Made by a program: the position numbers and the translations under genes
In this document: positions 1-64,000 of the stretch, piece by piece
Numbering within the stretch: position 1 is the stretch's first letter
How the letters are laid out: every line of letters begins with the position of its first letter
Assembly: GCF_964204865.1 (NCBI RefSeq)
Contig: NC_135250.1
Span: forward strand, 10,912,001 to 10,976,000
Direction of reading: 5' to 3'
From: Styela clava
Taxonomy: Eukaryota
DNA: 64,000 nucleotides
Notes under the pieces: model-generated
Database searches by the model: none
The model's input: the letters and a program-made list of their open reading frames with translations, nothing else
Told to the model about the DNA's origin: nothing

Positions 1-503
1 TGATCATTTCAAATATTCAATATTTGAAATTTAAACATGAAGCATGGTTAAAATTTATCACTGTATATTTACCGTCAAAACTACCTGAGGTAAATTACAT
101 ACTTCAGCTAATTCATGCTGTTTTTTTAGTATTTTTTTTTTTGTATCGTTAATATTCTATTTTATAATCAATTGAAAAAACATGATTAATTCTCGAGTAT
201 TCTAGTTTTTATTGAAAATAAACTGAAAACGAAAAAAAAGTTTTACACTGTTTCTGGTGAATTTGAGCATAGACTGGTGTAACATGACTGGTGTAAATGA
301 TTTTGTGTAATATTGTGAGAAAAAGTGAACAAATCATTTTCTGGAGAGGTCTCAGGTCATCAATCAGCGTCACATGGGTCCAATATCTAAATCAGATTGG
401 AAAGAGCGGGAAATCAAATTTATAGAGAACTATTGTTGTCAGGAAATAATGCTTTGAAGCAACTCCCATAAAAATTCTATTGGAATCACTCAATTCACTA
501 GAT

Positions 504-1862
504 CAGTGGTTCCCAACCGCCGGTGTCGGTCCGCGAAGCTTTTTTGCCGGTCCGCGAGAAATTTCGTTGTTTTTTATGCGTCTCAATCGCGTTACCGAAG
601 ACGAGGTTGCGTTGGTTTATTACGCAATTCCTCTTCCGCCGTAATATTGCGACATCTTGGCGCCGAGTAATCACACTTTCCGCTTTTTCGGCCCCGATTC
701 ATCGCGATTGCGCTCCGATCGCTTTACCGAAGACGAGGTTGCGTTGGTTTATCACGCAATTTCTCTTTTTCCGTCAAATTGTGACGTCTTTCGCGACATC
801 TTGGCGCCGAGTAAACCCACTTTTTGCTTTTCGGCTTCTATTCATCGCGAATGCGCTCCATCAAATCTCGCAAGTTTCAGAAACCTAAAAATCGGCGAGC
901 GTGCTTTTTCTGTTCTGCGCATTTTTCCTGATTAGTATGACCATCCATATAAAACGTTATGCATATTTTCTTCGTTTAAACTAGAAAACAGTCAAGAACG
1001 GTATAATATTCCAGTAAGATATGAACTTGTTGCGACTCTGCAGATGGTCACGAAACGCGCAAAAATGCATGGGCTGCAGAGATCTTTTCCAGTATTTAGA
1101 GCAGACACAGTAGAATGTCGAGCCTGGTGCCAAGTTAGCGACGACTTTGTCATTGTAATATAAATTCATTTCGTTCGAGGAGTCGATCAACTGCAGAGGT
1201 ATTAATATGATGAACCCGATGAAAAAGAAAAATCTTGATCAAAATTGTGCCTCTACTTTACAATCCAGCTTTAAGAAAGAATCACTGTCACAATTTTGAT
1301 AACGAATACCATCACTAAGAAATCGAGCAATCAAACTGTTGTCCGTATTTTCAATCAGTTACTGCGTTATACGAAAAAACATTTTTTTTACTCACTTCAA
1401 TTGAAACGAAGCAAAGAAATCGGCTGCACGCCATGCACTGCAGAGCTACGTGTTGCAATAACTCATTTGAGGTCTTGTTTGCAATCTTATATTGGAAACG
1501 AAACAGTGGCAAATTTCTCATTAGAGTTAATTGTGTTTGTACGTGATTTTGCATGTACATGTTTTTATGTTTAATGCGTGCCTTTCTTACGCATAAAGGG
1601 TGCCCAGTACTGCATTTTATCACGAAAATAGGTATTATTATTTTATGTTTCACCCATTTCAATTTTTGGCCAGCACATTAATTGATAGTTTTTCTTCGTG
1701 TGAAATTTTTTTAATTGTGCCTTTTTAGTCTAGAATCATATTAAATGCCCGGCATTACAATATATTATAACTGTTCCGGTCATTTCAATTTTTTGCCGGT
1801 CCGCGAGTACATTTAATTTAATTTTACCGGTCCGCCAGGATAGAAAGGTTTGGGAACCACTG
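504..1862. mobile_element. Non-autonomous hAT-type DNA transposon (MITE), 1.36 kb
   Basis: Termini CAGTGGTTCCCAA...TTGGGAACCACTG; perfect 8-bp TSD CACTAGAT at 496-503 and 1863-1870; subterminal CCGGTCCGC repeats; no transposase ORF. Confidence 0.92.
585..860. repeat. Two-copy ~132-bp tandem duplication inside the hAT MITE
   Basis: TTACCGAAGACGAGGTTGCGTTGGTTTAT occurs at 592 and 724; this explains the repeated peptide in ORF 523-888. Confidence 0.85.
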
Positions 1863-2240
1863 CACTAGATGACTCCGCTTGGGCTACATGGAGCAAAGTT
1901 GGTCATGCTGGGGAAAATATTCGCGGAAGCTTACGGTATGTGAAATAATTTTCAATATTAGTGGGTCTTAGAATAAACATTGAGTAGCATACAATAGAAG
2001 TGAGAAAAACTTTTACCAATCAGGGCGACTAAATAGATATAAGCGCTGTCTCTCATCGTTGTAGATTTAGTGTATGCGTTAGCCAATTGACTTGATAACT
2101 TAATTGCCAAACGCCAATATAAACTATCAATGTTAAAGCAGTTATGCATGGCCCATTGATTCAACGCTAAAAGGATCCACTATATATCCATGGCCGATTA
2201 AAAACTGTTTCTCAGGAATACATTTCGACCGACTCAAGAG

Positions 2241-4397
2241 CAGGGGCGGACACTTTCCATAATTTTGGGGGGGCGAACTTGGATCGCCTACCGAAAAACA
2301 CCGCGCCGTGTATCGTCACGTAACAATAACCTGTCGATGTCATTCTCTAAGTATTAGCATGTCAGTTTGCTACTCATATATCGATTACCTAGGCTGCTTT
2401 GCTCGGACACGAAACTTGCGCGTCACTGAACCAATTTCTTGAATTCCGCGAGAATTAGCCCACGGCTCTTGCTAACATACAGAAAATAACAAATTTGAGG
2501 AGTCGTATTAGGTTATTGTTTCAATTCCTAGTTCTGCATAAAGCGCACTAACGCCGTTTCGTGAAATTAGAAATGCAAAACAAAGTAACAAGCTATTGTG
2601 CGAATTTTTTTCCTAAATTTTACCAAGGAATTATCATTTGACTAGTAGAATTGCCATTATTGCCGATTTATTAAATCATCATTTGAACTCGAAATAACAT
2701 TCAGGATTCACGCAATGACTTTGCAGGGTTTTTATTTATAATTTAATACGAAAATAAACAGGCACAAGTTCAGGCGCGCAGCCAGGATTTAAAAAAAAAA
2801 GGCGGGGTCAAAGTCGGAACTTCCCACTGCCGTCTGCAACAAGCACCGCGATTACGCGCTCAATAAAAGAGCCGCCTATTTGAGCGTATAATGATTTTTC
2901 TGTCGATCCATGACAGCCACGAGATTCTAAAATGTCCTTATATATTAAATTGTGTGCAACCTAACTCGCGGTTGCGACTTCTTACGTCAAAATAAAAATA
3001 TTACTAAACTTAAAGTACCACGGCGATATGTGGACATAAAAATATGAGATAAGCTGCCTGATGTATTTAATTTTGATACGTATTTTTGCAATCTTCCGAA
3101 CTCGTTATCGTCGTTACAAAAATCTCGATATCTGATATAAAATCCGATATAGTACAATTTTAATTCATACAATGAAAATAATTATAAGGTATACTAGTAA
3201 ATCAAAAATACAAATACACCGCCTCGAAATCCACGCGGAACAGTCGCCGCGATTACGCCACTTGTTAATTAGAGCCGACTTCATCAACGAAAAATGATTT
3301 TTCACTTGTGCAAAGTAATCAATCAAAGACCGATACGGGCATATTCAAAATGTCTTGATTTATTAATTTAATTGTCTTCAATTTAAACTGCGGTTGAGTC
3401 GACAAAACAAGGGCCACTCTAAAACACGATGGAAAAAACCTTTCCAAAAATCCGTAAATTTTCTGTCAATTCTCACGTAGTAAAAGTTATTTCAGTACAA
3501 TAAAAATACATAAGTAAATACAAAAAGTGATCGAATATACTTATATAGGGATATTATCTTATATATCATCACAAACCGTGGAAAAGTCGCGTTCTCAGCT
3601 TTGTTTAATGTTAACACGAAAATTTTCGACGTCAATTTTAAAGTAATGGATAAAAAGGCAAATCCCGCTCACAATTGACCGTGTTTCGATTTTAGTAACA
3701 AAATATTTTTAAAGGTTAAGCAAACATAATTTGTGCCGTTGGCACACGAAATTTTGCGATTTTCGATGCCTAGAAAAGCGTTTTTAGACTGTCGCGGGCC
3801 TCAAAACTTATATTGTTTACAGTTTTATTTTTAGTATTTTATATTGCCGCTTTTCAACTTTTCGACAAAGTAAATGCTTTGATCTTTGCCCGCAAATTAT
3901 GCTGGGCCTTGCACGAAATCCATAACGTAAAAAGATACGTCCCGCGGTGAAAATTGTTTAAAACAACTTTAGATCTAGTTAATTTTTTAGCGATAATAAT
4001 TAATTGTTGTAATGAAACACAGTTTGCCTCTTTCATTTCTTTCGCAAGTGCCAACAATAACACTATTGAAAGATTTTGACAATGAGAAAATCATATTAAA
4101 TTGTACAAAAATGAGTTAGTTGTGCAAAACCGTGGCGCGTGATCGGCGGTGCGTTTGAAGACGGAGTATTACCCGTGCGGGCGCGCATGTTCCACGAAAA
4201 TGTAAGGTGCTCCGAAGGCGCATTATTGTAAGAAAACAGTTATAATATCGGTAACTATTAACCGTTTAATGGCGCTTGACTATCGCACTTTTCTGAAATG
4301 ATAATTTTGTAGGGCGGAAACAACATGTATTAAATTTTTTTGCGAAATTATTGGGGGGGCGACCGCCCCCCCTCGCCCCCCCGGGTGTCCGCCCCTG
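2241..4397. mobile_element. Non-autonomous hAT-type DNA transposon, 2.16 kb
   Basis: 13-bp perfect TIR CAGGGGCGGACAC/GTGTCCGCCCCTG; perfect 8-bp TSD CTCAAGAG (2233-2240 and 4398-4405); G/C-run subterminal motifs. Confidence 0.93.
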
Positions 4398-4650
4398 CTC
4401 AAGAGCTCTGAACAAAGCTGGTGTTTTTTTTATTATCAGTTTACATGAAACACTTTGGAAATGACAATTAAAATGTATATGGCTTTTAAAACTTTATCAA
4501 AATACTACAATCATGAGAAATATGACAATTTAGGTTTTATTATACATTATACATTATTACATTATTATACATTCTGACTGATTCAAGAGCTATGAACAAA
4601 GTTGGTGTTATTTGTATTATGCGTTTGAATAATATATATGTATATATCAT

Positions 4651-4920
4651 TACTTATCGATCGATCGGTAAGTATGTTGATAGGCATTTGCCTGTCTGTC
4701 TGTTTGTTTGTCTGTTAGATGAACGCGATATCTCACGGAGGCGAGGTTGAATCTGCTCCAAATTTTGCATGTGAATTCATCATCTCTCGGATATTGGAGC
4801 CTATTGATTTTGGATGAATTATGTCGTATAATTAGCGAGTTATTAATCAATTAGTGATGGGACACTCGGTGTCACTATAGAGTCATTAATCGAAACCGCA
4901 GTTTCGATCGATAAGTCTAT
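4651..4920. mobile_element. Short interspersed repeat, Helentron/HINE(DINE-1)-like
   Basis: Terminal palindrome TACTTATCGATCGATCGGTAAGTA, (GTCT/GTTT)n microsatellite and matching CGATCGATAAGT at the 3' end; a related inverted fragment lies at ~18640-18750. The family assignment rests on architecture only. Confidence 0.5.
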
Positions 4921-4991
4921 TTATCATGTTTTTATTCAATCGTTTATGTATGTTTTTCTTATCAATGACGAAAGATATTACAATGTTGTTG

Positions 4992-6953
4992 CTAATTTCC
5001 TTTCTGTAGATACTTGCGTCTGACACATTTAGTCTTCCAGGTGATTCTCGGCAATTCACCATACTCCGAAAATTTGTCCCAAACTTTTGCAATGATTTTG
5101 CCTCCAGGATTTTGTTTGGTAAATTTGACCCATCCAAATACTGACAAAAAAATGTATATTATTTCAAAGTAAAAACATCTTCTTGTATAAGATTGTATCT
5201 ATATATTCAGATTTTGAAATATTACAATCAGGTATATATATATTATAAACAAAACTTTTGCTGTTTACTCACCGGATCCAGGGATGCAAGCTGCCGCGGC
5301 CAAGTAAGTTTCATAATCAGTAAAGAAATAGAACTTCAATTGGAGCATCTGATTCAAAACTGCATGAAATATAAAAAGAAACATTTTAAGAATTCAGATC
5401 ATTACGTCATTTTTACTGATTTTTGAAATCAATTTTTCTTATCCTGTCAGGATAAGCTTGCATCTTAGTCTCACACTTTATGTAATTGTTTCAATGTTTG
5501 TTCAGTAATTCTTCGTTTATTCAAAAAATTTGAAAGGCAGCAGAAATGAGCCTGAAAATAAATTAGTTTACTTACAGTATTGGAATTGCTCGTCAGACGA
5601 TGGCATCATAGTGTTGGTAGCAGTTTGGCCTTTCTTCAGAAATGAGAAGTCTAATAGAATATCAATGAGAGCAATGCTTAAACATATTACCGTGATATTC
5701 CAATATATATGCGACACTCGAATCCGTTATCTGGGCATTCGAAAGCGTTAAGTCGAAATTGCAAATCGAACCACACCGCCGTAAAATCCACATCGATACA
5801 AATACCGACCATACCCGAGCAGTGACCATCGGTTTGTCGGAAAGATATCTTAGATATTGTCGCAATATTCGTTGAAATTGCAAAATGTTGGGTGAAATAT
5901 AGAGCCCCATAAAACTCCATATATAAACCTCGTAGAAAATAATAACAAAATAGCCTTGATCCATTGGTCAATATTGGTTCATTAATCAATATGTACATTT
6001 CGTGTTCCATAATTTGTCTCGGGTGTTTGTGATAATGTAGAAGGAAATTGCTTGCATAAATGTTCTCTAATGCGAATCAAGGTAATGGAAAATGTAACAA
6101 AACTCACCATTTTTCGAACTTAAACTATATGTACCATTTCCAGTATAAACGTAGCGAGCATTCATCGTTGATTCACCTGGCATTCTTTCAAAACAAAAAG
6201 AGTATTATTCAATAGGAAAAAAAAGTATTAATATTCAAGGAAGAATTTATAACTCTCAGAAAATCATTATACTTATATCTACCCTTCTATATATTTATGC
6301 ACTTCAGAAATGAAGCCATCATCCGTCACTCGAATATTCTTCCAGTTGTAACAGTCAAAAGGAGTTGTTGGTGTCGGTATATCAATGACGTCGTAAAAGG
6401 TCTTCTTTTTCTTTGCGAGCTTAAGTAAACCGAGATTTTGTAACAATACGTTAAAAACATCTTCGATTATGTTTTTATTGTAACTAAAATTAGTATTCTA
6501 AAATTCATTGGTCCTATATTATGCGTTACACCTAAGTACAACCTCTCGAAGTGGAATACATTTCAAATCGCCTGGTAAATCATGGGGGTGTATTAGGCAC
6601 CCAATTTCGAAGCTTGACTTAAAATAAAATTGTACGAAATTGTTTCATCTTCTACCTTGTATTGCTTTACTTACACAACGCTTAAGACTACAATTACAAC
6701 AAGCCAACTTTATCTTGAGATATACAGGCATTTCACAGGCGAGAAACACGTCCAAAGATTAGTTATATTAACGTACAAACACGCATTTTGAAAATATATT
6801 TTCAAAACTATAAGGTAATATGTTATATCTACAAACCTTTGTCCAATCGATTTCTTCTCCTGCTTTTCCATGCGGACAAATTTTGGTTTCAATTACGCCA
6901 ATAGTAACAATAAAAATCACAACTATTTTTATGATAGTTATCGAAGTATTCAT
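4992..6953 (-). CDS. Secreted lipocalin-like protein A (6 exons, ~213 aa)
   Basis: Exons 6953-6837, 6419-6283, 6184-6108, 5650-5576, 5359-5273, 5140-4992; all GT-AG, phases 0-2-1-1-1, open throughout. Signal peptide MNTSITIIKIVVIFIVTIG; SCR1-like IDWTKLAKKKKTFYDVI; SCR2-like FFTDYETY; 4 Cys including C-terminal TKC. Exon-for-exon paralogue at 7808-10881. Confidence 0.8.
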
Positions 6954-7807
6954 TTTGCCGAAATCTATACTCGAAAATTTGAAATATATACTATAAGTAT
7001 ACTTTGAAGTATATACTGTATTGGTGTATCGCTTTATGTTAAAGTCTGCTTAGTCGGATAAAAATTATAACATTAATTAAGTTGATACAGCAAGAACCAA
7101 ATAAAGACTTCGCTTGGCTGCGTTGTCTAGTAAGTAGACAAATATCAACCCTATTTAGTTATTATCGTTATTTATTTAATTTTTTATTTCGTTAGACTGT
7201 AACAATTTCTATCGACACAAATAAAGAAAGTGTGCACTTTACAAGAGATCCTGCGAAAAGAAAGTCTTCCTTTCACGTCTTTCCCCAGATTCATTATCAG
7301 CGCTATCGTATTTGCAATGCAATAACGCCGTACAAATTTTTTTTTCTCCGTACCGACTATTCTGAAGGATTGCTGCTGACGATAGCCTTAGGCGAACGGG
7401 TATCGATTTCAAAAATTTATTGGTGATGGTAACTAGATACCAGCTCATACTTGACCTTTGCTACGAACTCGAACCGCTTAAGCCAAACTCACCTTTTTTT
7501 TAATATACCATCGATACCATTCCCAAAACATGAAAATAATTAGGCTTGATTCGTCAAATAAATTTGGTTTATTTTTATACAATTGTACGCTTTATATTTT
7601 TAACGACTAAATTCACAATGAAAAATATAGAAGCCTGTGTGATAGCATAAGACAAAGCCACACAAAAAATTTTACCTTCGCTTAATGCTAAATAAACCAT
7701 TATTTAAACTTTTTCGTGTGTATAGTGCTTTATATCAAAATTTAAACATTAAACTTTTATTAATTTCAATTATTTCTAACAACAACAGATTACATGTTTT
7801 TTCTATC

Positions 7808-10800
7808 TTAGTATTCTCTTTTCGTACATTTCGTCTTCCAAGTGATTCTTGATATACCACCAATTTCGGAAAATTTACTCCAAGCTTTTGCAACCATTTC
7901 CCCATCAGGAACAGGCTTGCTAAATTTCACCCATCCAATTGTGCCTAGAAAAGTGAAGATTTGATGAGTTTTAGTGATCTCGAGTCACAAAGAAATGAGA
8001 CACGAAAACCCAAAATGATTTTTCTACTTCGTTTATTTTTTGTAATACTTGGATTGGCTTATAAGCTGGATTGGATATCTTGACAAAGATCTCTAACCAC
8101 CATGCGAAACAAAGTCTACTTGTTTTCTCATGTAAAGAAAACCAAAAACGAAAAACTGTTCTCGAATGAGGCCGATTAGTCGACAAAATAAACGGATGAA
8201 ACGGTACGTCTATACTCTTTGTATTGAGACTTAATAGATATTTATATGAACCTACTGAAAGTATCATACTCCCTATATGTACTCAATTTTCGATATTGCT
8301 ACTTACCCAATTCAGGTACGCAGGAAACAATGAGAAAATAATTTTCATAGTCTGTAAAGAAGTGAAATCTCAAGTAGTACATTCCATTCACAACTGCAAA
8401 ATAATGAAAGAGAATTTTTGAAAACATATTTGGTTAATTTTCTGTTCTGTGTTTACCAGTGTTTGAGAAATGTTAATAGGACAATAATGAATTTTTACAA
8501 AACTTCTCGTTGTACCGTTAAATAAAGTTATCAGAGTATCGTTAGATTTTTGTAGTATTCATATAGAATTTTGCTGTGCTGTGTTATTTTACATACCAAG
8601 ATCGGCTATAGACATAGCTGGTCAAGATCATATTTTGGTATTAGAATCGGTATTGACTTTTGCGTCTCATATCGAATACATTAAATTTTAGTTTGTGTAG
8701 TGGATGCTTAATATATATATCAGTTTTTTACAATATTTCACACCGACAGCTGAAAACGTTATACAAAAAAAAAATTGCTAAAAAATCAATATCTCAACAC
8801 TACTCACATTGGTCGAATTCTTCAAGCATAGCCGGAGTTGAAATATGAGAGAGAACTTTTCTACTCTTTTTCAGAAACGAGTGCTCTGTGAACGACAAAA
8901 TATTTCTTGATATATGTAAGACAATCATAATCCATACGATCTTAACTTTTCAAAAATATATTTCAAATATATATTCTGAATTAAACATTTTGAATTGATA
9001 TGCGATTGATAAATATTTCTTTTTATTTGCGTCTCAAAACTAAACAAAAAATAGATTGAGTCGTGGCAAACTTACAAAAAGTCAATTAAATCAAAATTAT
9101 CGTGTCAATTTGTCTACGTGAGTAAAGCTTTCTTCGAAATAAAAGCATAGATAACTTTTCCATGGGAATATTTTGTTTTCCTAAAAGACGGACGCTGATA
9201 CGTTTGAAGCGACAACAATATACTTGCAAACATTTAATAGTGCTTCAGATCAGTGTTTCCTAACCTTTTTTCAAGCGACCCGAATTCAAAAAAAAAAATT
9301 GTGAAAACTCACGACACAAAAATATTTTGAAATCCAACACGGCATGTAGTGCTTGCATGGAGTCAAATTAAACTACCATATGATATACATACAAAACAAT
9401 GATTTTTTTGCATATATTTCTTCTACGAGAAACTGCTTCAAAGTAAGAACACTTTCGCTTTTTATCAACAAGTTTTTGAAATCGTGGCGTGGTTTTTAAT
9501 CTTTGATATAATATAATTTACAATTACTGTACTATTGAGCAACACTCCAATACAAAATGAAAAATAAACAATAAAATCTACTAGTAAATGAAATCAATAA
9601 CTTTCAAGTTTTTTGTTGTAAAAACAAATGGCTCAGAAGTATTTTCAGGCGACCCAGTTTTGGAAACCTTTTGTACTTCACGAATTGCCATAAGAACTTC
9701 CAAGAAGTTTTGTGTAGTATTTGTGTGTAGACAAGTATAAGAAAAAACTTACTATTTTTTTCGCTTATTCTGTAGGTTCCGTTCTCAACGCGAATGTAAT
9801 GTGTATACAGGGTTTGTTCTTCTGACGCTCTGAAAAAATATCATTTCCATGTTATTAAGTTGAAATCTAAATACATGCTATGGCTAATTCAACGACTGGA
9901 TCGCTGTTTAAATAGTTTAACTTAAAATAGATATTTTATCAAGATGTAGTAAAATTGTGACAGTGCGCGTGTAAAACCTTATTCGTAACGAATGTTTGAA
10001 AGCAAGCCTTACAAATTTAGGAGTGTAAATAACACTAGGTCAATTATACTAGAAAGTACCACAAGACTTGTCAATTAAACATTGATTATTATATGACCAA
10101 GAGAACTGTACAATTGTACAGCGTATAAAAATACTGACCCTTCAACATAAGCATGCACATCCACTATGATACCGTCAGATACGACATGCAGTTTTCCCCA
10201 ATTGAAACAGTCAATCGGCAGTGCCGGTGCCGGTATTTCAATAACATCGTACCACAGTTTTATTTTTGACAGCTGGATATGGAAAAACAAAAATATAACG
10301 AGTTATGATGTTTTTTTGCTTTATGACCGTGAATTTATCTTTACGTTCTCCTCGGGATGTTTTTCATTTAAGCCATTATTTTCTACAGTACGAATCCACG
10401 TTTGCCATCCTTCACAAAAAATCATTTCTCGTAGCTCAAGCTCTCAAACGTGATATAAACATCGCTTAGGTACATCGCTTAGTCCACGTTTGCCATTTTT
10501 AACCAAAAAGTCATTTCTCATAGTCATAGCTCAAGCTCGCAAACGTGATACAAACATCGCTTAGGTACTGTTAAAAATGATTTTATCCAATTTTCCAGCC
10601 ACTGTCGCTAGCGAGCAACAACTGTTTTGTATCTTTCGTGGTGTTCGTTGGTAAGTGAGATTTATAAGTTTGTAAAGTACAAAAGTTTTCGCTCAACTAT
10701 GTTCATGAATTCTTCTATTGCATATGGATTAGTTAATTTGTAAAAAAAAATAATTGTTTTTTCTTACCCTCGTCCAGTCAAGCTGCTGCTCAGCAATTCC

Positions 10801-10881
10801 ATCGGAACATGTTTGACATGTCCCTGATTTGATGCATATTGCTGCTAATATTAAGAATAGAATGAAACTATTTCTGGCCAT
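7808..10881 (-). CDS. Secreted lipocalin-like protein B (6 exons, ~208 aa)
   Basis: Exons 10881-10768, 10272-10139, 9829-9753, 8885-8808, 8393-8307, 7944-7808; same phases as gene A. Signal peptide MARNSFILFLILAAICIKSG; LDWTRLSKIKLWYDVI; FFTDYENY; RITWKTKC. Confidence 0.8.
9251..9668. mobile_element. Degenerate hAT-like MITE in intron 3 of lipocalin B
   Basis: 5' end CAGTGTTTCCTAACC..GCGACCC; 3' GCGACCCAGTTTTGGAAAC is a decayed inverted terminus; no TSD recognisable. Confidence 0.45.
10396..10568. repeat. Two-copy ~86-bp tandem duplication (intron 1 of lipocalin B)
   Basis: TCCACGTTTGCCAT...AAACATCGCTTAGGTAC occurs twice in tandem. Confidence 0.8.
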
Positions 10882-10957
10882 TCTTTATATCTTCTGCGTC
10901 AAATTGTCCAGTGTTTTCTACTGAGAACAACTCTTCAATATGGAAAAGATTTTAGAA

Positions 10958-10965
10958 TTTTTATA
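10958..10965 (-). promoter_or_regulatory. Candidate TATA box of lipocalin B
   Basis: TATAAAAA on the minus strand ~80 bp upstream of the ATG at 10881; the AT-rich background makes this weak. Confidence 0.3.
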
Positions 10966-13129
10966 GTCGCTGTTATAACAATGTGACTTTTATGAATTTA
11001 GTCTTTCAATAGATTAATAATCATAGTTCACAGTTATTACCAATTCATTTTCGCGTTTCAGACTTACTTTTTATTTAAATAATATAACAAGATATTGGTT
11101 AAAAACTCTAATTAAATGTTATTGTTCGGAAAATAGAGGCTTTATCACAAAAAAAGTTATCACACAGTTCAATAATGTGCCATACATTTCGCAAACAATG
11201 CAAAATATATATTTCCTAAAAAAAATAGAAAATCATAAAATTTGGCCATAGTTGAATTTGTACTTAACACTAATACTTGTTAATTAAAGAATTGCATAAT
11301 TAGCTGATCTCCTAAAAATTCTTGTCATAAATAATTGACTTTCTAATCGCAAGAAACCCTTTGTTTGCTGTCAAGAGAAATCAAGAGTGAACAAAAACCT
11401 GTGAAACTGTCTGTGCATCTATTTCGTTGTTCTCTTATATATATACCTTTTGCTGGATGCTCTACTACGCATAGTCATTATTATTCAGCATATCAATTTT
11501 GGGCGGGTGCAAAATGAACAGAAAAGTGAAAAATCAGCTTATTTAGGTATATAAATACAAGAGATAACGGCGTAAAACTGTCAAAATAAAAATTTGTAAA
11601 TTTATTGTAGAAAGTCGTACTCAGCCTACATCATGTATGTTACATGTTGACTGTAATAACATAAGATATCCGTTGAGCTTTTCTCCGGCAGGAACTTGAT
11701 AGTTCAACTACCGACAAGATAGCTGCCTGAAAAATAATTACTTAGCGACATCATTTATTATAAAAAGAATATAAAATTTCAACAACTTTTATTCGTTGTA
11801 GCTGTACAACAGAAACATTTCTGCATGTCAACGGGGCACTAAGGTAAGTATATGTTTCGCGCCTAGCGCCTTTGGCCACTTGTCTATGTGGTGAGTGTAT
11901 TGAATTGAAAATCTTTCGAATTTTAAAATAAAAATCACATTGGTTTTACGCTTCATATTTTATACAAGTGATGCAAAAATACTTTAATATTGTAATTCAA
12001 ATATCTCTTTTACATATATATAACAATAATCTGCTTCGCAAATCCATTTCATCTGTCCCATCTATACTCTGTACCAGATAAAAACATGTTTTGGATTCGA
12101 GAATAGGAAGCATTATCGATGAATTTATTAAATGATATTTATCATTTTTCTTTATTTCGTTTGCTTACGAGATGGTATAAAAATAAACGTACTTACTTGG
12201 CGATGCCTTATCTGATGAAGTCATGTTAACGACGTTGGAAAGAGTGAGTCACTTAAATCTGCATTTCCAAAACATTCCACCCATTTGTATGTATATATAG
12301 AGCGCCTAAATATAAAATGCAAATGTTACATCTGGCAGGTTTAAAAAATGATCTTTGGACCGACAAAGATAACATCGTATCGGATCAGCAATATTTACGA
12401 AATTCATTGTCTTATTTAGTAAATGTTTGTCTTAGATTATTATGTAAAACGTAATCTTCCGATTTTAAACCTGAGTTCAATATAAAACTGTAAATACCGA
12501 GGGCGTATACCAAAAGTGATAAATAATGAATCTGTTGATGTAATGAAAATATAAATTTTTTAAAGAAAAAATGTCTAAATTTATTTTTATTTTTTTTCTC
12601 AAACGCTATTCTAAAATAATATTAGAAATTTGGGTTATGAGATAATTTTTCATGCCATATTCTCATATATATATTGGAAAAAAATTATGAACGTTTTTTT
12701 TTTCGAGATCGCCAGCAAAAATTGAAGATTGTAAACAGTTTTCCAACCATAATGTTGTTTAGGGTCATCTTATCTTTATTGTGAACGTCAATAACAAGCC
12801 GGGATACTCAATTATATATATACGAGTATATCGTAAATATTGTTCATTTTACCAGCCATGTAGTAAAAAGTAATAGTCAGACTTTACAATTTACGACAGT
12901 TATTTGGGAAAAATAAAATTTGATAAGCAGACGAAATTTTCAATAAAATTTCAGGTTCTACTATAGCGTAAGGTCGACCGCTATATGTCACACATCAGAC
13001 GCAGGTCTACCGCGCTGAGGTTAGTTTGATCTTGATTATTTTTGCATGAGGATGGCGAATAAGAATTCTACGTGAGTAACAACGCTAATTCAGTGCAGGC
13101 GATCTTTCTGACATCTATTACGTCAGACG

Positions 13130-13430
13130 CGTTATTGGACACAAAATGGACATATGGATCGTTTGTTATTATTATTATTGTACACAAAATGGACCTTTGA
13201 ATCGTTTTGTTATTATGTTGTTGTTCTTCTTGGTATTTTTCTTCTTATCATTATGCAAAAAAATCGCCTTTCTTATTTACTACTAAACCAATTGCTTTAA
13301 AATTTTCAGTGGTTAAAGATTATATTTTTTGCTAGAGGTCTAATAATTTTATTTATTTCAAAAATTTCTGTGGTCTCCATGGGATTCAGTTTACTGTGCG
13401 ATAACGTCATCAAATTAAAAAATTGCGCTC
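13130..13430. repeat. Dispersed repeat family with (TTG/TTC/TTA)n tract
   Basis: Core AAATCGC(C)TTT..TACT..ACCAATTGCTTTAAAATTTTCAGT recurs at ~32755-32950, ~41490-41720 and ~48300-48550; an inverted 5' fragment lies at ~62140-62250. Confidence 0.65.
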
Positions 13431-13749
13431 TCTGTGCAGGGTTGCCATATTGGCTTTTTCAAGGCCAAATTTGCCATTTTTGTCTTTTTTCAAACATGTT
13501 TGACGTCAGAACTTCCGTTTGGCTTGTTGGCTTTTTTCTTAGTTTTTTTAAGTCTCTTTTAGTGTCTATTATTAAAATCATATGATTTCCTTGTTTATTA
13601 CCTTAACGATTAACCATAACCAATCACAAATAATTGCAGTTTCTGCAGCCGATCAGACAGATGTTCAAGAAGGATTGTAAACATTGCCTCGTTTTTATAG
13701 TTTTGCGTGTTATTTGTCGGTTTTTAGTTGCAGTAATAAAAATTTGGGG

Positions 13750-13851
13750 CTCCCAAAGTATGTGCACCAAGATGGCGCACAACCTGAACCCTAACCTGGT
13801 AAACATACTATGTTCAGGTTGTGCGCCATCTTGGTGCACATACTTCGGGAG
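13750..13851. mobile_element. ~100-bp palindromic MITE, copy 1
   Basis: Arms CTCCCAAAGTATGTGCACCAAGATGGCGCACAACCTGAAC / GTTCAGGTTGTGCGCCATCTTGGTGCACATACTTCGGGAG; other copies at 14619-14720 and 54809-54910. Confidence 0.85.
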
Positions 13852-14442
13852 CATCAAAAATTTAGTCTCACGAACTATGTGATTAACTACGCTAAAATTA
13901 GCTATCAGTAGTTCACCTGTAAGCGGCACGTGGTTAGATAATTTTTTAAATAAAAATGATGGTTTCAAAATGTTTAGGCATAGGGAGAGTGTTTTAAGGT
14001 GTATCGCATACTGAAGCAGGGAGTCCAGGGAAGCCATATGGTAACGGTAGGCTACTCTGACATACTACACAGGCACTATTTCGTGTCAGTATATTTGAGC
14101 ATCGCTGTCTTGTTAGTTGATCAGTGGAGGAACGCTATGACTTTTATAGTACAACTGATGTTGTCTTCCTGATGATGACGTGTAGAAATATATATATATA
14201 TATATATAATTATTTTAGCATTATGAGTAATGCCGTATAGGCAGTTGGCAACGAGTCTTTGTGCCGACGAACCAGAATCGGCTATCAAGAACTATTGTTT
14301 TGATTGCTATTATTTACACTGCATTCGAAATTGTCACGTTACAGTTAGAAGGCCGGTCATCATTTCAAAAATTTGTAAGATTTGCTCGGAAACGTAACGA
14401 CAACAGCTGTTATATTTTTGCATTTATTGTTTTATTCTAGGT

Positions 14443-16024
14443 TTATTCAAAAATTTCAAATACATCCAATTCTCTGTCATCCTCATCATTATCTTCTAAA
14501 TATCGGAATCGTCTTCGTCGTGACACATCTGTAACAGGGGTTTAAAGAATTAAAGAATTTGCGTACCATAAGCTACGTCTTGCAACAAATTGTTCGCATT
14601 CAGAAAAAACATTGGGACCCCCTGAAGTATGCGCACCAACATGGCGCACAACCTGAACTCAGGTTGTGTACCAGGATAGGGTTCAGGTCATGCGACATCT
14701 TGGTGCGCATACTTCAGGAGTATCAAACCTTGTTATCATTTTACCTAAAGGTATCAAAATTTATCGTTATTATTTTCTGAATTTTACTCAGATTCTATCT
14801 TGTAACGTAAAGTATATATATGAAACGCGGTAGGTATAGACTGGCAACGAACATGAGTTAGCAGCAATTCACTATATCACAAGATACATCTTTTCACAGG
14901 AATAAGTGTGAAGTCTTGTGCTATTCTAGCATGTGAAAAATGTATATGTAATATACTCAACGGTTTCATGAACCTTATATACATATATTCCTAAATTAGA
15001 TTAGCAAAAATAAGCTGGCCGTGTAAAGTATGTTCCCAAATAATCATTTTTGAGTTGGGATTGAACCCAAGTAGAACATATTCTGATAAATTCACTTTAG
15101 CTTGTACACATGAATTGTTTTTATCTTTTAAAAACAAAACTCCGGCTAACCATAGGCGACTGCAGAAGATTTTTGAAATCTATTCAATGTTCTAAATCCG
15201 GGAGTGGTAGAGATCGTAGAAATTGTTTGTCCATTGGTGTATTCATTTCTGTTTATATAAATGTAAATTTTTTATATATATAGATTATAGATTATGTTTG
15301 TTGAAAATGAAGGCTGCCAAAGACTTAAACTGATGTCGGAAAAATATGGACTGCATTATTCCAGTGTCCATCGATGCGCGACTGAGAACGAGTTGAGTAA
15401 ACACGGTTGGGCAAATGACGCAATATAGCCAGTGAATGCCTGCTGACGGCGATTTAATGTCAAAGCTTCATTTCTGCCCAATGATGCAAATGGTCAGTCA
15501 GTTAGAGCAATTGTTCATCAAGAAAGTCTAAAAACTTTGCAGTTCTATTATATACTCTTATTATCAAATTTTTTCATTAACGTTACGTGACCGCATAAAA
15601 TCTGTTTATTTTGGGTACCTGAATAATTGTTGCTAAAACGATGAGCCTACTACCAAATTGTATGTAATAATGGGCGAATTTTGAGACGAAAACGCGACAG
15701 TACGGAACATCGCATTTGCCGATTGATTTTTTGTTCGATTAGGAAATACTGAGAAATCATTTTTACATTCGAAAAATATATCTTTGCCTGCATTGTTCTG
15801 CTATCTTATTTTGCATGTTTCACATTCATTAAATCAAAAATTGGGCCATTGCGATTGGAGTAACAAGCGGTAAAAACAAATAATATATCTGTAGTTGCAA
15901 ACATCTTGAAATTACATCTTACTTTCATACGACAAAAGATGTTTAGTAAAAGTAATAAATTAAATACTTACCCAGTTACAGCGAGAAGAACAAAAATTAC
16001 TATAATCACGAGATATCGATTCAT
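14443..16024 (-). CDS. Small secreted prepropeptide C (3 exons, 78 aa), host-defence-peptide-like precursor
   Basis: Exons 16024-15972, 15248-15151, 14528-14443 (GT-AG, phases 2,1). MNRYLVIIVIFVLLAVTGNEYTNG-QTISTISTTPGFRTLNRFQKSSAVAY-DVSRRRRFR-YLEDNDEDDRELDVFEIFE*. AATAAA directly after the stop (14431-14436). Paralogue with identical structure at 16997-20356. Confidence 0.8.
14619..14720. mobile_element. ~100-bp palindromic MITE, copy 2 (intron 2 of prepropeptide C)
   Basis: CCTGAAGTATGCGCACCAA...TTGGTGCGCATACTTCAGG inverted arms. Confidence 0.85.
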
Positions 16025-16996
16025 AGTTTACCCAAACTACAAAAAAGGAACAAAGACAATCAAATGGATTTGTAGTTTTAAACTCATTCTAATCACGTTC
16101 TAGAAATTAGCAAGCTAGTCGATAGCAAGAGTGCAATGCTCAAGAATATAGACAGTAATGCCAAATGGCTAATCTGAAAATCGCAATATTATCAAAATTC
16201 CAGCCAAATGATAAAGGAATTGTACTGAATGTTAAATGAGGGTGCTCGAATGAATTAACGAAAAATAGAAACTTTATATATTTATAGATTAGAAATGTTC
16301 GCCAAAATTACTAATCTCTGGGCTATCGGGCTTCCCAGAATCAAGAGAAACTTTGAGAATAAATTAAAAGATTATCATGCTGAAATCGATACGTCCTTTA
16401 GTTGTGGAGGAGAGCAATTTTCCACAAAACCAACAATTTGCCCAAACAATTCATAGGTCTTCGTTATTCACTTCGTGTTCAATAACACTTCTGTAATCTA
16501 TTCTAACGTTACTGCTTGGCACAATCTAAATTTCACAACTTCAGTTTTCTTTGCACATTAGCACTGACAAAGAACTCGTTTACTTAATGACTTTGAAAAG
16601 AATAAGGGGAAGCTCAACCATATGGCACTGATGCTCATAAATCTATGATGACCGTTAACCGCCTCTACATTGTATTTACGGAAGTCGGAATCATTACGAG
16701 CAAAGATTGACTTTCTGGCTACATTATTTGTTTGGCACAGGTAATCACTACGATAAAGAAAAAACGTAGAAGTTTCACGTGTTCACAAATTTCATCAAGT
16801 TATATTTGTACAAAACACTCTCACTTTAAAATTTTCATTTTTGTATTATGATGACACATGATAACAATTCAAAAAGCTAATCTTAACAATGAGTGAAAAT
16901 TTTCCTTTTTTGCCTGCTAATATTCAAGCAGTAAGTATGTCGAAATATACCATTTTGGAAATATCAATATATCCCATATATATCTAGTTGAAAATA

Positions 16997-19900
16997 TTAA
17001 TCAAACAATTCCTCGAGATCAAGCTCATCATTATCATCATCATAGTCTGCATTTCGTATTCGCCTAACATCTGTAAAAAGATTGAAGTCAAGGAAGTTCA
17101 TATCTTGTTTTAATGGGAATTTGTAAATTTTTCGACATGCAGTGTACTTTGTATCTGGACAAAACGGTTAGTATAAAAAATATTTCCGCATTAAAATTAA
17201 AACCATTCCATATCACGAAATCCCGAACAAGTTTTCGAACAAACATATGTAAACCACTGGATACAGAGCAAGTTTCTTAATAATATTGAGGTGAATTGCT
17301 TCAAGATTCACGTCAACGGATATTTATAATGTTGCTTAGGAAACCACCATAGTGCTAGGCGGTTTCAGTAGCTCAGTAGCATTTCAAGTGTGACACTGTG
17401 GTCAAAGTTTATTCTACTTCATTCTGAATCCTCGAAACCTTGGATGCTTTAAACCAGGGGTGTGCAATCTTTTTTACAGATGGGCCAAATACAAGTAACT
17501 GGGTGAAGCCGCGGGCCGCACCAAGAAAGTCTACTTACGAAAAATTTGTAGTTTTTAATTGGTATTTCTTTGTTATTTTATTTTACCATGTGTGCCCTCA
17601 AAAATTACTTACTTGCGAATGAGTTTCCCTAATTTAAACGAAATTAATTTGTTCCAAGCCTCTTCGTAGATAGAAAATTCCGTGGGTAAGGACGCATGAA
17701 TAAAAAGGGATTAATCCATTCCAAGCTCCCACAAAACCCGGACATAATATTTACTAGGGCAACTAGGCTAAGCGAAGACCGTGGAGAGTGGGAAAACGGG
17801 GGTCGGACGAGGTGAAAGGAGGCGTTAAAAGTAGAAATCTGAAAGAGAACGTAATGTACGAAAATGAGCACACGCACATGAATATCAAAATTAATATTTA
17901 CTATTTTTATTTTGCATTTTTATTTATTTTTATTATTTCATTTATTTTAGCTTTGACTGTTATGCGTATCATCGTCATCTCAACTGAAACTGAGTGAGAC
18001 TTATTGTACGTACCCGCGGGAAACAAACGGGCAAGTGGGATGGAAGATGGTTGATTGGCGTGTGGCAGGGCAGCTACCGCCGACTTCGATTTTTATGTAG
18101 CTCACGAGTCACGACACCATTCGTTGATTCAGGAAAAACGCAAATGTATTCACGCGATCATCGTCATTGCCAAATGAGTGAATCTGATTCCCAAATTCCC
18201 ATCTACCAACAAAAGAGAATTAAGACCGGACATCTTCTTTTATTTTTCGAGTCGGCGCTGATTTAAATATTTTATTTAGGCTGTTTTGAATTTATTTTTT
18301 AATATTAATTAATACCGCCAACTTAAACTGAACGATATTATCACGCCGCGATAGATACTAAATAATATTTAGGAGCTATTTTATAAGCTCTAAACTGCAA
18401 GAGATGAAAATTTGCCCTTATGTTTGGACACTATCAAAGTGAAAGGATGAAAACAATTACAATTTACAAACATAATTTTCTTTCAGATTTATTGTCGATG
18501 CCGCACAAACTATCTCGACAAAAAATGAAACGAGATAGCGATCAGAGACCGCCAACTTATCGATCTTCAGCATGTTCCGTTAGGGGATCCCCCAAAACAG
18601 AAACCGTGGGTTCGATTTCTTCGCTCTGACTCAATAGCGACACTGCGTGTCCCATTACTAATTAATTAATAATTCGCTAATTATACCATATAATTCATCC
18701 AAAAACACTGGGCTTCTGGTCCGCGATATGATAAATGCACGATCGATAAGCAATATTAGTAAAGTGTTCCAAATCAAAACGTTTACGGTCGCTCTAGGAA
18801 TTTGGTATTCTAACAGACACGTAAAACTATATTCGAATTGGACATCCCTGATTCAAGCTCTGCATTAAAAAAAACGAATGTCCCTACACGCGTTTTTTGT
18901 CTTTCGTATGTAAAAAATCTCATGTTATAGTAGAAGCAATGTTATTGCAAAAATAATTTTTGTAAGTTGGATTTTTCGTATCCCGAGCCTTTCGTAAATA
19001 GAGTCTTTACTGTAGTTGCAGACACAAAAATTTGTTTCTTTTTGTTATCGATCTTACGGCATTGTTCGGGGTCCTGGCAAAAATGTTGAGTTGAAACGTA
19101 AATTTTTTTAAATAAAACTGTTTAAATTTATTGTCACAGCGACCTAATCGAATTTAGCAAGAAACACGCGTTTATGACATTGTGTATTTTCCAACAAAAT
19201 ATTGCCTGCTGGTTTTACTTATATGATAGTGGCACTCGGGTACTTGAATGGGTTCCGCGACGCAAGAGGTTGATTCGCTCACACGTTCTAGAATGATAAA
19301 ACTAAAAGCTCGTTTCGCGGGAACATCCTCCAAAATTAGCATTTCTCCGCGGGACGCACAATTCTTTTTTGCGGGCCGCATTTGGCCCGCGGGCCGCAGT
19401 TTGCACACCCCTGCTTTAAACAATGTGACATAAATTAAAGGCCAATGTGTTTAAAACTAAGCTATTCAGAACTTATTGGAAGTTTGCATCGTACAAAAAT
19501 TTTACTCAACAATGGTACATTACCCCACGCCGCTGAAGATGGGGTTGTTCTCACATATCTTCTTAATCCTGATATGGATGAGGTTGTCAAAATGGTTTTT
19601 CCATTCACACATTTGTTTCTGAATGTATAAATTCAAAGTACTGTATGTGTAATAAATATTAGGTGTAAAAATTTTCGTCGTATCACAAGCAAATGTGGAT
19701 ATATGTACATAGTAAAGAAGAAGGACAGGGATTTATTTTTAGTTGTGAAATGAGAGTCGTGTTGATGTTAGGAATTTATGATCAGCGTACACATTTCTGT
19801 AAAAAAAATACTATTTTATTTTGTAGTTTTCCAACATCCTCATAATTTTTTGTCACTTGTTTCTGTGATCCACTTTTGTATAAGCAAACTTTTAAAGCTT

Positions 19901-20356
19901 TTAAACTTTTGGTTAAAAGCCAAAGATCTGTCTGCTCGGATGCTTCACACCAGTGGAGGGTATTTGTACCCATGATATAGAACAGATGATTTTATTCGTT
20001 CTGAAACAGGAAGGATCCTGAATTTGACAACAGCTGAACATAGTTGCAAATGATTGTAACTGTAAATGAAGGAGATTAGCATAAGTTTTAGATGGTCTCC
20101 TCTTAACGGAATGTATAGTTATTTAATACATGTTGCAGATGATCCACATAATTGACGCCAGCCCAAGGTAATCGAAAAAAGTTTTTCGACGACGACGCAT
20201 GTCTAATGAACTGTAACCATTTTTCAGAAATACAATATGAACGGGAATAAGTCAAATAGTACAGAAGCAAGCATGTGATATCAAGAAACGAAATACTCAC
20301 CCCGATCCAACGAGGAATACAAGAATAAACACAACCGAGAAAGATCTGCTTGTCAT
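16997..20356 (-). CDS. Small secreted prepropeptide D (3 exons, 74 aa), host-defence-peptide-like precursor
   Basis: Exons 20356-20301, 19618-19524, 17070-16997 (GT-AG, phases 2,1). MTSRSFSVVFILVFLVGSGNKCVNG-KTILTTSSISGLRRYVRTTPSSAAW-DVRRIR-NADYDDDNDELDLEELFD*. Confidence 0.8.
17455..19413. mobile_element. Non-autonomous hAT (Charlie-like) transposon in intron 2 of prepropeptide D
   Basis: TIR CAGGGGTGTGCAA/TTGCACACCCCTG; perfect 8-bp TSD CTTTAAAC (17447-17454 and 19414-19421); subterminal GCGGGCCGCA repeats. Confidence 0.93.
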
Positions 20357-20848
20357 ATTTCAAAATCTAAATGTTGACAATCTAATAGCAAATAATGTCA
20401 TTTAACGCCACTATAAAATAATATTCTTGCATTCGATCACATTATATTACAAGCATTGATTTAATGATCCAATTCTATGTTTGTAATCACTGTTGTCCAC
20501 GAACTACAGTCTACCGGTAATGAATGTTTGAATACAGATAGGGTGAACCCAAAAAACTGACTTCATAAATTTCTTAATTACCTCTACGAAAATTTATTAA
20601 ACTATTGAAATTATTTTTGTGTGTGAATGTTTAAGATTTCAATAATATAGGACGCTTTGCACAAAAGTTATGTTCTCCTTAGAATGTGTTCCAAATAACC
20701 TAATTTCTGTTGTGGGTTAACTCTCAATTATACGCCCTTGCCCGCAGATGCGGTGGGCAATGGAAAACTGACGGAACTCTCGATTTGTCCTATATATTCT
20801 GCTACTTTCTTACTCGATACTCTTATTAATTTACTTTCTATCGATAGA

Positions 20849-23646
20849 TGATGAGATACCCTCGTACAAAGTATGGTATAATTTCAACCATATGGTCGTT
20901 GACGATTATATCAATGTATAACTCCCGTCCGATGGGGCATTTCCTCGGAAGGTCATATTACAACAGTTCACAATAGGCCTATTTCAGGTAATGTATAATC
21001 TGAAAATGTATTTTAAATGTATTACATGATTATGCAAACGAGAAATAGTTAATTCAAAAAAATTGAATTTTATTCATAAAATATGCTACGTATAAAACGC
21101 TCGGCGCGTGAGTGATGTTACTTTCTTTTTTCTCTAAGGTGAACTGGTGGCTAACAGGCAGTTCGCTGTCCAGAGTTGGGAAATGTAAACGTTCCATATT
21201 CATGGATTGCTGATTTAACAAAATAATTCTGTATACTGTTTGTGAGTAAAACCCCAGGCTTCACGATGGTGTACTGTATAACCATTTTCAGCATCCTATA
21301 GTCAAGAGTTCAGGGCCACATGATACAGGATAATTCTTCTTCTTTATCATTTGCCGGATTAACTCTGCAGATGCATGGATGCAAGCATTACTGTATACAT
21401 CATGCATATTATACCCTGAGCATGTTACATTATGACTTGATTTAGTGTCGATGCATTTACAATCCATTACGTCAAATACTGCTAATCCTTCAGGCTTCAG
21501 CATCTGGCACTGTTTCCGGTGTTCGCCTTGTCGGATAGCACTCCATCTGGTATCCTCCACAATACAACGGAAACGATAAATCGGTAAAAATAAGTATTAC
21601 CATTTCATTCGAAATACTTATTTAATTAATAATTGCAAATGCCAAATGGTGTGATTGTGCGAGGATTTCGGTTGTGGGCTTGGCATAAGCTAAGAGAATA
21701 AGTAATTTTAAATCAAAAAATTCTACAGTTTGCAATCTTCTGGCATCACATACTATGAATACATGTGAAATCATACATAGCATACGATTAATTGCTTTGA
21801 ACGGGACATTTTTTACAGCGAAACATATATAACGTTGCCGATTGTTATACTTATAGGTCTGACTAAAGCTTGACTTTAAATGGAGACAATGCGGCCACAG
21901 TTCTCCTTCACTCCTTACCAATTCATACTTTATACAAATATATAAAGCTACTTCGTAAATGCACGTATGCATAGCTGTTAAATGAGCCAAAAATACAACA
22001 AATGCGGAGTAACACTGTTATTTAATAAACCTTGTTCCATAAACTGTACTATAATGAAATTTGTTGTTTTCGTAGGCCCATATTCTTCAACCTCAAGTTC
22101 GAATTACAACAAACCACTCAATGCGGTACCCAAATCTGACACATATCTGAGATATGAAAGTATCGAACGGATATAAATTCTAGTATTGATGTTAGTCGTA
22201 TTTAGCCGTCAGACCCTGTGTTACTATGATGTGATAATATTTATTCAAGAGAGATGGTGTTAGAAGTAATCAGCTCACATTTTGATTTTCATTGGTTGTT
22301 TTAGTTTGCTTAACAAAATCAGATCAAGAAGTATTTTCTTCGCAACATTCTTCACTTCTGCATTCAATGCAAACACATTTAGGGAAATCTGGCATCCAGC
22401 CAGCAAATAAAACATAATATTACCTTACCAATCGAATATGTTGCTTTATGCAGGTAATCGAACAATTATTATGAAATCTACATTATAAATCTTATCCAAA
22501 CCTGAAAATATATATTTCTATTTGGGTTCTTGCAACTATGCAAATTAAAAATTACAATGCGTAATCCTTCGAAACAATTTAAAAAAAGATCTCTCCCCTA
22601 TTTATGATAATGTCCAATAGATTATTTACTGTGAGAATATTATTTATGTCGTCATTATTATTTCTTTATTAATGTCGCTTGATCTCTGTCTTGCGACTTG
22701 CATGCATTGCTTGCTGCCGAGTGTTCTGAATTATGATGTCTTTTTTAAATACACAATATATTCGAGCAAGCATATTCTTAAAACATTTTTGTGATTACAA
22801 AAACAAACATCACCCTGATAATTCTTCACCAATTTATTAAAAATCCTCAAAATTTTTGAATTCTTCCTTATAAACTTGCGACAGATTGAGTTGATATAAT
22901 TTTGAGGAATCTTATGTGACTTTCAGACACGTTCGTTCTTTGCGAGTAATTTTAAAGTAGAGAGTTTGCAATTTAAATTTCCATGAAGCAGTTGAATAAA
23001 TTGTTTGTTTTCTTTTTTACTAGAAACCAATTATGTATAACAGTATTCACTGGTTTTATTTGAACGGGTTCCAAAAATTTCATACAAATCACTGAAACGA
23101 TTCATATCATTGAAAATGTTTGAAACCATTATTACAAAAAAAGATGTTGTCAAATCAATGTGGTGGTTACCGACCATCTTAAAATTGTGATTTCATTTTT
23201 TCTATAAAACAGAAGCATTGGTCGAACGAAATGAATTGTAAGGTTTAATCACCAAACAATCTTTATTGTATTCTTTGCGATCATTTTTATAGTGCACAAC
23301 GAGTTAATTAAGATTTAGAATTCCAATACCGAACCAATGCAAAATAAAATCGCCGATTCAGTTTAATGCATTTCATTAATTCGGATTTTTTTTTTGTCTT
23401 TTTTTAAGTTGGTTGTTTTTCAGCTTTGTTTTATTTCAAGATGATTACATGCTACGTTTGCTTTTCCTTTTTTATTCAAGCATCATTCTATCGTGCAATC
23501 ATTAATTTAAAATGAATAAGAAGATCACCCATCTGCAATTAAATAATTGAAGACATAGAGAAAAATGTCACCTTGATAATGAGAAAAATGCATACGATAA
23601 TATGCAAATAATGGGAACGTCAGTCTATGCTGAAATGCGCATTTGA
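20849..23646 (+). pseudogene. Possible decayed fibronectin-III-type membrane receptor gene
   Basis: AG/GT-bounded segments with in-frame stops give DEIPSYKVWY.., ..SIWYPPQYNGND, a hydrophobic IIYVVIIISLLMSL (~22620) and a terminal NAYDNM..SVYAEMRI*. No continuous frame. Confidence 0.2.
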
Positions 23647-24985
23647 CTTTTAGAGTACTTATTACGAACGTTGTGACTGTAGCTTGTTTTAGGCTATTCT
23701 AAGGTACAAAGTATTTTAATCCTAAAATCGTGACAAAACGGGGGATAAATAATACAATAATAAAAGTTCTTTTGTAAAGTTTCATATGACTGGAAAAGGG
23801 CTTATGTGAAGCAATTTCAGAGACTGCCTAAGGCCCGTCGTCATTCAATGTCTGCTCTTTATTCAAATGTCCTGTTTTTATTGAAATACTTAGCACGTCG
23901 ATTTAGTCATTTCCCGTTATTTCACGAGTAATTTTCCCTACTTATTGGATGTTCTGGATTTGCACATAAGAGTGTTTGTAATTTTATCAAGCATATAAAA
24001 AATGCTCTATAAAAATATTTCTACAAAATAACAGTTTTTGAACAGATACCATTAGGTTCACTAAATATTCAGACTTTTAATGTAACAAAAATTAAATGCG
24101 AATATATTTCCATTTTTTATATTTGTTATTTCACAAAAATAGTCTCTTGCGTCCACTTTATATTAGAAATTAGTGCATATAGACTAAATTACTAAATACA
24201 ATTGCCAATTAAAAATAAAATAGAATGCTGGCATTGATCAACTTCTGATAACGGAAAAGCAGATGCACAATGACTTTTTGTAATAAACATTCATAACGAC
24301 TTCAATAGTATTAAATATAACTAAAGACGTTATATTCTAAAATATTTTGAACAGACGAACCATGCACCATTGACGAAATTCAAATTTTATTCTTATGAAA
24401 ACGTAAAATTATGGGAAATTTATCATAACGAAACTCACTACGAGACTATTCATACCATCCAGGTTTGCGGTGGTTCTAACTTATTATTGCGCATATCATT
24501 CCATTCATTAGATTGACATCGAAATATCACACAAATGAGAAACATGGCGAATCTTTCCCTAAATATTTACAAACACATATAACGTAACAATACACGTATA
24601 GAAAATATCATGAGATGAGTAACTTTTCTGATAACAACCTCAATGAAATAACGAGTTCATGAAAGTTTAATAATTCCTATTATTTCACTAATGATTAAAA
24701 TTTGAATAAATGGTACTTTTGCTACCGTTGAGTCAACAGAAGAAAAAAATATGGCATCAAAAATAAAAAGGGCGTCTCCTACTAGATTCTTGAAACTGTA
24801 TCGTTTGTAAGTTCGAAAACGTTTGTTTTTAGACGAGTTTACATAATTTGTTGTATTAGCAAACTATTAAATATAGGTTTTAATAATTGGAGCAGTATTG
24901 AGAGATGTAATTATTTAAAGAAGTCTTTAACGCGAATATTTACTTGCAAACACTAAGTTCCGTCGAATTTACTATTTTGCGTATT

Positions 24986-24994
24986 TATATAAAA
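24986..24994 (+). promoter_or_regulatory. Candidate TATA box of the IGFBP-domain gene
   Basis: TATATAAAA ~70 bp upstream of the ATG at 25064. Confidence 0.35.
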
Positions 24995-25063
24995 TTTGAC
25001 AATAAATGATAAATATTATTATTTTTAAAAATTACACGATAAAAGTTAAACAATTCGACAAGC

Positions 25064-26097
25064 ATGAAGTGGTTAAGCGTTCTTGAGGCCGTTAGCATAT
25101 TGGTCACAGTGTCAGATGCATTTCTATGTGGAGGGACATGTGAAGGACGTGTGACTCCATGTCCAGAGCCGAAGTGTGAAAAGGGGGTTGGGCTCGTGAA
25201 ACACGTTTGTGGGTGAGAATTATTTATTATCATTTTAAAACGCAAGTTTTTTCTTTCGATTAAATTTAGACAAATTCATTTTGTTGTACATAATATATTT
25301 TTTAGGTGGTATTTAGGTGTACGGACAGTGTTCGCCAGCGCCAGTGTCTGAAGACCTCTCAAGTATTTCGCATAAAACTAATATTGAATCACGAAAAGCA
25401 AGCATTTTGCAGCTCACAGTTTAAAATTCTGAGGTCTGATTCAACATAAATTCAGCTTTACAATTTTTTAACATCAACTGCGTTGTGATAGCTGTAGGAT
25501 CAAAATCAACCAAGCCTTCAGATTTATCCATCTGAAATATATACTTGTACAGATGCTGCGATGTTTGCTCAAAGCAGAAAGGTGAATCCTGTAATGGAAG
25601 ATGGGGGAGAGATGGAAAATGTGATCCGACAAAAAATTTGATTTGCGTTCCGAAAGAGCCAATTTGTCCCAAAGAAAACATCGATAAAGAACTTCCCAAA
25701 TATTTCTTTGGTGTGTGCATTCCAAAGCGCGACTATGTAAGTTCAATTTCTACTATCTATGCACTTTATCTCAAAGATATGCAGTTGAGTGAGTGAATTC
25801 ACTAGTGGTACATGACTGAGAACCTCCTTGTGGCATCTGAAGTCCTGCAATTGCATAACTATCAAAGAATGTGAATTTTTCTACAACCGTTTATGCTTCA
25901 CAAACTACTTTATCTTTTATTTATTTCATCATATCATACTCGAATTAGACGAAAAATAATTGTTAAATGAAATTAATTTTTGCATTGTAGCATTGTCAGA
26001 AAAACAGTAATTTCAATTTCAAACCACCTTTTTATTATTACAGAAAATTATTCGACAATACTGTAAAAACAACCGCACTCTTGTTTGTCCAGCATAA
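25064..26097 (+). CDS. Secreted single IGFBP N-terminal (IB) domain protein (3 exons, ~128 aa)
   Basis: Exons 25064-25212, 25553-25736, 26044-26097. Signal peptide MKWLSVLEAVSILVTVSDA. The IB-domain signature VCG|CCDVC is assembled across intron 1, followed by GESC..GKC..LIC..GVC. Exon 3 (KIIRQYCKNNRTLVCPA*) is less certain. Confidence 0.82.
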
Positions 26098-29000
26098 AGG
26101 AGATGATGAATGTTGCGTGTATTTTTCTGACACGAAATACCAATAATTTGTATTTATATAATATGTAGTGTAAACAAGTACTTTGAACAAGTATTACCCA
26201 TTGAATTTAAACAGTTTTCAAACAGCAGTTTTTCTGTTATTTTTATTCAGAACTGTCATTATATATTGTTCACTAACATTATATAATTTCACTGTTAAAA
26301 CATTTTTGTGTTGTTACATAAAACAGTGAATCCCAGTTTTGTCAGATAATAAACGAACTTATAATATAAACGATTCCTTGAAGTTGAAGTAATATTAGAA
26401 TCATCTGTCTATGTGTTCATTTGCAAAGTAATTGTAGTTTGATTCATTCAACAACAAAGAAAAATATTATTTTGCGCTATGCGCTATATATACGAGTATA
26501 GTATAAAGATAAAATAATAAATTGAAAAAAAAATATAGTTAGCATAATATGTTTCTAAACAATGATTACTCTCAACAGCATTAAACAATATTGACGTGAT
26601 AGAACAGTAATTTGGTTGAAATCCGTTTCAGAAATTGCCAAAGGCGATTTAATGAGTAATCTTCAAATAGGCGATAATTTTTATTCGAGTGATGACGTAT
26701 AGTATAGATTCAAAAATAGTGAAACAAAGTTGGGACTTTAACATTAGTAATTTTGGAGTAAAGTATTTTTGCAATTATATCGTCCTCACAACAGATATGT
26801 GCTTTACATAATTATTACTTTCAATTTATGAAATAAAACAATTTTAAAAATAAAATTTATGTGATACATATTTTAGAAATATAACAGATATAACGAATAT
26901 TACCGGTTATTAGCCGAAGTTGAACCGCCTTTAGCAATGTCGATATTCAACACTGCGACGACGTAGCAATGATTGTTGTCACGACCTAGCAATGAATGCT
27001 AATTATCACGACATTCCGAGAGCGGGTTCTTGCGAACCCTCTAAATCTACCACTGTTCTGGAGTCGTAATAAGTAACGGCATATAGCAACTTTTTTATAT
27101 ATATAGTTCATTGGCTAAACTAAAATCAAAATGACAAGCTTATACAGATATCCAAGTTTTGAATTGTTTTGGTAAAATTCAAATATATGTTGCATAGTTT
27201 AGTGACAGTTGAAGACACTTGGAAAAAGATTTCACTCGTATTCACGAGACCCCAAATGCGAACGCTGTGGGTCCGGTAACCATTGCATCCTCCACTCAAA
27301 GTGACAAGATAATCTTTTTCGCGAACTCTCGCAATTCCCATGTCTTCTTATTCAAACTATGACTCTATTACAGTATTTCTATTTTTATTGCATGTGTGAC
27401 ACTTGAGAAAAATAATTAGACTATATCATAAATACCGTCCCCGCATGTCAATCGGACACGAATGAATTTTGCATTGTTTTAATATCCCATGACAATAATA
27501 CTACGCATATGATACCAGGAAGCAATGACAAAGCCCATATTATTATAGAGATACTAACGGATGTATTACGTAGAATTTATATTTACCGTTTATACGAATT
27601 TTTGAATTTCTGATTTTTTTCGAATTAAATGCGATAGCAATCTTCGTAAATAATGTATGTAGCCTTCCAATAGGTGGTGTCTTTTTGTGAGAATACTTAC
27701 AATTTCGCCACGAACAACCGGAAAAGATTTCCTGCTCATTCAGAAGGGCTTTTCTATCACCAATTGCGAGTTAAACTCCAACTTGACCAATGAAACAAGA
27801 ACGGCTAAAACTTCTCTACGCAACATCTGCATAGGGTGCGAGGTAGATCACCTTAAGACAGACAACGGGGTCTGACATATCCACCGTAAAAACAAATAAG
27901 ATCTTTGTTCTGAATGCGTATTATAATGCCCAGCTAAAACGACGATAAAATCAAAGATGAGAAACAACGGGATAGAACGACAAACATTTTAATTTCATGT
28001 TAGATTAAAGCTTGAGGAGTCGTAAAGAATCTTGCATTCGAGATGTGTAACTTGACGCAGCTGAAAGCAGAGTACAGGCCTAAAATTTGAACCCAAAAGC
28101 CATACGTGTCAAGCGTGACGACTCAAGATATCGGCCGATCCCAATCAGCGAGCAACACAAGCTGGAGTTGTATAGTTCGATGCATTATTCCTGCCCTCGA
28201 TGGGTACTCATGATACAAAATCTATGGTGGTTCGCTCTGCAAGTTAAAAACGGTTGTAATTCTGTGGGTCCAAGAATAGTTTTGACAAATATTATCATAC
28301 AAATATACATTCATATTTCATCATATTCATCCTCCAGAATTTAAATTTGAACACATCTTTATGAATACTTTTCAGGTCATAAATTTACAGGTCATTTACC
28401 GTCTCATTATTACACTAAAATTTCATATCGTACAAAACACGCATTTGAATTTTGCAAAATGGTTCGGTAGTATTTTGCAGTGCAGGTGTAATGAATGCCA
28501 CTAAAATGCTATACAATCCACTATCAAGAATATAACATAAATTAAATAAACTTCATTATTGATATTTAAATATGTAATATTCTATAAAAAACATTAATGT
28601 AACAGATTCATAGCGTGTGTCACGAGGCACGGAGTTTCACTTTTGCATGTATGTTATTTTTAATGCATTTGATGTTAATATAACCCTCCTATTCGTCTAT
28701 TTTCAGTAGAATGTTTGGTAAACAGGTTAGAAAAAGAATAGTGGGCATACAACATAGAATGTCATATGAAACATTGCTTTATATAAAATCATGTGCGTGT
28801 TAAAAAGTGTCTATTTTCAGTAGAGAAGTGTATTGGGTATCTATCTGGCGTAAATCAGAAGAAGTGTGTATGGCCTTTTTGCTAAAACTTATACTATTCG
28901 CGTAGATTTTAACAATAAAAGACAAAGATGAATACTTGTAAATCTCGTTTTTATGATTATCCAAATATGATAATAGATATTTTTCAACACCACTTGAATC

Positions 29001-29170
29001 TAGTACATTTATATTACCTTGTTCAATTAAAATGTTCCGTTCATCGTGCTGAATAAAATATTAGATTAGTGTATAAAATGATTGCATTATAGTGTAAAGA
29101 CAGCCGAAGAATAAATATTTTAGATGAACTGAAGAAAGAGTAAGAAGCATTTCTTCTGAAAAAATCGGAA

Positions 29171-32100
29171 ATGAATCAAATTTATGAGCTCGAAGGAAAC
29201 GAGACATATGAAACTGCAATTCGATATGAGAATCAACCAGGTCAGATTGTGAGAAGATTTTTTTTTATTAATATTGATGAGTATTACGTATACGTTGAAT
29301 TTTATCATTTTTTAGATCCACGGTCATTTTCTATCCAGACGAATAGGTTGAAAGATATTATCATTACTCAGGAGGTTAAAACAAAAAAGAAGGATAAAAC
29401 GAGCATTCATCATGTTGCTGTTGGTGTGGGATTTGTAATATTAATAGGATTGCTTGTTGCTATTATTGTACAAATGAACCTTCATATGCAGGTATTGTAC
29501 ATTGTTTTTGTACTTTCATGAAATATTTTTCATGAAAAATTATAGCTGAAGAAATTAAGGATCTGAAACAAATGAAATTTCATAAACAGATGAATAATAT
29601 GAATATATAAGAGAGTTTAAGAGTTTTAGTTAGACAAAATCTATAGACATATTCATTTTCAGAAAATAGAATAGACCTTATAATCATTCAAAACCCATCC
29701 ATCCTACGCGCAAAAATAAAAGTGGCATAAACCTAACAATTTTAACATTAGCTCTTATGGGGAATGTGATCACCAGGGCAGAAATTTGCATTTTTTATAA
29801 TTTTCTGGTTACCTTTCGTTGTAAACGTGGGCAGTTTTATATATAGAGTGATTTTAGATATTCTTCGAAATATTTATGACGATAAACATGGTCAAGTTTT
29901 TTGATAATCGTGCATTAAAATTGTAATAGACGTGGTTTTTACGCTGGCGTCTCCCTTCCTAGACCATGACATTCTGCCAACCTGTGAAATATTGGGCTAA
30001 CTGTGGCGCTAATGTCTCCTTCGGTACTGGAAGCGTTTAACATTGACGTTCTATAATCTAGATTCTATACCCGTTCACTTGCATTTGTTTACTGGTTTTA
30101 CGCATTTATTTCTGCTAGTAACCATTTACTTGAAGGCATGCTGACGTGTTATTTAAATTGCCGGTACCAATGGGATGAAAACTAAGTTCTACCTGGTATG
30201 TTAGCCAATAGGTATCTCAGGGTAAGTTGTATACAAACGAATATAAATATTCCCAGCCCATTACTCTATTACATTAATTCAGTAACGGTACAGCACCGGT
30301 ATCGTAATGTGATTCCTCAAATGATGAGTAGCGCGACAACTCTTAATTGAAACAGTATCCTAACTAGGTTAAAAAACATGTCAGCATGCCTTCAGAGAAA
30401 GGTCGCTTGCTGTATCGGTAGGATATGCGCAAAGCTAGTAAGGAAAAGTAAATTTGACTGAATACGTGAATGACTACCATTCCAGATAAACTTCACTAAC
30501 TAAAATTAGTATTTCATTAAACGCCAAGCACGGTATGTTTTGGTTCCGGTATTCTGTGATCACTTAATATGAAGCACGAGCAGTTGGAGCGCATATTTCA
30601 CAGACCACAACGTGTTGGCAGAATTTTTTGGTATAGTGAGAGAGACGCCAGCGGAAACACCACGCCCATTAAATTACCAATGAACGATTATCAAAAATTT
30701 CGACCATATTTATCATGATAAGAATATCAAAAAATCTTCCATCCTCAAAACTGCACACGTCTACAATGTTAAAAGAGCTAATGTTAAAATCGTTTTGTTT
30801 ATGCCACTTTTATTTTTCGCGCTTAGGATGGGTTTTGAATAAATACCGTCTATTAAATGCTATTATTGTAAAGGAATTCATTCACTTTCCTCTTTTTACC
30901 AAATCGACATCGATGATTTTTTTCCATCATTGAATTTGAATGTGGTGTCAAACCTACTGCCTCTTTTTTGATTGAAAGCTCAACAATGCACTCTGTGATT
31001 GCGAGATCCAGAACCAATATTTTGCATAATTCTCTCTTGCAAAATTGTAATGAAATCTCCCCAAGTCAAAACATTTTATACCCTTATCTTATGAATAAAT
31101 AATACACTACATATACTAAATTCACTGTAGTCGAAAATTTCTGCAACAACTGCAACAACAGCTTACGTGAGTTTTCCAAGATCTTGCCTCGAGTTGAGAA
31201 ACCAGGGAATAAAATCTGATGGAATTTATAAAATTAAACCAAGCGGACTCCGATCAGAAATACAGGTTGATATTATTATTCATGATGTATTTGAATATTC
31301 CAATTAAATTTGTTCTAAAAGTTCTAATTTTATCTTCAAGGCATTTTGCGATATGTCAACTGACGGTGGAGGATGGACTTTAGTTGCAAGTGTTCACGAG
31401 GATAATATTGAAACAAAATGTGGATCTGATGATTTCTGGTCAAGCTATGTTCCTGAAAATCAACAAGACCACGCAGGTGTAAGCAACTGGGAAAATGAAA
31501 ACGTTTATGGAGACATTAATAAATGTACAACCAGTGATTATAAAAACGTTGCCTATTTTTCGTTAAACGTAAGCCTGTTTTTATATTTTCATAATTACGA
31601 AAAAAAGAAAAGAAACAATCACCATAATTCTATTACACAGTTAATGAGTGAAGCGACTTTTTTTCTGTATTTATTTTTTGTCAACCAATGTATCATATAC
31701 ATCTATGTTCAATATTATCAGTCTTCAGACGTTATGACATGGCACACTCTAGCAGGTTCTCCAGTTTTGTATATGAAAGAAAATTCTACATCACGATACA
31801 GAACAAATAATAACTTCATGGAAAAATACGGTGGGAATCTCAAGATGTTGTTTGACAACCACTATCCATTGAAAATAACTAGTGGTGAGTAAAAAAATTT
31901 ATTGAATCACAAATGCTTTCCATCTTTCATGGTTCCAGAGACATTTTTCATACAACATAAAATGGTTCTGTATACAATTTGACATTACATTGTAGTTTTA
32001 CTGCTTTACTACTATAGAAAAAAGAACGGAAAAATTATTGAACGCTCTGGTGAATAAAGCAAATGAAATGAAAGCAAAAATTTCCAATTGGTATGAATAC

Positions 32101-35100
32101 TCAACCTTATACAAACATGATGAAATAGTGAGTTCAAAGCTGTATGGCCACTATGGAAATCGGGTAATATTTCAATTTCACAGATGTAATACTTATAAAC
32201 ACAGAAGACGCTTATTCTTCTTTCTCATTTTTCAAAATCCAAGTGTCGTTTTCAAAATACAGTAGGAACCAGCCCACGTTTTTGAAAAGTAATGATTATT
32301 ATCTTATTTGAAAAGTAATGATTACTATCTTATGTGAAAAATCATGATTACGGCCAAGTAAGTGTGGTTTGTAAAAGTTTCATCTATACAATCTATCCAC
32401 AAAAACTGTTCGGAAAGCCTTTATCTAATATTTCAATCAATCAGTCAACTATCTAAGATCTAAGTAAACTAATTCTTTACTCAATTTTATTTGCTATTTT
32501 TGTCTGTGTATTAATGGAGATTTCCTATTTAAAAACCTCTACACAGGTTATATTCCCGGTTCACAAGTTGTCAGTAAAAGTTCAAATTCAGTAGACTGAC
32601 AAACAATGTGGAAAGCATTTATGCGTCTTAAATATTGCGACGATTCTCCAAAATATTTAGATGCTGTATTACACGTTACAATACCTTGCTTGACAGAAAT
32701 ACGACATACAACTTTTGGGAAAACCGTCTACTAAAAACTACAAGATCACGAAGAAGTTATTGGACACGTAGTGGACAAAGCGATCGTTTTGTTGTTATGT
32801 TGTTCCTAGTCTTGTTCTTGTTGTTCTTTGACACGTATTGAAGAAATCGCTTTTCCCTTTGATTACTGGACCAATTTTCAGTTGTTAAACATAAAATTTT
32901 TCTCCAAAAGACTATTACTTTTTTTTCGTTATGATGTCATCAAAATTATGTGGCTTTACGTGTCCATATATTTGAGCATAGCTCTCTTGTATATATACAC
33001 TCACCAATCCGTGAATCTCCAGATTAGATTTCAATCAATAAATAAACTAATTTTCACACAATTTCTTTGCATTGCAATATTGTGCTCCAAAACAATCATA
33101 AACGTCGTTTTCGCTTTCCACAAAAGTTTTAAAGTTTCATGATTGCACAAATTGTGCGAACTTTTCTATACTATTACAAATAAATTTCCCTGTTTAAAGG
33201 ACAAATTGCACGCAGTGGAATTTGTACTAATCATGTTTAAAGAATTAATGGCACAATTCGATATAAATATATATTAATTCATTACGTTCAGATTACATTC
33301 GGAAGTAGTTATCAGGAATATTACGGCATTCCTTATCAGCAGAAAGTTCGGCAAGTATCAAGAATATAAATTATTTTTTCGTTCAGTTTATGTTTTTATC
33401 ATACATCATCTGAAATTCTTTGTTTTTATTATTTCAGATTCGTCCGCTCAAACACCTATTTAAACACAAGCAAGACTCAGCCTTTTATCATGGTGTCTGT
33501 GATATCAAACGAAGACAGGAAGAGCTCATACTACTTCACAAGAGTACTTCAAATTTAATATTTCTCGCGCTGATCTGCACTACCATGCTCAATAGTCATT
33601 ACCGTGTATGTGTGTTCTGTTAACAGGCGTACTCAAGTCAAGATAAAGTGACAGTAAAGAGTCAGCTGAAAAACACAATTTCGAGAGGAAATTTTGAAAT
33701 ACAATACAGCGCAGCGCAATTTGTACATCCTTCCGAGGCCACAGTTTGCGAATATCACTTCATTGTGTCTAATATCAGAGTAAGGAAGCAATTTTGATGA
33801 TCACAATCAATTATTTGCTCAATCAGCTAGATCTAGAGTTTATTTAGACAAAAAATATACAAAATCATTAGAATGTATGTTGTTTCTTACCTTTTTGACG
33901 AAAAAGTACTCGATTTAGTATTGTGATGTTGTGTTTTTGTTAATTAACAGGACTGGAAATCGTACAAACCGACATCTATAATCGATAATCATAATATGTA
34001 TCTATCTTCACGATCTATAAAATGTAATGCTGAGGGAAGCCCATCAAACATTGTAATGGGTTATCTAATGCTTACCAGGTAAGTATTGACATAGACACTT
34101 ATATATATATAAGTTATCATGAAATACTATATATAAACATCTGCAACGACCCGTTGTGCTATTCTGTACAAGGAATAATTCATATGCATGACAAGTAAAG
34201 TCATGAACAAGTTTAGGGTCTAAAATTTCCAACATGAAAAAATTGCATGTTCGTATTATAATAAAAAAATTTATTTGCCATTCCTTTTTTATATGGCACT
34301 TTGAGATGGCTGAATCGTACGTTACTTGGACTTCTTTGATTTTTGTATGAAAAATTCATTGTTTGATTAACACAAGTTGATTGAGTGTATTGATTCTTAA
34401 ACATACTGGTTTCGGATAATTTTTAATCGGTCCTCTCCACTGATGATAAATCCAAACTAAAAATGGTCCTCAACATTACTATGTTTAAAGTTCAAGGTTT
34501 TAATCACTGTAATCAGAATAAATTACTAATTTCTATCACATTCAAACAAACTGAAAACTGGATACATTAATATCTTTCTTAGTCCTTAGTAAGTGCAGGC
34601 ATATTTTTTGCATTTGTCCTAATTATTTATATTTTACATGTAGAAAAAATGGATTTAACTTTACAGTTGATCAACTAGATCATGTGACAGATGTAGTTTT
34701 GACGGCGGTTGAATCCGTGAAAGACTTATTCAAAGGTAAGCACGTATTATAAGTAAAATAATATTATTCCATATACATGTTGTGATCCATCCAAGACATA
34801 TTTTATACTCTGTCACATGCGGCTTTCCGTTTAGTACGCCTCCACACTAAATTCTAAAATTGAGTAGATCATAAAATTGACGATTCATGAGAAAAAAATC
34901 AAAAATTTGATGCGTCTTTATGAATTCCTCAATTTTTCATCAAGTAACTCTGATTATGTGACCATCATTATCTTTGCACCCATGTGCATATGCAACCAGT
35001 ACATATAATTTTGCACACACGGACATTTAATCCCAGCGAACGTTACAATTCTTGAACACCAAGAAGGTGCTACCTGGCCCGCCAAAATCTCCGCGCTGGG

Positions 35101-38100
35101 TAACTACCATCCATCGCCAGTTAAGCACTGGTACAAAGTTTCGCGTTACTGCAGAGTGATCCGGATCAACATTGATATATACTTACACTCGGTCATAACA
35201 TTCCCCAATCGCTATTTAACAAAAAATATTTCCCTCACAAAGTTGAACTCTATATGTTCCAAACAATTTAAAAGTTACAGGAAGTATAGCTATTCTGTTT
35301 TTTAAATTATCGGAGTCAGTGGGGCTTATGAATGTCTGACTCATTCAAAATTTTGATTGCGGTACCGGTACCTGACTTAATCCTAATTGTTTCCGGCTAC
35401 CGAATGCAGAAAACGGAAATTTGAAAAACTTTACCCTCGACTAGACTAATTGATTTTAGTTGGAGATTTCGACTTTAAACTACTATAAACTAGACTTGAA
35501 CAATAGACCTTATTCATATTTATTATTATGATAAACATGGTCAAGATTTTTAATAATCGTTCATTGAAATTTTAATGAGCGCGGCGTTTCCGATGACGTC
35601 ATTCTCACTAGACCATGAGATTCTGCCAACGCGCCGTGCTCTGTGGAATATGCGCCCCAACTGCTTGTGATAACAGAATACCGGTACCGGGACCACAACT
35701 GGCGTTCAACGAAAGACCTATTTTGGTTTTTATTGGATGTTATATATTTCATGAATTCCATGTAACTATGTACATTTCTGGTACACATTTCAAAATCCAA
35801 TGGCCTAACTCAGTTCATATGTTGACACCATGTACCTATCTCAAAATTGGTGATGTTCAGGGCTGGATTTAGACCATGAGAGGCCCCTTCATATTTTTGA
35901 GCTCATAATTTCTCTCTAAACAACATCACATTTAATTGCTTAAAATTTGAAAATATGAAAGAATTTAACTTTTCATTCTCCCCATTCATGGGTGTGAATT
36001 TTTAATTAAAAGAATAAAAGTTTACTTGAGGCAGTTTTGCTTTCAATTTCTTTGATCAAACAACCGCTACAGCCATAACATAGAAACTTCCAGCAGAATG
36101 CACATATTAATAATTTCCCCTATTATGATGCAAACGACGCAATAACGCTGTTTACAATGTGGTTGAAACCAGTTGTGTACAGAATTTTCTACTCTGAAAA
36201 GCTTGATATATATATATATATACTTTTCGTAGGGTTTGAACTTGTCAAGTTTTCAAAAGAATTACAATTTTCGAAACCGAATTTCGAGGCTCTAGGTTTC
36301 AGCCTGCCTAGCCTATTAGTAAATCCAGCCCTGGTGATGGTCCCTACAGCAAATTGCTTGCCCCAATCACTCACTCACTCAATATAAATTAACTGTCGTA
36401 CTTGCTAAGTGTCCACTAAGTGAAAATCTAGTGTACAAAAAAAAAAGCAGTGGTTTAATAATGGACTACATTTTTAACCGAATCCAAAAATATTCCGTAA
36501 CTCAGTCAACCCTTCCTCCAAGGAGTTTTTGTTAAATTGTTCAAACATCTTAATTAACTGTTAATCTTGATATCGAACATGGGGGGCAGGGGGTGAGCTG
36601 ACTGTGATGGTCGTATCGCTTCCCAGTCTATACCGAATAACTGTGTGTTTTGTAGTCTATATAATTTTTATTGATTCAATGGTTGTATTCTGGTTGACAA
36701 AATAACTCTGCCTCTCGTATTCAGTCATAATAGGTTGGAGATATTCATCTTTTTTGTATACCGGTACCGTACAACTTATCCTGCCTATTGGCATGATGGC
36801 CAACATTTTTGTTCGTAGGCCTATTTCAGTATTTACTAAATAATTTAGTTTTCACCTCTTGCAGCCTTGGTACGGTACCGGTAGTTTAAATAACACGTCA
36901 GCATGCCTTCAGTAAATGATTGCTAGCTGTACAGGTATAAATGCGTAAAACCAGTAAACAAACGTGATAGAAACGGTATGGGTTATAGATTGTCAATGTT
37001 AAACGCTCCCAGTATCGGTACCGTACCCAAAGCGACATTAGCGCCGCATTTGCAGCGCATATCCCACAGAGCACGGCGCGTTGGCAGAATCTCATGGTCT
37101 AGTACGAATGACGTCATCGGAAACACCGCGCTCATTAAAATTTTAATGAACGATTATTAAAAATCTTGACCATGTTTATCATGATAAAAATATCAAAAAA
37201 AATGTAAAAAATATTCTGTCCTCAAAACTGCTCACGTATACTATGAAAGATATCTAGAAAGTTACAAAAAATGCAAATTTCTGCTCTGGTGATCACATTC
37301 CCCATGAGAGCTAATGTTAAAAAAAAATTTTTTACATCCCTTTCTTTTTTGCGCGTAGAATGGGTTTTTAATGAATAAGGTCTATTCAAAAAGTTGAATC
37401 CCAATTACGGAAGTTTGAAAATACTACTCCGACACCCGAGCACCAACCCGTAGCCTACAGTAAAACGCAATTACTTCCACAGATGTACACAGGATGATAA
37501 ATGGCTAACTTGTATTATTTAAGTAGTTGTTTATAAAATTTATTGCCTTCTTCCTAGTTTCGATATTTTCTAATTTTCAATAATTGGCAGAATTCCCAGG
37601 AAACGATGCTTCAATATCACCAGTTACATTTGACAAAGGAAGCACTGACTTGATTTTTAACATGACTCCACCTAGTATGCGTCCATATGTCGAACCTGGA
37701 TATCTGCAGTTGAGAGCATACAATTTGTCAGGATACCCGAATGCAATCTGCCCAGGAATCAAGTAAGATTTCAAGAACACTGTGTTTGTTATTATCCTCC
37801 TGTTTTATTTGGTAAGAACAACAGACAGGTTGTCGTACAGTTCATGATTTGCGTGTCCGGAAAATTCGGCGCAGGAAATTTCGCTACAGGGGATCTCGCC
37901 GCAAGAAATTTCGCCGCATAGGAAAAATCGCCACAAGAGCATTTCGCTGTAAAACAAGTATTTGTGATAAAAACAGTTAGATTTGTAGGGTTAGGGTATG
38001 CTCTTAAATAACGAATATTTTTAAAATTAGGCGATTTTTCCTATGCGGCGAGATTTTATACGGCGAAATTTCCCGCGGCGAATTTTCGTTGAACCCATAT

Positions 38101-38849
38101 TTTGTATCCTACTATAAGATGTTTTTTTAATAACTTTTAACTTAATGCATCACTTTATTTTGTTTTATATTATAGAAAACGTTGCAAAATTATGCACTGT
38201 TTTTGCTATAGCGAGTAATTTTCTAAATACAAGACATCGTTTTAGTTAGATAAAGTAGATTTTTAAAGTTAATGTGAGTAATTACAAGATGTAAATGAAA
38301 CCTAGTTTTAACTATATTTTTTGAATGTTCGTGATATGTCTAGAGTGACATCTGTTTCACCGGAACACGTTTGCATTGGAGGAATTTCTGCAGATGTCAG
38401 AGAACGTGGAACTTGTGGAGATTTTGCTGGTGGGAAATCATCCGAATTTTTTTTAAACGTATAATCTGTGTGTCTGAATAAATCAACGTCAAGCCCATAC
38501 TAGGTTACCGACTCATTAAATATTATATAGATTTACTGATGAAGCAGACCTAAATAGTTTTTCACCCCGAATAGAAACTACTACCTGGGTAATAGAGTAA
38601 ACTTTTCTATACCTCTTCTATTAAAAGAGGGTCAGGTCAGTAGTTTTAAGTGAAGCAATTTCAATGTAAAAATGCACAGCGATCAAACTTTATGCGACAT
38701 GATTCAAATATAATTCGTTTAATAGCAGTATTTATAATTTTATAGGTTGGTCTGGAAAATCTGATGACAATATTTTACATTCTCGACCAAATGGATATGC
38801 TCATTCAAAGAAGGATATTTCTTCCGTCATTCTCATATTTTATCGCTGA
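29171..38849 (+). CDS. ITLN: Type II transmembrane intelectin-like protein 1 (13 exons, ~554 aa)
   Basis: Exons 29171-29240, 29316-29491, 31131-31265, 31341-31568, 31722-31884, 32018-32163, 33292-33350, 33438-33543, 33951-34078, 34644-34735, 37591-37762, 38344-38429, 38746-38849. Intelectin motifs PRSC, FCDMSTDGGGWTLVASVHE, DYKN, RYRT, GYLQLR..NAICPG, EHVCIGG, CGDF, terminal ILIFYR*. Boundaries of exons 7-9 are less certain. Confidence 0.88.
29672..30852. mobile_element. Long-TIR (foldback-like) non-autonomous DNA element, copy 1 (ITLN-like 1 intron 2)
   Basis: Imperfect inverted arms of several hundred bp: TAGACC..TTCAAAACCCATCC..ATAAAAGTGGCATAAAC vs GTTTATGCCACTTTTAT..GGATGGGTTTTGAA..GTCTA. 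Homologous to 35504-37384 in opposite orientation. Superfamily unresolved. Confidence 0.8.
32281..32350. repeat. 26-bp minisatellite, ~2.7 copies
   Basis: TTTGAAAAGTAATGATTA(T/C)TATCTTA repeated. Confidence 0.75.
35504..37384. mobile_element. Long-TIR (foldback-like) non-autonomous DNA element, copy 2 (ITLN-like 1 intron 10)
   Basis: Termini TAGACCTTATTCAT / ATGAATAAGGTCTA; ~130-bp near-perfect inverted arms, so ORFs 35615+ and 37095- both begin MRFCQRAVLCGICA. Confidence 0.85.
35858..36333. mobile_element. hAT MITE nested in the foldback element
   Basis: TIR CAGGGCTGGATTTA/TAAATCCAGCCCTG; 8-bp TSD GTGATGTT/GTGATGGT (7/8). Confidence 0.88.
37858..38092. repeat. Palindromic element built of ~15-bp AAATTTCGCCGC units
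   Basis: Tandem GAAATTTCGCCGCA units on the left mirrored by GCGGCGAAATTT units on the right; GGGTTAGGG in the spacer. Confidence 0.75.
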
Positions 38850-39766
38850 ATTATACATTGCATATTTTGATGATTTTAAATAATATGTAACTCGTTAATT
38901 ACTTTTATACATTGTTTCTTCGAAAATTAACCACGAATGTTTAATATATATATATATTTGAAATCAAGAATTGACGCACATTTTTACATATTAATATTTG
39001 CATTTATCATAATATAACACTATAACACTTTGATTTAAATACGTCGAAAAGGCAATTTCATTTTTATCAACATCATCCAATTTTCATTTGGTAATCTGCA
39101 GTTTAGCTTTTCTATTTATATATTTCACTATCGTAGAATTGATATTTGATGCAAACTCATTGAAAAATTATTAAACTTGTTCGAATTCGTGTTAAGCCAT
39201 TTTAATTTACAAGTTGCCGATTAGAAACCATACGTTACGATTGATAGATTGGTCCGAAAGAAATGTTTTTTACCTCAATTTCAATTTCGATAGAACTTAT
39301 TGTTAGTATTTAATGATGATAATTTAAATATTAATAAAATAAATGGTTTAGATTTAGAATGCACCTGAGAGTCTAATTAAAATTTAGTTTACAAGTGAAA
39401 ATCGTTTTCTTACACACCTTCACACATTTTTTCCAGTTTGTCTCAGTGATATTCTAACTGGGAATTTGGTTTTATTAATTCTCTTGTGCCTATCATTTAT
39501 ATTAAAATATCATACGTTTCCAAACAATAATTTTGGATCACTAATGAAAGCTTCAATCGGTGATGTAATTTCCGTTAAACAGGCAGTCATTTGAGGCAAC
39601 TAGACAGAAGAAATTTCTACATGATAATAACCCAGGTCCTAAGATACATTTTATTAAACTATCGATCAAAGTTATCACCAAAAAATTGAAATATCTTATC
39701 GATATTTCACTTATATCCAGATCACAAAGTGTGATAATTTAGAGATAAGTAGAGTTCCTTTTCATA

Positions 39767-40130
39767 CAGTCCTCGGGTTACGACGGTCGCGACTTACGCT
39801 GTTCCGAGGTTACGAACGCGCACTCCATAACGCTGTTTCGAGGTTACGAACGCACTCCATAAAAAGATAATACTGTACTGTAATATCTAAGCCCTTGAAC
39901 TGGATTATTGCGATCAAGAAAATCAGTGCTTTGGGCTCATTGGTTTCCGTCATCCCTCATGTAACAATTGCGAACTATTACGATTATGAACGAATAATCA
40001 CTAAGCTTCAGTCACATAGTACACAGTTTCAGTGATACCGTACGCAAGTTTGATTGTTCCGACTTACACTGAAATTCGGGTTACACCGCGCCTCGAGAAC
40101 GGAACAACGGCGTAAGTCGAGGACTCCCTG
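39767..40130. mobile_element. Tc1/mariner (pogo/Tigger-like) MITE
   Basis: TA-flanked; CAGTCCTCGGGTTACG ... CGTAAGTCGAGGACTCCCTG; internal 34-bp tandem duplication CGCTGTT(C/T)CGAGGTTACGAACGC..ACTCCATAA. Confidence 0.75.
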
Positions 40131-40529
40131 TATTGTCATGTCGCTCTCTTGTTTTATTGCAGCCTTGAATTACAATGGAATGCTCAATGGTTTTTGCTTA
40201 ATGGCATCTTTTTATATCAAGTTTTGTTTTAAATGCATATTGCGTTAGAAAATTTGTAAAAATTTGCTAAAAATAGTTACCGGTATGACCGTGAACGCTT
40301 GACCCATCCCAATTTTTAATTGCCCTGGTGAAGTTTGGCAACATGTGCCTTAGTTCAGTGACAGTCTTAAATTATATTTGAATGCACAATCCCAGTCAAG
40401 GCATAACGGCTCGCATACTCACGTAAATTTGTGGTGTACAGACTTTTGGATTCTGATAAATATGAGGTGGATCAAATGATAAAAGAATGGTATGTAGTGT
40501 TATTATCTAAAAGTCGGCTGTGAAATAAG

Positions 40530-41450
40530 CGGCTTTTTTTTCAACAGCGTATCATTGACTGACTGATTATTAACAAAACTTCCATCACGAGCTGAAATCC
40601 AAAATCGCATAAACTATGTGAGGGATTACAATGATTATTTAGAATTTTTGAGCTACTTTCGAGCTGTATCAACATCCATAGATCCACACAAGGTTGCATG
40701 ATCTTAGTCGGACTATATATATGCGACAACAACTGCAGGTGCACGGTTGATGAAATACAAAGACATCAAAGTATGCAAGAAACGTCCCTTCCTTATCCAC
40801 ACTTTCAATGTCCGATCAGAGTTCACGATGAGTGACACAAGTGAATGTTTGTTTATGAGCATAGAAAAAATCTTCTACCTTTGTCCTGGGCACATACTGC
40901 TTACAGTGTTGAAAACTGTTGCATTCTATACATGTTACAGCAAAATTTGTTTAAAACTGCAAATAGTCTTGTGACTTTGTTTCTCATTTTATTAACATTG
41001 TGACTGTGAGTATAATGTTCTATAATCTTCTACATCAGATTCCTGGTATTAACATTTCTGTGATTTGGATGTTCTCAGATTTAATCATTTTTATAGTGAT
41101 GATAAAAATAATTCTTTTAAACAATATTCAAAGGTCGATAGTTTAAGTGTGACTGGTAGGTAGCATTTAAGATTAGTGAACAAAGTAATTCGCCCTCATA
41201 CTTCCTGTCTATAGTTAGAATGAAAAAGCTTGAGATCAACAGTTAGATCAGCATTCCTGCACTTTGTTGCGTAGTAGTTAGGATTGACAAACACAGTAAT
41301 TCAACCGAAAAATCTTGGAACCTGCAGGTAGATCAGCATTGTTGAACGCATATGATGAAGGGGGAGTAAAAGACCATAAGCATTCGAATATTGTTAACTG
41401 TTCAAGATGAATTAAGTTGTTGGAATTCATTTGAAGTCATAATCAACGTT
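40530..41450 (-). mobile_element. Possible highly decayed LINE 3' remnant
   Basis: Minus-strand fragments SSKILNNHCNPSHSL and SMIR.. resemble the C-terminal region of non-LTR ORF2; many stops, no intact RT motif. Confidence 0.25.
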
Positions 41451-42106
41451 AAAGAAGTAAATGAAACAACGTTTAAATTGCCTGTTTTTATTGGATACGA
41501 AGTGGACTTCTGGAGCGTTTTGTCATTTCTGTTACTTCTTGTTGTGAAAAAACGCTCCTCTCATTAACTACTGGACCAATTGCTCAAAAATCAAAATTGG
41601 TTTTGTCGCTAGAGGGCTATGACTTTTATTTATTTCAAAATTTTCTGTGGGCCCTGTGAGATTCGTTTTCTACTTGACGTTTTGTGTGGTGGCCTCAACA
41701 AAATTAAAAATTAATTGTAGCGTTTCTGCGACCGCCTGTTAGCAGATCTTGCGCTGAGTGGAAAGTAGTTCTCGGATCATTTGGTATTCCAATTCACGTT
41801 GAGACTGGAAGCATGATTCATAATCGACACATGACATGGAAAAGCTAGAAAGGTCCGAGCACCCCAATACGGGCATTTTTGATGAGTGATATTGGACTTA
41901 CATGCTTATATATGGCACTAATAATCCTCCAAAACGTCAGTTTGTTTTTTCCATAAACACTTTGAAAGTGTTTCAATTTTTTTCGCATTCTCAGCACCGG
42001 GAACAATTTTTTAAGCGTAAAACTGAGTTGACTCTGTCTCTGGGGTCCGACATTTTCAACATGGAAAAATTGTATGTTTATAACAAATCATAAATACTGC
42101 TGCCGA

Positions 42107-45100
42107 CTTGCTGTTTACCACTTGGCACTTTGATACGTCAGAACCGTACAATAGTTAGTTAAATTTGAATTGAAAGGCGCACTGCTTGATTAACGTATTT
42201 GGAAGAGTAGGGCGTCAAACCCTCTCAAGACGATTGTTCGATTCTTGAACATGCTTGTTCAGCAAGGATGAATATAGGATGAAAAATTATATGAGCAAGT
42301 AGGCAGGGTGGTTTATATATATATATATAATTTTGACAGCGGTAGATTTTCCAGTGGTATCGGTACATCTATTATCTCAAGTGGAATTTTGCAATTTGCG
42401 AATTTAATTAAGACTCTATATTTGTGTGTACTTGGCGCATTAACCACGTAGTATAAAATTATTGATCGACTTTTATGTGGAGCTCAATTAGGTATGTTTT
42501 TATATTGAGTTTTTATTGCAAGGAAACAAGTTGACCCTTTCACCTGTTCCCAAAAATAGATATTTGCCGCGTAGTATGTGACGGGGGCTTCAAAACAACT
42601 AAACAGGATTTATGTTAAGCCACCATCGCACAGAGACGAATCTACGAAAACCCTAGACTTAGAATTCTGATCCGCGTAACTTAAATGTATACTACTTTGA
42701 TCATACTTTGAAAAGCAGCAGCATAACTAGCCAGAAATCCGCAATATTATACTAGTGTTTTGACATTTAGATGTTTTGTTTATATTAATGGCACTCATAA
42801 ATGCTCCATTATACCAGCTCTTACAAAGAGGATTTGAATATCAAAAATTTACAATAAAAAATCATCAATTTGCTACAAACTCTATTAATTGAACCACCAA
42901 TTAGCGGCTTTTTAACCATTGTACAGATATTTTCAAGGTATTCTACATACGCTTTAAATAGTGTTTCAAAAACGGCTTTCAATACAAAGATGAGCTTCTG
43001 ACGGACAATGTTTTTTTTTGTCATGGGTTTCCTTTTATTGGGTAACCGATACTCAGTCAATAAAATCGAGCGAGAATGTTAATGTCCGATATACGTATAG
43101 ATTGAAAGAACTAAATCAAACATTATTCGGGAAGTTGGTATGTTTAGGCAAATCTGCTATTCATAATTTCTTCCGGTAGTTAAACTTAAAAATACGAAAC
43201 CTATAATCATAAATGTAAAATTCGTTACCGTTACAAAGATGAAATAAATTGCTGATAGCAGTTTCCATGGCTATTGAAAGATCCCCTTTATTTTGGCAGC
43301 TGAATAAATTATACCCAGTTATAAGAAACAATATTACGTGAAAAGTTTGACCTGAAACAGGCGACAGTTACTCTCAGTTATAGTATGAGATCGTGAGGAC
43401 AATGTGACGTCTGAATGAAGTTTTGCGTCTAACAAACATTACCTGAAATGAAGATAATTTTTGAAAAGTCAGTCTTTCACATTACAAAATGTCTGTTTGA
43501 CTTGTTTCTAAATTTGCCGGAACAAATTGTGCGATAACAACCCATTATTTTTTTCTGGCGCGTAGTTTTATGCGAGAAAAAATAATCCAGACCGTTGTGT
43601 TGCAATGCTTGGTGCCGGAGTAGTTCACTTTCTCTTTCTCTCATAGTCGATCTCAAGTAAGATTTGATCAACTTCAAAATTTTTGAAAAACTTCTTCCGC
43701 AAACTTAAATTAGTGTTAACTTAGATCGTTTAGGTCTGAGTCTCTCTGAGAATAAATTAAAGTGACTGTCATAGTTCGTTTAAAACGTTTTGCCGCCCTC
43801 CAGCAACTTGCCGTCCCTGGATTTATCCACAAGGTCCAATGGGTAGCTACGCCACTGCTTGCCGTTTACTACTTGGCACTTTGAGAAGTCAGAACCGGAC
43901 ATTAGTTAATCAGATTTGTATGGAAGCCAAACTGCTTGATTAACGTATTTGGAAGAGTAGGGCGTCAAACCCTCTCAAGTCGATTGTTCGATTCTTGAAC
44001 ATGCTTGTTCAGCAAGCTCTTCATTTTCACAAATGATAGGATGAAAGATTATATGATCAAGTAGGCAGGGTGGTTTATATATATATATATAATTTTGACA
44101 GCGATAGATTTTTCAGTGGTATCGGTACATCTATTATCTCAAGTCGAATTTTGTAATTTGCAAATTTAAATAAGACTCTATATTTGTGTGTACTTGGTGC
44201 ATTAACCACGTAGTAAAATTATAGAACGACTTTTATGTGAAGTTCAATTAGGTATGTTTATATATTGAGTTTTTAACGCAAGGGAACAAGTTGATCATTT
44301 TACCTGTTCCTTAAAACTATAGATTTGTCGCGTAGTATGTGATGGGGGCTTCAAAACAGCTAAACAGAAATTTTCAGGCTTGTCCATGGGAATGAGATTA
44401 CACATGACACACATTTGTGTTTCCCATGGGACACGAAAACTGTATGATTTTGGGGGAAATGATGGTAAAACATTTCATTGGGGATTTCGTGTCCAAATAT
44501 TTGAGCATAGCTCTCTTGTTAGTTATAAAGAGCAAAATATATTCAGCATTAACAATATACTTCGTGAAGGGGCTGATGGGCACATGTATAATAAGTATGA
44601 ATATAAAGTTAACAAAGTCCGTAAATTTTGTTGTTTTGCATGTCTATTCGTTCACATAGTCCTATTTAGTAGACGCTAAACCTAAATTTAACAATTTTTA
44701 TTGAATTTTATTCCAATGGAAATCCCATGGGATGGGACAGGCATGATTGTCATGGGATGGGATGGGAATGGGACAGAAAAATAATGTCCCATGGACAAGC
44801 TTGGGAATTATGTTAAGCCACCATCGCACAAAGACGAATCTACGAAAAGCCTTAGACTCAGAATTCTGATCCGCGCAACTTAGGTTTATACTACTTTAAT
44901 CATACTTGAAAAGCAGCAGCATAACTAGCCAGAAATCCCCAATATTATACTAATGTTTTGACATTTAGATGTTTTGTTAATATGTATAACACTGAAAATG
45001 CTCCATTATACCAGCTTTTACAGAGGGCATTTGGATATCAAAATTTTTTGATAAAAAATATCAATTTCCTACCAACTCTATGAATGGAACCATCAAGTAG

Positions 45101-45818
45101 CGGCCTTTTAGGCATTGTATATAAATTTTAAAGCTATGTTACATACGCTTTAAATAGTGTTTCACAAACGGCTTTCAATACAAAGATGAGCTACTGATGG
45201 ACAATGTATCTTTTGACATGGGTTTTCATTTATTGGGATATTCAGTCAATGAAATCGAGCGAGAATGTTATTGTCCGGCACGTAGATTGAAGGAAATCAA
45301 GCATTACTTGGCTAGTTGGTATGTTAGGGTCATCTAGTGGTCATCATTTCTTTCGGTAGTTAAATTTAAAAATATGAAACTTATAATCATAAATGTAAAA
45401 TTCGTTATCGTTACAAAGATGGAATAAATTGCGAATAGCAGTTGCCATGGGTATTGAAAGATTCATTCATTTTGGCAGCTGAATAAATTATACCCAGTTA
45501 TAAGAAACAATATTACGTGAAAAGTTTGACTTGAAACAGGTGACAGTTACTCTCAGTCATAGTATGAGATCGTGAGGACAATTGGACGTCTGATTAAAGT
45601 TTTGCGTCTAGCAAACATTACCTGAAATGAAGATAATTTTTGAAAAGTCATTCTTCCACATTACAAAATGTCTGTTTGACTTTTTTCTAAATTTGCCGGA
45701 ACAAATTGTGCAATAACAATTTATTATTTTTTTCTGCCGCGTAGTTTTATGCGAGAAAGAATAATCCAGACAGTTGTGTTGCAATGCTTGGTACTGGTTT
45801 AGATCATTTTCTCTTTCT
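42107..45818. repeat. ~1.5-kb direct tandem duplication (copy A 42107-43639, copy B 43858-45818)
   Basis: Colinear shared blocks, e.g. ACTGCTTGATTAACGTATTTGGAAGAGTAGGGCGTCAAACCCTCTCAAG and TTTTGGCAGCTGAATAAATTATACCCAGTTATAAGAAACAATATTACGTGAAAAGTTTGAC; copy B is longer because of a MITE insertion. Confidence 0.93.
44375..44803. mobile_element. hAT-like MITE present only in duplicate copy B
   Basis: TIR CAGGCTTGTCCATGGGA/TCCCATGGACAAGCTTG; ATGGG(A) subterminal repeats. The empty site in copy A reads AAACA-GGATTTAT-GTTAAGCC, while copy B has GAAATTTT / GGAATTAT either side. Confidence 0.88.
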
Positions 45819-46535
45819 ATTTGTATGTCGAAAACGTTCGTAGTCTTATACATTTTTTACTTTTATTTTAGATTAACCGGCTTTTTATTTCCTTCTGCAT
45901 TATTAAGAAGAATAAAAGAAATATTTTATGATTTAATGTTTTGTCTAAATTTGGATAGTCTGTTAAATTGATATTAAAGATATCCATAAGGTTTTGATAA
46001 AAATGTTCGCAGCCCTAAAATGATTATTATTCGAGTTTTACAGAAAAAAAAACTTTTTAATGATTGGTGACGAATGAGAATAGAAATTGCATAACTTTAA
46101 TCAAGAATATACTTTTTCGTGACGTGATTAGATTCTCCATTGACTGAAAGTAATTGAGGAAATTTAACTGACAACAAGATTAGATCTATCAACCAATCGC
46201 AGGTCTAGGTATTTCTAAAATGAGCAGGTGTACGTACCACACTGCATGTGTGGTAAAATTAGCGCAAAAAAACAAGCACGGTAAAATGCGTATGTTCAAT
46301 ATTTTGGACTCCAAATTACATCAACAATTTGCAATATTTGACAGTTTAGTAATAAGTTTTGCTTTGTAAACACTTTATTGTTTATGGTGCGATTTTTCTT
46401 TCAAATATTCCTATTGACTGGATAAAAACATCACAGTTTGAATCGCACATTGTATTTTGCCTCGTATGCTAATGGAATGTATTATTTATTATTCATTGTA
46501 TGTACTTGTTTGTTTTTCTCTAGTTATAGGTAATA

Positions 46536-49500
46536 ATGAATTATACGAAAGTAGGGCTCACTATAGTTGCTATTCTGGACGTAGTTGTTGTTTTAGTGTT
46601 GTATTATACTACGTTAACAACGGTCAGTGTGTATGATTATACAAAGGATACAAAAGTGGAATTCGATTCATTATATTTTTCAAATGTAACGGAGGAAAAT
46701 CATTCTATTGAACCTAATAATTTATTTAAGACCTCAAAGTTTCTGGGAGATATTAGCAGAAATGCTACAGTTTCAACGCATTCAACACTTCCAATTCCAA
46801 AACAAAAATATGTATTGGACCAATTTATTGGAAACACGAACTATTCTATCATTGGATATAACGGATCAAGAGTATACAATACAAGTAAACACAACAATAA
46901 TACAGGAAAATTTTGCATGGAAAAACCACCTCGTCTAGTTGGAAAAATGGCTATTCCAAATAACATTCTCCCTCCATCGTGGGAGGAAATTCGGAAGCAA
47001 AATTTGAATATACACGGCGGAAGTTATATGCCTGAAAACTGTAAAGCGAGATATAAAATCGCTATAATAATAGCCTTACGAGGCAGAGAGGACCAATTGA
47101 AAATTCTCCTCTATCATTTGCATCCGATTTTACAAAGACAGCAAGTCGATTATACTATATACACTATCACTATGGCCGGAAAAGGCGTTTTCAACAGAGC
47201 TAAACTTATGAATGTGGGATTCGCGGAGGCAAATAGAGGTAAACTATTTTCAGTTTTGCTCTGGGTGAAGATTTACTAAAAAGCATTTAACTTATGACAA
47301 AGTACATCATAATGGTAATGGTCATTTTGTTAATACGCTTTGCCTGTGGTTTTTGGGTACATGTGTTTTCAACGATAAGACCGAAACAACCACAACATTT
47401 GCTGGTAGATAATATATATATATGGTAGGCTGTTACAAATTAGCAATATATACCGGTAGATATCGGGTTTTCAAATTCCGTAACATCGCCAAGAGCATTT
47501 TGCGAATGTGTGGAAAGAACCAGAAAATGTTACATAAATTGACATGCTATGTTCTTTGCCAGTGTTCATTTGGTCAGTAATTCTCGTTTTTTATTAAGAC
47601 CGAAAATACGATTGCTATATATTCCATGACGTGGATTTACTATTGGAAGACGATAATTGTTTATATTGGTGTTCGAAAGAGCCAAGAGAACTCGCTCCCT
47701 ACATGGATAAATTTGGGTATAAACCCTTGTCTTACTCACTCGGTTGCCGTTCAAGTAATGGTGAGTAGCATAGCTTTTCAGCATAAACTTTAATTATAGG
47801 GATATTCTGCTTAAGAAGAGGTAATTACCAAAAATTACCAGTTCATATTATTGTTCTATTTTATTGTGTCTATACAATAATAATTTAGAGATTAATCTTA
47901 TTCACGGCATTGGTTGACCCGATACTGATTTTTGGAATTTTAATCGCGAGTTCCAGTTTAAATCAGTAGTTTGAAAATCTAGAAAATAAGTGGTAATATA
48001 TTTGTGGTTGTTTTTGGCACATTTTGAGCTTTTTTAAAGTACCGAATACCGAATTCTTTTTACCGAATTGTTTAATATTTCAAATTCAAGATATGGTAAA
48101 CGCGCATAGTCTGAAGTTACTAATCTAATAAATCCAGTCCATTTTTCGTTTTTTTTTAATCTTTCATATATAACATAAAACGAATCAAGCTTTTGTGAGA
48201 TAGCCATGGTCCTTCAGACGGTATTGTCATTTTAAAGTTAGCTCTGTCTATTCCGGGCAAATGCATGAATATTTCTTGTCTTTTTGGACAGGACCTATGT
48301 GTACCTATCGATCGTTTTATCATTAGTATCTTGTTGTTGGTATGTCGTGAAAAATCACTTTTCTCTTTACTAGACCAATTGCTTTAAAATTTTCAGTCGA
48401 TAAATTGTTTGCTGTATGATTCTGTTCATTATTTTTGTCGCTACAAGGCTATTACTTTTATCTATTTTAAAAAAATCTGTGGATTCTATGGGATTCGTTT
48501 TTCGTGTGTCATCATCAAAATCAAAAATTGCGCACCTTGTGGTAATTCTGCGTTCTCGTTCTTTGTGATTTGGTTGTCAGTCCAAGTCGGGAAGAATACG
48601 GTACCGTACGTGTCATGTCTATATATTTAAGCATTACTTCCGTGTTTCTTTTGTTTTGATTTTATCGTGCCTATTTCCCTGGCAAACAATTTAATTTGAT
48701 CTACCTATAGTATCGACAAAATTACCGTCACTTTCAGAAGAAAACGCACATGAGTTGTACTGTAGGATGTTGTGTAAAACCCTCCGGAGTTTATGGGGAT
48801 TAATTCCATTCATTGACGTCTAAAAATTACAATGATCCCTTTTTGCCCAATTATAGTTGTCATTCCGGGATAGGAGATACCTTCATAGGTGCCATTTCAA
48901 AATATTTACTCATTTAAAACAATATATTGCAATTTAGACTAACGATCATTTTAGAAAAATTGTCTCCATAAACTAATAGATTTCTAGAGCACTGATACAT
49001 ACAACTGTGAAAGCGATTGAATTTCTGTATTAGAGTAATTTTGAAGCCGTTTGTTTCATTCCAGCGCCACGGATAAACAAGTACTTTGGCGGAGTCGTTC
49101 AGGTTTCGCACGAACTTTTCCTTGAAGTGAATGGTTTTTCTAACATATTTTGGGGTTGGGGAGGTGAGGATGATGATATGTATTCAAGATTGTGGAGTAA
49201 AGGTAAGGACGTGGACTCAGTTTTATTTCATTTTAGTGTATTTTGAATGGATTTGCAAAACTTGAAAAATATTTGGATCTGAGAAAAATATCTGAAACTA
49301 TGAGAATAAGTCAAAAGTCGAAATGATCCCATACATACAAGATGCAATACAAGTAGGATACTGCAAAAAAATAACTTTTATATAGCTAACTCAATATACA
49401 TATACAGCCAATGTACTATGCATATATGTGGTAACTAATTATCTTATCCCAGGATGATTGGCAAGAGTTCGATAAACTCGTGAACCGACTGTGACTCGTA

Positions 49501-51000
49501 AGCGACATATCGCATTGGCTGTATAGGCAAATTTATTTGGCTCTATAAGTCTATACAGTGGTGGGATTCAATATTTTGTCAGCCGGTTCCATCGCGAAGG
49601 TCATATTTTTCAGCCGGTTCTGTTACAAAAAGTCCTATTTTTTTTAGCAAATAAACTGATTATTTTTAATTACGTCCTAATTGACATTTAAAATAATGGT
49701 TAAGTAAGCATCATCATAAGCATGTCAAAATTAGCATCGGGATTTTTAATGATGTTGAGGATTGTCTACATTTGCTGTATATATTATATACTCGTTGATA
49801 ATGAACCTAAAAACCTGGAGGTTTACCTACTTATTACGCAATAATTCAATTTTCAGTCACAAAGGGAAAATTACTACAATTATAAAAATGAACATAATGT
49901 ATAACTGTTACGCGCGAACTTGATCATTTCACATTTTGAAAAAAAAAAAACGTGAGCTACTTGATCTCACAAATCGGTGTGTCAGATAAGATGCGAAAAT
50001 CCATTGACCTTAACCAGTAATGTTAACCGATTTGCTGATCTTATAAAATTTCGTGAGACGGTTCTATAGAACCGGTGCGAACCGGCTGAATCCCATCACT
50101 GGCTCTATATGTATATGAGTTGGCGGTATATGTATATTTTGGCTGTATATGTTTATCACGGTCGAAACTCTACTCGAGTAATCCAAGAATTATTTTGTCG
50201 AGAGAGCTTACCGTATGTTTATATACAGTATTCACTTCTCTTTCTGTATTTTTTCCTGTTACAAAGAACCATGCTATCTTTACCTTTAGTACAGATTTTA
50301 TTAAATTATATTAGGAATTATAACGAAATTATTTTATTTGGAGACTATATGACAGCAACATGTACGCTGTTGCTGTTTTTAATAATAAAATTGATCAAAG
50401 TTTGAAAATTTCTTTCAGGTCATGACAGCGTTAATCCCTATGGAAGGCAATGTTCCTATAGTATGATAAAGCATGAGCACGAATCGACCAATAGTGTCAA
50501 CAAAGCTAGGTTCACTCTTTTATACCACACTATATCCCGAATGCAAAATGAAGGAATGAATACTTTAAGGTCAGATAATTATTTTTGGCATCAATTTAAA
50601 CATATAATATAATAGTGCCTATTCAATCAATAACCTGGGATATCCGAACCAACGCAATAAAAATTTCTTCTTTCCAATCTCTTCACAAAGCATAATATAA
50701 TACTTGTTATAATAAATGAAGAACTCATGAAATTCCGTACGTACTATTCTATACCCTATAATTTGAAGTAAGTAAAGTCACCCAAGCGAGTCTCCACACT
50801 CCAGTAAATTTAATCCCTAATAGTCACTCACAACCTATTACCTGCTCCTTTTCAGATACAAACGTATTTCAACTGAACGAAATCAACTTTACATGAACAT
50901 CACAGTTGACATAGGAATACCGTCACAAAAGATGAATCATTTTATGGAATCAAATTTTGATGGAATTCCTTGCAATAAAATAACAACACCATGGGACTGA
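46536..51000 (+). CDS. B4GALT: Beta-1,4-galactosyltransferase family (GT7) Golgi type II enzyme (5 exons, ~432 aa)
   Basis: Exons 46536-47238, 47599-47760, 49065-49202, 50419-50569, 50856-51000. N-terminal TM; LHPILQRQQ, FNRAKLMNVGF, FHDVDL (DxD), YFGGV, NGFSN.FWGWGGEDDD, MIKH, NITVDIG. Confidence 0.93.
49556..50101. mobile_element. hAT MITE in B4GALT intron 3
   Basis: TIR CAGTGGTGGGATTCA/TGAATCCCATCACTG; CCGGTTC subterminal repeats; TSD AGTCTATA/GCTCTATA (6/8). Confidence 0.82.
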
Positions 51001-54000
51001 TAAAGATTTTGATTAATAATATCTTCAATAATGTCATATCTGCTCGAGGTTAATTAAAACTTCGGATGATGAGTGGTGGATGATAAACAACAAACCTTGC
51101 AGGAAATTCCCAGCAGTTTCAGAATTTTAAGTGATATATATTATTTGACATTGACAAGAACCTTCTTTTGAAACGATACACATTCATAGAATCAAATTTT
51201 GAAGTAATCACCTTGAGGCAGAGGACAATCAATATTATGGAATTTTTCTAAACACACTAAAAAGTCAAGTGCGTTTTCGTTTGCTTCGTTAATACTTAAC
51301 AATATTTCACTCACAACTCACGTCTCCCCTATTGTCAACTCAAAGCATATTTATGTAACTTTTGCTTCTTCATTTCAATCGCTTTTGATGTCATTTATTA
51401 TGCAAACATTAAATTTAAACTACGGAAATGCAAAAATTGTTTTGAAATTGCTCACAAATTTCTCGACCTCAGGGTATGTTATTAGGCCAAAATATAAACT
51501 AAACAACCATAAACATTATTCGTGAGTGGAAACTTTCTTGTTCCTGATTGGGGTTAGCCATGACAATCTATATTCATTGTTTACTCGCAGGAACATTTAC
51601 CATTTTGGTGGTTTGTACAGATTTAAACGTTTTTGTTTTCATCGTTTTCGTTGAGTGATGATCCATTGTTGTAATGAAAGAAAAACTAAAAATTCGACAG
51701 AAAAGAGAATTTCGACGCACAAACTTTTAGGCGATAGTTATCAAAATTTGAAAAAGGATGATTATAATGTTCACGCTTTATCACCCAATCCGCTTATCTT
51801 TTGTTGTCTCGTAGTAACTATAGCACCAAAATTGTACACAGAGGGGGAGGTTAATAGATAACCCAACAAAGCACGAGATTAACCGCCGCTATTTCTGTTT
51901 CTTATATATATCTCTCTACATAGTATTCGGAACAAAAAACCCAAAATAATTCAGCACACAAACCCTATAATAACCTTACATCGCTCATATTACATTTTGT
52001 ACCAATTTTTTCACGCTCTATCAATTTCGTAATTGCTCGGCGACTGTAGTATTCAATTTAATATTAAATTGGAACTTTTTGAGCCATGTGGAGAGGAATT
52101 ATAGAGTACTTTTCGCTTTGTGATACAACAATTGATCACGCCATTCGCCCGCTCACGACAATTAAGTTAAGCCTAATGCCTATATTCCCGGGTAGTGTTT
52201 GCGTTTTATTTCCTACTGGAACAAATATGGAATCTTATATTAAGAATTTCAAGATGGTTCAATACATGGCTGAAAAGTAAATTCTTTTCTCTCTCACACA
52301 ATAAAATATCTCAATCACATTGTTAGTAAATTTGTGACCAGTATAAATGACAAGAAAAATAATTGAGAAAAACGAATCAAACCTGAATTCAGAAACAAGA
52401 AAGCAAGCAATACCAAAAGGAGGTTTAAAACAAAATTCAAATAAAATGCTTCTGCTAAAATATGGTACACGTTTACTCACCTGAAGACTGTTAAAAACTA
52501 CTAATCCAAGAAGAAAACTGAAAATTCGGGTAAATTATGTTCGCTGAATAAGCAGAGAATTTTTGTTTTCCACAGTATAATTATTAAAAGAGATTTCGAG
52601 GTTGACTATCAAATTATTCATCAGATGCAGTCATATCAAAGTGTACCGCCAAGCCGAATATGCCGAGTGTGATTTGTTGTATTAGACTACGTTTTGTGAT
52701 GCAGATACAGTATTGCGTCTTCTCCCAAAATCATGTACTTGTCGGTATTAGTGTGCATACATCGAAGATGATCTTTAGTTCATTTGTACGAATGGGGATT
52801 CGTTATGCCAAGGTATATCACACGGACAACCTCTTGTATTAGGCAAATTCTTATTATACTCAACTATAGAATAATAGACATTGGACAGATTTTTGCAAAT
52901 ATCGTTATGCGTTATGAGTAAGCATAATATGACAACGTTAAATGAAGTGTACATGTGGTAAATCGATTGATAGCTTAGAAAATGAATTCATATACATTAT
53001 ACTCCATCAAGTAAAATCCATTAATAAACTGAGATGTGCTTATGTCTTTATTTCTTAGTTTATATGACTTAAATTGATGTTTCAATTAGACATTTACTTT
53101 TATATGAAACAATTGTATTAAAGACAAAATAAAAGATGTGTCCTGGACAGAATCTAATGACAATTATATAAAACCTAAATTGAAATGGAGAAAAATATTA
53201 TAGACACGGATCACGGATACGTATCCTTATTTTTGTCAGAGTTTGTATTATATTGAAAAATAAACAATACCCAAAAAATAACTACATCGTTTGTCCGAAA
53301 TAAAATTATCACATATATGGTTTGGTAAAATTACCATCAATGTCATCCCTTTAAGCACGAGCTTTAATGACAGTTGAATGTCACCAAGGCGTAAGCAACA
53401 GCAATTTCATTACAAATTTAATACTGTGTAGCGACTGGATTTTCCATCATTTACTAAAATCGTCATAGTACATGTATACTCCTAATCGTTGGAAAATACT
53501 AATGGGCCTTTTATAAGCCTCATGAAAGTACCAATTTCCTTCGATCGTCAAAATATTTCTTCGTTCTAGTATTTTATTGTTCACCAACTGCTTTAAGGTT
53601 AAAGCAAATATTTTTCTTGCGCTTATTTCCAGATGTAACGCTTCAAAGTGAAACTAGTATTATTGACTTGAACGAAATGTAAAATATTCTAATATTGATC
53701 GTTTCAAAAATTAAATAATTCCGCTCAGTTGAGCATTTAGCATACAAGTAGAATATATATTTGAACTTTTTTCTATAGCCTTGATTTACTTAGCCTCAAC
53801 AGTGTAAACATAAGTGCACCAGGATCCATTTAAAGGTTCAATGAATCAATTATTTTCAATTCGGTGACTGCGTATCATTTCAACTAGCTTTTATGGCAAT
53901 ATGTACGTACGTTTTATTACTTGTTGTGAAATTTACATTTGTAATTCTCTAACTGGGATTTTATTCAGTAAGCGTAGATATTGGAGTCAGTCATTAGTTT

Positions 54001-54808
54001 ATTTTTACACACGCCGAAAATACACATTGCATATACATGCTCACGTTATGGCTTATCAAATTAGTGTATAGTTTAAGATGGCTAGGCACTTAAAAACTAT
54101 ATTGTGTACACCGAAGTTAGAAGTATTTTGATTAAATGACTCAAAATATCCTTTCATGCCCGTCTAAGACTGTAAAATACTTCTGTATTCTGCGACTGTT
54201 AATAAACTTTAGTGCCAAAAGGCGTTGTGCCCAGGATTGAGATAAATCGTAACTACTTTTGAAGTTTTGTCATTGTTTCAAACGTAGAAATAATGCTGTG
54301 AACTATATGGTAAAATTATTCATAAACGTCATTGTGATACTAATCACAGCTTAGGTTTTATGTTGCTATAATCTTTCTTCTTATTCAGTGACGTGAATAT
54401 GTATATACAATAAGGTTAAACAACCAAAAAAAAACAAGAACAAGGTAAATGAAAAACATGACTAATTTATTGAACATTGAATAACAGGAAATATCAGAAT
54501 CTTCTTGTTGTTTTTGTAAGTCGACCGGGATAAAACAACATGGCATATGTAAAAAATAGTCAACAATAAACTAACGGTAAAAATCGCGTATCATCAGCAA
54601 TGCCGAAAGTTCGTAACCGATACCCACAGGACGTGGTGAGGTGCTTCAAAGGTCTTTTCCTTAATTTCATAACAGTACAGCGTAAAGGTGTCACACCTCA
54701 GTAATACAACACACTCATGCGGTTTTATTTTCAAATGTGGTCAAGTAAAGATCATCGATGAGGAGATGGTAGGTTTATAGTTATTAGTCTGATAATAGAA
54801 AATCGGAC

Positions 54809-54910
54809 CTCCTGAAGTATGCTCACCAAGATGGCGCACAACCTGAACTCAGGTTGTGTACCAGGTTAGGGTTCAGGTTGTGAGACATCTTGGTGCGCAT
54901 ACTTCAGGAG
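54809..54910. mobile_element. ~100-bp palindromic MITE, copy 3
   Basis: CTCCTGAAGTATGC..GCATACTTCAGGAG; nearly identical to 14619-14720; contains GGTTAGGGTT. Confidence 0.85.
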
Positions 54911-55659
54911 TACCGTATTTTCTCAATCAAAAGGTGAGATATTCAAACGGTATAAAAATTAAGTTTAGTACTCTTTTTGAGGCTGTCAAGAAACAAAACT
55001 ATATATTCGTTGGTATCTTTTTGTTAGAAATATATAGCAAAACCAGTTATGAATTGTGTTTTAGAATACCTATATATTTGTAAATCAGAAAATTCGAAAT
55101 GTTTTTCCAACCTAAGGTGCAACTGCAAACTTCGTTTAAAATACGATCGTTTTTGCAAAATAAAATCTTGTGATGTTCAATTCTATCATAGCAGATATCT
55201 AAAGTTTTTCTCTTTTTTGACTAAATATAATAGTATAATACAGTCGCAGATATACATCTTTTTATGTTTTGGCCAAAAATAAAACTTACGGTACCTATAA
55301 TAATTCTATGCTTTGTTTATTCTAATCATTTACGCAATGCTGGCCACCTTCTCTCGAGACCCAGAACATGTCACTGATTTTGATATATATTTACACTGCT
55401 CAGGAGCCTAAGAATATTCAGTCCAGTAGTCTATACTTCAACTTCTGGTTAAACACTAAATATCATTTACAAATAAAATTATATTCAATTGTCAAAAAAT
55501 TGTACGAGATGAAGTTGTTAAAATCTGAAAATATTTTAAATTGTGAATTGAAAACACGGTTAATTAATTAATGCGAGTTCTTACTTTTAAATATCCTTAG
55601 TTTGGTATTAGCAATATACTCTATATATGAATGAACCGAACTAATATTATAAATTGAGA

Positions 55660-58600
55660 ATGAATGAAGCGTACGAGCTTGAATACAACGACACATATGA
55701 AACTGCAATCCGTTACGAGAATCAACGAGGTAAGACCCCATTAAATTTTATTTGTTCTTTTAGGCAAGATTGTAAGTTTGACCTTCAAACGTCGGTTTCT
55801 GGTTTCAACCTATGCAGGCTACATGTGAGTTCACAAAACGCACGACAGGGCCAAATATTGCACGACAATGTTTAGTTGTTCAGTTTAATGAGGGATTGTT
55901 ATTGCGCAGAGTTTCCGAATATGATTGACATGTTCTCATTTTACGATATCATCAAAACAAATTAACCAACATGAATAGCTTGATTGATAATAACACATTT
56001 GTGTGGCTTCTGTTTAGAGCGAAATTATTGTTCTTAGCATTTCGGAAATTCGTATAATACTTAGAGGGTTCAAGCTTACACCGTGGGATTTTTCAGGTCC
56101 AGTGAGAGCGAGACCTATTCAGACAAGTTCTATAGATCCCCAAAAAGAAATTCCTGTTAAAACTGAAAACAAAAACGTGAAAACTACCAACCTCTATGTC
56201 TCTGTTTGTATTGGATTTGCACTGCTGGCCGGAATGCTTATTGTTGTCATCGTACAGCAAAATAAACATTACCAGGTATTGCACATTATATTTTGCATAT
56301 ATATATCATATCACGTTGCCAATTGCAATTAACCTTGTGTCTGTGAATCATTTCCTCCTATTATGAAAGAAAATATCACTCAACCAATTGAAGTATTGTA
56401 TAATATTATACATCAACCCGATTTTAAACTTATGTAAAACATTTTATATTTTCACAACATTTATTCTAATTCAATCCAGGAAAGCGGTCTTAAAACTACT
56501 ACTACTGTTCAGCAAACAACAGCTCCTAGCAGCAGATTTGCTAGATCTTGTCTTGACTTAAAAAACCAAGGAATCCAAGTAGATGGAATTTTCACAATCA
56601 AACCGGATAACAATTCAGAAATACAGGTTGAAATTGTTCACGAAATTTGTTTTTGATTAGTCGAAATGGTTGAAATTAAATTGTGATTAAGGTATACTTT
56701 TCTCGAATACAATAGCCTTATTTTGCAGGCATATTGCGATATGTCAACTGACGGTGGAGGATGGACTTTAGTAGCAAGTGTTCACGAGGATGATATTGAA
56801 ACAAAATGTGGATCTGATGATTTCTGGTCAAGCTATGTTCCTGAAAACCAACAAGCTCACGCAGGTGTGAGCAACTGGGAAAATGAAAACGTTTTTGGGG
56901 AGATAAATAAATGTACAAGCAGTGATTATAAAAACTCGGCTTACTTTTCGCTTAATGTAAGTTTATTTTTCATAAAACGAGGTCCACACTATATGATACA
57001 CTATATAGATATTTCATATATTGAATTAGATTCACAATAACCTCTAGTGGGCGTGGCGTAACAATTTTCGACGTCATAGTTACGTAATAAGGTCCGCCAA
57101 AATATACTCGTCCAAAACGCTCAAACGTTCACCCGAAATCGAGCAAGCTCTCGTTACATCGTCGCAACGTGATCGTAGCGATTGGTTAGTCATTAGTCAG
57201 GGTCACCAACCTTTTCGAGGCCGAGGGCTACTTTTTGGGTGCAGATTGAGCTGCGGGCTACCAGTTCAATGTACACTTCTGAAAAAGTCAGTTGCCCGAT
57301 TAAGCTTCAATTATTGGTATAATTACTGGTATTTAGTGAAGTAGAGACACTAATAAGCTTTAGGATTCTTCAGGGAATCAAACGATTATCACAACGTAGC
57401 AGATACATTTTTATCAATGACGCTTGCATTTCTAAACTGAGTGTTTTCAAATTGATTTTCAACACTCTGCGCAAGTTTAAGATGAAATGTACTTAACAGT
57501 TATACTATCAAATGTTGCAGAGTATCATACTCCGACGTGTAACTTGACACTGTAACTCTGAGCAAGTCTTGCAGATTTTCATCAGTGAGACGTGTTCCGT
57601 GTTTGTTCCTGGTGGAATGAGTCGCGGCGCTGTGGCCCATCGTGTAAAGCGATAGGTTCGCAGGTTAGAATTCCATGCGGGGATAGTTATGTACTAAAGG
57701 ATTGTTGGACTCCTCGACGCCGTAGGGTGGTTCACATAACCGCTGGCCGATTACGGCTTCATTCGCCATCAAGTCCATGCATCCGCAAACAAATAACTAA
57801 CTAATCTCATACCCGACATGGACTGGTAACTGGGCGAGAGGCCGTGGTCGTCATATGGTTGAGTCGTCTTATCGGCTATCTTCTCCCCCGGGATAAATAT
57901 GTAAATCTTCTCCTATCCTGAGTTTATGTCAAAAATGTTGATTCACAAAGATAGGTTGAACCAAACGATGGTCTCGTAAAATAGGATTGCTGTATGATTT
58001 GAATCGCGAGCTTTTTCTGCCCGTACTGCGCTGTCCAGTGGATAGATTGCGTGACAAGATGTGAAATATCTCTTCGCTTTGCCGTCGCTACGATCGCTCC
58101 AGTAATGAGACACACGCAGGCTTTTTTCATGGTGGTAAAAATGATTTCATTGTGAAAATGATGAGTTTTTCATCGCTTTTCTGCCATTTTACTTTGGAAT
58201 CAATAATTGTATTATTGCTGCTCCACAAACCAACGGACAAGAAAAAGTGCGGGTTCGTGGAAAGTGATATCGGTGTGATGTCATAATTGGAAGAGCGTAA
58301 ATTGACCCGTCACATTACTGAGGTCAAACAAAAATAAGGTTGATGGTTACAAATATTAATATAGTGTCATTTCCAGTTCCCATATGTGATTTATACTAAA
58401 ATAGCAGGACAAAATTTAATTGATCTAGCTTACTTATAAGAGCCGTTATTAAGCTTAGTTTGGAACAGACCGGCGGGCGACTCATATGATCTTCGCGGGC
58501 GACTTGGTGCCCGCGGGCAACGCGTTGGTGACCCCTGCATTAGTGAGTTCGTTATCGCTGGCGCAGATGCCACTTTGGACGATCTGGCTGTACTTTGGCA

Positions 58601-61600
58601 GGATATATGACGCAGAAAACGTTGCGTACCGATAGAGCATTTTAGCCTATTTTATCACAGCTATTTCTAGACAATTTTTGATTACTGCCATTAAACTACA
58701 ACTCCTAAGAAGGCAAGAGGATGATTGACTTATTTGATTCATACTCAAATTTCGGAATCTTGACCGAAAACTAACGAATAGCATTCAAAATCGCGAAAGC
58801 TAGGTATTGTTTGAAACCACAACCAAAAATTTGTCCGAGTGACAAAAGTGCCTGAGCGGATGCTTAAGGGTTCATTGTTACGTCACTTTTTGCATCTTGC
58901 TGATTGGCCAATGTCACGAAATGAACAAGGTAGTCGATGCTCAGTGAAACATCCCTTGGAAAACAATTCGCCATTTTTTCGTGTTATTGCGGGCCTTAGC
59001 GCATCATCCTCTGCCGTTTTTGGCTGCCGGTGAAAACTGAAACAACAATAAAAGTGGTCACCGGTAAAGCCATAATTTGTATATACAGAAGTAATATGTT
59101 AATAATCATACATATAGCTTATTTCTGAACAACAGTATGCAGGTAAACAATATCTGGATGATATTCTTAGGCTTCGGACGTTATGATGTGGCAAACTCTG
59201 GAAGGATCGTCCGTTGCGCATATGAAAGAAAATTCCACTTTAAGATACAGAACAAACAATAAGTTCATGACAAACTACGGAGGAAATCTAAAATATCTAT
59301 ATGAAAATCATTTACCATTGAAAATTACTTCAGGTGGGGAAAATATATTCATTACACAGGTTTTATTAATTACAATTTTTAATTATAACTTGAGAGCGTA
59401 AGTGGAATGACTTATATTTTGCAGATCAATTTTCTGTTTCACTTTTTATATACAATCTAAATAAATAGACATTATGATACTTTAGAAAAGAGAACAGCAA
59501 AATTGCTAGATGCTTTGGTGAATAAAGCTGATGAAATGAAGTCGAAAATTCCTGATTGGTATGAATACACGTACTCCAACACGTACCAAATATCAAACTC
59601 AATGCTGTACAACTCATATGGAAATCTGGTGATATTATATTCACTGCATTCTACAATCGGTTTATAAATCGTTTGTAAAATAATAATACTTCATTGAACT
59701 TCTTAGTCATTTTAAATAGTCTGGGTATTCGAATATATTTGAGTGCTATATGTAGTGTGAATATTTTTTAACAATACAAAACAGCTCAAATGGGAACAAT
59801 AATTAAATCTGGAATTTGTGTAAATTGTCCAGGTGATTCAAATAGTAAACCTTATATGTCATAAAACTGAATTTGGACAAAGAGTTTAACAAACGAGAAC
59901 CTATCGAAGACTTCAAAATTCCAAACTGATAGATATCTACTGAAATGACTTGTGGCTTTTTACCGATAACACATAAAAAAATCGTGTGCTCCAATGGGTC
60001 GAATACAAACTCAATAAAAAAAAAGGCCAATGTTTCAAATCGGTAGCAATAATAGCATAACATTTTTAGTGGCATGAAATAAAAATTGGGACACATTATT
60101 GATAAAACATATAAGAAAATTACAGAAAGGTATGGAAATATTTAGGGTAAGGACGTATTTATATCTTGGCAAACATATTGTTTCCTAATTATCGGTAAAC
60201 TCAAAACAAAACAAAAAAGTTTCCTCAGTAGCTAATGTTTTTATGGGCAGCACAATCTGTAACTGCGTGGACATTTTTGATAGTGAAATAAAACTCGTTT
60301 CATTTCTTTTCTAAATTAGTGCAGCAAACTCTTTAGGCAAGATCAATATTTTATTTTCATAGATAACATTCGCAAGTTCGTACAGATCACAAGGCAACCT
60401 GTTTTATCAAAAGAAATATCGGTAAGTGTCAAACGCTAAGTTAAAGTTACATTTATTTTACAAAAAGTGAACCTGTAAATCGTTTTACTAAATGGTTGTT
60501 GTTCGCTTTTCTTTGCAGCTAATGGGCCTATCGATTTCAACTTGAAGTATCGAAAAAAAGTTAAAGCTGCTAAAAGATTATTACCTTTGCTTTATTGACC
60601 CTACATTTCATCCTAACTATTATGTTTTAATTTATGAAAACGCTCTTCATAAAATAGGGGTACATGCTTTCGTCACGCTTGTCTACTAATCTCTCTATCA
60701 ATAAGCTCATTTAAGTATAAACACCTATATATGTATTATTCGCTGATTATTTGGTTTCTGCGAGACTAACTACTTATGCTTCTTCTATGCTTTTGTGCCG
60801 GTGGATCCGTATGCATATATTGCAGGGATGCTGCAGCAAGAGTAGAAATAACAATCCTATAAGTGATTCAAGAGTCTTGCTGCAGACTAACACAACAATA
60901 TTTCTGTAACGTTTCGTTTGACCAATGTCAGACTTCTTCAGACATACATAGTTCAACTCTAACATGAAAAGCAGTTACATGTATCTTTGGACAATCAGTG
61001 TAAAATTATTTAACATGCGTGACTCCCATAATTTTACACTCATTGTTCAAATATGCATGTAACTGCTTTTCATGTTAGAGTTGAACTATGTATGTCTGAG
61101 GAAGTCTGACCTTGGTCAGAATACTATTACAGATACAGATATTACAGAATACAGATTACTATCGGGCGGAATTTTTTGGACATCAGTATAGTATAGTATT
61201 GAACAATTTGTACACGTCTTTGTTTACTAAAAATAAGTGAACGGCAAAAAGTGGAGATCAAGTTTATCGAACTACCGAAACATCAATTGATATTTCTATG
61301 ACGGAATATATTTTATGTGCAATGTTATACGAAAACAAATATATGGTTCGCTATACTGTACAGTGTACACTATCTTTACCAAAGAAAAATACTTACTAGC
61401 GCTTATTCTTGTTCACAAGCCGCGGACGTGTATTTATTTTATTCCAGTTCAAAATTGTTCTGATCATCACATTCATGTGCAAATCTGTTTATATAAATAA
61501 TTGCAAAAAGAAAGACCCACCTCTATATTTTGGTACGCCTCGTAAATATGTTAAACTGTTAACTGACCGTATTCCTTGTTCAGAGTGAAATATATTTCTC

Positions 61601-62781
61601 CTGAATACGTGTGCATTGGAGGAGTATCTGGAGATGTCAGAAATTATGGTACTTGTGGAGATTTTGCTGGTAAGAAAGTCATGCTTGAGTATATTTCAAT
61701 GTATTGCGTGATCTTTTGAATTCAAATTGGATGATGAAAAATTACCTTTAAATCTAACTGGGCAAAGTTGAATATTGGACACGAAGTCGACCTATGATTG
61801 GCTTCGGAAAATGTTCCTTCTGTTGGGTTTGATTTTTTTGGGGGGGAATATCGATCAACTACGAACTCAGTCGCTAGGCTATTACTTACTATCTCAATCA
61901 TCATTTATTTATCTCAAATTAATTCGATGAATTTTATGGACCCAATATTTCACCCTAAATCTATTTTGCTTTGCGTATATTACGCCACCACTGCGCTATG
62001 CCCGCGATCCGCATTTGTCAAAATTTGTAGAATTTAAGCAGACGAATGCAATATAATGCATGCTGACAAACAAAAATATTGGATTGAAAAATAAAGACAG
62101 TTACTTAAGCAATTTCGTCGTCAAAGCTAACAAGAGAGCAATTTTTTCACAATAACAACAAGAAGAACAACAAAAATACAAAGGAGAATATTAACAACAA
62201 GAACAATTTAACAAAACGAATCGTCTGTCCACTTTGCTTCCAATGATTGCTGATGCGTTTTAACCTCGGATGCAAAATTAAATCGGTACATCTTGAAATA
62301 CAGCTTATTTCACTGGACACGATATATAAAGTGTAGCTATGGATTGTTTTTCTGAATTCTCATTGTTATTGTGAAAATACTCTTATTCTCAATTAATGGA
62401 GCGATCGATCTCAAATAAACGATAGTCACTGTTCCTTTGTGTTCATATATTTGACCACTGCTCTCCCTTTTTAACCATATTTTCTCAAACTTCAATACAG
62501 AAATTGAATAGAAATATATTGTTAATGAGGCAAAAAACCGATGCGCCAAACTGGAAAGACCAAGCTTATTTCGCAACTTTGTGGCTACGCCTGGCGGCTG
62601 TTTATGCAGGGATGGGTTAGTTTTCTTGTTCGGTAAAAAAATAACATTTAAAGTTTGAAATAAACTATTTTTTGTAGGTTGGTCTGGGAAATCCGGTGAC
62701 ACGATTCAGCCATCGATACCATATGGATATGCACATTCCAGAAAAGATATATCCTCTGTTATCCTGATATTTTATCGCTGA
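55660..62781 (+). CDS. ITLN: Type II transmembrane intelectin-like protein 2 (9 exons found, ~392 aa; lacks equivalents of exons 8-11 of paralogue 1)
   Basis: Exons 55660-55729, 56097-56275, 56480-56626, 56729-56956, 59171-59333, 59486-59628, 60363-60421, 61584-61669, 62678-62781. Each matches a paralogue-1 exon in phase, and six match exactly in length (70, 228, 163, 59, 86, 104 nt). Ends ILIFYR*. Confidence 0.82.
57198..58537. mobile_element. Non-autonomous hAT (Charlie-like) transposon in ITLN-like 2 intron 4
   Basis: TIR CAGGGTCACCAAC/GTTGGTGACCCCTG; CATTAGT duplicated on both sides; GCGGGCGAC/GCGGGCTAC subterminal repeats. Confidence 0.88.
57626..57919 (+). mobile_element. tRNA-derived SINE-like element nested in the hAT element
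   Basis: GC-rich ~295 bp; A-box-like TGGCCCATCGTGTAAAGCG, B-box-like GGTTAGAATTCC, and a simple-repeat tail ATCTTCTCCTATCCT. Confidence 0.55.
60903..61133. repeat. ~105-bp-arm inverted repeat with Penelope-like terminal motif
   Basis: Left arm 60903-61009 vs right arm 61028-61133; includes a perfect AGACATACATAGTTCAACTCTAACATGAAAAGCAGTTACATG match. Confidence 0.88.
60904..60947 (-). ncRNA. Candidate minimal hammerhead ribozyme motif
   Basis: Minus strand reads UGU-CUGAAGA-A-GUCUGAC-AUUG-GUCAAAC-GAAA-CG-U-U-ACA: core boxes, stem II and a 3-bp stem I. Confidence 0.4.
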
Positions 62782-64000
62782 ATGCAGTCCTTTTCAATGT
62801 ATAGTTCTGCTTGATGCTTTTGGGAATGAATATATAATTGCATATATTTCTCGGCAAGGTTTTTATTTTTGTTTGTTTGTTTTATTTACAATGTTTATGT
62901 TTACGAAATCGAAGATTGCAATATCCATTATTTTATTTAAACTATTGAGACCTTCATCTTGTTTTGCGTATACATGTAGTGAAAACTATTCTAAAAATTT
63001 TGTTTTTGTGATATTTTAAATTTATTTATATATATATATATATATATAACTTGTATTTGCACTGGGAAAGAGTTATTTATGCAACGTCTATTAAAAGTGG
63101 TGATATACCCAAACCTCCACTGTACACACACTCTCACACTGAAAATTGAAATTGAAAAGCACTGTGATATTTATCCTCCCGTATCTAGTCAAAAACATGT
63201 TTGAATTGGTCAGCTTTTATTTCAAAGTCATGTTTGCAAAATAACTTACAAATAACTGCAGATTGATTGATTATCGATTTTTACCAAATTTGAGACACAG
63301 GAGGGTAATTACTATATTTTCTGACATAAAGGCAGCATTTTTTGTATTACAGTTCAGGCTGGTTGCAAAAAAACACCCGGCAGGAAATATGTTGGTCGGT
63401 TTTAGATCATTGGCTCCACTTTTGAAGTTTTCTTTTCTAAAATCACTTTTATAAATTTAAATATATATGAAAAGAATTATAACGCCATAATAAACAATCT
63501 TGCGTAGCTACTAATCAATAGTAGGCCGAGGAAGTGCGTGTTTAAAGATGCCGAAATATAATTTCTGGTAAGACCGGACCCAAATATTTTCAAACTTTTG
63601 TATGCGGATATTCGGTAAAATAGTTGAGTAGCCCTGCCCTAGTCTACCGACGATTTTTTACTTTCTTATTATTGAAACAAAACTGAAATTCCTCGGAAGA
63701 CAAAATGACTACTAGGTTATTTGTTTTATACCTGAATATCGGGAACTAAAAACTATCAAAAATAGCAAAGCCACGAAAACGTGCTAACGTTTACAACCAA
63801 GTCTTTGAACCACTCATAAAATTCCAATTGTGACGTCACACAATAAACAACGGAATCTATGATCGAGATCGCTCGTTCTTCCGATGAGAGATGTCAAGAA
63901 AAAGTGTGAAACAGACTTCATTACAATCTTTTGTATTTGGAGCAGATTGCCAAATAGCCTGTTTCGCAGCATTAGAATTCCAGTGAACACGTATGCTCAC

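What the first reader, a model, noticed from the sequence alone, without database searches (positions are those of the whole stretch)
14443..20356. Hidden pair of small prepropeptide genes with cationic core and polyanionic tail: candidate new host-defence or bioactive peptide family
Seen in sequence: two tandem minus-strand 3-exon genes (78 and 74 aa) missed by the ORF track, with identical intron phases (2,1) and one module per exon. Exon 1 is the signal peptide. Exon 2 is NxxxNG followed by an acid-free, Ser/Thr-rich cationic core (QTISTISTTPGFRTLNRFQKSSAVAY, +3; KTILTTSSISGLRRYVRTTPSSAAW, +4). Exon 3 is DV, an RxxR polybasic site (RRRRFR / RRIR) and a tail with 10 acidic residues. Established: signal + cationic peptide + anionic C-terminal extension is the precursor layout of ascidian antimicrobial peptides (styelins, clavanins, Ciona MAM/PAP families). 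Inference: these cores resemble none of those mature peptides that I recall, so they may be a new family; a neuropeptide or hormone role is also possible.
Basis: partly seen in the sequence, partly recalled or inferred. Interest (0 to 1): 0.85.

Follow-up and report, generated by a model that had tools for sequence, protein, structure and literature searches.

The report
Orphan secreted propeptide gene pair
The sea squirt Styela clava carries two neighbouring, apparently unannotated three-exon genes for tiny secreted precursors (signal, Ser/Thr-rich basic middle, basic cleavage site, very acidic tail); they look like real genes with no detectable relatives, but their expression and any antimicrobial role remain untested.

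Summary
Two minus-strand three-exon models (78 and 74 aa) have GT-AG introns, phases 2 and 1, and one module per exon. They are true old paralogues. Similarity is confined to the three exon pairs, all length differences are multiples of three, and dN/dS is about 0.54.

The genome is Styela clava. Two clavanin genes lie about 350 kb away on the same contig.

No relative of the pair turned up in the own genome, in Pfam, or in the two large protein libraries. A clavanin control of the same size was found, so size does not explain the blank.

The precursor layout matches styelin-type precursors. The cores, however, are polar (31-36% hydrophobic), not significantly amphipathic, and lack the amidation glycine. 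After trimming, copy A's product has a net charge of only +1. They are not clavanin family members, and they lack styelin hallmarks. The antimicrobial reading is possible but unsupported.

The scan noted this same stretch once more. It also found analogous families, not demonstrably homologous, elsewhere in this genome. I rebuilt one of them: it shares the three-exon, phase 2,1, signal/core/acidic-tail plan.

The parts
15972..16024 (-). Gene A exon 1: ATG (16024-16022) plus an 18-aa signal peptide. It ends with 2 nt of the Gly codon (phase 2). Donor GTAAGT.
15151..15248 (-). Gene A exon 2: NEYTNG plus a 26-aa Ser/Thr-rich acid-free core (+3) ending in Tyr. Phase 1 donor GTTAGC.
14443..14528 (-). 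Gene A exon 3: DV, the basic cluster SRRRRFR, a 19-aa tail with 10 acidic residues, and stop TAA (14445-14443).
14423..14436 (-). Two AATAAA polyadenylation hexamers, 7 and 15 nt after the stop of gene A.
20301..20356 (-). Gene B exon 1: ATG (20356-20354) plus a 19-aa signal peptide. Phase 2 donor GTGAGT.
19524..19618 (-). Gene B exon 2: NKCVNG plus a 25-aa Ser/Thr-rich acid-free core (+4) ending in Trp. Phase 1 donor GTAATG.
16997..17070 (-). Gene B exon 3: DV, the basic cluster RRIR, an 18-aa tail with 10 acidic residues, and stop TAA (16999-16997). No canonical AATAAA or ATTAAA within 400 nt downstream.
14604..14738 (.). Palindromic MITE inside intron 2 of gene A (arms 14621-14658 and 14681-14718). 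It has more than 1000 candidate copies in the genome. It is not part of the gene's function.
17448..19420 (.). About 2 kb insertion with 23-nt terminal inverted repeats and TTTAAA flanks inside intron 2 of gene B. It explains why this intron is 2453 nt against 622 nt in A.

Best explanation
These are two old tandem paralogues of a Styela clava-restricted gene for a small secreted pro-protein, each with three exons and one module per exon. Inferred mechanism: exon 1 drives ER entry, and the signal peptide is cut at the exon 1/2 junction (AVTG|N and VGSG|N). In the secretory pathway a furin or prohormone-convertase-type enzyme cuts at the conserved basic cluster just after the conserved SSA-A-[Y/W]-DV motif. 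This releases a 33-35-aa polar, Ser/Thr-rich, weakly to moderately basic N-peptide and an 18-19-aa polyacidic C-peptide. The C-peptide balances the charge of the basic part up to that point; both pro-proteins are net -3. The N-peptide is the likelier active product. It is probably an extracellular or granule peptide of the host-defence type, but not a lytic amphipathic helix like the clavanins or styelins. It may be O-glycosylated or otherwise modified. Shown: gene models, paralogy, coding constraint, absence of detectable relatives. Inferred: transcription, signal cleavage, convertase cleavage, function.
For: Exact models with canonical splice sites and identical phases. Similarity between the copies is limited to the three exon pairs (z = 4.8-6.2). 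All indels are frame-preserving. Third codon positions diverge most (identity 0.49 against 0.60 and 0.67), and dN/dS = 0.54, with Fisher p = 0.024. There are hydrophobic N-termini with small residues at -3 and -1, and in-frame stops upstream of both ATGs. Gene A has two AATAAA hexamers right after its stop. Both copies conserve a basic cluster and an acidic tail with 10 acidic residues, and both have a net pro-protein charge of -3. The host genome makes known peptides from precursors of the same size and with similar gene structure: clavanin genes rebuilt here have 3 exons with phases 2 and 1, and match UniProt Clavanin-D at 78 of 80 residues across both junctions. A second orphan family on the same contig shows the same plan of signal, core and acidic tail with phases 2 and 1. 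Styelin precursors have the same linear layout (PMC8659048).
Against: No protein like either copy exists in the 1.84 billion representatives or in the 5.8 billion clusters, although S. clava RefSeq and UniProt proteins, including the 80-aa clavanins, are in that library. Gene B lacks a canonical poly(A) signal. dN/dS is only moderately below 1, from 73 codons. The basic site in B (RRIR) is a minimal furin motif. No orthologue from another species could be examined.
Confidence: 0.55

Rival explanations
1. Classical cationic antimicrobial peptides, the reader's favoured reading: the exon-2 core is a membrane-active AMP kept inactive by the acidic tail until cleavage.
For: The layout equals that of styelin precursors. 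The host is the source species of clavanins and styelins. Clavanin genes lie about 350 kb away on the same contig. Intelectin genes are neighbours (notes only). Core and tail balance in charge.
Against: The N-product is polar (31-36% hydrophobic, about 30% Ser/Thr). Its net charge is only +1 in A after trimming. The helical hydrophobic moment of 0.46-0.47 is not above shuffles. The predicted fold is a low-confidence hairpin with a central Pro-Gly or Ser-Gly. There is no amidation glycine. Signal, core and tail are about equally conserved (dN/dS 0.43-0.73 per exon), instead of the conserved-propiece and hypervariable-core pattern usual for AMP families.
Confidence: 0.2
2. Neuropeptide or hormone precursors: one bioactive peptide followed by a basic site and an acidic C-terminal flanking peptide, as in NPY-type prohormones (my own knowledge of that layout).
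For: The same linear layout. A conserved N-terminus (N-x3-N-G-x-T-I) and a conserved C-terminal end of the core (SSA-A-aromatic), as expected for a receptor ligand.
Against: No amidation signal and no paired Cys. No relative in any other animal, whereas most chordate neuropeptide families are at least conserved among ascidians. Tandem duplication with 55% amino-acid divergence is more typical of effector genes.
Confidence: 0.12
3. An unprocessed small secreted acidic or O-glycosylated protein, for example a tunic or mucus component or a cation-binding protein. The basic cluster is not a cleavage site.
For: The Ser/Thr-Pro-rich stretch is typical of mucin-type O-glycosylation sites (inference). 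The whole pro-protein is net -3 with a polyacidic end. B's site RRIR is only a minimal motif.
Against: Both copies keep the basic cluster at the same place, directly after a conserved motif. Proteins this short with a sharp basic/acidic split are usually cleaved.
Confidence: 0.13
4. Not functional today: untranscribed or decaying relics of a once-active pair, or a chance model.
For: No expression evidence. No database entry, although S. clava RefSeq is in the library. B has no canonical poly(A) signal. Mobile elements sit in both second introns.
Against: Chance is excluded by the exon-restricted paralogy. Both copies keep open frames, start, stop and all eight splice dinucleotides despite synonymous divergence of about 0.95. 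Indels are multiples of three.
Confidence: 0.12
5. Precursors of small, heavily modified aromatic peptides of the DOPA or bromo-Trp kind. This was suggested by the scan's other note on this stretch, because both cores end in Tyr or Trp at the exon boundary.
For: The aromatic residue at the end of exon 2 is confirmed in both copies. Styela haemocytes do make such modifications on styelin D.
Against: No cleavage motif lies directly after the aromatic residue (it is followed by DV). Nothing links these sequences to plicatamide or tunichrome-type products. Untestable here.
Confidence: 0.04

Closest known systems
Styelins (Styela clava; precursors described by Zhao et al. 1997, as summarised in PMC8659048)
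   Same: Same species. The precursor is of the same size (about 80 aa) with the same order: signal (22 aa), basic peptide (31-32 aa), acidic C-terminal propiece (26 aa).
   Different: Styelins are Phe-rich, alpha-helical and C-terminally amidated through a Gly donor. A and B have polar Ser/Thr-rich cores, no Gly donor and a polybasic RxxR-type site instead. No styelin sequence was available by reference, so sequence similarity was not tested directly.
Clavanins and clavaspirin (Pfam PF05452, Styela clava)
   Same: 80-aa secreted precursors with an acidic C-terminal extension. The genes are on the same contig about 350 kb away, with three exons and intron phases 2 and 1, as in A and B.
   Different: There is no sequence similarity (z <= 2.1 for the full proteins, about 0 without the signal peptide) and no PF05452 hit in the window. 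In clavanin genes, exon 2 is a 20-nt micro-exon, and the propiece, the His/Phe-rich mature peptide, Gly and the tail all lie in exon 3. Clavanins also have an N-terminal anionic propiece and amidation.
Orphan Trp/Tyr/Arg/Lys-rich three-exon peptide family on the same contig (scan note s1-817480; region G000:C1:27733001-27777000)
   Same: Four members rebuilt here have exon 1 as signal, exon 2 as basic core, and exon 3 as an acidic tail ending in F-x-F-E. Phases are 2 and 1, and the proteins are about 70-80 aa.
   Different: Tail similarity to A and B is not above composition-matched shuffles (z <= 2.1). The cores are unrelated in composition. That family has no polybasic cluster.
Prohormones with a C-terminal acidic flanking peptide (NPY/CPON type; my own knowledge)
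   Same: Signal, then one peptide of about 35 aa, then a basic cleavage site, then an acidic C-terminal peptide.
   Different: Those carry a Gly-Lys-Arg amidation and cleavage site and are conserved across phyla. A and B have neither.

Membership tests
Clavanin family (Pfam PF05452) | Match to the family profile over its cut-off (21 bits) | tested here: not met
   The PF05452 scan of the whole genome hits only C1:10538311-10538484 and C1:10574701-10574874, and nothing in the window. Pfam scans of the four A and B exon peptides return nothing even at E <= 10.
Clavanin family (Pfam PF05452) | Pairwise similarity of precursors | tested here: not met
   Global alignment gives z of 1.1-2.1 for the full proteins, and -0.5 to -0.1 without the signal peptide. 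The A-B pair gives 11.7 and the clavanin pair 33.
Clavanin family (Pfam PF05452) | His/Phe-rich 23-aa amphipathic helix followed by a Gly amidation donor | tested here: not met
   The A and B cores contain no His, are 35-40% Ser/Thr, and have no Gly before the basic site. For clavanin features.
Clavanin family (Pfam PF05452) | Gene structure: 3 exons, intron phases 2 and 1 | tested here: met
   Clavanin genes rebuilt from L018 and L019 have exons of 47, 20 and 176 nt and are validated against Clavanin-D (78 of 80 identical). The phases match A and B, but the modules are divided among the exons differently.
Styelins | Layout: signal, about 32-aa basic peptide, C-terminal acidic propiece, about 81 aa in total | tested here: met
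   A and B: 18-19 aa signal, 37-41 aa up to the end of the basic site, 18-19 aa acidic tail. For styelins: PMC8659048.
Styelins | Phe-rich alpha-helical mature peptide with a Gly amidation signal | tested here: not met
   No Gly donor. The helical hydrophobic moment is not above shuffles. The fold prediction gives no helix, at pLDDT 54.
Styelins | Sequence similarity to styelin precursors | not tested
   No styelin sequence could be obtained by reference; the tables in the papers held no letters. Indirectly, phmmer with A exon 2 against 1.84 billion representatives found no styelin.
Convertase-processed secreted propeptides (generic kind) | N-terminal signal peptide with small residues at -3 and -1 | tested here: met
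   A has the n-region MNR, a 13-residue hydrophobic core and AVTG|N. B has MTSR, a hydrophobic core and VGSG|N. This was read by rule; no SignalP was available.
Convertase-processed secreted propeptides (generic kind) | Conserved R-x-x-R or dibasic site between modules | tested here: met
   RRRR and RRFR in A, RRIR in B, seven residues between DV and a conserved Tyr in both. Actual cleavage is not testable with these tools.
Cationic amphipathic AMPs (generic kind) | Net charge of +2 or more, about 40-50% hydrophobic residues, significant amphipathicity | tested here: inconclusive
   B's product is +4, but A's is +1 after trimming. Hydrophobic content is 31-36%. The moment is 0.46-0.47, p = 0.06 and 0.13 against shuffles.
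Expressed gene | Spliced transcripts across the four junctions | not testable with these tools

The most novel reading that the evidence does not exclude
A and B are a divergent branch of a large, fast-evolving Styela superfamily of three-exon (phase 2, 1) secreted peptide genes. The superfamily would also include the clavanins and several orphan cationic-core/acidic-tail families. Only the gene architecture and the acidic, Phe-Glu-ended tail would have survived divergence. A and B would make a new, non-helical, possibly O-glycosylated class of host-defence peptide released by a convertase.
Probability: 0.2. Interest if true: 0.6.

Novelty: new member of a known kind. Interest (0 to 1): 0.4.

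Why it matters
If expressed, the pair adds an unannotated, taxon-restricted peptide family to the species from which clavanins and styelins were first isolated. Together with the other hidden families the scan noted in this genome, it suggests the ascidian repertoire of small secreted peptides is much larger than the annotation shows. It also gives a concrete case for asking whether unrelated-looking peptide genes share an ancestral three-exon scaffold. On its own, without expression or activity data, it is a modest find.

Tried and rejected

3. More family members in the own genome: exon peptides, two-row profiles and degenerate DNA patterns found only A and B. The one extra pattern hit each (L005, L008) is at the chance level. 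L005 has stops right after the match; L008 was not inspected.

4. Outside relatives: phmmer with A exon 2 gave only two bacterial repeat proteins that share a TISTTPGFR-like word by chance. The word-index search with B's exon-2 open frame gave nothing. The ESM Atlas best score was 0.78, below any useful level.

5. A mitochondrial cox1 gene to type the organism: absent from the assembly. The species was settled instead by B4GalT and the clavanins.

6. An alternate haplotig for allelic comparison: none. Only the intronic MITE is repeated.

7. Homology of the acidic tails to the other orphan family: rejected, z <= 2.1.

8. Pfam scans of 18 neighbouring ORFs of 90 aa or more found only the B4GalT N-terminal domain (and one sub-threshold match), so A and B do not visibly sit inside another gene.

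They were built from coordinates only, inside local scripts. It was redone from references.

10. The structure of exon 2 alone was too uncertain to use (pLDDT 54).


Full report
OBSERVATION

- Gene A has exons 16024-15972, 15248-15151 and 14528-14443 (53, 98 and 86 nt; 78 aa).
- Gene B has exons 20356-20301, 19618-19524 and 17070-16997 (56, 95 and 74 nt; 74 aa).
- All four introns are GT-AG, with good donors and pyrimidine-rich acceptors. Phases are 2 and 1 in both genes.
- Each ATG has A at -3 and an in-frame stop two or three codons upstream, so the frames cannot be extended upstream.
- One module sits in each exon. Exon 1 is a hydrophobic signal with small residues at -3 and -1 exactly at the junction. 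Exon 2 holds N-x3-N-G and an acid-free Ser/Thr-rich core (+3 and +4). Exon 3 holds DV, a basic cluster and a tail with 10 acidic residues.

IS IT MORE THAN CHANCE?

Yes. Several lines agree.

- The joined proteins align with z = 11.9.
- An unbiased tblastn of each protein against the whole 64-kb window returns the other copy's exon 2 and exon 3 as the best non-self hits, colinear and on the same strand.
- At the DNA level, the best hit between the two loci is the exon 2 pair, and the exon 1/donor pair ranks third; the other hits are short and look like chance.
- Each exon pair exceeds random intron or flank pairs (z = 4.8, 6.2 and 6.0), while the 5' and 3' flanks do not.
- Exon length differences are 3, 3 and 12 nt.
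- Identity is lowest at third codon positions (0.49 against 0.60 and 0.67).
- dN = 0.51 and dS = 0.95, giving dN/dS = 0.54 (Fisher p = 0.024).

The pair is therefore an old duplication that has been kept open and spliceable. The constraint is modest, and similar across signal, core and tail.

WHOSE GENOME

- An intronless stretch of a B4GalT gene in the window is 94% identical to a Styela clava protein.
- Clavanin A, taken from the text of PMC4904370, finds two loci on the same contig. These are the only full matches to Pfam PF05452 in the genome.
- I rebuilt both clavanin genes. They have three exons of 47, 20 and 176 nt, with phases 2 and 1.
- The models match UniProt Clavanin-D at 78 and 76 of 80 residues, with no mismatch around either splice junction.

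The genome is therefore S. clava. The A/B pair lies about 340-390 kb from the clavanin genes.

RELATIVES

None were found.

- In the own genome (377 Mb), exon peptides, two-row profiles and degenerate patterns return only A and B.
- Pfam gives nothing.
- phmmer with exon 2 of A against 1.84 billion representatives gives only two bacterial repeat proteins that share one short word.
- The word-index search with B's exon-2 open frame gives nothing.
- As a positive control, the last exon of a clavanin gene does retrieve the 80-aa Clavanin-D and clavaspirin entries. S. clava RefSeq proteins are also in that library. The blank is therefore not due to size, and the genes appear to be unannotated.
- Caveat: a cluster representative only 50-60% identical to A could fall below threshold with a 32-aa query.

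WHAT IT MOST LIKELY IS

The pair most likely encodes small secreted pro-proteins.

- Signal cleavage at the exon 1/2 junction, and convertase cleavage at the conserved basic cluster, are inferred from the sequence rules. Neither is shown.
- The basic part up to the site (+6 and +7) and the tail (-9 and -10) give the same net charge of -3 in both copies. This fits a charge-balanced propiece.
- The layout is that of styelin precursors: a 22-aa signal, a 31-32-aa peptide plus Gly, and a 26-aa C-terminal propiece (PMC8659048).

The lytic-AMP reading is weak, for these reasons.

- After carboxypeptidase trimming, the N-product is +1 in A and +4 in B.
- It is 31-36% hydrophobic and about 30% Ser/Thr.
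- Its helical hydrophobic moment (0.46 and 0.47) is not above shuffles (p = 0.06 and 0.13).
- AlphaFold on the exon-2 alignment gives only a low-confidence hairpin around the conserved Gly (pLDDT 54).
- There is no Gly amidation donor, whereas clavanins and styelins are amidated.
- Conservation is even across the modules, not the conserved-propiece and variable-core pattern.
- The same layout is used by prohormones with acidic flanking peptides (my own knowledge), so layout alone does not decide the function.

COMPARISON WITH OTHER HIDDEN FAMILIES

The scan's notes list several other signal/cationic core/acidic tail families in this genome. Some were followed up as transcribed.

I fetched one of them, on the same contig 16.8 Mb away, and rebuilt four members. 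They have the same plan as A and B:

- exon 1 is the signal, ending in phase 2;
- exon 2 is a basic core, ending in phase 1;
- exon 3 is an acidic tail ending in F-x-F-E.

The tails are not significantly similar to those of A and B once composition is controlled (z <= 2.1). That family also has no polybasic site.

Clavanin genes share the phases but divide the modules among the exons differently. A common three-exon scaffold is thus a lead, not a result.

WHAT COULD NOT BE DONE

- Transcript evidence is missing.
- SignalP and ProP were not available.

VERDICT

It has the general precursor layout of that species' peptides, but it belongs to neither family, and nothing specific points to antimicrobial action.

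Novelty: a new member of a known kind (taxon-restricted secreted propeptide genes). Interest is moderate.

Noticed in passing
window 14604-14738 (arms 14621-14658 and 14681-14718): Palindromic MITE of about 125 nt in intron 2 of gene A. The own-genome DNA search gave 1121 first-look candidates, and the scored copies are 90-96% identical on many contigs, including a tandem-like series at C4:17.80-17.82 Mb.
   Followed up: partly
window 17448-19420: About 2 kb insertion in intron 2 of gene B, with 23-nt terminal inverted repeats (CAGGGGTGTGCAA... ends), GC-rich subterminal GCGGCCCGCGGG motifs and TTTAAA flanks. Its 90-aa ORF (17994-18266) has no Pfam match. It is probably a non-autonomous DNA transposon.
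   Followed up: partly
G000:C1:10537219-10538484 and C1:10573609-10574874 (L019, L018): Two clavanin genes about 36 kb apart, 340-390 kb from the pair. Each has 3 exons of 47, 20 and 176 nt with a 20-nt micro-exon that encodes the end of the signal and the start of the propiece. The encoded proteins differ from Clavanin-D at 2 and 4 of 80 positions.
   Followed up: yes
G000:C10:21158098-21158151 and C1:22047898-22047951: Two further places match only the signal-peptide part (positions 1-18) of the clavanin profile, at 18-19 bits. They may be first exons of other peptide genes that reuse a clavanin-like signal exon.
   Followed up: no
G000:C1:27733001-27777000 (L020-L024): In the Trp/Tyr/Arg/Lys-rich family, exon 2 contains an internal GTAAAT 20 nt after its acceptor. 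An alternative 20-nt exon 2 would therefore keep the frame. This is the same length as the clavanin micro-exon, and may be coincidence.
   Followed up: no
window 46536-47276 (+): Long exon of a beta-1,4-galactosyltransferase gene (Glyco_transf_7N, E = 4.8e-35), only 94% identical to the S. clava RefSeq protein. This suggests high allelic divergence or a recent paralogue.
   Followed up: partly
window 16500-16996: Gene B has no AATAAA or ATTAAA within 400 nt of its stop; only variant hexamers occur. Gene A has two AATAAA hexamers within 20 nt of its stop. B may use a weak signal, have a long 3' UTR or be less expressed.
   Followed up: partly
window 1-29000: Apart from A and B, this stretch has no ORF of 90 aa or more with a Pfam match, so the pair sits in a gene-poor stretch upstream of the intelectin genes noted at 29-35 kb.
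   Followed up: partly

What the first reader, a model, noticed from the sequence alone, without database searches (positions are those of the whole stretch)
29171..29491. Intelectins rebuilt as type II membrane receptors with a conserved tri-tyrosine cytoplasmic tail
Seen in sequence: neither intelectin-like gene has an N-terminal signal peptide. Both start with a 70-nt exon encoding YELExNxTYETAIRYENQ, almost invariant between paralogues while the next exon is divergent, then a basic patch, a ~20-aa TM helix (VAVGVGFVILIGLLVAIIV / VSVCIGFALLAGMLIVVIV) and a Thr-rich stalk. Established: characterised chordate intelectins are secreted microbial-glycan lectins; acidic-context Tyr motifs and YxN are kinase and SH2 (Grb2-type) docking sites; FIBCD1 is a type II fibrinogen-domain receptor but not an intelectin. 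Inference: a signalling or endocytic pattern-recognition receptor built on the intelectin fold.
Basis: partly seen in the sequence, partly recalled or inferred. Interest (0 to 1): 0.85.

Follow-up and report, generated by a model that had tools for sequence, protein, structure and literature searches.

The report
Membrane-anchored sea-squirt intelectins, tyrosine tail
Two neighbouring genes of the sea squirt Styela clava encode intelectin-type sugar-binding proteins that are predicted to be anchored in the cell membrane rather than secreted; their short inner tail carries a strongly conserved tyrosine motif shared by at least eleven genes of this genome, so they look like cell-surface receptors, although no function has been tested.

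Summary
Both + strand intelectin-like genes in the window (gene A 29171-38849, gene B 55660-62781) start with a 70-nt exon encoding an acidic tyrosine motif. A second exon encodes a basic patch and one hydrophobic helix. A short Thr-rich stalk and the lectin exons follow, and there is no signal peptide. Gene B, spliced at GT-AG sites, reproduces RefSeq XP_077971262.1 (Styela clava) exactly.

The tail motif evolves under stronger constraint (dN/dS 0.08) than the lectin domain (0.20). Genome-wide, YExx[IVM]RYEN occurs 12 times against 0 for the control. Eleven of these are homologous first exons upstream of intelectin exons, in four clusters. Type II intelectin-like models also exist in Ciona, Phallusia and Clavelina.

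Signalling is inference. The conserved core is a two-tyrosine motif ending in YxN, not three tyrosines, and ITAM, ITIM, hemITAM, NPxY and YxxΦ motifs are not enriched. The genes also carry a ~228-aa insert inside the intelectin fold, and gene B has lost five exons.

The sequences are already public as unnamed predictions. I found no paper describing this architecture. It is a new variant of a known kind.

The parts
29171..29240 (+). Gene A exon 1: start codon plus the acidic tyrosine tail motif (residues 5-22 = 29183-29236); GT donor in phase 1
29241..29315 (+). Gene A intron 1, 75 nt, GT..AG with a T-rich tract; stop-free and a multiple of 3, so retention would stay in frame
29316..29491 (+). 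Gene A exon 2: divergent linker, basic patch (29378-29398), predicted signal-anchor helix (29414-29470)
31131..31265 (+). Gene A exon 3: short Thr-rich stalk and start of the fibrinogen-like part of the lectin domain
31341..31568 (+). Gene A exon 4: intelectin signature exon (GGGWT)
31722..31884 (+). Gene A exon 5: intelectin domain, last exon before the insert
32018..34735 (+). Gene A exons 6-11 (32018-32163, 33292-33350 with GC donor, 33438-33543, 33627-33779, 33951-34078, 34644-34735): ~228-aa insert inside the intelectin fold
37591..37762 (+). Gene A exon 12: intelectin domain resumes
38344..38429 (+). Gene A exon 13: region homologous to the ligand and calcium site of ITLN1
38746..38849 (+). 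Gene A exon 14 with stop codon (38847-38849); the 14-exon model gives 605 aa
55660..55729 (+). Gene B exon 1: same 70-nt tail exon (motif 55672-55725)
56097..56275 (+). Gene B exon 2: linker and predicted signal-anchor helix (56198-56254)
56480..62781 (+). Gene B exons 3-9 (56480-56626, 56729-56956, 59171-59333, 59486-59628, 60363-60421, 61584-61669, 62678-62781). Spliced together with exons 1-2 they reproduce XP_077971262.1 (392 aa) exactly. The counterparts of gene A exons 8-12 are missing.

Best explanation
Genes A and B belong to an ascidian family of intelectin-like (X-type) lectins that have no cleavable signal peptide. They are inserted in the membrane as type II proteins. About 55 residues at the N-terminus face the cytosol, one signal-anchor helix spans the membrane, and a short O-glycosylatable stalk carries the lectin domain, itself split by an extra ~228-aa beta-rich domain, outside the cell.

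The first exon is a conserved cytosolic module: an acidic stretch with two tyrosines six residues apart, the second in a YxN context. The most likely working is that ligand binding clusters the receptor (intelectins are oligomers), the tail tyrosines are phosphorylated, and the YxN site recruits a Grb2-type SH2 adaptor, leading to signalling and/or uptake.

Shown here: gene structure, topology features, purifying selection on the motif, and its genome-wide linkage to intelectin genes. Inferred: membrane insertion without cleavage, phosphorylation, the adaptor, the ligand and the cellular outcome.
For: - The exon models close the frame with canonical sites. Gene A has 14 exons and 605 aa. Gene B spliced equals RefSeq XP_077971262.1 residue for residue.
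- There is no signal peptide and no alternative signal-peptide exon, so the helix is the only ER-targeting element for a Cys-rich, sequon-rich lectin domain.
- Positive-inside rule across 21 family proteins: 80 K+R on the N side against 28 on the C side.
- The AF2 model of P0176 shows residues 1-54 unstructured, helix 55-80, and 80-102 unstructured.
- The motif has dN/dS 0.08 at dS about 1, against 0.20 for the lectin domain. The constraint is therefore on the protein, not the DNA.
- The pattern for YExx[IVM]RYEN gives 12 hits in 377 Mb against 0 for the control. Eleven are ATG-initiated exons of 67-73 nt with a phase-1 GT donor two or three codons after the motif. They lie 1-3.5 kb upstream, on the same strand, of intelectin exon hits. 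At least nine of the 11 have a basic-flank hydrophobic exon within 0.7 kb downstream.
- Y-x5-Y-x-N occurs in 10 of 22 family tails against 0.17 expected from shuffles.
- Membrane-type relatives exist in Ciona, Phallusia and Clavelina.
- The helix label clusters on the lectin-domain tree, apart from the canonical secreted intelectins.
- SH2-domain exons are present in the genome, at least 38 matches.
- Established knowledge: pYxN is the Grb2 SH2 consensus.
Against: - No RNA evidence could be obtained. The RefSeq and UniProt entries are predictions.
- The motif fits none of ITAM, hemITAM, ITIM, NPxY or YxxΦ, and YxxΦ tends to be under-represented. YxN is only a three-residue consensus.
- The first tyrosine is absent in 4 of 11 first exons.
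- One Styela paralogue (P0151) has Phe in place of the second tyrosine. Clavelina tails and some Ciona and Styela tails lack the motif. The membrane anchor is therefore more general than the motif.
- Gene B lacks 217 codons, including a core part of the lectin fold.
- Only some ITLN1 ligand-site positions are visibly retained.
- Shedding of the ectodomain is not excluded.
Confidence: 0.55

Rival explanations
1. The proteins are type II membrane lectins, but the conserved tail is a trafficking or retention signal (endocytosis, polarised sorting, or residence in an intracellular compartment) read without phosphorylation. It is not a signalling site.
For: - The architecture of short tail, signal anchor and stalk is shared with many endocytic and Golgi type II proteins (established knowledge).
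- FIBCD1, the nearest analogue in topology, is endocytic (own knowledge).
- The tail is short, and predicted unstructured in P0176.
- Acidic clusters next to tyrosines are common in sorting signals.
Against: - None of the canonical tyrosine sorting motifs is enriched: YxxΦ in 5 of 22 tails against 8.3 expected, and NPxY in 0.
- No dileucine motif is seen in exon 1.
- Invariance of both tyrosines together with the Asn at +2 fits an SH2-type reader better.
Confidence: 0.22
2. The membrane anchor is only a route to secretion. The helix acts as a signal anchor that is cleaved, or the ectodomain is shed, so the working form is a soluble lectin as in other chordates. On this view the tail has a minor or biosynthetic role.
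For: - All characterised intelectins act as soluble lectins (papers cited).
- Gene B and P0176 have an RxxR just before the first lectin cysteine.
Against: - The RxxR is not conserved in gene A or P0002.
- A 55-residue hydrophilic segment ahead of the helix, and the lack of small residues after it, argue against signal-peptidase cleavage (inference).
- A dispensable tail would not show dN/dS 0.08 or be kept in 11 paralogues with identical exon design.
Confidence: 0.13
3. Gene-model artefact: exons 1-2 belong to another transcript or are not expressed, and the lectin exons are transcribed from a different start.
For:
- All database entries are computational predictions.
Against: - Phases match across all junctions and the frames close.
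- No alternative signal-peptide exon exists, and gene B's intron 2 is only 204 nt.
- The same exon 1 - exon 2 - lectin order recurs in 11 genes in four clusters and in three other ascidian genera.
- Exon 1 shows protein-level purifying selection.
Confidence: 0.07

Closest known systems
Secreted chordate intelectins (human ITLN1/omentin, Xenopus XEEL/XCGL, lamprey serum lectin; PDB 4WMQ, 4WMO, 7E1E)
   Same: Same lectin fold and signature. P0176 matches them at E about 1e-43 in two stretches, and Foldseek's top six hits have TM about 0.65 on the target. The fibrinogen-like N-terminal segment reaches the Pfam PF00147 cut-off over about 50 residues only, as is usual for intelectins.
   Different: The known proteins have a cleavable signal peptide and are soluble oligomers. 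The genes here have a cytosolic tail, a signal anchor and a stalk, and the fold is interrupted by a ~228-aa beta-rich domain. Ligand-site residues are only partly recognisable.
FIBCD1 (type II membrane receptor with a fibrinogen-related domain; PDB 4M7F)
   Same: Same overall logic: an N-terminal cytoplasmic tail, a signal anchor, and a fibrinogen-superfamily lectin domain outside the cell.
   Different: It is not the same family. Similarity to FIBCD1 is E 4.5e-7 over 50 residues, against 1e-43 for intelectins. The tails are unrelated, and FIBCD1 has a coiled-coil stalk and no insert (own knowledge).
Type II C-type lectin receptors with hemITAM or ITIM tails (Dectin-1/CLEC7A, CLEC-2, CLEC9A, DCIR)
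   Same: A lectin ectodomain on a type II anchor with an acidic tyrosine motif near the N-terminus. This is the model for how such a tail can turn glycan binding into signalling.
   Different: A different lectin fold. The defining YxxL/I is absent here, and the conserved site is YxN instead.
Predicted ascidian proteins already in public databases (for example XP_077971262.1, XP_039265291.1 and LOC120340930 of Styela clava; LOC100185179 of Ciona; CAB3262707.1 of Phallusia)
   Same: These are the same genes or their paralogues and orthologues. Gene B is identical to XP_077971262.1.
   Different: They are named only 'intelectin-1-like' or 'uncharacterized protein'. No description of the membrane topology or the tail motif was found in the literature I could search.

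Membership tests
Intelectin / X-type lectin family | Fibrinogen-like N-terminal segment with the GGGWT signature | tested here: met
   Present in exon 4 of both genes. PF00147 matches over about 50 residues above its cut-off for P0001 and P0176.
Intelectin / X-type lectin family | Sequence and fold similarity over the whole intelectin domain to solved intelectins | tested here: met
   P0176 (71% identical to gene A) against ITLN1/XEEL: E about 1e-43, in two stretches (95-260 and 497-610) separated by the insert. Foldseek TM on target is about 0.65. Gene B lacks part of the second stretch.
Intelectin / X-type lectin family | Calcium-dependent ligand site (Asn/Glu/His/Glu plus a Trp/Tyr box of human ITLN1, recalled from memory) | tested here: inconclusive
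   In the alignment and in exon 13 of gene A, the Glu and His positions are retained in gene A and the Asn position is Ser. The alignment is too gapped to place the second Glu, the Trp or the Tyr.
Intelectin / X-type lectin family | Cleavable N-terminal signal peptide and soluble product (a property of all characterised members) | tested here: not met
   The N-terminus is acidic and hydrophilic, and the only hydrophobic segment is at residues 57-75. No alternative signal-peptide exon was found.
Type II (signal-anchor) single-pass membrane proteins | No signal peptide; one internal hydrophobic helix of about 20 residues | tested here: met
   Kyte-Doolittle 3.15 (gene A) and 2.9 (gene B) over 19 residues. 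The AF2 model has a helix at 55-80 in P0176.
Type II (signal-anchor) single-pass membrane proteins | Positive-inside charge bias on the N-terminal flank; luminal features (Cys, N-glycan sequons) all C-terminal | tested here: met
   K+R is 5 against 1 in gene A, and 80 against 28 summed over 21 family proteins. Gene A has 9 Cys and 6 sequons after the helix and 0 Cys in the tail.
Type II (signal-anchor) single-pass membrane proteins | Experimentally shown topology and lack of cleavage | not testable with these tools
   Needs protease protection or epitope accessibility assays.
ITAM / hemITAM / ITIM immunoreceptor tails | YxxL/I (single with an acidic lead, paired at 6-12 residues, or preceded by S/I/V/L at -2) | tested here: not met
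   ITAM is in 0 of 22 tails, hemITAM-like in 0 of 22, and ITIM in 1 of 22 (expected 1.65). None is in gene A or P0176.
Grb2-type SH2 docking site | Tyr with Asn at +2 (YxN), conserved | tested here: met
   YEN is invariant in the 11 first exons (by construction of the pattern). Relaxed members have YKN or YQN. YxN is in 13 of 22 tails against 4.9 expected.
Grb2-type SH2 docking site | Phosphorylation of the tyrosine and binding of an SH2 adaptor | not testable with these tools
   Only the presence of SH2-domain exons in the genome was checked.
Tyrosine-based endocytic signals | YxxΦ or NPxY in the cytosolic tail | tested here: not met
   No YxxΦ in gene A or P0176. It occurs in 5 of 22 tails against 8.3 expected. 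NPxY is in 0 of 22.
FIBCD1 | Full-length fibrinogen-related domain of the FIBCD1/ficolin type | tested here: not met
   Only 50 residues align (E 4.5e-7), while intelectins align over the whole domain.

The most novel reading that the evidence does not exclude
Ascidians, the sister group of vertebrates, independently built a multigene family of signalling pattern-recognition receptors on the intelectin fold. The family has at least 11 genes in Styela clava, with relatives in Ciona and Phallusia. Each member has a type II anchor, an added beta-sandwich domain inside the lectin, and a previously undescribed cytosolic two-tyrosine module (YExxΦRYEN). That module would couple glycan recognition to Grb2-type adaptors, a functional counterpart of Dectin-1-type receptors that uses neither a C-type lectin nor an ITAM.
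Probability: 0.3. Interest if true: 0.75.

Novelty: new variant of a known kind. Interest (0 to 1): 0.6.

Why it matters
Intelectins are treated as soluble microbe-binding lectins throughout the chordates. A conserved, expanded, membrane-anchored branch with its own cytosolic tyrosine module would matter for two reasons:
- It would show that the fold was also used for cell-surface receptors in the closest invertebrate relatives of vertebrates.
- It would add a candidate link between glycan recognition and intracellular signalling in animals that rely on innate immunity.

It also gives simple tests: topology, tyrosine phosphorylation, SH2 pull-down and a glycan array. Finally, existing annotations ('intelectin-1-like', 'uncharacterized') hide the topology, the tail module and the internal insert.

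Tried and rejected
- I redid it from the locus files.
- **Tail searches.** A word-based search with the exon 1 - intron 1 - exon 2 reading gave nothing; its length window excludes full-length proteins. Tail-region searches with P0001 and P0152 found only Styela clava intelectin-like proteins. Pfam finds nothing in the tail.
- **First gene A model.** My first model, with exon 5 joined directly to exon 12 (377 aa, in frame), was rejected as the main form. Homologues showed six conserved exons in between. An exon-skipped isoform is not excluded.
- **Known tail motifs.** I considered ITAM, hemITAM, ITIM, NPxY and YxxΦ readings of the tail and rejected them on counts.
- **Sulfation and glycosylation of the tail.** Tyrosine sulfation or N-glycosylation of the tail (it holds a conserved NxT in genes A, B and P0002) would need the N-terminus in the lumen and the Cys-rich lectin in the cytosol. 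I rejected this as implausible.
- **Literature.** Five searches found no description of membrane-type intelectins. Yan et al. 2013, Hayashibe et al. 2017 and Chen et al. 2020 are not held, so prior mention there cannot be excluded.
- **Joined model.** The spliced gene A model was never sent to a search tool. Searches used single exons or stop-free stretches by reference, or public protein ids. The joined model was built only inside local scripts, from window coordinates.
Full report
**What is at the coordinates.** The window is AT-rich eukaryotic DNA with no N. At 29171 an ATG opens a 70-nt exon ending in a GT donor at 29241. After a 75-nt intron, a 176-nt exon (29316-29491) follows. The first exon encodes 23 acidic residues with three tyrosines. 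The second encodes a divergent linker, a Lys-rich patch and a 19-residue hydrophobic segment. A second copy of both exons lies at 55660-55729 and 56097-56275.

**Gene models.** I mapped the exons by eye and then with homologues.
- Gene A has 14 exons (29171-38849) and encodes 605 aa. All junctions are AG/GT except one GC donor, at 33351.
- Gene B has 9 exons (55660-62781). Spliced, it reproduces protein P0001 exactly (exon-internal identity 100%).
- P0001 is RefSeq XP_077971262.1, 'intelectin-1-like [Styela clava]'.
- An older annotation holds a 610-aa version (P0176, 71% identical to gene A) with every exon.
- Gene B in this assembly lacks the counterparts of gene A exons 8-12. That is 651 nt, or 217 codons, and the deletion is in frame.

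**It is an intelectin, with an insert.** P0176 matches human intelectin-1 and Xenopus XEEL at E about 1e-43. The match falls in two stretches separated by about 236 residues. FIBCD1, angiopoietins and ficolins match only the first 50 residues, at E about 1e-7. An AlphaFold2 model (mean pLDDT 65.8) gives these regions:
- residues 1-54 unstructured;
- a helix at 55-80;
- an unstructured stalk at 80-102;
- a lectin part of moderate to low confidence;
- a confident beta-rich insert, with pLDDT 84-97 for most of it.

Foldseek's top hits are intelectins. The insert is the subject of other notes of this scan and I did not pursue it.

**Type II topology.**
- There is no N-terminal hydrophobic segment. 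The single helix lies at residues 57-75 in gene A and 58-76 in gene B.
- In gene A the 15 residues before the helix hold 5 Lys/Arg and the 15 after hold 1. Over 21 family proteins the sums are 80 and 28.
- All 9 cysteines and 6 N-glycan sequons of gene A follow the helix, and the tail has no cysteine.
- No ATG-initiated hydrophobic exon able to splice in phase to exon 3 or 4 exists in introns 2 or 3 of either gene. Gene B's intron 2 is only 204 nt.

The helix is therefore the only element that could take the disulfide-rich lectin into the ER. That implies an N-in, C-out orientation. Lack of cleavage is inferred, not shown.

**The tail is under selection and is a family hallmark.** Nei-Gojobori counts between genes A and B:

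| Region | Codons or identity | dN/dS or dN |
|---|---|---|
| Tail motif | 18 codons, 16 identical residues, dS about 1 | dN/dS 0.08 |
| Lectin exons | 159 codons | dN/dS 0.20 |
| Linker, helix, stalk | - | dN 0.4-1.0 |

The synonymous changes show that the constraint acts on the peptide, not the DNA.

A degenerate DNA pattern for YExx[IVM]RYEN has 12 matches in the 377-Mb genome, against 0 for the reversed control. Eleven of the 12 share one design: an ATG, an acidic stretch, the motif, two or three more codons, then a GT donor in phase 1. These exons are 67-73 nt long. All eleven lie 1-3.5 kb upstream, on the same strand, of intelectin signature exons found independently. They sit in four clusters: this window, C1 at 27.36-27.41 Mb, C14 at 16.69-16.73 Mb, and C17 at 8.58-8.62 Mb. 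At least nine of the 11 have a hydrophobic exon with a basic N-flank within 0.7 kb downstream. The twelfth hit has no Met or donor and is probably chance.

The first tyrosine is present in only 7 of the 11 exons. The conserved core is therefore two tyrosines six residues apart, the second followed by x-Asn.

**Beyond Styela.** A library-wide HMMER search with exon 4-5 returned many proteins with an internal helix ahead of the lectin domain. They come from Styela clava, Ciona intestinalis, Phallusia mammillata and Clavelina lepadiformis. To my knowledge the Phallusia entries derive from mRNA, but I did not verify that.
- Their tails are 23-110 residues long, mostly acidic and Tyr-bearing.
- One Ciona protein (P0023) has the same Y-x5-Y-x-N spacing.
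- The Clavelina tails and some others lack the motif.

On a quick maximum-likelihood tree of the N-terminal lectin part, gene A sits in a Styela-only clade with SH-aLRT 99. Eleven of its 13 rows have the internal helix. The helix label needs 8 changes on the tree, against 21 when shuffled. These clades lie apart from vertebrate, amphioxus and canonical ascidian secreted intelectins, but the deep branches are not resolved. Isoforms and near-duplicates were left out of that tree, as listed in the script.

**How it most likely works.** The shown facts fit a cell-surface lectin whose short cytosolic tail is read by a partner that recognises tyrosines.
- ITAM, hemITAM and NPxY are absent. ITIM and YxxΦ are not enriched.
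- The only known consensus that fits is pYxN, the Grb2-type SH2 site (established knowledge).
- SH2-domain exons are present in the genome.

I therefore favour phosphotyrosine-dependent adaptor docking after ligand-driven clustering, at moderate confidence. The rivals are a phosphorylation-independent sorting signal, shedding to a soluble lectin, and a gene-model artefact; each is given with odds.

**What is known.** The sequences are public as unnamed predictions. In the papers I could search, ascidian intelectins appear only as soluble glycan-binding or marker genes. No paper describes membrane-type intelectins. Three key subscription papers could not be read.

**Limits.**
- The spliced gene A model was used only in local scripts and was never sent to a search tool.

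**Verdict.** The type II architecture is well supported by sequence logic. The signalling role is plausible but untested. This is a new variant of a known kind, of moderate to good interest.

Noticed in passing
window 32018-34735 (gene A exons 6-11): A ~228-aa insert splits the intelectin fold. In the AF2 model of the homologue P0176 it is a confident beta-rich domain (pLDDT 84-97). After the intelectins, Foldseek hits the N-terminal beta-supersandwich domains of GH65, GH63, GH92 and GH95 enzymes (E 4e-5 to 2e-3). Skipping exons 6-11 would keep the frame.
   Followed up: partly
window 60422-61583 (gene B): Gene B lacks the counterparts of gene A exons 8-12 (651 nt, 217 codons, in frame). An older Styela clava annotation (P0176) has them. 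This may be a recent or polymorphic deletion, or an assembly feature.
   Followed up: partly
window 33351-33352: Exon 7 of gene A uses a GC donor (G|GCAAGT). Gene B has a GT at the same place.
   Followed up: yes
window 29241-29315 and 31569-31721: Introns 1 (75 nt) and 4 (153 nt) of gene A are stop-free and multiples of three, so intron retention would give in-frame insertions.
   Followed up: no
window ~46530-49250 (+): A gene resembling a beta-1,4-galactosyltransferase lies between the two intelectin paralogues. I recognised it only from open reading frames, by eye.
   Followed up: no
window 25536-25793 (+): A Cys-rich open frame resembles an IGFBP N-terminal-type domain. Judged by eye only.
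   Followed up: no
window 30560-30715 (+), 35553-35705 (-), 36927-37157 (+): Copies of a repeated element with a similar open frame lie inside introns 2 and 11 of gene A. It is probably a transposable-element relic.
   Followed up: no
G000 C1:27.36-27.41 Mb, C14:16.69-16.73 Mb, C17:8.58-8.62 Mb (loci L037-L046): Three further clusters of membrane-type intelectin genes have the same first-exon design. C14 holds two first exons with identical peptides (L041, L042).
   Followed up: partly
P0030 (Branchiostoma floridae XP_035698623.1): An amphioxus intelectin-like protein has a hydrophobic segment at residues 14-32 followed by a coiled-coil-like stretch. It is either a long signal peptide or an independent signal anchor.
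   Followed up: no
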